DNA of 18,778 nt from a virus (Duplodnaviria; Heunggongvirae; Uroviricota; Caudoviricetes): IMG/VR virus record IMGVR_UViG_3300047274_000273, positions 119,217-137,994 of that record. One strand, written 5' to 3'. Positions within the stretch are counted from its first letter, which is position 1; the number at the start of each line of letters is the position of its first letter. The translations under genes were made by a program, and so were the position numbers. This document shows positions 1 through 18,778 of this stretch, one piece after another. The notes beneath the pieces are model-generated. The model did no database searches, had not been told where the DNA came from, and saw only the letters and a program-made list of their open reading frames with translations.

Positions 1-9
1 GATCGCAAC

Positions 10-195
10 ATGGACTATGACCAGGCACAGAATTATTTTCAAGAAGCCTGTGCCTGGGCACAGGATCAGTGTTCTAGTTTTACTTCTTTTTATATTCAGG
101 ATGTTTCTGATGTGTCTTATGAATATGATCAAATCGCACAATATATTTTTGCTGACGAAAAGGATGCACAATGGTTTTCTCTCAAATGGAAATAA
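10..195 (+). CDS. Small hypothetical protein, F-x-L-[KR]-W C-terminal family (may extend upstream of the window)
   Basis: ORF ends AQWFSLKWK; the frame is open to the window edge. Confidence 0.7.
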   Translation: MDYDQAQNYFQEACAWAQDQCSSFTSFYIQDVSDVSYEYDQIAQYIFADEKDAQWFSLKWK

Positions 196-512
196 CTCCT
201 GAAAAGCTCATAGAAGAAATGCGAGGTCTTCGCCGTGTGGTAATCAACACCTGTTACGGAGGATTTAGTCTGAGCAAAAGAGCCATAGACGAATATAAAA
301 GACTAGCAGGAATCACTGATCCCGGCTTTTATGAGTCTGATATCGCACGAGATGATCCTTATCTAGTCAGTGTCGTTAAGAGTTTGGGTATGTCCGCTAA
401 CGGTGCTCATGCCAATCTAAAAATCGTAGAAATACCTAGTGATGTTGACTGGCACATCGGCGACTATGACGGCAATGAATGGGTAGCTGAAAATCATAGA
501 ACATGGTCTTGA
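186..512 (+). CDS. Conserved phage hypothetical protein
   Basis: ATG at 186 overlaps the upstream stop; VINTCYGGFSLS...RDDP...YDG.EWVAE.HRTW resembles a widespread phage protein (recalled, not searched). Confidence 0.8.
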   Translation: MEITPEKLIEEMRGLRRVVINTCYGGFSLSKRAIDEYKRLAGITDPGFYESDIARDDPYLVSVVKSLGMSANGAHANLKIVEIPSDVDWHIGDYDGNEWVAENHRTWS

Positions 513-781
513 AAATTAAAAAACAAACGCTCATCCATCATTGGAGATTCGAAGACGGCAAGACCTGCCCTAATCCGGGTAGTCAGTGGCCGGCAGATCC
601 TCCCCCTCGTGGTTGGTACTGCTGGGTATATCCCGAAGACGATTGCGAGTTCGAAACCTGGATGTTTAATAACTGTCCCACTGCTGAATGCACTCATAGA
701 TTTAACAGCGGAGATCCTATGTACACAGTTTACATCAAAGACTCCCAGGAAGCAGTGATTTTTCAATTGAGGTGGTTGTGA
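503..781 (+). CDS. Hypothetical protein, F-x-L-[KR]-W family
   Basis: 10-nt overlap with the previous gene; ends AVIFQLRWL. Confidence 0.8.
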   Translation: MVLKIKKQTLIHHWRFEDGKTCPNPGSQWPADPPPRGWYCWVYPEDDCEFETWMFNNCPTAECTHRFNSGDPMYTVYIKDSQEAVIFQLRWL

Positions 782-1041
782 AATCTGTTGTTTTATCAGA
801 AGACAGTTGGAAAAAATTACGTCAGCATCTAATCCAGACACAGCCAAAAAGTGTGATGTTAAGCAGGAGTAAGATGCGCGAAGTCTTAGGATTTACCGAT
901 CGCAGACACACGGATTGGAATCCTGATATAGAAAATGATTGGAGTGGGCTGGGTCGGCAGACTATCAAGATATATCTCGATTTCTTCGACGAAAGCAAGA
1001 AAACTTTTTTCCTATTGAAATATAGTGACTGGATTAACTAA
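772..1041 (+). CDS. Hypothetical protein, F-x-L-K-[WY] family
   Basis: GTG start inside the upstream Arg-Trp codons; ends KTFFLLKYSDWIN. Confidence 0.75.
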   Translation: MVVKSVVLSEDSWKKLRQHLIQTQPKSVMLSRSKMREVLGFTDRRHTDWNPDIENDWSGLGRQTIKIYLDFFDESKKTFFLLKYSDWIN

Positions 1042-1291
1042 AGGTTTAAGGGTGGCTAGTGTGAACGAGATCTTGGCAACAAGAGCTCGTGCCACCTTTA
1101 GTCATCGCATAAACTTCGATCAAGTAGGCTACGAAACTCTTCCTAAAATGAAAACATGGTGCGAAGAAAACTGTGAAGGGCTTTGGAGAGCACAAACGAT
1201 ACATGCTCTTTATTGGCAATTCGCTGAAGAAAGAGACGCCATGCTGTTCATGCTCAAATGGGGTGGTGCAGAAGGAAATAAGTTGAAATGA
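1025..1291 (+). CDS. Hypothetical protein, F-x-L-[KR]-W family (start uncertain)
   Basis: WCEEN...F.EERDAMLFMLKW motif. Confidence 0.75.
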   Translation: MTGLTKGLRVASVNEILATRARATFSHRINFDQVGYETLPKMKTWCEENCEGLWRAQTIHALYWQFAEERDAMLFMLKWGGAEGNKLK

Positions 1292-1488
1292 GAGTGATGA
1301 ACAAAAACATTTGGCCCTTTCAAACTCGTATCAAAGGCGACAGTGATGAAGCCTATCGCTGGTGTGAGGAAAAACTCTATCACGGTGGTTACTACGAGCC
1401 TAACTGGTATTTCAACGCTTCGACCAGTACCTGGTGTTTCAAAGACAGCAAAGAGTTTACGATGTTTTGTCTAAGGTGGGCATCGTGA
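1288..1488 (+). CDS. Hypothetical protein, F-x-L-[KR]-W family
   Basis: ATGA overlap; WCEE...FKDSKEFTMFCLRW. Confidence 0.8.
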   Translation: MRVMNKNIWPFQTRIKGDSDEAYRWCEEKLYHGGYYEPNWYFNASTSTWCFKDSKEFTMFCLRWAS

Positions 1489-1880
1489 ACTTACAACCTT
1501 GGCAATCGGAGTTATTGAAGAAAATGACACAATATAAAGGTCGTGGTCTAATACAAATCACAGGACGTAATTCGGGTAAGAGTGCCGTTTCTGCCGCTGC
1601 CCTTCAACGAATGATGAATGATATCCATAGTCGTCCTATAGAAGATATCATACTATCGGAAGGCAAAGTCTACGGTGCTCGTTATTATACAGCAGAACCC
1701 ATTGGTGGTAACTGGTTAGAGATGGAAGCATGGTGCTACGAAACATTCGGCAATGACACACAGCCGATTTGGGGAGAGAGTAAGGCACCGGAGCCAGCAC
1801 AGCGTTGGTATAAGAATGCTCGTAAGTTTTGGTTTCGGAATGAGGCAGACAGAACGATGTTTGTATTAAAATGGCGTTAA
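1485..1880 (+). CDS. Hypothetical protein, F-x-L-[KR]-W family
   Basis: GTG at 1485 forms a GTGA overlap, preferred over the track start at 1434; ends FRNEADRTMFVLKWR. Confidence 0.75.
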   Translation: MNLQPWQSELLKKMTQYKGRGLIQITGRNSGKSAVSAAALQRMMNDIHSRPIEDIILSEGKVYGARYYTAEPIGGNWLEMEAWCYETFGNDTQPIWGESKAPEPAQRWYKNARKFWFRNEADRTMFVLKWR

Positions 1881-2086
1881 ATCATTTAGATATTGGCAGA
1901 GGTTATGTGCTAAACTACGACAGCAAAGACATTCCCTTACCGTCTACTATAAGACAAGAAGTTTGGGATTGGTCTGAAAAACACGGCATAGTGTTAGAAG
2001 GTCACAAGTATGGTGTCGCTGGCATGGACATTTGGCGGATTCGTGACGAGGAACAACGTGTGAGGTTTATATTAAGATGGCTGTAA
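1871..2086 (+). CDS. Hypothetical protein, F-x-L-[KR]-W family
   Basis: 10-nt overlap; ends RVRFILRWL. Confidence 0.75.
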   Translation: MALNHLDIGRGYVLNYDSKDIPLPSTIRQEVWDWSEKHGIVLEGHKYGVAGMDIWRIRDEEQRVRFILRWL

Positions 2087-2475
2087 GAACTCTAAGACGC
2101 AAAGTCATCATCCGCGAGTATGATTTCAATAAAGTTAGAGATCAAGCATTTGCACCTCTGGCTTGTATGGGGATCATAGACAGTCTCTACGACCGGGCGG
2201 AGTTCACTCCTATTAATCAAGATAATCTAGAAAAGCTGAAACTCTTAGAAATACTTAAGAGTAAAACTTCTAAACTATCCGAAGTAGAACTAGATCTAAA
2301 AAGACCTGCTATATTGGTAGCACAGTTACGAGACTATCTTTACAGTGACAGGTATTATCAATGGAGTGTGACTGTAGATGATGACGGTTATATCTGTGTG
2401 CAGGCTCGCAAGAACACCCCCAAGAGTAGACTAGGTTGGGCGGTGTTCGAAAAGGATATAAAATGTCGAATCTAG
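2077..2475 (+). CDS. Hypothetical protein
   Basis: 132-aa ORF coupled to the previous gene by a 10-nt overlap. Confidence 0.75.
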   Translation: MAVRTLRRKVIIREYDFNKVRDQAFAPLACMGIIDSLYDRAEFTPINQDNLEKLKLLEILKSKTSKLSEVELDLKRPAILVAQLRDYLYSDRYYQWSVTVDDDGYICVQARKNTPKSRLGWAVFEKDIKCRI

Positions 2476-2723
2476 AGCAATGGATTGTGGAAGAACTCAG
2501 CAGTCAGATGCAGAGCGAAATAGACAAAGAAATACTCTGGGGTATGCTTGTAGGTTTGGGCTGGACGAGAGTTTTATTGCCGAGGTTTGAGAATCGAGAT
2601 CATGCTCTTGATGTATTGAAATGGGTGGAAGATAATTGTCAGCATCCCTATGAACGTAAGGGTTCAGAATATATCTTTGAAAATAATGTAGATGCTGTGA
2701 ATTTTATCTTAAAATGGAAATAA
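2463..2723 (+). CDS. Hypothetical protein, F-x-L-[KR]-W family
   Basis: AAAGGA Shine-Dalgarno (SD) before ATG 2463; ends FENNVDAVNFILKWK. Confidence 0.8.
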   Translation: MSNLEQWIVEELSSQMQSEIDKEILWGMLVGLGWTRVLLPRFENRDHALDVLKWVEDNCQHPYERKGSEYIFENNVDAVNFILKWK

Positions 2724-2926
2724 CACAAAGAATATATGACGGCTGCGACTGTTATCCCTGGATGGAAGTATTCGCATGGTGGCCTGTGAAAACCGTCAGT
2801 GGAAATTATATCTGGGGCCGTAGAGTTTATAAACGTAAGTTTTGGGTAGTATGGGGTACAGGATTTCATATGGAACCAGAGGTAGAGTATGCCGAGCTTT
2901 TTGATATATTACGAATTGAGGAATAG
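2714..2926 (+). CDS. Hypothetical protein (Trp-rich)
   Basis: 10-nt overlap; contains FAWWPVKT. Confidence 0.7.
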   Translation: MEITQRIYDGCDCYPWMEVFAWWPVKTVSGNYIWGRRVYKRKFWVVWGTGFHMEPEVEYAELFDILRIEE

Positions 2927-2929
2927 ATT

Positions 2930-3331
2930 ATGGGTCGTGTTAAGGAAAGTATCGCCTGGCCTAATGCGACGGATAGAACGTCCCAGGTTGATCAGTATCT
3001 TGCGGACCGGTACTTCGAATGTCACAAAGACAGAATCTATAAGCCCCCGATGACTAAGTACGTGCTAGTGGGAGATAGAGTGGAAGAAGTCAAGACTATT
3101 GTAGTTCATGAATTTTCAATGGGGGATGTCGACGACCCGGATCTCTATGCTGCTCAACCTCTCTATGAATGGGAAAAGAGCGAAATAGGGCAGTGGGTGA
3201 TGAAGAATGCCTGCGATACTCCTACTTGGTATAGAATGGCAGATCAGTTAAGCTATGGATACAGATATCAGATAAGAGCTAAACTAATGGGGCCGGCACT
3301 TACAGAATGGTTGTTGAGATATGGTAAGTGA
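2930..3331 (+). CDS. Hypothetical protein, divergent L-[KR]-[WY] family member
   Basis: GAGG SD upstream; ends ALTEWLLRYGK. Confidence 0.75.
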   Translation: MGRVKESIAWPNATDRTSQVDQYLADRYFECHKDRIYKPPMTKYVLVGDRVEEVKTIVVHEFSMGDVDDPDLYAAQPLYEWEKSEIGQWVMKNACDTPTWYRMADQLSYGYRYQIRAKLMGPALTEWLLRYGK

Positions 3332-3584
3332 TAGTCCAAAATCTTTCTTGAATATGGCTCATAAAAAGATCGGGTCTGTATTGTTGGAAGATAATAAACT
3401 GATGTCTATCCTAGGTTCGTATTTTGTTGTTCGTTTGGAAAACGACGACGACTTCAACGAAAAATTAACTTGGTGTATGGAGCATTGCCAAAACAAGTTC
3501 CGTGATATCAGAGAATCGGATTGCCGAGCATGGTATTTCCAAAGCGAACAGGATGCTTCTATGTTCGCTCTTAAATGGAGTTGA
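3321..3584 (+). CDS. Hypothetical protein, F-x-L-[KR]-W family
   Basis: WCMEH...FQSEQDASMFALKWS. Confidence 0.8.
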   Translation: MVSDSPKSFLNMAHKKIGSVLLEDNKLMSILGSYFVVRLENDDDFNEKLTWCMEHCQNKFRDIRESDCRAWYFQSEQDASMFALKWS

Positions 3585-3609
3585 CTTTCTCACAGTTTGA
3601 TTGTATAAT
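3581..3609 (+). promoter_or_regulatory. sigma70-type promoter
   Basis: TTGACT-17 bp-TATAAT. Confidence 0.75.
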
Positions 3610-3639
3610 GTATTATATTCACTGCTGAGAGAGGTTAAC

Positions 3640-3864
3640 ATGTTATACCAATTGGTGCTTATTACTAATCTAGGTATCGTCACTCCACTGGCCACTTTTG
3701 ATACTCAAGGTAATTGCCTTAGAGAGCAGGCCATGCTGCAAAAAACAGCTCAATATTCTACAGCCTGCTTGCCTACACAAAGCCCCGAGCAACTTCAAAA
3801 ACAACTTGAGTCCAGCATGAAAATGATGATGGATACTCTTAACAAGATACAACAATCCAAATGA
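3640..3864 (+). CDS. Hypothetical protein
   Basis: GAGG SD before ATG 3640; the track start at 3601 lies inside the promoter. Confidence 0.7.
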   Translation: MLYQLVLITNLGIVTPLATFDTQGNCLREQAMLQKTAQYSTACLPTQSPEQLQKQLESSMKMMMDTLNKIQQSK

Positions 3865-4046
3865 ACAAGCGAATCGCTGATCTAATGCGTAGCAAGGGAT
3901 TACATAAAAATATAAGTGAAGACTGTCAACATCGTATGGAGATGTTAGCAGATTTAATCGTATTTGAATGCATAAAACTTGCTGTGTTCAACGGCGATGC
4001 GGCAACTGGTCGAGCCATCAAAGAACATTTCGGAGTTAAAGAATGA
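3861..4046 (+). CDS. Hypothetical protein
   Basis: ATGA overlaps on both sides; ends IKEHFGVKE. Confidence 0.75.
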   Translation: MNKRIADLMRSKGLHKNISEDCQHRMEMLADLIVFECIKLAVFNGDAATGRAIKEHFGVKE

Positions 4047-4447
4047 AAATCGGATTTAGTCTAGGTCGTTGTATTCGAGATATTGTAAACGGAGAAGTTA
4101 GCATAGATGATGTAGCATTTCTTATCACCGCCACGTATGTCAAAACGTCTGAACAATTAGATAATGTTATTAATAACTATATGTTTGAACGAGGATATCT
4201 GCTTGGGCTGGATAATGAAAAATGTCTAGAGGTAGCTAGACAGCTCTGGGATACTAATCGTATTTTACAACCTCGGGCACAAGGTATGCATCGACATGCT
4301 CAACCTGAAAACTCTGTTTGGGTCGATATCTTTCCTACCACAAACAGTGATAGTGAAGGTGTCAAGAAAGCCTGGGATGCCTATAGATTTATGATACATA
4401 TGGTAGAGAACGTAGACATGGAGGCTACGGAAGTGTTTAAAACCTAA
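4043..4447 (+). CDS. Conserved phage hypothetical protein
   Basis: 134-aa ORF starting MKIGFSLGRCIRDIV; ATGA coupling. Confidence 0.8.
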   Translation: MKIGFSLGRCIRDIVNGEVSIDDVAFLITATYVKTSEQLDNVINNYMFERGYLLGLDNEKCLEVARQLWDTNRILQPRAQGMHRHAQPENSVWVDIFPTTNSDSEGVKKAWDAYRFMIHMVENVDMEATEVFKT

Positions 4448-4458
4448 GGAGAGCGTAT

Positions 4459-4647
4459 ATGGAGATAAAATCAGGAAGCAGATGGTGGGCCAGTAATGGC
4501 GAACAGTTTGTGGTGTTAGCAACACCAACTATAGACGGCAATGATTGGGTCTATTACAGGGCTGAAAAACTAAAGAACGAAGAAGTACGAGAATACAGTT
4601 GTTATAAAGAAAGTTTTCTAAGTCGCTTCAGTCCGCTACCAGAATGA
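4459..4647 (+). CDS. Hypothetical protein
   Basis: AAGGAG SD; ATGA overlap with the next gene. Confidence 0.75.
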   Translation: MEIKSGSRWWASNGEQFVVLATPTIDGNDWVYYRAEKLKNEEVREYSCYKESFLSRFSPLPE

Positions 4648-4937
4648 TAAAACTCCGTTTAGAAATCCGCAATCCTTGGAGCAAAGATCGTTTTAAAAAT
4701 TTGGGCTGTGTCTTTGGTAAAATAACCAAACATACAGCCTGGGAATTAGAACATACTTTCTACGACGGTATGCTTGTAGATTTGGATTTTGAATTTACTA
4801 CTAAACAAGATCATGCAGGAATAAGATTTAGCTTGGGCGTTTTTGGCTATGCTGTAGGTTTTTCAATCTACGATACTAGACATTGGGATCAAGAAAACAA
4901 CTGTTGGAAGAAGTACGATGAAAAAAATATTCTATGA
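4644..4937 (+). CDS. Hypothetical protein
   Basis: 97-aa ORF in a coupled series. Confidence 0.7.
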   Translation: MIKLRLEIRNPWSKDRFKNLGCVFGKITKHTAWELEHTFYDGMLVDLDFEFTTKQDHAGIRFSLGVFGYAVGFSIYDTRHWDQENNCWKKYDEKNIL

Positions 4938-5376
4938 AAAAGTCGGTAGAAAGTATGTACCGGTAGCAGAATACGACAGCGACTTCATGGATAGTTTTAC
5001 TAAAGGTAGTCATTTGGTGATGTCTTATCCTGGAGGAACTAGTCGTCGTTTTAACATCAATCCTGCATATGCTCCGATGATCGCTGCCGGCCGTGTCGCT
5101 GAGGACGCTATCTGTCGAGCTATCTCAAAGGCTTCGGAACTACGTCCTCCCAGCACTCCTATCACTGAAAATCAAAAAAAGGCGTGGAATGCTTTGTCCG
5201 AAGCCTTTGGAGATGAAATCAGTACCCTTCGCGGATTGAGTATTCACGACTGTGCAGAAGCAGGCATCAAGGCCATGCAAGAAGAAGCAGATAAACTCAT
5301 GCAGCACGAAAGTGTACGCAGAGCCTACGATCATTTTATGTTAATGTGTGAACTTGCCAAGGAACGAAATGTATAA
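4918..5376 (+). CDS. Conserved phage hypothetical protein
   Basis: 152-aa ORF starting MKKIFYEKVGRKYVPV. Confidence 0.8.
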   Translation: MKKIFYEKVGRKYVPVAEYDSDFMDSFTKGSHLVMSYPGGTSRRFNINPAYAPMIAAGRVAEDAICRAISKASELRPPSTPITENQKKAWNALSEAFGDEISTLRGLSIHDCAEAGIKAMQEEADKLMQHESVRRAYDHFMLMCELAKERNV

Positions 5377-5590
5377 AACAATCTATACCAGCGTCGAAGT
5401 AGATGTTGATCTCTCAGAGTTCGACACAGACGATCTCCTCGAAGAGTTGGAAAGCCGTGGTACAGGCGTTACCGACTTCGGAGACGGAAAAGATATCTTA
5501 TCCGCGATCTATGAAAAACGTCGATTAGGTCAAAATTACCAAACAGATCTTGATCAACTTATTTGGCTAGGACTAGGCAAAATCGTATGA
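5369..5590 (+). CDS. Hypothetical acidic protein
   Basis: AAGGAA SD before ATG 5369; EVDVDLSEFDTDDLLEELE. Confidence 0.7.
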   Translation: MYKTIYTSVEVDVDLSEFDTDDLLEELESRGTGVTDFGDGKDILSAIYEKRRLGQNYQTDLDQLIWLGLGKIV

Positions 5591-5964
5591 TAGAAATTCT
5601 CATATTATTTGCTCTGTTATCGATTAAACATTTCATAGTCGATTTTCCTCTTCAGACAAGATTCCAATATTCGAACAAAGGAATCTATGGTCATCTGGGA
5701 GGAATCACTCATTCATACTTGCACGGACTAGGTACGCTGATCTGTGTCTTTTATTTTGTACCTACTTTATATACTGCGATAATCATTTCGATAATTGATA
5801 TGGTGCTCCATTATCATATCGATTGGGCCAAAGTAAAAATCAACAGCCATTATAAATTGGCACCTACTACTCATGAGCAATTTTGGTGGCTTCTGGGTTT
5901 TGACCAGCTATTACACTATCTTACCTATATCGCTATCATCGGATACATCGCGGGTGTTTTCTAG
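5587..5964 (+). CDS. DUF3307-like membrane protein
   Basis: ATGA overlap at 5587; KHFIVDFPLQ, HSYLHG, HYHIDW.K and DQLLH motifs with hydrophobic helices. Confidence 0.75.
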   Translation: MIEILILFALLSIKHFIVDFPLQTRFQYSNKGIYGHLGGITHSYLHGLGTLICVFYFVPTLYTAIIISIIDMVLHYHIDWAKVKINSHYKLAPTTHEQFWWLLGFDQLLHYLTYIAIIGYIAGVF

Positions 5965-5981
5965 TATAAACTGATGCTATT

Positions 5982-6572
5982 ATGATAAGTAATCATAACC
6001 AGGAACGCACCGTGAAAAAAATCGACGATTTTAACGCTGAAGATAGGGTCAACCTAAAATTACTCGAAAATTCTGTACACTTTCTACAGGGCGAAATAGA
6101 CGAAGAAACTGTTGGAAATTGTATTAAATGGATAACCTACGAGAATTTTGACTCTAGAGAAAAAGTTCTTACTCTATATATTAACTCTATGGGCGGAGAT
6201 CTTTATCAGGCATTCGCTTTGATAGATATCATGAACCAGAGCAACCATCCTATACGTGTGATAGGCATAGGTTCTGTGATGAGTGCGGCCTTCCTTATTT
6301 TTGCCGCAGGCACAAATGGCCAGAGGTATGCAGCTAAAAATACCAGTTTTATGATACATCAGTATTCAGACAATCTCAGTGGTAAACATCACGACCTAAA
6401 AGCGACCATGCGCGATGGTGAATTGTGTAATCAAAAAATGGTTGATATACTACGCACAGCAACAGGCTTAGCCCCGTCAAAAATCAAGAGCAAATTGCTG
6501 CCTGCCAGTGATGTGTACCTTTCTGCAGAAGAAGTAATTGAGTTAGGCATAGCAGATCATATATTTGGATAA
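5982..6572 (+). CDS. clpP: ATP-dependent Clp protease proteolytic subunit
   Basis: LYINSMGG, G.VMSAA (catalytic Ser), FMIHQ (His), SDVYLSAEE (Asp). Confidence 0.92.
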   Translation: MISNHNQERTVKKIDDFNAEDRVNLKLLENSVHFLQGEIDEETVGNCIKWITYENFDSREKVLTLYINSMGGDLYQAFALIDIMNQSNHPIRVIGIGSVMSAAFLIFAAGTNGQRYAAKNTSFMIHQYSDNLSGKHHDLKATMRDGELCNQKMVDILRTATGLAPSKIKSKLLPASDVYLSAEEVIELGIADHIFG

Positions 6573-6575
6573 ATT

Positions 6576-6812
6576 ATGAAAGTTATCAGTATCAATAACG
6601 AAACACAAGATAAACGCAAACAGGATATGCTAGAGGTGATAGACTATGTCAGGGATTTAGTAGAAAAAGGCGAAATCAAAGAATTCGTGGCTGCTAGTAT
6701 GGACGCTGACGGAACCGCGCAAATTCACGTTTCTGCCCTGGATTTACCTGGTAGTATTGGGCTTTTTGAGATAGGAAAACACCTATTAATCGCACAAGAA
6801 TCCGGTATTTGA
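6576..6812 (+). CDS. Hypothetical protein
   Basis: 78-aa ORF directly after clpP. Confidence 0.75.
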   Translation: MKVISINNETQDKRKQDMLEVIDYVRDLVEKGEIKEFVAASMDADGTAQIHVSALDLPGSIGLFEIGKHLLIAQESGI

Positions 6813-6820
6813 AAGTTTCG

Positions 6821-6828
6821 AATAAATA
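6821..6828 (+). promoter_or_regulatory. T4-like late promoter box
   Basis: AATAAATA (T4 late consensus TATAAATA) in the intergenic gap before the ferritin-like pair. Confidence 0.5.
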
Positions 6829-6869
6829 AATATCATAAGCATTCATGCTTTAATTTAGGAGAAATTTTC

Positions 6870-7619
6870 ATGCAGATGACCGGTGAACAATTCGTAGAAG
6901 AACTATGGGAAGAGAACCAAGTTCTTTACAAAGCAAGCCAAATTCAAATCAAGGCTTTCTATGACAGTAACCCCAGCAAGGAAAAACTATACAATAACTT
7001 CGTGCGTAGAATGGTCAACGAGCGTATGAACATGGTTGAAATCGCCAAAGCCATCGCAGCAGCACCATTAGACAAGGATCCAAAAGAACTTGTTTCATTG
7101 GCTAAGCAGATGTTAGACGAAGCCAATCATTATCGTATGGTTTTTGATATCGTTCCTTACGTCAGTGGTTACGATGTTGATCTTGCTACAGCAGTTCCAA
7201 CAGAACTAGCAGATCTAAAGACCAAAGGCGCTCGCGTAGCAGAAAGATATAACTGCGAGAACGATCCAATCGCTCTAGCACTATATCAAGCTATCGTTGA
7301 AGGCCACGCTAGCTGCAACTGGCAAGTTATGGCAGATTCTTTAACTGACCCTGTTCTAAGCACAACATATGCTAAGATCGCAGCAGACGAGAGATTTCAT
7401 GCTAAGTTAGGTAAGACCAGCCTAGCAAAGATGCTAGACACAGAAGAAAAGCAGCAGTATGCTCGTGAACTAGCAAAGAAAATGAGAAAAGATCTTTATG
7501 ACATCAACTGTGGTGGTAACATCGCTATTGAAGAAAGTCGTAAAATGATCCAAGAGTACTACGGTGAAGATTGGATTGCTGGCAAGCATGAGACTGTAGA
7601 ACTAAAAGCAATTTATTAA
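6870..7619 (+). CDS. Ferritin-like diiron-carboxylate protein A
   Basis: AGGAG SD; E...DEANH...E...DERFH ligand pattern. Confidence 0.8.
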   Translation: MQMTGEQFVEELWEENQVLYKASQIQIKAFYDSNPSKEKLYNNFVRRMVNERMNMVEIAKAIAAAPLDKDPKELVSLAKQMLDEANHYRMVFDIVPYVSGYDVDLATAVPTELADLKTKGARVAERYNCENDPIALALYQAIVEGHASCNWQVMADSLTDPVLSTTYAKIAADERFHAKLGKTSLAKMLDTEEKQQYARELAKKMRKDLYDINCGGNIAIEESRKMIQEYYGEDWIAGKHETVELKAIY

Positions 7620-7638
7620 TCATAGAGGAACCATTATT

Positions 7639-8412
7639 ATGATCAAGTATGATACAGCAGAACTAGAAAAGATGGTATCCGATGGCTCTGAGTTTAGCGC
7701 AGATGTAAAAGAGTTTGTTGCTAAAATCGAAGCAGACAGCGAAGCTCTTTTCCAAGCTTCTGAAGCACAAGTAGAAGCATATTACAAGAGTGTTTCTGAC
7801 AAGAAGCAATTGGCCAAGCACTTCCAAGGTCGTATGGTTTGTGAAAGAATGAACCTTATCGAAATCTGCAACACCATCGCTAATGCTCCAGTTGACATGG
7901 ATCCAAAAGAGCTACAGCTTCTAAGCAAGCAGGCTCTAGACGAAGCCAATCACTTCCGTATGGTAAAAGGTGTAGTAGAGTACCTAGGTGGTGAGCCAGT
8001 TGACGTAGAGGCAGCTGTCGAGTTCGAACTAAACAAGAACAAAGACATCAAGGGTGCAAAACTATTAGAGAAGTACAACTGCCAGAATGATGAAATCGCC
8101 CTAGGCGTATATCAACTCCTAGCAGAAGGCCGCGCAGCACGTAACTGGGCTATGATGGCTAAGACTGTTGAAGATCAGTTCATCGCAGAAACATATGCAA
8201 AAATTGCTAAGGATGAAAAATTCCATAGCCAATTAGGTCGTCGTAGACTAATGCAGTTATGCGATACAATTGAAAAGCAACAACACGCTCTAAGTATTGC
8301 TGCTCAGATGCGTTTGGACCTTTTCGACATCAACTGCAAGAACACAGTTGAGTTAGAAAGCAGCCTTCAGTTGATGAAGGATGCCTACGGTTACGAGAAA
8401 ACTACTGCCTAA
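7639..8412 (+). CDS. Ferritin-like diiron-carboxylate protein B (paralog of A)
   Basis: RMVCERMNL, DEANHFRMV, AEG.A..NW and DEKFH align by eye to protein A. Confidence 0.8.
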   Translation: MIKYDTAELEKMVSDGSEFSADVKEFVAKIEADSEALFQASEAQVEAYYKSVSDKKQLAKHFQGRMVCERMNLIEICNTIANAPVDMDPKELQLLSKQALDEANHFRMVKGVVEYLGGEPVDVEAAVEFELNKNKDIKGAKLLEKYNCQNDEIALGVYQLLAEGRAARNWAMMAKTVEDQFIAETYAKIAKDEKFHSQLGRRRLMQLCDTIEKQQHALSIAAQMRLDLFDINCKNTVELESSLQLMKDAYGYEKTTA

Positions 8413-8424
8413 ATAGGATATCGC

Positions 8425-9018
8425 GTGAAAATAGCTATCAGCCAATCTGAATATCACCTCGGAAACAGCGAACTAGCTCATGATTGCTTAACACAGGATT
8501 GGTATAGTTTCGTGGGACACCACGAAATTATACCTGTTCCTAATATCAATAGCGATACTTTCCATAATTTCGATATGTTGATCCTCAGCGGAGGCAATGC
8601 CACTGCTGCGAGATCTCGTACCGAAGCAGGCTTATTTAATTACGCAGTAAAAAATAACATACCAGTGCTAGGTGTATGCCATGGCGCTTTCTTCATCGCA
8701 CAGTTGACCGGTGCCGAAGTCGTAGATATCGAAGGTCACAGAAACGTAGAACACATCGTCAAGCTCGACGGCAGAAACGTCATAGTCAATAGCTTCCACG
8801 GCAGTACCATAACTAAACTAGGCCAAGACTACGATGCCATCGCAGTTGACACTGAAGGTTACATAGAAGGTTTTAAGCACAAAGAAAAACCAATCTGGGG
8901 TCTAATCTGGCATCCAGAACGTCAAGAAGTTCCTATGTTGCCCGAAGACCTAGATAAGCTTCTACAGGTCAATGATAGAATATTCAATCAAAATTTTGAT
9001 TGGATGGACGCTCTATAA
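8425..9018 (+). CDS. Class I glutamine amidotransferase-like / peptidase C26 hydrolase
   Basis: LILSGG, PVLGVCHG (nucleophile Cys), VNSFH, WHPE (His-Glu); GTG start. Confidence 0.85.
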   Translation: MKIAISQSEYHLGNSELAHDCLTQDWYSFVGHHEIIPVPNINSDTFHNFDMLILSGGNATAARSRTEAGLFNYAVKNNIPVLGVCHGAFFIAQLTGAEVVDIEGHRNVEHIVKLDGRNVIVNSFHGSTITKLGQDYDAIAVDTEGYIEGFKHKEKPIWGLIWHPERQEVPMLPEDLDKLLQVNDRIFNQNFDWMDAL

Positions 9019-9044
9019 TTTTTTTTCCTCCTCCTATAATACTT

Positions 9045-9052
9045 CATAAATA
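9045..9052 (+). promoter_or_regulatory. T4-like late promoter box
   Basis: CATAAATA upstream of ORF 9076. Confidence 0.45.
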
Positions 9053-9075
9053 CTTGCCTAACTAAAAGGTATCGT

Positions 9076-9705
9076 ATGCTTCCCAAAAGAATTTTTTTTA
9101 CAGGTGTTCCTGGTAGTCGTTGGAGTGGTCTGGCCCAACATATCGAATCAAATGTTCCAGGGATGAATATTTCAGATAGAAACGACGAAAGAGAATTCGC
9201 TCATTGCGTAGCACACTCAGGGATGCCTGCAGGACACAAAGGTGCATATTTCGGAACAGGCATGGAATATGCGGCCAAGTTAGAAGATGCAGATTATCTA
9301 GACAGTCCCTGGAAAACTCCAGGTGGTACTAGAATTGTAAAGAGCCACGAGTGGGCTTTCCAGCTCGATCGTATCAAAGAGATGTATCCGGAAGATTGGA
9401 TCGTCTTGGTATATCGTCCCGACGAAGTCAGCAGTGCTTGGTGGCATCAGATCGGTGGATTCACTATCAAGTATCCAAACTATGATCATTATGTAGACAG
9501 CATCGGGATGAATCACAATATCAGACTGATGAACATCGAAATCCTCAAGTATGCCAAGAAGCACGATGCTAGATGGTATCATATCGGTCAGAAATTTTTC
9601 AAGGAAGTATTCGGAGTCGATGTACCTTGGTTTCCAGACTTCTTTCACGATGTGATGGTAACCGCTATCCCTAATAGCACCAAATGTGGCGAAAAAGCCA
9701 CATAA
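9076..9705 (+). CDS. Sulfotransferase/P-loop-like hypothetical protein
   Basis: N-terminal IFFTGVPGSRWSG resembles the sulfotransferase G-x-P-R-S-G-T loop; also IVKSHEW and IVLVYRP. Confidence 0.6.
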   Translation: MLPKRIFFTGVPGSRWSGLAQHIESNVPGMNISDRNDEREFAHCVAHSGMPAGHKGAYFGTGMEYAAKLEDADYLDSPWKTPGGTRIVKSHEWAFQLDRIKEMYPEDWIVLVYRPDEVSSAWWHQIGGFTIKYPNYDHYVDSIGMNHNIRLMNIEILKYAKKHDARWYHIGQKFFKEVFGVDVPWFPDFFHDVMVTAIPNSTKCGEKAT

Positions 9706-9721
9706 ACTGCTGATATTTTTC

Positions 9722-9750
9722 TTGACATATAAATAAACTGACTATACAAT
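9722..9750 (+). promoter_or_regulatory. sigma70-type promoter P1 with an embedded T4-late box
   Basis: TTGACA-17-TACAAT; TATAAATA at 9728-9735. Confidence 0.75.
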
Positions 9751-9808
9751 AGATAGACTTGTTAGAGATGCAATAACCCTTAGGGTTAGTCAATTTTACC
9801 AAAAGTGG

Positions 9809-9837
9809 TTGACAGCAGAACTAATTAAGTATATAAT
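9809..9837 (+). promoter_or_regulatory. sigma70-type promoter P2 (perfect consensus)
   Basis: TTGACA-17-TATAAT. Confidence 0.9.
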
Positions 9838-9888
9838 AGACACATGAGTTAGGAATTCTCCTAACAATTTAAGGAAACAGAGAAGCAA

Positions 9889-10029
9889 ATGAAAGCAACG
9901 TCGTTACATAGACAAGTTAAACACATAGCCCAGTTGGGAGGCTTTATGCCCTCTTATTGGTCAGTATGTGAGATTAGTCTATCTAATGATCGTACACCAG
10001 AATCGGGGTCCGCGGAGATCATGAGTTAA
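9889..10029 (+). CDS. Putative attenuator leader peptide (46 aa, all 20 amino acids)
   Basis: MKATSLHRQVKHIAQLGGFMPSYWSVCEISLSNDRTPESGSAEIMS*; AAGGA at 9871-9875; below the ORF-track length cutoff. Confidence 0.7.
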   Translation: MKATSLHRQVKHIAQLGGFMPSYWSVCEISLSNDRTPESGSAEIMS

Positions 10030-10061
10030 CCGTAAAGTAAACTCAAACTTCAAAGGACCCC
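10005..10061 (+). promoter_or_regulatory. Putative antiterminator hairpin
   Basis: GGGGTCC 10005-11 / GGACCCC 10055-61; GGAG 10014-17 / CTTC 10048-51; TGAGTT 10022-27 / AACTCA 10040-45. Confidence 0.7.
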
Positions 10062-10088
10062 AGGATTAAAAACCCTGGGGTTTTTGTT
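10057..10088 (+). terminator. Intrinsic terminator (attenuator)
   Basis: ACCCCAGG / CCTGGGGT 8-bp stem followed by TTTTGTTT. Confidence 0.85.
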
Positions 10089-10103
10089 TGTTAAAAGGAA
10101 AAA

Positions 10104-10286
10104 ATGGAACACAAAGAAATTGATTACACTAAATTGAACAAAAAAATCGTTGAACAGGCTTACGTGTCTGCTTATACTCTAAGTGATGAACAGACACGCA
10201 AACTTATTCAAGATAAGTTTGATCGAGCCCAAAAGCTCAGAGATGCCTTAGAGAAGAGTAATCTTCTCTGGCATACTGATCGATAA
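10104..10286 (+). CDS. Hypothetical protein, first gene after the attenuator
   Basis: AAAGGA SD; 60 aa. Confidence 0.7.
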   Translation: MEHKEIDYTKLNKKIVEQAYVSAYTLSDEQTRKLIQDKFDRAQKLRDALEKSNLLWHTDR

Positions 10287-10533
10287 GGTTCAGCGGTAAA
10301 GTGCGATAGGGAACGCGACCCTGCAGGGCACTCTAAACATCCTGCTACTAATGTGGGCGGCCTACCTGATGGTAAGTCTAGGGCGATAACCTAGATGTGT
10401 AAAACGGTAGCGTATTAAAGTATATTGCCGAACAGTCAAATGGCGCAAGCCGATGAGCAGTATACTTTAATACACACTCTTCTTTCGCCTTACGACGGCG
10501 TCAAAAAGCATAGCGGAGAGTGTTACAAATCAT

Positions 10534-10622
10534 GGAGCTTGATCCCTACGGCGGACTGTAAATCCGTTGCCTTAATATGTAGGGTGGCTGGCAATTAGGT
10601 TCGATTCCTTCAGGCTCCACCA
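10534..10622 (+). tRNA. Atypical tRNA-Tyr(GTA) lacking a normal D-arm
   Basis: 7-bp acceptor, GCGGA-CTGTAAA-TCCGT arm, TTCGATT loop and ACCA end; only 10 nt in place of the D-arm; 3-bp T-stem. Confidence 0.65.
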
Positions 10623-10631
10623 AAATTTAGG

Positions 10632-10660
10632 TTGACATTTTTTGAGTTTGGTGCTATACT
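10632..10660 (+). promoter_or_regulatory. sigma70-type promoter with extended -10
   Basis: TTGACA-17-TATACT with TGn. Confidence 0.75.
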
Positions 10661-10693
10661 AATAACACTGAGAAACTTAGAAAAGGTTCCAAA

Positions 10694-10888
10694 ATGCAAG
10701 TTCATCGAGTATTTGTTGAAGTTGGTTATTATGCAGGCGGTGGCACCGATGGTGCTTTTATCTCCGAAACTATTAACCATTTCGAAACTACAGTTAATGC
10801 TAATTCTTCAGGTGACGCTGTTAGGATTGCACAGGCTCAATTCGGTGGTCAAGAACGTTGTCGCGTAACCTATCGCGGCACGATGTAA
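10694..10888 (+). CDS. Hypothetical protein
   Basis: 64-aa ORF downstream of the promoter; overlaps no tRNA. Confidence 0.7.
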   Translation: MQVHRVFVEVGYYAGGGTDGAFISETINHFETTVNANSSGDAVRIAQAQFGGQERCRVTYRGTM

Positions 10889-10893
10889 GATTT

Positions 10894-10968
10894 GGTCTCA
10901 AAGTGTTCATGGACGCACACGACACTGTCACTGTCGAAGAAGGGGATCGTTACCCCTTGGGACCGCCA
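10894..10968 (+). tRNA. tRNA-Asp(GTC)
   Basis: Cloverleaf; non-canonical T-loop ATCGTTA; CCA. Confidence 0.85.
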
Positions 10969-10977
10969 AAGTTTTAT

Positions 10978-11052
10978 TCCAGAGTAGCACAGCGGCAGTG
11001 CAGTTGACTGTTAATCAATTGGTCGGTGGTTCGATCCCACCCTCTGGAGCCA
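10978..11052 (+). tRNA. tRNA-Asn(GTT)
   Basis: Cloverleaf, CTGTTAA loop, CCA. Confidence 0.93.
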
Positions 11053-11057
11053 GTTTT

Positions 11058-11132
11058 GCACCGTTCGTCTATCGGTTAGGACACCCGCCTTTCACGCAGG
11101 TAAGAGGAGTTCGATTCTCCTACGGTGTACCA
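11058..11132 (+). tRNA. tRNA-Glu(TTC)
   Basis: Cloverleaf, CTTTCAC loop, C.A mismatch in the anticodon stem. Confidence 0.9.
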
Positions 11133-11140
11133 GTTTTATT

Positions 11141-11216
11141 GCGGGAGTAGCTCAGTTGGTAGAGCGCAACCTTGCCAAGGTTGAGGTCGCGAGTTCGAGA
11201 CTCGTCTCCCGCTCCA
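11141..11216 (+). tRNA. tRNA-Gly(GCC)
   Basis: Canonical cloverleaf. Confidence 0.97.
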
Positions 11217-11218
11217 TT

Positions 11219-11292
11219 ATCTCGGTGGTGTAATGGCAGCATAGCAGTCTCCAAAACTGTTTGTGGGGGTTCGAGTCCCTCCCGGGATGCCA
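11219..11292 (+). tRNA. tRNA-Trp(CCA)
   Basis: Cloverleaf, CTCCAAA loop. Confidence 0.92.
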
Positions 11293-11304
11293 ATAATTCA
11301 ATAT

Positions 11305-11382
11305 GCACAGGTGGCAGAGAGGCCCAATGCAAGAGTCTGCAAAACTCTAAAACCGTCGGTTCGAATCCGACCCTGTGCTCCA
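11305..11382 (+). tRNA. tRNA-Cys(GCA)
   Basis: Cloverleaf, CTGCAAA loop, U73. Confidence 0.93.
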
Positions 11383-11389
11383 AGTTTAT

Positions 11390-11489
11390 GCCTCTGTAGC
11401 TTAATTGGTAAAGACGCGAGCTTATACCTCGCCAAAGCACCGGCCAGATAAGCCGGCGTGTGCAGGTTCGAGTCCTGCCAGAGGCACCA
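11390..11489 (+). tRNA. tRNA-Ile(TAT) with an extra GAT-loop arm
   Basis: GCGAG-CTTATAC-CTCGC arm plus CCGGC-CAGATAA-GCCGG arm; 100 nt. Confidence 0.8.
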
Positions 11490-11494
11490 TATAT

Positions 11495-11573
11495 ACCCCT
11501 ATGGACAAATTGGTAAAGTCGTCTCTCTCAAAAGGAGAAGTTGTTCTCCGTTCGAATCGGAGTAGGGGTACCA
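11495..11573 (+). tRNA. tRNA-Leu(CAA), short variable region
   Basis: CTCAAAA loop; 7-nt variable region. Confidence 0.88.
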
Positions 11574-11579
11574 AGTTAA

Positions 11580-11671
11580 GGAAGCGTGGCAGAGTCTGGT
11601 TTATTGCACCGGTCTTGAAAACCGACGTCTTAGAAATAGGGCCGTGAGTTCGAATCTCACCGCTTCCACCA
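11580..11671 (+). tRNA. tRNA-Ser(TGA)
   Basis: CTTGAAA loop; long V-arm. Confidence 0.93.
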
Positions 11672-11686
11672 TATAAGGAGATAGTC

Positions 11687-11881
11687 ATGGAAGTCAGCGC
11701 AGTTACCTATTACGGTTGGAGAGACGGTTTCCAAACAGTAGAAAAACGCACTACCTACGATTATCCCAAGAGCAATGATGTTACCGTAGTCGAACATAGA
11801 TCCTATCAGATTACGCTGTATACTGATAAAGGAACTTTAGAAACACATAATCGTGGTAGCAACATTGACCAGATGGTATAA
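11687..11881 (+). CDS. Hypothetical protein
   Basis: AAGGAG SD; fills the gap between two tRNAs. Confidence 0.75.
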   Translation: MEVSAVTYYGWRDGFQTVEKRTTYDYPKSNDVTVVEHRSYQITLYTDKGTLETHNRGSNIDQMV

Positions 11882-11882
11882 T

Positions 11883-11958
11883 GCCTGTTTAGCTCAATCG
11901 GGAGAGCATCGTCTTGATAAGGCGGAGGTACCAGGATCGAAACCTGGAACAGGCACCA
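11883..11958 (+). tRNA. tRNA-Ile(GAT)
   Basis: TTGATAA loop; T-loop ATCGAAA. Confidence 0.9.
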
Positions 11959-12024
11959 TTATAAGGAGAAATCAAAATGGGGCATTGGCAGTTGTTATTT
12001 TGGTTATCATAGGTTTAATTTGGA

Positions 12025-12053
12025 TTGACAAACATCTAAAGTGAAGTTACAAT
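12025..12053 (+). promoter_or_regulatory. sigma70-type promoter
   Basis: TTGACA-17-TACAAT. Confidence 0.75.
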
Positions 12054-12079
12054 ACTAAAACTGAAAAAAGGAGAATGGC

Positions 12080-12100
12080 ATGAAACGTGGTAAACGTTAG
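12080..12100 (+). other. Mini-ORF MKRGKR followed by a hairpin
   Basis: AAGGAG SD 6 nt before ATG; hairpin at about 12100-12138. Confidence 0.45.
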
Positions 12101-12159
12101 TGTCGCCCTGGTACTCCGTATGGTCCAGGGTTGGCACAGTAAATCATCTAGTACGACGA

Positions 12160-12235
12160 CCCTGTGTAGCGTTAATGGTAGCGCACTTGACTCTTAATCA
12201 ATGAGGTGTGAGTTCAAATCTCACTGCAGGGACCA
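12160..12235 (+). tRNA. tRNA-Lys(CTT)
   Basis: CTCTTAA loop. Confidence 0.9.
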
Positions 12236-12238
12236 TAT

Positions 12239-12313
12239 GGGAGTATAGCTCAGCGGTAGAGCAGCGGACTTTTAATCCGTTGGTCCAGGGTTCAAATCCC
12301 TGTGCTCCTACCA
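12239..12313 (+). tRNA. tRNA-Lys(TTT)
   Basis: CTTTTAA loop. Confidence 0.95.
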
Positions 12314-12392
12314 TATAAAAACACACCGGTCTACCGCCACCGAGAGGTAGTTAAAGACAATGACAAGCAACAGCCAGTGTGTTTCTATATGG
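12311..12392 (+). repeat. Stem-closed RNA cassette, copy A
   Basis: CCATATAAAAACACAC ... GTGTGTTTCTATATGG inverted repeat. Confidence 0.75.
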
Positions 12393-12404
12393 TAAAGAAT
12401 TCAA

Positions 12405-13290
12405 GGGCAGCTTAATGTCCTGTAGGCGGTTCGCCGCTTACGAAGAATAACTCCTGTGAGGGAGCCAACAGATGTATGCCTACATAAGTCTGCCAGCGAT
12501 GGTTCATTTAAGCAAGCCTGCTCACTCCGGTGACGGAGCGTTCACTGATAAGACCGGTGGATGTAACAGCAAAGCTGATGTAGTGGAAAGAATGTTTGCT
12601 CAAGCGCCGCAAGGTAACGCAAGCAGATAGAGAGTAACAGGTGGTGCTGACCTCACTACAAAACCAATCAGTTAGTTGGTATGAGAAAGGGTAGTGTTCG
12701 GTTCCGAAGAGTCGCGTCTAAGGGGTCGAGCGCAGTTTGAGTGGTTAGTGGTAACGTAGCAATACGTTGACGCCGATCGCGAAGAACGACTGAGTAGCTC
12801 GCGAGGCAAAAGGTACGTGGTGTGTTGTATTCAGTAGAGCAAAACTTTATTGAGCAACAGAGGCAGCACATCGCAGTAGGTTCAGTTATAGCACAATTGG
12901 TAGTGCATCTCCCCTGTTAAGGAGACGGCTGAAGGTTCAACTCCTTCTAACGTTCAAAAAAGCAAAGACTGCCTCGGTCATATGTGAAAAGCATCTAATA
13001 CTTAGGGCGCAAGCCAACTAAGTCAGACGTAGCTCGCAAGGTGAAATCTGTTTATGCTGGAAGTTTCGTAAGGTGTTAGCGCACCTGAATAGCTCGCAAG
13101 GTTAACGGAATAGATAGCGTAGAATAGCATATGACGACAAGACTACTGCCTGTCTTTAAAAACGGCGATGCTGATAGTGGACATAGGTACCGCAAGGGCT
13201 TATGTGGATGTCTAGAGAAGCTGTGCTCGCAAGGTGCAGTATAATGCTAGAGGCACTATTAGCTAACGTGTAATCTCAGCGTTAGCACCA
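12405..13290 (+). ncRNA. GOLLD-like giant structured ncRNA (boundaries approximate)
   Basis: About 890 nt with no credible CDS inside a phage tRNA array; many GCAA/GNRA-capped hairpins (GCTCGCAAGGT three times); long-range GCAGTAG/CTACTGC pairing; 3' hairpin GCTAACG-TGTAATCTCAG-CGTTAGC resembling recalled GOLLD 3' ends. Confidence 0.75.
12885..12951 (+). other. tRNA-Asn-like element embedded in the GOLLD-like RNA
   Basis: D-arm GCAC-AATTGGTA-GTGC, TCTCC-CCTGTTAA-GGAGA arm, GAAGG-TTCAACT-CCTTC T-arm; 4-bp acceptor; no CCA. Confidence 0.75.
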
Positions 13291-13397
13291 TATAAAAACA
13301 CATTCAAGGCAAAGTACAAGCCTAGCAGAAGGTGCAGCCACGCCCGGCAACGAGCGTCGGTGGACGGTGCTACTCCGTCGAGTGTGTTTCTATATGG
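13288..13397 (+). repeat. Stem-closed RNA cassette, copy B
   Basis: CCATATAAAAACACATTC ... GAGTGTGTTTCTATATGG. Confidence 0.75.
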
Positions 13398-13470
13398 TAA
13401 TGTAGCATAATGGTAGTGCAACACCTTCATACGGTGCGCTGTGAAAGTTCGACTCTTTCCATTACCACCA
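13396..13470 (+). tRNA. tRNA(CAT), elongator Met or Ile2
   Basis: TTCATAC loop; G1-C72 paired; identity cannot be resolved by eye. Confidence 0.85.
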
Positions 13471-13475
13471 TATTT

Positions 13476-13550
13476 GGGGGCAGCAGAGGGCTGCGGTGGA
13501 TCCTTGCAAGATTCATGACTACAAGGGTTCGATACCCTGGGCCTCCACCA
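13476..13550 (+). tRNA. Atypical tRNA-Ala(TGC) with a miniature D-arm
   Basis: G3.U70, A73, CTTGCAA loop; D region GCAG-AGGG-CTGC. Confidence 0.65.
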
Positions 13551-13556
13551 ATTTTC

Positions 13557-13630
13557 GCCCTTTTAGTTTAATGGTAGAGCACCGGTTTTGTAATCCGGGA
13601 ATGGTGGTTCGATTCCATCAAGGGGCACCA
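13557..13630 (+). tRNA. tRNA-Thr(TGT)
   Basis: TTTGTAA loop; U.U at 31-39. Confidence 0.88.
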
Positions 13631-13633
13631 AGT

Positions 13634-13852
13634 TTTGTTGTAGTGTCAGCAAGAGAAAGTCACGCTATAAAGGTTTCTTCGAAGGACTGATATAGTAGAA
13701 GGTGGCGGGTTCGATGCCCGACGGATCGGAAGATCCGGGTACATGGTGGCGTACTATCTGGTCCGGTATCCCAAGTAACGTACCGAGTCCTGCCCGGGCT
13801 AGTTAATCCAGGTGAATGGTGCCAATAACGATGGTGGCACATCTACAACAAA
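13634..13852 (+). ncRNA. Unidentified structured ncRNA candidate
   Basis: 10-bp closing stem TTTGTTGTAG/CTACAACAAA and several internal hairpins. Confidence 0.6.
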
Positions 13853-13863
13853 TTTATTTCTGA

Positions 13864-13937
13864 TCGGGTGTAGTGTAATGGTAACACCACAGACTTTGAC
13901 TCTGTTATTCTAGGTTCGAGCCCTAGCACCCGTGCCA
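13864..13937 (+). tRNA. tRNA-Gln(TTG)
   Basis: CTTTGAC loop; U1.U72. Confidence 0.9.
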
Positions 13938-13938
13938 T

Positions 13939-14012
13939 GCTCCTATAGTTAAATGGAAGAACACATCCTTGGTAAGGATGCGATACAAGTTCGATTCTTG
14001 TTAGGAGCACCA
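13939..14012 (+). tRNA. tRNA-Thr(GGT)
   Basis: TTGGTAA loop. Confidence 0.92.
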
Positions 14013-14017
14013 TATAT

Positions 14018-14092
14018 CGGCCTGTAGCTCAGTGGAAGAGTTCTGGTCTTCGAAACCAGCTGTCGGGAGTTCGAATCTCTCCAGGCCGGCCA
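14018..14092 (+). tRNA. tRNA-Arg(TCG)
   Basis: CTTCGAA loop. Confidence 0.9.
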
Positions 14093-14109
14093 TATCCTAG
14101 GAGATTGTT

Positions 14110-14316
14110 ATGAAAGCAACAATGTTTAAAAATCGTTTTAATAATGAGCATTTTGTCTGTGACGATATCCGTGTGACCGAGAATATCGACGGTGTCGAGT
14201 ATCTTATCGTACATCGACCCAATGAACATCGTCCGCTTAAAATGCGTCGCGATGCATTAGAGAAGATCAATACCCCAGTAACTCAGCGGAATAAGAGTAC
14301 TACGCTACGAACGTAG
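14110..14316 (+). CDS. Hypothetical protein whose 3' end overlaps tRNA-Arg(ACG)
   Basis: AGGAG SD; the stop TAG lies in the anticodon stem. Confidence 0.7.
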   Translation: MKATMFKNRFNNEHFVCDDIRVTENIDGVEYLIVHRPNEHRPLKMRRDALEKINTPVTQRNKSTTLRT

Positions 14317-14349
14317 GAGTCGGAGGTTCGAGTCCTTCCTGGGGTGCCA
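14272..14349 (+). tRNA. tRNA-Arg(ACG)
   Basis: CTACG-CTACGAA-CGTAG arm. Confidence 0.92.
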
Positions 14350-14355
14350 AACAAT

Positions 14356-14429
14356 ATCGCGTTGGACTTCTGGGAGGTCACTAGGCTTTCAACCTAGATA
14401 GGCGGGTTCGATCCCCGTACGCGATACCA
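14356..14429 (+). tRNA. tRNA-Glu(TTC), second copy
   Basis: CTTTCAA loop; acceptor stem unrelated to the first copy. Confidence 0.85.
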
Positions 14430-14434
14430 ACAAT

Positions 14435-14508
14435 GGTGTTGTTAGTGTAATGGCTGCACGGCTGTCTGTGAAACAGTAAGGGAGGGTTCGATTCCCCACT
14501 TCACCCCA
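14435..14508 (+). tRNA. tRNA-His(GTG), irregular
   Basis: G-1:C73; CTGTGAA loop; two U.U pairs in the acceptor stem; short T-stem. Confidence 0.75.
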
Positions 14509-14513
14509 TGTAT

Positions 14514-14587
14514 AGTTCCTTAGTTCAATGGTAGAACGATACTTTGACATGGTATAGACACAAGTTCAATTCTTGTAGGAACTACCA
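14514..14587 (+). tRNA. tRNA-Val(GAC)
   Basis: TTGACAT loop. Confidence 0.88.
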
Positions 14588-14678
14588 TATGTAAACACAT
14601 TAGTGAAAGAACGGTCGTAGACCTTAGGGCTTAGCCTGCGGCATTGTCCTTCGACGGTGGCTAGTGTGTTTGCATATG
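14586..14678 (+). repeat. Stem-closed RNA cassette, copy C
   Basis: CATATGTAAACACATTAGT ... GCTAGTGTGTTTGCATATG, 19-bp stem. Confidence 0.7.
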
Positions 14679-14683
14679 TTAAT

Positions 14684-14759
14684 GCCGCTTTAGCTGATGT
14701 GGTCATAGCACCGGTTTGAAGCACCGAGGAACTAGGTTCGATCCCTAGAGGCGGCACCA
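14684..14759 (+). tRNA. tRNA-Phe(GAA)
   Basis: TTGAAGC loop (G37, C38). Confidence 0.85.
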
Positions 14760-14831
14760 GAGTACTCCTTATTGTGTACTGTGCGTTTCATGATAAGGGA
14801 AGGGAGAAGGCACAGTTCTCCCGAGAGATAT

Positions 14832-14908
14832 GCGGATGTGACGGAATTGGTATACGTATTAGACTTAAAATCTAAGTACTGAGGGTTCGAGTCCCTCCAT
14901 CCGTACCA
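14832..14908 (+). tRNA. tRNA-Leu(TAA), short variable region
   Basis: CTTAAAA loop; 5-nt variable region. Confidence 0.88.
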
Positions 14909-14909
14909 T

Positions 14910-14986
14910 GCCCAGATGGCGGAATTGGTATACGCACTATGTTGAGGTCGTAGGCGCTGCGGGTTCGAGTCCCGCTCTGGGTACCA
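14910..14986 (+). tRNA. tRNA-Leu(GAG), short variable region
   Basis: TTGAGGT loop; 5-nt variable region. Confidence 0.88.
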
Positions 14987-14993
14987 AAAAATT

Positions 14994-15065
14994 GCCTCTG
15001 CTGATGGAGCAGTGCCAGGTCTTCTAAACCAGGTTATGGGAGTTCGAATCTCTCCAGAGGCGCCA
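14994..15065 (+). tRNA. Atypical tRNA-Arg(TCT) with a reduced D-arm
   Basis: Perfect 7-bp acceptor; CTTCTAA loop; D region CTG-ATGGAG-CAG; A.A in the anticodon stem. Confidence 0.65.
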
Positions 15066-15073
15066 TATAAAGG

Positions 15074-15102
15074 TTGACAGTAACAAACAAAGGCTATATA
15101 AT
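15074..15102 (+). promoter_or_regulatory. sigma70-type promoter (perfect consensus)
   Basis: TTGACA-17-TATAAT. Confidence 0.88.
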
Positions 15103-15138
15103 ATACACTTGTTCGTTAAAAATTCAAAGTAGTTAATT

Positions 15139-15219
15139 GCCCCGGTGGTGGAATTGGTAGACACGCTGGTCTTAGAAGCCAGTCTTCGGGTACGAGTTCG
15201 AGTCTCGTCTGGGGCACCA
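15139..15219 (+). tRNA. tRNA-Leu(TAG)
   Basis: CTTAGAA loop; 9-nt variable region. Confidence 0.92.
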
Positions 15220-15225
15220 TTAAAA

Positions 15226-15374
15226 AATAACATTGACAGGTATCGTCTATGGACGCATAGACTTACGAAGAATAGGGCCATCTTACTCTTCTGAAAAAAC
15301 TGCGGGCAATGGCTTATGAGGAGAATCGAACTCCACTCAGAAATTCGCTCCATCCCATAGGGTGCAATGTTATT
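15226..15374 (+). ncRNA. Unidentified structured ncRNA candidate
   Basis: AATAACATTG/CAATGTTATT closing stem; GTCTATG-GACG-CATAGAC hairpin. Confidence 0.5.
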
Positions 15375-15392
15375 CTTTAATGGTAAGTTTTT

Positions 15393-15471
15393 CCGGGTGT
15401 AGCTTAGTCTGGCTTAAAGCGCCTGCTTTGGGAGCAGGAGATCGTGAGTTCGAATCCCACTTCCCGGACCA
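15393..15471 (+). tRNA. tRNA-Pro(TGG)
   Basis: CCTGC-TTTGGGA-GCAGG arm. Confidence 0.92.
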
Positions 15472-15476
15472 ATTTT

Positions 15477-15552
15477 GCATCCTTAACTCAGTTGGTAGAG
15501 TTCCGCCTTTACACGGCGGCTGTCGGGAGTTCGAGTCTCTCAGGATGCACCA
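15477..15552 (+). tRNA. tRNA-Val(TAC)
   Basis: TTTACAC loop. Confidence 0.95.
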
Positions 15553-15560
15553 TATAGTAC

Positions 15561-15654
15561 GGTGAGTTGGATGAGCTGGTTTAAATCACTTTCCTGCTAA
15601 GAAAGAGTTCGATGTAAAGTCGGGCCGTGGGTTCGAATCCCACACTCACCACCA
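15561..15654 (+). tRNA. tRNA-Ser(GCT)
   Basis: CTGCTAA loop; long V-arm. Confidence 0.92.
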
Positions 15655-15674
15655 ATTTTAAAAAGGAAAAATAA

Positions 15675-15854
15675 ATGCTTAAACCCGGTCCAAACTATAG
15701 AATGAGTAAACAAGGTAAAAGATTTGCTGCTCTCATCATTGATTCTCATCAGCGAGGTGAATTTCTTCGCTCGACTGTTCAGGCAGAATTAGCAGCGGCT
15801 ATTCAACCCAAGCGTGAAAAACCACGCCGTGATGTTCCACAAGGTAATCAGTAA
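15675..15854 (+). CDS. Small basic hypothetical protein (59 aa; not in the ORF track)
   Basis: AAGGA SD; MLKPGPNYRMSKQGKRFAALIIDSHQRGEFLRSTVQAELAAAIQPKREKPRRDVPQGNQ. Confidence 0.7.
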   Translation: MLKPGPNYRMSKQGKRFAALIIDSHQRGEFLRSTVQAELAAAIQPKREKPRRDVPQGNQ

Positions 15855-15856
15855 TC

Positions 15857-16114
15857 ATGGTTGCACGTAATGATATCACGGGCGATGCAATTCAAACCAA
15901 AAGTGCATCGGAAGCATATCGAGATAATTACGATTTAATTTTTAGGAAAAATAATATGCAGGTAAGAGTAGCAGAAGAAGGTAAAAAGATTGGAACTTGT
16001 GGTTGTGGTCGTTCGCCCACCGGCGATTGTATCGGTTGGCACGGTCTCAGCGAAACTGTCTATCAAGAAAAACTTCAGAAGTATCTTGAAGAACAGAAGG
16101 TCGCTGATAAGTAA
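15857..16114 (+). CDS. Small protein with a CDGSH-like Fe-S motif
   Basis: CGCGRSPTGDCIGWH; a second SD and ATG at about 15957. Confidence 0.7.
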   Translation: MVARNDITGDAIQTKSASEAYRDNYDLIFRKNNMQVRVAEEGKKIGTCGCGRSPTGDCIGWHGLSETVYQEKLQKYLEEQKVADK

Positions 16115-16120
16115 AAAGTT

Positions 16121-16196
16121 GGGGGTATAGCTCAGCTGGGAGAGCAGTAGCTTTGCAAGCTAAAGGTCGTCGGTTCGATCCCGTCTACCTCCACCA
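16121..16196 (+). tRNA. tRNA-Ala(TGC)
   Basis: Canonical; G3.U70. Confidence 0.95.
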
Positions 16197-16201
16197 AATT
16201 T

Positions 16202-16275
16202 GCTCTGTTAGTTAAATGGTATAACAGTTGCCTTGTAAGCATCAGTCGTTGGTTCGATTCCATCACGGAGCACCA
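16202..16275 (+). tRNA. tRNA-Thr(TGT), second copy
   Basis: CTTGTAA loop; U.U mismatches in the anticodon and T stems. Confidence 0.88.
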
Positions 16276-16291
16276 GTATTACCAAAATGTC

Positions 16292-16319
16292 TTGACAAAG
16301 ACGTTAATGAGTGTATAAT
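16292..16319 (+). promoter_or_regulatory. sigma70-type promoter
   Basis: TTGACA-16-TATAAT. Confidence 0.7.
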
Positions 16320-16609
16320 ATTTTTGTTACGGTAGAAATACTGTAACCGGTGAAGCAGAAGGTAGATGAGGATAGACGTTGTATGGCTTCATGCCGTACA
16401 GACTAATTCTGGCAAAGACGCTTGAAACGTCTCCGTGCTTGGGTGATCCGATTTTATAGACTGTCATTTGCTGATCGGAAATATTCAGGCCACTGTCGCC
16501 TGTGTATTGCACGTTGTCTAGACCGACGACTTCGAACAATAGGTCTTGTCAATTGTCCGGTCTATTACTTGACCTTTTGCCGACCCGTCAACAACATCAA
16601 GGAAGCTAC

Positions 16610-16855
16610 ATGGCTAGGATTTCAGCGGAAGAAGCGGCAGCAGCGATAGGTAACAGATTTGACTTGGTGTTAGTAGCCAGTCAACGAGCGAGAGAGATTA
16701 AGAATGGGTCTAGGCCTAGGATAGCTGATCAGAACTCTACACCCTGTGTAGCAGCTCTTAAAGAAATCGAAGAAGGCAAGTATACCTACAACGACTATTT
16801 GGTCACAGTACAACGAAAGAAAAAAGGACACAGAGATGAATATTTCCCTACGTAA
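16610..16855 (+). CDS. rpoZ: RNA polymerase omega subunit
   Basis: AAGGAAG SD before ATG 16610; MARIS...GNRFDLVLVASQRAREI..G..P...ALKEIEEG matches the omega signature. Confidence 0.9.
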   Translation: MARISAEEAAAAIGNRFDLVLVASQRAREIKNGSRPRIADQNSTPCVAALKEIEEGKYTYNDYLVTVQRKKKGHRDEYFPT

Positions 16856-17408
16856 AGCAAACGCAATCCAAAACAACATCAATGACGCTATCCGTAGTGT
16901 CAAGATCGAATCTAGCATCGAACTCAACGAGTTTCAGGATGTGGCTGTAGAGCTGCAAAAGGCCAACGATCTGGTCATCGCCAACGATGCCCGTAGGCAG
17001 AAACTGTTGTTGGCTCTGTACAACATCAGAGGCCTAGTCGGCACAGCCAATGCCAGCTGCGGTATCGATCTTAGCTTGGCCAAGGCTGCGTTTATCGACA
17101 AGCGTATCGCTCAGCTCGAAGAATTGGCATCGTTAAAGGCAGTCACATCATTAGATGTGATCAAAGGTAAACTTGAGAAAATCAAAAGCCTTAAAGACGA
17201 AGCTCGTAGCCGTATCTATGGCTACGGTGACACCGTGAGCACCACAGTGGTCAGCCAAAGTCAGATCGATCAGGCCAAGGCAGAGATTCTAAATCTCAAG
17301 AAGCAGAAGCAAAAGCTCAACGACGAAGTGCTTGAGCTTAACATCAAAACTGAGATTCCTCTCAGCGATGAAACAGTAGCTCTTCTACAAGCAGAAGGCC
17401 TACTGTAA
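16836..17408 (+). CDS. Hypothetical coiled-coil protein
   Basis: 190-aa helical ORF overlapping the end of rpoZ. Confidence 0.8.
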   Translation: MNISLRKANAIQNNINDAIRSVKIESSIELNEFQDVAVELQKANDLVIANDARRQKLLLALYNIRGLVGTANASCGIDLSLAKAAFIDKRIAQLEELASLKAVTSLDVIKGKLEKIKSLKDEARSRIYGYGDTVSTTVVSQSQIDQAKAEILNLKKQKQKLNDEVLELNIKTEIPLSDETVALLQAEGLL

Positions 17409-17410
17409 CA

Positions 17411-17614
17411 GACCCCGGGGTCCCTTCCTCGTTATTAAAGGGGGTAATTGGCTTCACCAGAATGCCAGGGTACAAACGGTAACGACCCCAAGGCCCTCTT
17501 TAGGGGCGACTTGAGACACCGTGGCGGCAGAAGTAGAACTGACGACAAAGATGCAAATACTAACGGACAGGGTAACAACTCAGTCTAGGGCGGAACAGGG
17601 AACCGTAGCTAGAC
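17411..17614 (+). ncRNA. Unidentified structured ncRNA candidate
   Basis: About 200 nt, non-coding; GGGGTC/GACCCC and GTCTAG/CTAGAC stems. Confidence 0.45.
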
Positions 17615-17727
17615 ACTTTTAATGAGTAGATTGACGAGATTTCGACACTCCGGCAAGAGTAACATTATCAAGTCGATTTGCCGATCGAGGGGGCCTATAA
17701 TTTCCCTTCAGTCTACTCCTTAAAAGT
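17615..17727 (+). ncRNA. Stem-closed, pseudoknot-capable RNA candidate
   Basis: 19-bp closing stem with one mismatch; ACTC-CGGCAA-GAGT loop complementary to TTGCCG. Confidence 0.5.
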
Positions 17728-17736
17728 AAAGTCTAT

Positions 17737-17810
17737 CGCGGGATAGAGAAACGGTAACTCAAGAGTCTCATAAGCTCTAGATCCTGGTTCGATTCCAGGT
17801 CCCGCAACCA
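17737..17810 (+). tRNA. tRNA-fMet-like (CAT)
   Basis: C1.A72 mismatch and A11-U24; CTCATAA loop; lacks the three G-C anticodon-stem pairs. Confidence 0.85.
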
Positions 17811-17814
17811 TTCT

Positions 17815-17889
17815 CTCGCTATAGTTCAATGGACAGAACGGTTCTCTCCTAAAGAACAAATCCAGGTTCGACTCCTGGTGGCGAGGCCA
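17815..17889 (+). tRNA. tRNA-Arg(CCT)
   Basis: CTCCTAA loop. Confidence 0.92.
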
Positions 17890-17906
17890 GAAGTAAATAG
17901 TTTTAT

Positions 17907-17980
17907 GCGGGGTTCGTATAGTGGTAATACCTCAGCCTTCCAAGCTGATGCGGAGAGTTCGATTCTCTTACCCCGCTCCA
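17907..17980 (+). tRNA. tRNA-Gly(TCC)
   Basis: CTTCCAA loop; U73. Confidence 0.95.
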
Positions 17981-18778
17981 TTAATCTACAAAATGAAAAA
18001 CTACTTCGGTAGTTTTTCTTTTGACAAAATAATCTAAATCACTATCGGGATTGATAGACCCCACAGGAAATTCCAGAGGAGCGATCAGCTTATTATCTGT
18101 CACAGATTCTAGCCAATTTTGAAATTCACAACTTTTATAAATTGCAGTTCGCTGGTCATCCAATTTTAAATCTAAATTTCCAAAAGTATAATCTATTCCT
18201 GATATCGCAGGAGAATTAGTAGATTCGTCATCGAGGAAACTTTGATAAAATGTTTTTCCTAGTATTTCATTAGAAAATACTACATCATAAAATGTATCAT
18301 TTTTTAGAGTACTATGATACAGGTCTTGTTCTTCTTGAGTGATTTCAAACCATAAGTCCAACCCGTGATCGTTTTGATCTATGTGTGTTTGTAAACGCTT
18401 ATGTCCGTACTGTTCGGCACTGAGATAATTTTTGGTAAAATCTGAATACAGTTCTAATTTATGAACCAATGAATTTATTATCTTCGATGATTCGGAAATA
18501 GAATTTTCCCAAGATGACGATTTAATCCAATGGTCGGGGTAATGAGTTTGCAGGTAAAAATTTATACCGACGAATATGTTATGAACATCATTACACCAGC
18601 GTTGATCTCGATTGAATGTATCATGTAAAGTGGGAAACTCAAATTGAGTTATATTTTTTTGTTTTAAAAGTTTTTTAAAATTTGAAATTTCATTTAATAA
18701 CTGTGAATATATTTCTATATGCCTATCGTCTCGAAGAACAATCGGTGCATGACCATATAAATTAAGTATTCCTTTAAT
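17981..18778 (-). CDS. Hypothetical protein, 5'-partial (at least 265 aa)
   Basis: The frame of the 162-aa track ORF stays open for 103 more codons to the window edge (IKGILNLYGHAP...), so the track's TTG start is internal. Confidence 0.8.
   Translation of the reverse strand: MKGILNLYGHAPIVLRDDRHIEIYSQLLNEISNFKKLLKQKNITQFEFPTLHDTFNRDQRWCNDVHNIFVGINFYLQTHYPDHWIKSSSWENSISESSKIINSLVHKLELYSDFTKNYLSAEQYGHKRLQTHIDQNDHGLDLWFEITQEEQDLYHSTLKNDTFYDVVFSNEILGKTFYQSFLDDESTNSPAISGIDYTFGNLDLKLDDQRTAIYKSCEFQNWLESVTDNKLIAPLEFPVGSINPDSDLDYFVKRKTTEVVFHFVD
17996..18022 (+). terminator. Intrinsic terminator ending the tRNA array
   Basis: AAAAACTAC-TTCG-GTAGTTTTT followed by CTTTT. Confidence 0.8.

Follow-up and report, generated by a model that had tools for sequence, protein, structure and literature searches.

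A putative ribosome-mediated transcription attenuator with a leader peptide of all 20 amino acids precedes a tRNA array in an uncultured giant phage

In classical attenuators (trp, his, thr, leu, pheA and ilv), the leader peptide has runs of one to three cognate amino acids, whose biosynthesis the attenuator controls. T-box elements, located in the leaders of aminoacyl-tRNA synthetase and amino-acid genes, have no ORF and bind one specific tRNA directly. Phage tRNA arrays are usually regarded as constitutive cargo that serves codon usage or anti-defence. The whiB7 (wblC) attenuator, found in mycobacteria and further Actinobacteria, consists of a uORF with an antiterminator and an intrinsic terminator behind it, and a ribosome stall within the uORF leads to read-through. 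The amino-acid content of the whiB7 uORF decides which starvations cause antitermination (PMC10274678). In M. smegmatis the uORF contains all amino acids but Cys and the pathways for 18 of the 20 amino acids activate it, while uORF variants devoid of Trp or His lose the matching response (PMC10274678). The whiB7 uORF is enriched in Ala and often incomplete, that of M. tuberculosis having no Trp (PMC10274678).

Here we describe an element from an uncultured virus which shares with the classical attenuators a promoter, a short leader ORF, mutually exclusive antiterminator and terminator structures, and a leader stop codon at which a terminating ribosome would block the antiterminator. Of the features by which attenuators are recognized, an open short ORF, an intrinsic terminator ahead of the regulated genes, an exclusive antiterminator and an ORF end overlapping the antiterminator 5' strand are present. 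Unlike the classical leaders, the phage leader offers one to three codons per amino acid without runs, and the enrichment of regulatory codons for the amino acid(s) of a pathway, by which classical attenuators are identified, was not found: in the leaders of the family every amino acid occurs in about one to three copies, and Ser in about six. Like a T-box, the element is proposed to be a cis-acting terminator/antiterminator switch that responds to tRNA charging status. It differs in that no T-box fold was recognized by Rfam and in that sensing would proceed through the ribosome and cover all amino acids at once. Rfam searches at E ≤ 10 over positions 9700-10900 returned no leader (Trp, His, Thr, Leu) or T-box family, with only sub-threshold chance matches over the element itself, and at the gathering score no leader or T-box family was found in the whole window.

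The element is also close to whiB7, where the order of uORF, antiterminator and intrinsic terminator is the same and where stalling has the effect that we propose here. There is, however, no sequence relationship between the two. Moreover, whiB7 is a cellular transcription factor, whereas the genes behind the phage element are virus tRNAs and it is the completeness of the amino-acid set itself that is conserved. The phage leaders have a mean of 2.6 Ala, and they are followed by a 60-aa ORF without a family match, a structured RNA and tRNAs. The phage element is thus an analogue of whiB7/wblC and not a member of that family. Full-text literature searches turned up neither an account of a phage tRNA-array attenuator nor one of a leader with all 20 amino acids; what appears to be new with respect to known attenuation is the selection for a complete amino-acid set combined with putative control of virus tRNA genes.

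The window, meaning the whole stretch of 18,778 nt that was analyzed, is the terminal 18.8 kb of a 138-kb IMG/VR virus contig. CheckV rated this contig 39% complete, and it therefore represents a fragment of a giant phage that is uncultured. The second half of the window is taken up by a same-strand array of at least 34 tRNA genes with an embedded GOLLD RNA. The element lies ahead of this array (Table 1), behind the perfect sigma-70 promoter already pointed out in the preliminary description, which was found again with all 12 positions matching. From this promoter to the terminator the unit measures about 245 nt, and the fold of the whole transcript reaches -81 kcal/mol (z = -5.9). The full-length fold pairs the AUG region with the U-tract; being a pairing of A-rich with U-rich sequence, it may be spurious.

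Table 1. Positions of the features of the element and its surroundings, counted from the first nucleotide of the window
Feature	Position	Strand	Remark
Upstream tandem promoter P1, TTGACA-17-TACAAT	9722..9750	+	spacer conserved in relatives
Small hairpin and T-rich run, between P1 and P2	9774..9788	+	
Consensus sigma-70 promoter P2, TTGACA-17-TATAAT, 12/12 match	9809..9837	+	conserved before the leader in relatives
5'-UTR hairpin, transcript start	9848..9865	+	predicted
Leader ORF, 46 sense codons, TAA stop at 10027-10029	9889..10029	+	all 20 amino acids by codon 34
Near-invariant nucleotide motif, codons N-D-R-T-P-E	9985..10001	+	just 5' of the antiterminator
Antiterminator hairpin (predicted), outer helix 10005-10011/10055-10061	10005..10061	+	final codons and stop of the leader lie within it
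Intrinsic terminator (predicted)	10058..10090	+	7-bp stem 10058-10064/10074-10080, then U-tract; first 4 nt are the antiterminator 3' arm
60-aa ORF P0002, canonical ribosome-binding site	10104..10286	+	first gated gene (proposed)
Conserved structured RNA (predicted), 245-nt spacer from P0002 to the first tRNA	10287..10532	+	no Rfam match
Aberrant tRNA-Tyr(GTA)-like gene	10533..10619	+	same offset as the first tRNA of relatives, tRNA-Tyr
tRNA array, 34 genes (ARAGORN) plus Rfam extras and embedded GOLLD RNA	10894..17980	+	

Relatives of the element were collected by three routes. A search with the neighbouring genes, the 60-aa ORF P0002 downstream and the 209-aa ORF P0003 upstream, yielded 14 loci. 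The promoter, an ORF of 46 to 51 codons, the hairpin and the terminator were present in every one of them (14/14), and 13 of the 14 peptides contained all 20 amino acids, the remaining one being devoid of Phe only. A DNA pattern of the terminator region revealed at least 120 further stretches, for at least 133 elements and at least 112 distinct peptides, and another 32 peptides came from an independent anchor placed within the leader. Altogether the same layout is found on at least about 150 other viral contigs, with leader ORFs of 42 to 52 codons in at least about 140 distinct variants. Retention of the uORF upstream of the tRNA arrays of related phages, which had been put forward earlier as a check, is thus observed throughout this set.

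The end of the leader ORF is embedded in the first of two alternative RNA structures. In the antiterminator of the window, GGGGTCC (10005-10011) pairs with GGACCCC (10055-10061) and two inner helices are added, giving -24.6 kcal/mol (z = -4.9). In the terminator, CCCCAGG (10058-10064) pairs with CCTGGGG (10074-10080) ahead of T5 at 10081-10085, giving -12.5 kcal/mol; a simple terminator scan missed it because its loop of 9 nt lies outside the scan range of 3 to 8. The CCCC at 10058-10061 belongs both to the antiterminator 3' arm and to the terminator 5' arm. In the equilibrium fold of the window the long hairpin wins, and the terminator forms once the 5' half of that hairpin is removed or occluded, as it would be under a ribosome. 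Both the folds and the shared nucleotides agree with the preliminary description, in which this hairpin with its two inner helices was said to sequester the terminator 5' arm.

The same relationship is conserved in the family. Among the matches listed, 108 distinct 3' regions had mean energies of -23.8 kcal/mol for the antiterminator and -11.5 kcal/mol for the terminator; the antiterminator was the more stable structure in 108/108, and its outer helix was closed in 104 of the 108 minimum-energy folds. The leader stop codon is located in the upper part of the hairpin, 5' of the antiterminator 3' arm. It lies 21 to 25 nt past the first base of the antiterminator 5' arm in 94 of 106 members and is TAA in 102 of 107, again among the matches listed. 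A conserved pause or anti-antiterminator helix of the 1:2 type, which is part of the classical attenuators, was not detected in the coding part of the leader, where RNAalifold gave no consensus structure, and we thus make no claim on a pause hairpin; individual folds of this part had a mean z of -1.9.

Since the first search pattern fixed most of the helix bases while leaving the first base of the 5' arm unconstrained, information on pairing comes from the Y column of the shared CCCY. Among the matches listed, this variable base and the first base of the 5' arm form either G-C (57) or A-U (66), with few exceptions, and its pairing with the terminator 3' arm is C-G, U-A or U-G, with C opposite A in none. 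In an alignment of 43 sequences, 99% and 100% of the cells of the two helices were paired. At the shared column, 17 and 12 cells were changed on both sides, and these values collapsed when the partner was slid. In divergent members obtained with the second anchor, both helices were altered together in a compensatory manner, with terminators of the form CCCTGG/CCAGGG, CCCCTGG/CCAGGGG and CCCTGGA/TCCAGGG and antiterminators of the form GGGTTCTTA/TAAGAACCC. The shared variable base hence covaries with both of its alternative partners, as had been anticipated for relatives, a result that, given the helix positions fixed by the search patterns, comes from few columns and a handful of divergent members.

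Recomputation of the counts originally made by hand for the leader of the window proved them correct: the 46 codons include 39 distinct ones, 35 of which occur within the first 38, all 20 amino acids are reached by codon 34, and uniform sampling predicts 32.48 distinct codons (estimated before as about 32.5). The background for codon and amino-acid diversity was provided by windows from the phage's own ORFs of at least 120 aa. Windows of 46 codons contained 28.9 ± 2.6 distinct codons, and the comparison proposed earlier showed that none (0/5383) reached 39. All 20 amino acids were present in 1.8% of the 46-aa windows and in 0.09% of those of 34 aa.

Completeness of the amino-acid set is under selection across the family. 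Among the matches listed, the set of 20 amino acids is complete in 117 of 144 distinct leader peptides, compared with 2 to 5% by chance and with 3 to 5% for independent, identically distributed draws from the pooled family composition at leader length; the other 27 (19%) are without at least one amino acid. The frequency was 89/112 for peptides of the first pattern, with another 18/112 missing one residue, and 28/32 for those of the second anchor. Complete-linkage clustering at 40% identity or more produced 20 clusters among the matches listed, and 15 of these 20 were majority-complete. Relatives that are 30 to 50% identical to the window peptide are complete in 84 to 85% of cases, versus 4 to 5% under neutral replacement of an equal number of sites.

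The rare residues Cys, His, Tyr, Trp and Lys shift their position in the leader and are almost never lost. Cys is spread over at least 15 alignment columns; peptides in which it is missing from its commonest column have it elsewhere in 95% of cases, and a second Cys is found in 14% of those that hold the column. The corresponding frequencies of replacement elsewhere and of an extra copy were 100% and 16% for His, 98% and 26% for Tyr, 98% and 36% for Lys, and 86% and 16% for Trp. Per-residue counts are strongly under-dispersed, as illustrated by Cys with a mean of 1.04 and a zero class of 5% versus 36% for a Poisson distribution.

At the level of codons the picture is less pronounced. The leader had been called pan-codon; the excess in synonymous codon diversity amounts to only about one standard deviation (z about +1). 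Leaders of the relatives use 29 to 42 distinct codons. Given the peptide, synonymous diversity has a mean z of +1.1 under the codon usage of this genome, with 17 of 20 cluster means positive, and RNA-level constraints could contribute to this excess. We thus regard "pan-amino-acid" as a solid description of the selected property and "pan-codon" as a weakly supported label. The leader part 5' of the hairpin contains slightly less-preferred codons, and in two-codon boxes NNT is strongly favoured over NNC, at a frequency of 0.80, compared with 0.59 in the genome. All leader codons of the window can be read by the 32 phage anticodons (TAT included as given) if four-way wobble of U34 is allowed, which is needed at five codon positions (GCC, CCC, TCT twice and TCC); feedback by the phage tRNAs on the leader is therefore possible.

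The position of the set relative to the hairpin was also nonrandom. The full set was present 5' of the antiterminator arm in 75 of 87 complete leaders among the matches listed, compared with 22 ± 4 after shuffling, and in 11 of 15 cluster representatives compared with 3.4, an avoidance of the tail by rare residues that is partly forced because the RNA helix dictates the tail codons. The last residue to arrive is usually the Glu of the conserved TPE motif, which ends 7 to 9 nt before the arm in most members. The mRNA channel of the ribosome tolerates a duplex from about +11 to +13, counted from the P site. This Glu is thus placed at the limit of what a stalled ribosome leaves free, and sensing of it is uncertain or marginal. 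The preliminary description had placed a gap as wide as a ribosome footprint between the set and the antiterminator; the set is indeed complete upstream of the antiterminator, but the gap in relatives is mostly the 7 to 9 nt given above.

The organization downstream of the terminator was compared over 86 unique loci, defined by at least 1.5 kb of downstream DNA and selected for having a tRNA. Among these matches listed, an ORF of at least 40 aa starts no more than 45 nt past the terminator in 66/86, and a same-strand tRNA array follows in 86/86. Also among the matches listed, the first tRNA, most often tRNA-Tyr(GTA), is located at a median of 434 nt downstream, with a median of 13 tRNAs within 3 kb. 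In the ESM Atlas the 60-aa ORF of the window matched "hypothetical protein" clusters only, below a useful score. The predicted RNA between this ORF and the tRNA-like gene has 43 predicted pairs, 16 of which show compensatory changes over 8 sequences. The array thus does follow the element, as stated initially, but the first units to be gated would be the 60-aa ORF and the structured RNA, with the tRNAs coming after them. The internal promoter-like sites reported at 10632, 12025, 15074 and 16292 were confirmed. In the stretch from the terminator to the first tRNA such a site is absent in 52/86 and present in 34/86 loci among the matches listed, and with internal sites of this kind control of the array would be only partial.

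We propose that the element is a ribosome-mediated transcription attenuator which senses a shortage of any aminoacyl-tRNA and gates the 60-aa ORF, the structured RNA and the tRNAs, and we assign to this reading a probability of roughly 0.7. It was the core of the preliminary description, and it is now supported by comparative evidence: the layout on at least about 150 contigs, the completeness kept through turnover, the covariation of both helices, the stop codon inside the antiterminator and the tRNA arrays downstream. Transcription would start at the consensus promoter and a ribosome would translate the 46-codon leader. If decoding is prompt, this ribosome would enter the 5' half of the 10005-10061 hairpin and stop at the internal TAA, so that the hairpin would be blocked; the freed CCCC would then pair into the terminator (10058-10080 and the U-tract), and RNA polymerase would stop. 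If the ribosome instead stalls within the first 34 to 39 codons, which cover all 20 amino acids, or is absent altogether, the stronger hairpin would form first (-24 versus -12 kcal/mol). The terminator 5' arm would in this case be sequestered, and polymerase would read through to the 60-aa ORF, the structured RNA and the tRNA genes. More phage tRNA would thus probably be made whenever ribosomes fail to decode some codon. As any shortage of charged tRNA would raise the phage tRNA output, the circuit would amount to negative feedback on tRNA supply. From the layout of the element we infer that the leader is translated and that transcription and translation are coupled, as well as the direction and the size of the response.

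A Shine-Dalgarno motif 3 to 10 nt upstream is present in about 7% of the leaders among the matches listed, compared with about half of the large ORFs of the phage, and many leaders have AAGGA 12 to 18 nt upstream instead. With the motif mostly absent at normal spacing, the efficiency of leader translation is uncertain. A weak or distant Shine-Dalgarno motif would make ribosome loading the limiting and hence the sensed step, as expected if the same switch reported the global status of translation, and not how well each aminoacyl-tRNA is supplied, and if its link to tRNA were only positional. The signal might then be how many ribosomes are available, a shut-off of the host, toxins or antibiotics that target the ribosome, or how tightly transcription and translation are coupled. 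Indeed, the architecture would react to any slowing of the lead ribosome, and whiB7 acts as a general sensor that responds to many translation stresses. A sensor of this type would nevertheless not need every amino acid, whereas the turnover-tolerant retention of all 20, down to the single Cys, Trp and His, indicates sensing at the level of codons; the tRNA array in 86/86 loci, though preselected for tRNA, also fits a signal of tRNA supply. We thus consider global status an unlikely explanation.

The leader peptide itself is weakly constrained. Within clusters it has a pN/pS of 0.66, and its three codon positions vary to the same degree, with 1.21, 1.19 and 1.27 bits. Furthermore, the frame in which the conserved GGGTCC arm is read differs between subfamilies, giving ...GS... 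or ...RV..., so that the C-terminus exists in two frames over a conserved RNA. Completeness that is kept by positional turnover in such a weakly constrained peptide indicates selection on what is decoded and not on what is made. All this speaks against an ordinary gene, equipped with a promoter and a terminator of its own, for a functional protein of about 46 aa, in which the hairpin would be a 3'-end stabilizer or part of a compound terminator. The conservation of the ORF, the recurrence of the motifs IAxxGGFMPSYW and NDRTPE in the leader peptides and the compact promoter-to-terminator unit of about 245 nt would all suit such a gene. For a folded protein of 46 aa, however, completeness through positional turnover would make no sense, and the hairpin has 4 nt in common with the terminator, with which it covaries as an alternative structure. 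Searches of Pfam and PHROGs returned nothing usable for the leader peptide, nor for the 60-aa ORF or the 209-aa protein. A small protein gene is, on this evidence, quite improbable.

The reading frame likewise bears on whether the unit could be a small non-coding RNA that spans the roughly 245 nt from promoter to terminator, with an incidental ORF. Among the matches listed, frame 0 is open in 107 of 107 elements, compared with 6 and 0 for frames +1 and +2, and the ATG, the in-frame character of the indels and the TAA in the hairpin loop are all conserved among the relatives. The all-20 content is meaningful only if the ORF is decoded, and the element has neither a consensus structure in its coding part nor an Rfam match. 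These observations make a small RNA very improbable, even though the whole transcript folds unusually well, the proximal Shine-Dalgarno motifs are weak, and one motif, the codons N-D-R-T-P-E (9985-10001), is conserved at the nucleotide level with third positions included. Three other candidates were ruled out: a hydrophobic toxin or membrane peptide, as the leader peptide is polar; a RiPP precursor, as modifying enzymes are absent nearby and the residues are not conserved; and a tmRNA or tRNA-like RNA, as ARAGORN and Rfam found nothing there.

If the attenuator reading is correct, the element might also be a virus-encoded, closed-loop tRNA homeostat and a counter-defence sensor, a suggestion that we make tentatively and consider to have somewhat less than an even chance. 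Having one to few codons for each amino acid in one short ORF, the phage could detect the loss of any tRNA species. Such a loss, whether caused by anticodon nucleases of the host, by host shut-off or by breakdown of the host tRNA pool, would be registered by the leader and answered with the phage's own replacement tRNAs together with the small protein and the structured RNA; once decoding is restored, their output would be throttled. Among attenuators, a leader kept complete by selection would be the first designed to sense decoding in general and not a single pathway, and the first shown to link decoding failure directly with tRNA gene expression in a virus. With this leader it becomes testable whether a phage perceives that the tRNA pool of its host is being depleted. 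Being about 300 nt long, the switch is portable, and if it works as proposed, removal of one amino acid should render it blind to that amino acid alone. It could also be put to use as a compact reporter for tRNA charging or for the activity of anticodon nucleases.

Among GenBank phages, megablast and blastn gave no match to the region or to two divergent relatives, and no cultured phage with the element was found. With the upstream 209-aa protein as the tblastn query, one marine single-cell virus record was matched and no other. A scan of genome contigs gave one chance hit in Corynebacterium and one true member of the family, on a 6.2-kb contig binned with a Polynucleobacter metagenome-assembled genome, which provides a weak hint of the host.

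In the leaders of the family, the codons for N-D-R-T-P-E (9985-10001) that lie just ahead of the antiterminator are nearly invariant at the nucleotide level throughout the relatives. This near-invariance extends to third positions and suggests that the stretch acts at the RNA level or in ribosome pausing. Codon choice in the leader ORFs (9889-10004 in the window, together with those of the relatives) strongly favored NNT over NNC in two-codon boxes, at 0.80 versus 0.59 for the genome, and in 92% of family leaders the overall codon preference fell slightly short of the genome mean. Wobble-read codons might sharpen sensitivity to tRNA shortage.

One relative (L183:7871-8000) is a natural deletion variant that is devoid of the entire antiterminator, with a short CCAGGG/CCCTGG hairpin and a U-tract directly following the leader. 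This variant may be a constitutively terminating allele.

Several further features were located on either side of the attenuator.

Additional features in the window
Feature	Position	Remarks
Second promoter, with a small hairpin and T-rich run downstream	9722-9788	Upstream of the leader promoter
Conserved structured RNA	10287-10532	Spacer separating the first tRNA from the 60-aa ORF; predicted pairs, some with compensatory changes
tRNA-Tyr(GTA)-like gene	10533-10619	Missed by ARAGORN
tRNA match, 97 nt	11390-11486	Rfam, 57.6 bits; not called by ARAGORN
GOLLD RNA	12817-13282	216 bits, full-length model; within the tRNA array
tRNA-like module	12885-12951	Internal to the GOLLD RNA

Across eight relatives, the spacer RNA showed 43 predicted pairs in at least four helices, with compensatory changes in 16 of these pairs, and a search of this RNA against Rfam returned no match. 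As part of the proposed arrangement, the spacer RNA would be coregulated by the attenuator. At the offset of the tRNA-Tyr-like gene, the tRNA array of the relatives begins with a normal tRNA-Tyr. The sole Rfam match of the tRNA-Tyr-like gene was a subthreshold one to the tRNA-Sec model (28.4 bits).

A distance of 87 nt separates the second promoter from the leader promoter downstream of it, and the spacer of the second promoter (TATAAATAAAC...) is kept across the relatives. This region could represent an operator or a short-transcript unit.

Another relative, the 6.2-kb contig L193, contains a complete family member (L193:5640-5925) whose 48-aa leader again includes all 20 amino acids. Because this contig was binned with a Polynucleobacter MAG, it hints weakly at freshwater Betaproteobacteria as the hosts.

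Follow-up and report, generated by a model that had tools for sequence, protein, structure and literature searches.

A tRNA gene displaying two isoleucine anticodons

The tRNA gene at 11390-11489 of the phage DNA studied here carries two hairpins, one displaying UAU and the other GAU, both of them isoleucine anticodons. This raises the question of which arm is read by the ribosome, and of what the other arm is for. The window (the whole stretch of DNA analysed, 18,778 nucleotides) is the final 18.8 kb of a 138-kb IMG/VR phage record (completeness 39%, CheckV), in which no phage-encoded IleRS or TilS-like gene was found. A dense + strand array spanning 10534-17980 contains 36 tRNA genes, 34 of them identified by ARAGORN and 2 more by Rfam. 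The two-arm gene sits 7 nt after tRNA-Cys and 5 nt before tRNA-Leu(CAA), and the ordinary tRNA-Ile(GAU) of the phage is located at 11883-11958.

The gene is 100 nt long with its encoded CCA, and its sequence agrees base for base with a preliminary description made from the letters alone, which had reported a D arm, a first arm, a 7-nt linker, a second arm, a 5-nt spacer and a T arm, in that order. All of these elements were located as described, on the + strand. The 5' strand of the acceptor stem (11390-11396) pairs with 11479-11485, and the 5' strand of the D stem is GCTT (11399-11402), as identified from the sequence, the Rfam alignment and pair counts. A first candidate for the D-stem 3' strand, AAGA (11411-11414), is followed by arm 1, GCGAG-CTTATAC-CTCGC (11416-11432), with a 5-bp stem and the 7-nt loop CUUAUAC, in which the UAU anticodon (11423-11425) is flanked by U33 and A37. 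The linker CAAAGCA (11433-11439) contains a second candidate D-stem 3' strand, AAGC (11435-11438). Arm 2, CCGGC-CAGATAA-GCCGG (11440-11456), has again a 5-bp stem and a 7-nt loop, CAGAUAA, with GAU at 11447-11449 and A at the position of U33. Five nucleotides, CGUGU (11457-11461), the length of a class-I variable loop, lead to the T arm, GCAGG-UUCGAGU-CCUGC (11462-11478), recognized in the sequence, by Rfam and in the alignment. The gene closes with the acceptor 3' strand, A73 (11486) and CCA (11487-11489), together 11479-11489.

The Rfam tRNA model (RF00005) gives the gene 57.6 bits, its cut-off being 29, and the hallmarks of that model are present: the acceptor stem of the cloverleaf has 7 bp and the T stem 5 bp, the T loop follows GTTCRANTC, and the D loop contains GG. 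Also present are those of a two-arm tRNA-Ile(UAU), namely a NUUAUAN loop in arm 1, a following hairpin whose 7-nt loop has GAU at positions 3-5, and A73. ARAGORN, run on the window, did not call the gene. The analysis below shows that it is a real tRNA and a member of a large family.

Several other features of the record were recorded. A GOLLD RNA (Rfam 216 bits) lies inside the tRNA array at 12817-13282, and embedded in it is a tRNA-like unit (12885-12951) with an acceptor stem of only 4 bp and an anticodon loop of apparently 8 nt (CCUGUUAA). A gene resembling tRNA-Tyr(GUA), whose variable region is very long, lies at about 10534-10625; it was called neither by ARAGORN nor by Rfam at its gathering threshold. 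Genes for a ClpP-like protease, two ferritin-like (PaaA/PaaC-like) proteins and a class-I glutamine amidotransferase are found just upstream of the array (5982-6572 and 6870-9018), and a CHASE2-cyclase protein and a CsgG-like protein are encoded elsewhere in the record (G000, 113875-116004 and 108154-109365).

Conservation of both triplets among relatives

BLAST retrieved the same two loops on different stems in Acinetobacter phage qsb1, where the gene is annotated as tRNA-Ile, and in E. coli phage ESCO41, where it is unannotated; T5-like Vibrio phages and Vibrio phage henriette emerged from a later search. IMG/VR was then scanned with three patterns. The first, with both loops fixed, gave 107 loci. 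The second fixed the CTTATAC loop and the T loop and left arm 2 free, yielding 90 distinct cloverleaf-like tRNAs, and the third fixed arm 2 and left arm 1 free. In total, 235 distinct two-arm relatives were collected from phages and bacteria. ARAGORN missed 60 of these 235 and called three relatives as gat.

The second scan is neutral for arm 2, and its tRNAs were tested for a hairpin with a stem of at least 3 bp and a 7-nt loop centred on GAT. Such a hairpin was present in 73 of the 90; 14 had a short variable loop, and 3 were long-armed without a clean hairpin, one of which still contains CAGATTA. Of the 76 phage tRNAs that combine a CTTATAC loop with a long arm, 73 thus have the GAT hairpin, and about 15% of UAU-loop phage tRNAs carry no extra arm. 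Shuffled variable regions passed the same test at 1.1%, as did 2 of 565 Leu, Ser and Tyr tRNAs from the same phage contigs, and the frequency of the GAT-centred hairpin is far above chance. Long-armed phage tRNAs outside the family are rare and have plain tetraloop arms. The corresponding scan of bacterial genomes yielded 52 cloverleaf-like tRNAs with a UAU loop and a long arm, 44 of them bearing the GAU arm.

With arm 1 left free, the loop of every family member was NUUAUAN, with U33-UAU-A37 invariant; the few matches that differed lay outside the family. A73 is present in 234/235 relatives. The loops of arm 2 include CAGAUUA, UAGAUGA and CUGAUAA, and since their flanks differ among relatives, only G, A and U are fixed. 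Position 33 of this loop is mostly A, and position 37 is A, U or G, unlike a true tRNA-Ile anticodon loop. The geometry varies too, with stems of 3-5 bp and 5' linkers of 1-10 nt. The 3' linker measures 5-6 nt in 215/235 relatives when stems are parsed as contiguous; in type A, a bulged G, if allowed, lengthens the arm-2 stem and cuts this linker to 3 nt.

The preliminary description had called for a search for a conserved GAT-loop arm in phage tRNA-Ile(TAT) genes, which the 73 of 76 long-armed tRNAs now provide, and had named a non-conserved loop in homologs as the outcome that would speak against it. That outcome was looked for and not found: GAU is invariant while the stems covary. Both UAU and GAU are shown to be under selection. 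Six bacterial relatives have GAC instead of GAU in arm 2, again on covarying stems. These tRNAs (L223, L263, L264 from Azospirillum oleiclasticum, L274 and L275 from Dongiaceae MAGs, and L307) have the UAU anticodon loop, bodies close to those of the GAU-arm family and an arm-2 loop of the form YGGACNN, GAC being a valine anticodon.

Other unusual forms came from the same searches. An 88-nt relative on a viral contig (L421) has CUCUGAC in arm 1, with the glutamine anticodon CUG, and still contains CAGAUAA in arm 2. In Vibrio phage Pontus, the ordinary tRNA-Ile(GAU) adjoining the two-arm gene (L429, 204-279) has C33 in its loop, CCGAUAA. Three viral loci (L124, L185, L204) and one Saccharibacteria MAG (L234) hold tRNA-like genes in which the CUUAUAC loop, CCA and a normal T arm are present and an ordinary D arm is not; a D-loop-like GGTAGTTGGT segment is placed in their variable region instead.

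Two candidate D stems in the subtype of the window

Pairing was assessed in a MAFFT alignment of 58 members of the subtype to which the window's gene belongs. All seven acceptor pairs covary and are 100% paired. Changes on both sides were seen for 10/10 pairs of the two arms (5/5 in each), with 96.9% of cells paired in arm 1 and 99% in arm 2. The D stem behaves differently according to the 3' strand assigned to it. With AAGA (fold A, which has UAU in the anticodon position), G10 faces A25, 71.6% of cells are paired and the 10-25 pair is unpaired in 50 of the 58 members. The linker AAGC, which the preliminary description had missed, is a perfect partner of GCTT (fold B, with GAU in the anticodon position), and here 91.4% of cells are paired. 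Pair 10-25' is G-C in 57 members and a compensated U-A in the remaining one, and UA, CG, GC and UG all occur at pair 13-22'.

Because AAGC pairs perfectly with GCTT, the Rfam alignment treats the GAU-bearing arm 2 as the anticodon arm, and 25 nt, arm 1 among them, end up in the D loop. The nearest-neighbour energy of each of the two cloverleafs is -34.5 kcal/mol. Given two D-stem partners and equal energies, the tRNAs of this subtype can position either arm beneath the D stem; by pair counts the linker is the favoured partner, which would put the GAU arm in the anticodon position. We infer from these features that folds A and B may interconvert, the RNA switching between UAU and GAU as the triplet in the anticodon position. 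An alternative-fold switch had been among the first suggestions for this gene. For the window's subtype it gains ground from the mutually exclusive D stems, their equal energy and the pair counts, but it does not carry over to most other relatives, whose linkers of 1-5 nt contain no second D strand and make fold B impossible. A conserved loop-loop contact was considered separately and rejected: the 6-bp pairing of the two loops in the minimum-free-energy, non-cloverleaf structure is not kept in relatives, which retain UUAU/AUAA at most.

AUA decoding in the phage and in Actinomyces

In the phage record, 25% of the isoleucine codons are AUA. The meaning of this codon was examined in the phage ribonucleotide reductase by comparison with 61 distant homologs, close ones (about 90% identical) being uninformative. 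At the nine AUA columns, the homologs have I (38%), L (19%) and V (11%), a profile that resembles that of AUU/AUC columns and differs from those of Leu or Ser columns. AUA therefore means isoleucine in this phage, and UAU of arm 1 would be its reader. A codon AUA read by a UAU anticodon would have no need of lysidine, the product of TilS.

The genus Actinomyces offers a cellular counterpart. Among 58 Actinomyces species genomes, 56 have the two-arm tRNA, with the arm-2 loop always CUGAUAA and the arm-2 stems covarying. TilS was found above the family cut-off in none of the 58, the best match reaching 26 bits. To our knowledge, TilS is otherwise nearly universal in bacteria. In a sample of 81 genomes from the family, the four carriers of the two-arm tRNA are without TilS and 73 of the other 77 have TilS above the cut-off; no genome of the sample other than these four lacked a real TilS match. 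These distributions show a two-arm design that stands in for TilS as the AUA reader of Actinomyces, an association that counts as a single evolutionary event. The carriers and their TilS-bearing relatives have the same long type of IleRS, whose C-terminal part diverges no more between the two groups than it does between the two TilS-bearing relatives. A second TilS-less clade was sought in the Saccharimonadia, which mostly have a short-armed tRNA(UAU), with the two-arm form in only one MAG.

At three of four Actinomyces loci examined (L441, L442, L447), the two-arm tRNA adjoins tRNA-Leu(UAA), another reader of an A-ending codon, of a kind that is rare in these genomes of 70% G+C. The DNA flanking the two-arm loci is poorly conserved between Actinomyces species.

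Long-armed amber suppressors with a CUG arm

Amber-suppressor tRNAs on phage contigs are mostly short-armed, and 17 are long-armed (including L513, L527, L536, L544, L580, L543, L506, L523 and L115, all on viral contigs). These 17 CUA tRNAs mostly have glutamine-like acceptor features, with a weak 1-72 pair in 13, G2-C71 in 15, G73 in 12 and G10 in 16. CUGA occurs in the apical loop of the extra arm in 16 of them, compared with a background of 5.5% in class II arms, and in 8 the loop has strictly 7 nt, with the glutamine anticodon CUG at its centre. Their layout matches that of the UAU/GAU tRNAs. A suppressor-tRNA pattern scan with a looser loop returned mostly noise. By analogy, the CUG arm supports the principle of a second anticodon put on display, as would be the case for GAU.

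The GAU arm as a candidate identity signal for IleRS

We propose that arm 2 has been selected for its likeness to an isoleucine anticodon arm and displays GAU, which the host IleRS, a poor acceptor of the UAU anticodon, would read as an identity signal. The ribosome would thus read one arm and the synthetase the other. In E. coli IleRS, kcat/Km is 360-fold lower for UAU than for LAU, and a single residue change in the enzyme partly cures its poor acceptance of UAU (PMC3575796). Both bacterial types, IleRS1 and IleRS2, depend on the anticodon (PMC13752280). A phage is unable to alter the IleRS of its host, so a signal borne by the tRNA would be a sensible solution. The preliminary description had already suggested that GAU might serve recognition by IleRS and UAU the decoding of AUA without TilS; this is supported in part, through the comparative fit of invariant triplets, a TilS-less genus and the CUG suppressors. 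Indirectly, A73, the isoleucine-type behaviour of AUA in the phage and the replacement of TilS in Actinomyces point to isoleucine as the amino acid that the tRNA would carry.

Other observations weigh against charging through the GAU arm. The modified base t6A37 is a known determinant for E. coli IleRS, and the variability of arm-2 position 37 means that many members could not have it. A class I synthetase is also not expected to reach the variable arm. Since most members are without fold B, a single docking mode is not an obvious fit for all of them. The A33 of arm 2, its varying geometry, the armless UAU tRNAs, the relatives with GAC and the short-armed tRNA(UAU) of the Saccharimonadia point in the same direction. 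In view of the TilS result and the glutamine parallel, we nevertheless regard reading of the GAU arm by IleRS as an even call. The broader proposition, that anticodon-displaying arms generally separate the reading by the ribosome from that by the synthetase, is put forward tentatively and seems to us somewhat more doubtful than probable. It would cover GAU for IleRS, CUG for GlnRS, a GAC arm as valine donor for AUA in a few Alphaproteobacteria, and the cloverleaf switch in the window's subtype.

The strongest alternative, although rather unlikely in our estimation, is that the gene is a real AUA-reading tRNA-Ile whose GAU arm serves a role other than IleRS recognition, such as folding or stability of a five-arm structure, recruitment of a modification enzyme, or fidelity against AUG. 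The variation of arm 2 in position and stem length would suit such a role, as would loop positions 33 and 37 that differ from those of a true isoleucine anticodon loop and the existence of the GAC subfamily. The tRNA(UAU) of Mycoplasma mobile misreads AUG on E. coli ribosomes (PMC3575796), which suggests that phage UAU tRNAs face a fidelity problem as well. However, no alternative partner accounts for an invariant triplet that is the other isoleucine anticodon and lies at positions 3-5 of a 7-nt loop. The CUG in the same place of the glutamine-like suppressors would also be left unexplained, and other long-armed phage tRNAs manage with plain tetraloop arms.

It is quite improbable that arm 2 itself decodes, the gene being a tRNA-Ile(GAU) whose D loop contains an inserted hairpin. 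The Rfam alignment depicts this arrangement, the D stem does pair better with the linker, and the gat calls by ARAGORN agree with it. Yet arm 2 mostly has A33 where the U-turn needs U, and its position 37 is variable, whereas arm 1 always has U33 and A37; the short linkers of most relatives supply no second D strand; the phage already has an ordinary tRNA-Ile(GAU); and TilS-less Actinomyces needs a reader of AUA.

We consider it highly improbable that the long arm makes the tRNA a substrate of LeuRS or SerRS, with AUA read as another amino acid. A long extra arm with A73 is compatible with leucine identity, and there are parallels in the leucine-charged nev-tRNA-Ile(UAU) of nematodes and in allo-tRNAs with a proposed serine identity. 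The AUA columns of the phage reductase are, however, of isoleucine type, the invariant GAU is not explained by recognition by LeuRS or SerRS, and the discriminator base is A, whereas serine requires G. Also against serine, six allo-tRNA(UAU) variants gave no Ser suppression (PMC5389517).

Just as improbable is protection, as a decoy or shield, from host nucleases that cleave the anticodon loops of tRNA-Ile, a role that had been suggested in the preliminary description and found no support here. Unusual anticodon-loop bases are frequent in phage tRNAs, the C33 in tRNA-Ile(GAU) of phage Pontus being an example, but the arm occurs strictly with UAU tRNAs and has been retained on Actinomyces chromosomes too. 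Moreover, we know of no anticodon nuclease specific for tRNA-Ile(GAU). Least probable of all is an inert remnant of a tandem duplication of the anticodon arm: the window's subtype does contain two 24-nt units (AAAG, two bases and an arm) that resemble a diverged duplication, but GAU has stayed fixed in 56 Actinomyces species and in phages that infect many different hosts, even as all five stem pairs changed on both sides.

If the GAU arm is indeed read by IleRS, an identity signal would have moved from the decoding anticodon to a separate arm. This would explain how phages of many hosts could have AUA readers independent of a host TilS or a specialised IleRS, and how the genus Actinomyces could have lost TilS. 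It would also show how codons might be reassigned without retuning a synthetase, and offer a ready design for engineered tRNAs in sense-codon reassignment or stop-codon suppression. Two-arm genes are handled badly by gene finders, ARAGORN missing 60 of 235 and the Rfam model taking the other arm as the anticodon. Cultured two-arm systems exist in E. coli phage ESCO41, Acinetobacter phage qsb1, T5-like Vibrio phages and Actinomyces oris.

Comparison with known systems

Full-text literature searches found no published description of a GAU-bearing extra arm, and several known tRNAs resemble the two-arm gene in part. Like the class II tRNAs for Leu, Ser and Tyr, it has an additional helix separating the anticodon and T arms, and in fold A this is a long variable arm of 5 bp. 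Its 7-nt anticodon-like loop is atypical of that class, as the two GAU-centred 7-nt loops in 565 class II arms of the same contigs illustrate; its arm is flanked by 7 and 5 unpaired bases, and its anticodon is UAU, not one for Leu, Ser or Tyr. In nematodes, nev-tRNA-Ile(UAU) also has a UAU anticodon together with a long variable arm (Hamashima et al. 2012, PMC3333845). It differs in being eukaryotic, derived from tRNA-Leu and charged only with leucine, and no anticodon-like arm loop is reported for it (PMC3333845).

The allo-tRNA(UAU) of soil bacteria is closer, having UAU, a long extra arm and 'possible five-stem-junction structures' (Mukai et al. 2017, PMC5389517). The Acidobacteriota copies that we examined carry a GCGC-CAGAUUA-GCGC arm; the main text of Mukai et al. 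2017 (PMC5389517) does not mention GAU. In allo-tRNAs the acceptor and T stems measure 8/4 or 9/3, the D stem is long and capped by a tetraloop, and the discriminator is mostly G73 or U73 (PMC5389517), whereas the phage gene has a 7/5 arrangement, a D stem of 3-4 bp, an 8-nt D loop and A73.

Reading of AUA by UAU has precedents in tRNAs with a single anticodon arm. In a Bacillus subtilis suppressor that bypasses tilS, a UAU tRNA-Ile is able to replace TilS together with tRNA-Ile2; unlike the phage gene, it is a laboratory point mutant (G34U) of tRNA-Ile1 with one anticodon arm (PMC3919564). The phage gene shares UAU with U33 and A37 with the class-I tRNA-Ile(UAU) of TilS-lacking bacteria, but not their short variable loop of 4-5 nt, having 29 nt between arm 1 and the T stem. 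In those bacteria the tRNA is partnered by an IleRS adapted to UAU, with Arg or Lys where E. coli has W905. Among these tRNAs, the tRNA-Ile2(UAU) of Mycoplasma mobile resembles the two-arm tRNA in that UAU reads AUA without lysidine and standard IleRS accepts UAU poorly (PMC3575796). Its variable loop is of the ordinary short kind, and the problem is solved by the enzyme, through Arg865 of IleRS (PMC3575796), whereas here the solution would lie in the tRNA, as a second arm displaying GAU.

What the first reader, a model, noticed from the sequence alone, without database searches (positions are those of the whole stretch)
12405..13290. GOLLD-like giant RNA with an embedded, distorted tRNA-Asn module and a CCA-like 3' end
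Seen: about 890 nt of dense hairpins with GNRA loops. At 12885-12951 there are complete D, anticodon and T arms, but the anticodon loop has 8 nt (CCTGTTAA), the acceptor has only 4 bp and there is no CCA. The RNA's last hairpin is followed by ACCA (13287-90). A normal tRNA-Asn exists at 10978. Established: GOLLD RNAs occur near phage tRNA genes, can carry tRNA-like inserts and form large RNA-only oligomers; their function is unknown. Inference: the insert is unlikely to decode and may be a displayed tRNA mimic, such as a decoy for anticodon nucleases or a processing signal.
Basis: partly seen in the sequence, partly recalled or inferred. Interest (0 to 1): 0.7.

Follow-up and report, generated by a model that had tools for sequence, protein, structure and literature searches.

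The report
GOLLD phage RNA with tethered tRNA mimic
This 0.9-kb gene-free stretch encodes an ordinary member of the known GOLLD family of giant cage-forming phage RNAs; its built-in tRNA look-alike has a conserved stub acceptor arm and so cannot become a working tRNA, while the odd 8-base loop and the 'CCA end' are private quirks of this copy.

Summary
Window 12395-13290 (+) is a full-length GOLLD RNA. Rfam RF02032 scores 216 bits against a cut-off of 150, and the 5' domain is homologous to that of more than 30 relatives. It lies in the tRNA array of an uncultured large phage.

The linker holds a cloverleaf at 12885-12951 with a 4-bp acceptor, an 8-nt anticodon loop and no CCA. tRNAs and pseudo-tRNAs in GOLLD linkers are already published, and this scan has met them in at least 47 other genomes.

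What I add:
- In 66 distinct relatives the module sits at the same place.
- All four helices covary, and the acceptor is conserved at 4 bp, not 7.
- The tRNA elbow bases and the loop U33-N-U-U-A-A are kept, while position 34 toggles G/U/C on otherwise identical backbones.

The module is therefore a selected, tethered, non-decoding tRNA mimic, not a decayed or releasable tRNA.

- The 8-nt loop is one extra C in a C run; the three nearest relatives have the normal 7-nt CUGUUAA.
- The ACCA is ACUA in relatives and is paired within a conserved spacer hairpin.

The function stays unknown. A bait or decoy role for proteins that read Asn/Lys-type anticodon loops is plausible but untested.

The parts
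12025..12053 (+). Nearest upstream sigma-70-type promoter (TTGACA-17-TACAAT). It is the likely start of the transcript that carries tRNA-Lys x2, GOLLD and the following tRNAs.
   Evidence: 11 of 12 consensus matches. No promoter lies directly before GOLLD in the window, whereas many relatives have one there. Co-transcription is an inference.
12309..12394 (+). Spacer hairpin 1. It begins in the ACCA end of tRNA-Lys(TTT) and ends one base before the GOLLD 5' end.
   Evidence: Inverted repeat I2, 21 nt, 90% complementary. The fold gives -28.6 kcal/mol, z -5.7.
12395..12816 (+). GOLLD 5' domain (variable half, not covered by the Rfam model).
   Evidence: 78-84% identity to the segment upstream of the GOLLD 3' domain in more than 25 relatives. 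RNAalifold on 30 sequences predicts 98 pairs, 61 of them with compensatory changes. Predicted promoters in relatives end just before the position equivalent to 12395.
12817..13286 (+). GOLLD conserved 3' domain (P14 to P27), including the linker and the terminal hairpin.
   Evidence: Rfam RF02032 matches 12817-13282 at 216.2 bits, full model. The terminal hairpin extends to 13286.
12875..12965 (+). Inter-domain linker: conserved GUAGGUU, the tRNA-like module, then an A-rich tail ending in GCAA.
   Evidence: Alignment A1 of 66 distinct relatives. In solved GOLLD cages the linker lies in the cage interior (PMC12286853).
12885..12951 (+). tRNA-like module. Acceptor stub 12885-12888/12948-12951; D arm 12891-12906; anticodon arm 12908-12925 (loop 12913-12920, 'anticodon' GTT 12916-12918); variable loop 12926-12930; T arm 12931-12947.
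   Evidence: Rfam tRNA 48.2 bits, model positions 4-67. Covariation in all four helices. No extension of the acceptor.
12911..12914 (+). Run of four C. It holds the one extra C that makes the anticodon loop 8 nt.
   Evidence: Alignment A3: L297, L330 and L261 have CCC here and are otherwise nearly identical.
13262..13286 (+). Terminal GOLLD hairpin P27 (8 bp in this clade) with the conserved loop GUAAUCUCA (L27).
   Evidence: The stem covaries among relatives (GCUAACG/CGUUAGC, GUUAAAG/CUUUAAC, GUUAAGA/UCUUAAC). L27 is a tertiary hub in the solved structure.
13287..13398 (+). Spacer hairpin 2.
   Evidence: The fold gives -58.7 kcal/mol, z -6.2 for 13262-13402. Bases 13287-13302 are identical to 12310-12325. 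Equivalent hairpins follow GOLLD in most relatives.

Best explanation
Window 12395-13290 (+) is a normal, full-length GOLLD RNA gene of an uncultured large aquatic phage.

Transcription and processing: it has no promoter or terminator of its own. It is probably transcribed with the neighbouring tRNAs from the promoter at 12025-12053 and cut out at the conserved spacer hairpins on both sides (inferred).

The module: as in at least 65 relatives, the linker between its two domains folds into an L-shaped tRNA look-alike whose acceptor arm is only 4 bp, with no discriminator or CCA. It therefore cannot be excised by RNase P or RNase Z, receive CCA or be aminoacylated. It stays covalently tethered, one per chain. 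By analogy with the solved GOLLD cages, it lies inside the 12- to 14-chain RNA cage.

What selection keeps: the four helices, the elbow bases (U8, A14, G18, G19, A21, T54, psi55, C56, A58) and the loop U33-N34-U35-U36-A37-A38. Position 34 is free to toggle between Asn- and Lys-type anticodons. The module is thus kept to be recognised as a tRNA anticodon arm and elbow, not to decode.

My committed guess: it is a bait inside or at the mouth of the cage, either a pseudo-substrate or a docking handle, for a protein that reads Asn/Lys-type anticodon loops. A host anticodon nuclease is the leading candidate.

Private features of this copy: the 8-nt loop is a single-C insertion in a C run. The ACCA is the first strand of the downstream spacer hairpin.

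Odds by step:
- GOLLD identity: about 0.97.
- Tethered and non-decoding: about 0.85.
- Selected as a tRNA mimic: about 0.8.
- Bait for a tRNA-binding protein: about 0.4.
- Specifically an anticodon-nuclease decoy: about 0.2.
For: Shown here:
- Rfam GOLLD at 216 bits over the full model, and tRNA at 48 bits over positions 4-67.
- The 5' domain is homologous and covarying, with 61 of 98 pairs showing compensatory changes.
- 66 distinct relatives carry the module at the same linker site.
- Helix pairing: acceptor stub 97% paired, D stem 99.6%, anticodon stem 99.1%, T stem 96%. Compensatory changes occur in 17 of the 18 pairs of these four helices. The covariation score, computed over all 21 scored pairs including the three trial pairs 1-3, is 0.606 against 0.186 in shuffles (0 of 500) and at most 0.123 when the partners are slid.
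- Acceptor pairs 1-3 are only 65% paired, with no two-sided change. Only 9 of 66 modules can reach 7 bp, fewer than with shuffled partners (12.5 +/- 2.1). 37 of 66 cannot extend at all, the window included.
- Elbow and T-loop bases are invariant or at least 90% conserved.
- Loops: 61 of 66 have 7 nt. U33 is 98%, U35 86%, U36 88%, A37 94% and A38 96% conserved, while position 34 is G 51%, U 35%, C 12%.
- Position 34 differs in 7 of 32 near-identical pairs. L023 and L270 differ at nothing else.
- The nearest relatives lack the extra C.
- ACCA is ACUA in relatives and is paired in the hairpin.

From the literature:
- The linker lies in the cage interior, and tRNAs are sometimes present in GOLLD linkers (PMC12286853).
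- In M. aubagnense, no separate transcript of the GOLLD pseudo-tRNA was seen on northern blots (PMC6582537).
- The PARIS nuclease AriB targets tRNA-Lys(UUU), Thr(UGU) and Asn(GUU), and phage tRNAs counter it (PMC12409363).

Context:
- Rnl1-like ligase, PNK-like kinase and phosphoesterase genes lie within 5 kb of GOLLD in 10 to 17 of 72 related loci.
Against: - No expression or end-mapping data could be obtained, so tethering is inferred from structure and from one published northern blot in a distant GOLLD.
- The cage-interior location is extrapolated from two solved GOLLDs that lack the module.
- A decoy enclosed in a cage would be hard for a nuclease to reach.
- Only 2 of 66 modules carry the UAAUCA site that AriB cuts (sequences, compared).
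- A few clade members have lost the module: L009, and remnants in L291 and L245. It is therefore dispensable for the RNA.
- The RNA-repair genes may simply travel with tRNA arrays, and none was found in the held 138 kb of this phage (the contig is 39% complete).
- The thermodynamic fold of the linker alone is unremarkable (z -0.55) and does not include the 4-bp stub.
Confidence: 0.55

Rival explanations
1. Stored, releasable tRNA. The insert is a real tRNA-Asn precursor kept inactive inside the GOLLD cage and released by RNase P and RNase Z when the cage opens. This is the 'inhibited storage' idea of the 2026 review.
For: The review proposes this for the Mycolicibacterium GOLLD tRNA-Phe (PMC12990946). 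One distant GOLLD here (L346) has a linker tRNA with a full 7-bp acceptor. ARAGORN calls four relatives' modules as tRNAs when it allows mismatches and G-U pairs.
Against: The acceptor is conserved at 4 bp. Pairs 1-3 show no covariation and are less complementary than shuffled partners. There is no discriminator or CCA. Position 34 toggles on identical backbones, which would switch the amino-acid identity. About one module in six has a loop incompatible with decoding: 8-9 nt, non-U33 or pyrimidine-37. A normal tRNA-Asn already exists at 10978.
Confidence: 0.05
2. Decaying relic. A tRNA gene once captured in the linker is now drifting without function, and the 8-nt loop is part of that decay.
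For: This copy has a loop insertion. 5 of 66 modules have 8-9-nt loops. A few relatives keep only fragments (L291, L245) or nothing (L009).
Against: 93% of the cells in the 21 scored pairs (18 in the four helices plus the three trial pairs 1-3) remain paired across 66 diverged sequences. There are 297 doubly changed cells against 78 in shuffles. Tertiary-core bases are at least 90% conserved. Neutral decay would not keep compensatory changes in every helix.
Confidence: 0.08
3. Purely architectural element. The compact cloverleaf only sets the length and rigidity of the linker, or makes contacts between chains inside the cage. One example is pairing through the self-complementary UUAA of loop positions 35-38. 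No protein partner is involved.
For: The linker joins two separately folding domains. The stoichiometry of GOLLD cages depends on peripheral elements (PMC12990946). UUAA at positions 35-38 is palindromic and present in most loops.
Against: Other GOLLD clades manage with unstructured AU-rich linkers of 27-107 nt. Conservation of U33 and of the whole tRNA tertiary core goes beyond what a spacer needs. No covarying partner for loop position 34 was found anywhere in the RNA.
Confidence: 0.22
4. Processing punctuation. The tRNA-like fold recruits RNase P or RNase Z to split GOLLD into separate 5' and 3' RNAs, as tRNA-like elements do in MALAT1/mascRNA or in mitochondrial transcripts.
For: The module lies exactly between two domains that fold independently. 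The 3' domain alone can oligomerise (PMC12990946).
Against: The 9-bp acceptor/T stack is short of the 12 bp these enzymes measure (established knowledge, recalled from memory). There is no RCCA. Solved cages use the intact chain. The published northern blot detects a large GOLLD and no pseudo-tRNA product.
Confidence: 0.07

Closest known systems
GOLLD RNA (Rfam RF02032). Solved examples are env-38 (14-mer, PDB 9MEE) and Streptococcus agalactiae (12-mer, 9L0R).
   Same: The full conserved 3' domain, including the L27 loop GUAAUCUCA. A variable structured 5' domain of about 420 nt. A variable linker between the domains. A location in a phage tRNA array.
   Different: This clade has a P27 stem extended to 7-8 bp and a conserved flanking spacer hairpin. 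It carries a structured tRNA-like module where env-38 has a disordered linker.
GOLLD RNAs with an embedded tRNA or pseudo-tRNA: Mycolicibacterium tRNA-Phe in J13/15, and the M. aubagnense pseudo-tRNA.
   Same: A tRNA-shaped insert in the same linker. In M. aubagnense no separate transcript of the insert was detected (PMC12990946; PMC6582537; PMC12286853).
   Different: Here the insert is shown by covariation to be a conserved form with a 4-bp acceptor and a free position 34. I found no paper in the searchable library that describes this. Morgado 2020 and Weinberg 2009 could not be read.
tRNA-like modules of bacterial Y RNAs (YrlA) and other tethered tRNA mimics such as mascRNA and viral TLSs. 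Recalled from memory, not tested.
   Same: D/T-arm elbow mimicry within a larger non-coding RNA, without decoding.
   Different: The window gives no Rfam match to such families. No Ro60/TROVE gene was found in the held contig. Here the anticodon arm is retained too.
Phage-encoded tRNAs that neutralise anticodon nucleases: T5 tRNA-Lys, tRNA-Thr and tRNA-Asn against PARIS AriB.
   Same: The same set of anticodons dominates the modules: GUU about 50%, UUU/CUU about 25%, UGU about 5% (PMC12409363). RNA-repair genes lie nearby in relatives.
   Different: Those are free, chargeable tRNAs that replace cleaved host tRNAs. The module cannot be charged. Only 2 of 66 modules carry the AriB cleavage motif UAAUCA.

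Membership tests
GOLLD RNA (RF02032) | Match to the Rfam covariance model above the gathering score, over the whole conserved 3' domain. | tested here: met
   216.2 bits against 150, E 2.5e-60, model positions 1-416 of 416, window 12817-13282 (repeated).
GOLLD RNA (RF02032) | A contiguous, structured but less conserved 5' domain of several hundred nt. | tested here: met
   Window 12395-12816 aligns at 78-84% identity to the same segment of more than 25 relatives. 98 consensus pairs are predicted, 61 of them with compensatory changes.
GOLLD RNA (RF02032) | A variable linker between P14 and the rest of the 3' domain, which may hold a tRNA. | tested here: met
   Linker 12875-12965 with a tRNA-like module. 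The property is described in PMC12286853.
GOLLD RNA (RF02032) | Encoded by phages or prophages, typically next to tRNA genes. | tested here: met
   IMG/VR virus record of 138 kb. ARAGORN tRNAs around it.
GOLLD RNA (RF02032) | Expressed as one RNA of about 800-900 nt that self-assembles into a 10- to 14-chain cage. | not testable with these tools
No RNA 3D or assembly tool is available.
Canonical tRNA (RF00005) | Cloverleaf with D, anticodon and T arms and the conserved elbow bases. | tested here: met
   48.2 bits against 29. Covariation in the three arms, and G18 G19 / T54 psi55 C56 A58 are at least 90% conserved.
Canonical tRNA (RF00005) | A 7-bp acceptor stem with a discriminator and a 3' CCA, either encoded or addable. 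| tested here: not met
   Only model positions 4-67 match. Pairs 1-3 are 65% paired without two-sided changes. The window has 0 of 3 extension pairs, and only 9 of 66 relatives reach 7 bp, below the shuffled expectation. There is no CCA.
Canonical tRNA (RF00005) | A 7-nt anticodon loop with U33 and a purine at position 37. | tested here: not met
   The window loop is the 8-nt CCUGUUAA, and ARAGORN does not call it. 61 of 66 relatives do have 7-nt loops.
Canonical tRNA (RF00005) | An anticodon identity conserved among orthologues. | tested here: not met
   Position 34 is G, U or C on otherwise near-identical modules (7 of 32 close pairs).

The most novel reading that the evidence does not exclude
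The tethered tRNA-shaped modules, one per chain and so 12-14 per GOLLD cage, may be the working part of the cage in this clade. They would act as baits that capture a host protein reading Asn/Lys/Thr-type anticodon loops, such as an anticodon nuclease of a defence system, and sequester it in or at the cage. Alternatively they would be cargo-loading handles that bring a tRNA-binding enzyme into the cage. That would give GOLLD its first concrete function, as an RNA-only counter-defence or encapsulation device.
Probability: 0.2. Interest if true: 0.8.

Novelty: new member of a known kind. Interest (0 to 1): 0.3.

Why it matters
GOLLD is a striking natural RNA, a protein-free nanocage, and it still has no known function. 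This copy is an ordinary family member. The two features that made it look special, the 8-nt loop and the CCA-like end, are private accidents of this sequence.

The comparative result is useful beyond this window. In a large phage clade the linker carries a tRNA mimic under purifying selection, with a 4-bp acceptor stub, an intact elbow and a U33-N-U-U-A-A loop whose wobble position is free. That rules out both 'stored tRNA' and 'dead pseudogene' for this clade. It also gives experimenters a defined handle to mutate, delete or use as bait when searching for GOLLD's partner.

Tried and rejected
- blastn of the region against 50,697 GenBank phage records found no match.
- Weinberg 2009 and Morgado 2020 are not held.
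- The first broad pattern scan (AGTAGGTT...TAGCNCA) gave mostly chance hits.
- The genome-contig scan gave 120 loci, of which only 2 are real GOLLDs: L359, and L367 from a Gammaproteobacteria MAG. The host is therefore not resolved.
- A 7-bp acceptor using the conserved GGUU upstream was rejected. It shows no covariation and is less complementary than shuffled partners.
- I tested an earlier scan note's idea that the 'anticodon' loop pairs back to another part of GOLLD. No column anywhere pairs with variable position 34 at 85% or more with at least 2 pair types.
- The last hairpin plus ACCA as an acceptor-minihelix mimic was rejected. The loop is the conserved L27 tertiary hub, and ACCA is ACUA in relatives.
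- The spacer hairpins gave no Rfam match at E up to 5 to Y-RNA-like or any other known family.
- RNA ligase (PF09511, PF09414), CCA-adding enzyme (PF01743), TROVE/Ro60 (PF05731), AAA_33 kinase, and the L023 ligase and phosphoesterase were sought in the phage's own contig. No significant match came back, but the contig is only 39% complete, so this says nothing.
- PHROGs and Pfam gave no family for most neighbouring ORFs of the window.

Full report
**What is there.** An Rfam scan of the window gives one GOLLD match (RF02032) at 12817-13282 on the + strand. It scores 216.2 bits against a gathering score of 150, with E 2.5e-60, and covers the whole 416-position model. The same scan gives a tRNA match inside it at 12885-12951, scoring 48.2 bits but covering only model positions 4-67. 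ARAGORN finds 34 tRNA genes in the window, all on the + strand between 10894 and 17980, but does not call the embedded element.

The window is the last 18.8 kb of a 138-kb IMG/VR virus record. CheckV rates that record 39% complete, so the phage is large. It holds a single GOLLD.

- D arm at 12891-12906.
- Anticodon stem UCUCC/GGAGA with the 8-nt loop CCUGUUAA at 12913-12920.
- T arm at 12931-12947.
- Only four acceptor pairs, 12885-12888 with 12948-12951, and no CCA.
- ACCA at 13287-13290, directly after the terminal hairpin 13262-13286.
- An ordinary tRNA-Asn(GTT) at 10978-11052 with a 7-bp acceptor and GCCA.

GNRA-capped hairpins are enriched: 7 against 2.1 +/- 1.4 in shuffles.

**Extent of the RNA.** The Rfam model covers only the conserved 3' half. 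I collected relatives from IMG/VR with three pattern scans and filtered them with an nhmmer profile. BLAST of window 12001-13700 against them shows continuous 78-84% identity from 12393-12399 to about 13304.

RNAalifold on the 5' segment of 30 relatives predicts 98 pairs, 61 of them with compensatory changes. The 5' domain (12395-12816) is therefore a real, conserved, structured half of the same RNA.

Many relatives carry a consensus TTGACA-17-TACAAT promoter that ends just before the position equivalent to 12395. A few have an intrinsic terminator right after the last hairpin (L011, L313, L269). These bracket the RNA ends.

The window has neither. The nearest promoter is at 12025-12053, upstream of two tRNA-Lys genes. 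GOLLD is probably made as part of a tRNA precursor, but this is an inference.

**The tRNA-like module is conserved, and so is its stub acceptor.** Sixty-six distinct relatives carry a cloverleaf at exactly the same place. It follows a conserved GUAGGUU and precedes an A-rich tail ending in GCAA (alignment A1).

Counting pairs on that alignment gives:
- Acceptor stub 97% paired, D stem 99.6%, anticodon stem 99.1%, T stem 96%.
- Two-sided (compensatory) changes in 17 of the 18 pairs of these four helices.
- A covariation score, computed over all 21 scored pairs (the 18 above plus the three trial pairs 1-3), of 0.606 against 0.186 in shuffles (0 of 500), and at most 0.123 when the 3' partners are slid.
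- The stub itself covaries: GUUA/UAAC, GAUA/UAUC, UAAG/CUUA, AAUG/CAUU, UGCA/UGCA.

The three pairs that would complete a 7-bp acceptor are only 65% paired, with no two-sided change. Only 9 of 66 modules can reach 7 bp, mostly through G-U pairs. That is fewer than with shuffled partners (12.5 +/- 2.1). Thirty-seven modules, the window included, cannot add even one pair.

The bases that build the tRNA elbow and core (U8, A14, G18, G19, A21, T54, psi55, C56, A58) are invariant or at least 90% conserved. The module is thus an L-shaped tRNA mimic under purifying selection. Its short acceptor is a designed feature, not damage. Without a full acceptor, discriminator and CCA it cannot be a substrate for maturation or charging. 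This last step rests on established knowledge of those enzymes, not on a test here.

**The 'anticodon' is not kept as an identity.** Sixty-one of 66 loops have 7 nt. CUGUUAA or AUGUUAA (GUU, Asn-type) make up half. CUUUUAA (UUU) and CUCUUAA (CUU), both Lys-type, make up about a quarter. A few are UGU, UCU or UUA.

In a full-length alignment of 51 relatives, U33, U35, U36, A37 and A38 are 86-98% conserved, whereas position 34 is G 51%, U 35%, C 12%. Among 32 pairs of nearly identical modules, 7 differ at position 34. L023 and L270 differ at nothing else in the 71-column core.

A true tRNA would not swap between Asn and Lys anticodons on the same body. About one module in six has a loop incompatible with decoding: 8-9 nt, non-U33 or pyrimidine-37.

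No column of the RNA pairs with position 34 in this clade.

**The two 'special' features are private to this copy.** The three modules nearest to the window's (L297, L330, L261) are almost identical to it. They have UCUCC-CUGUUAA-GGAGA, that is, one C fewer in the run at 12911-12914. The 8-nt loop is therefore a single-base insertion, or an assembly error that I could not check. It is not a family trait.

At the 3' end, relatives read GC-ACUAUUCUAAAACACAUU where the window reads GC-ACCAUAUAAAAACACAUU. In both cases these bases are the 5' strand of a long hairpin. The inner stem, AAAACACA/UGUGUUU with one A.C mismatch, is sequence-conserved. The outer stem covaries (ACCAUAUA/UAUAUGGU, ACUAUUCU/AGAAUAGU, ACUAUUAU/AUAAUAGU).

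In the window the same hairpin type also follows tRNA-Lys (12309-12394) and tRNA-Val (14586-14678). It starts at their CCA and runs into the next gene. Bases 13287-13302 are identical to 12310-12325. The ACCA is thus part of a spacer cassette, probably homogenised with the copies that follow tRNAs. It is not a tRNA-like 3' end of GOLLD.

The hairpin before it is GOLLD's P27/L27. In the solved structure the L27 loop GUAAUCUCA is a tertiary hub (PMC12286853), not a T-loop mimic.

**What is already known.**
- The cryo-EM paper on GOLLD states that the variable linker lies in the cage interior and that phage tRNAs are sometimes present in the linker. It draws cages 'exposing the covalently linked tRNAs' (PMC12286853).
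- A 2026 review cites a tRNA-Phe in the linker of Mycolicibacterium GOLLD and proposes 'inhibited storage' (PMC12990946).
- A 2019 study found a pseudo-tRNA inside the M. aubagnense GOLLD and detected no separate transcript of it (PMC6582537).
- This scan has reported GOLLDs with tRNA-like inserts in at least 47 other genomes. Some of those notes mention shortened acceptors and fast-changing anticodons.

The finding is therefore a new member of a known kind. I found no paper in the searchable library that describes the conserved 4-bp stub or the free position 34, but two key papers could not be read.

**How it most likely works.** The following steps are shown:
- It is a GOLLD.
- The module is conserved by selection.
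- The acceptor is a 4-bp stub.
- The loop and elbow are conserved while position 34 is free.

The following steps are inferred:
- The module stays tethered.
- It sits inside the cage, one per chain.
- It is recognised as a tRNA by some factor.

The dominant loop types (Asn GUU, Lys UUU/CUU, Thr UGU) coincide with the tRNAs cut by known defence nucleases. One example is the PARIS effector AriB (PMC12409363). In 10-17 of 72 related loci, an Rnl1-like RNA ligase, a PNK-like kinase and a phosphoesterase lie within 5 kb of GOLLD. These observations make a bait or decoy role attractive.

Several points count against it:
- Only 2 of 66 modules carry AriB's UAAUCA site.
- An enclosed decoy is hard to reach.
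- Some clade members have lost the module.
- The repair genes may merely accompany tRNA arrays.

My odds are about 0.4 for a protein-bait role of any kind, about 0.2 for an anticodon-nuclease decoy specifically and about 0.2 for a purely architectural role. Release as a working tRNA, neutral decay and RNase P/Z punctuation each get less than 0.1.

**Verdict.** Interest is modest. This is an ordinary GOLLD, but the clade-wide anatomy of the module gives a concrete handle on GOLLD's unknown function.

Noticed in passing
window 12309-12394, 13287-13398, 14586-14678 (and 15216-15384): These are long spacer hairpins in the tRNA array. Each starts at the ACCA of the preceding RNA and ends at or inside the first bases of the next. 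The inner stem AAAACACA/UGUGUUU has one A.C mismatch and is sequence-conserved. The outer stem covaries in relatives, and the interiors are unrelated. The same hairpin follows GOLLD in most relatives. There is no Rfam match. They are probably endonuclease (RNase III-type) processing stems. The scan has a separate note on this (e1-5400732).
   Followed up: partly
L123, L101, L330, L311, L250, L270, L255, L279, L258 (upstream of GOLLD); L011, L313, L269 (downstream): In many relatives GOLLD is an independent transcription unit. A consensus TTGACA-17-TACAAT promoter ends just before its 5' end, and in a few an intrinsic terminator follows P27. In the window both are replaced by spacer hairpins.
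   Followed up: partly
L023:2615-6082 (- strand) and equivalent places in 10-18 of 72 related loci: An RNA-repair-type gene set lies within 5 kb of GOLLD. It comprises a T4 Rnl1-like RNA ligase (phrog_562, E 1.6e-50), a PNK-like AAA_33 kinase, a metallophosphoesterase and a DSP-like phosphatase. It was not found in the held 138 kb of this phage, which ends 5.5 kb after GOLLD.
   Followed up: partly
L047:1062-1148, L052, L259:10345-10432: These linker modules have a loop carrying UUA, which would read the UAA stop codon. ARAGORN calls two of them 'tRNA-Stop'. With a 4-bp acceptor they are unlikely to be suppressors.
   Followed up: partly
L346 (distant GOLLD hit, 59 bits with my profile): This linker holds a tRNA with a full 7-bp acceptor and a discriminator. 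Both full tRNAs and stub-acceptor mimics therefore occur in GOLLD linkers.
   Followed up: no
window 16610-16852 (+) and 16836-17405 (+): The 81-aa ORF matches RNA polymerase omega/Rpb6 (Pfam PF01192, E 2.7e-14). The adjacent 190-aa ORF has no family, yet it is the commonest protein neighbour of this GOLLD clade (26 of 72 loci).
   Followed up: partly
window 11390-11486 (+): Rfam calls a 97-nt tRNA here (57.6 bits) that ARAGORN misses.
   Followed up: no
window 13704-13720 (+) and 15319-15337 (-): Isolated T-arm-like sequences lie in gaps of the array where no tRNA is called: GGCGGGTTCGATGCCCG at 13704-13720, and an inverted GGAGTTCGATTCTCC at 15319-15337. The second lies inside the 15216-15384 hairpin. 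They may be tRNA remnants or further tRNA-like modules.
   Followed up: no
L263, L321, L125, L260, L306, L338, L316, L328 (about 100 nt upstream of GOLLD): In these relatives the element just before GOLLD ends with a T-arm-like CAGGTTCGAATCCTG followed by GAGTGTGCAGTTGTAT. It shares a GGCGTAGGCCACGC-type motif with the interior of the window's hairpin 13287-13398. This may be an undescribed small structured RNA family.
   Followed up: no
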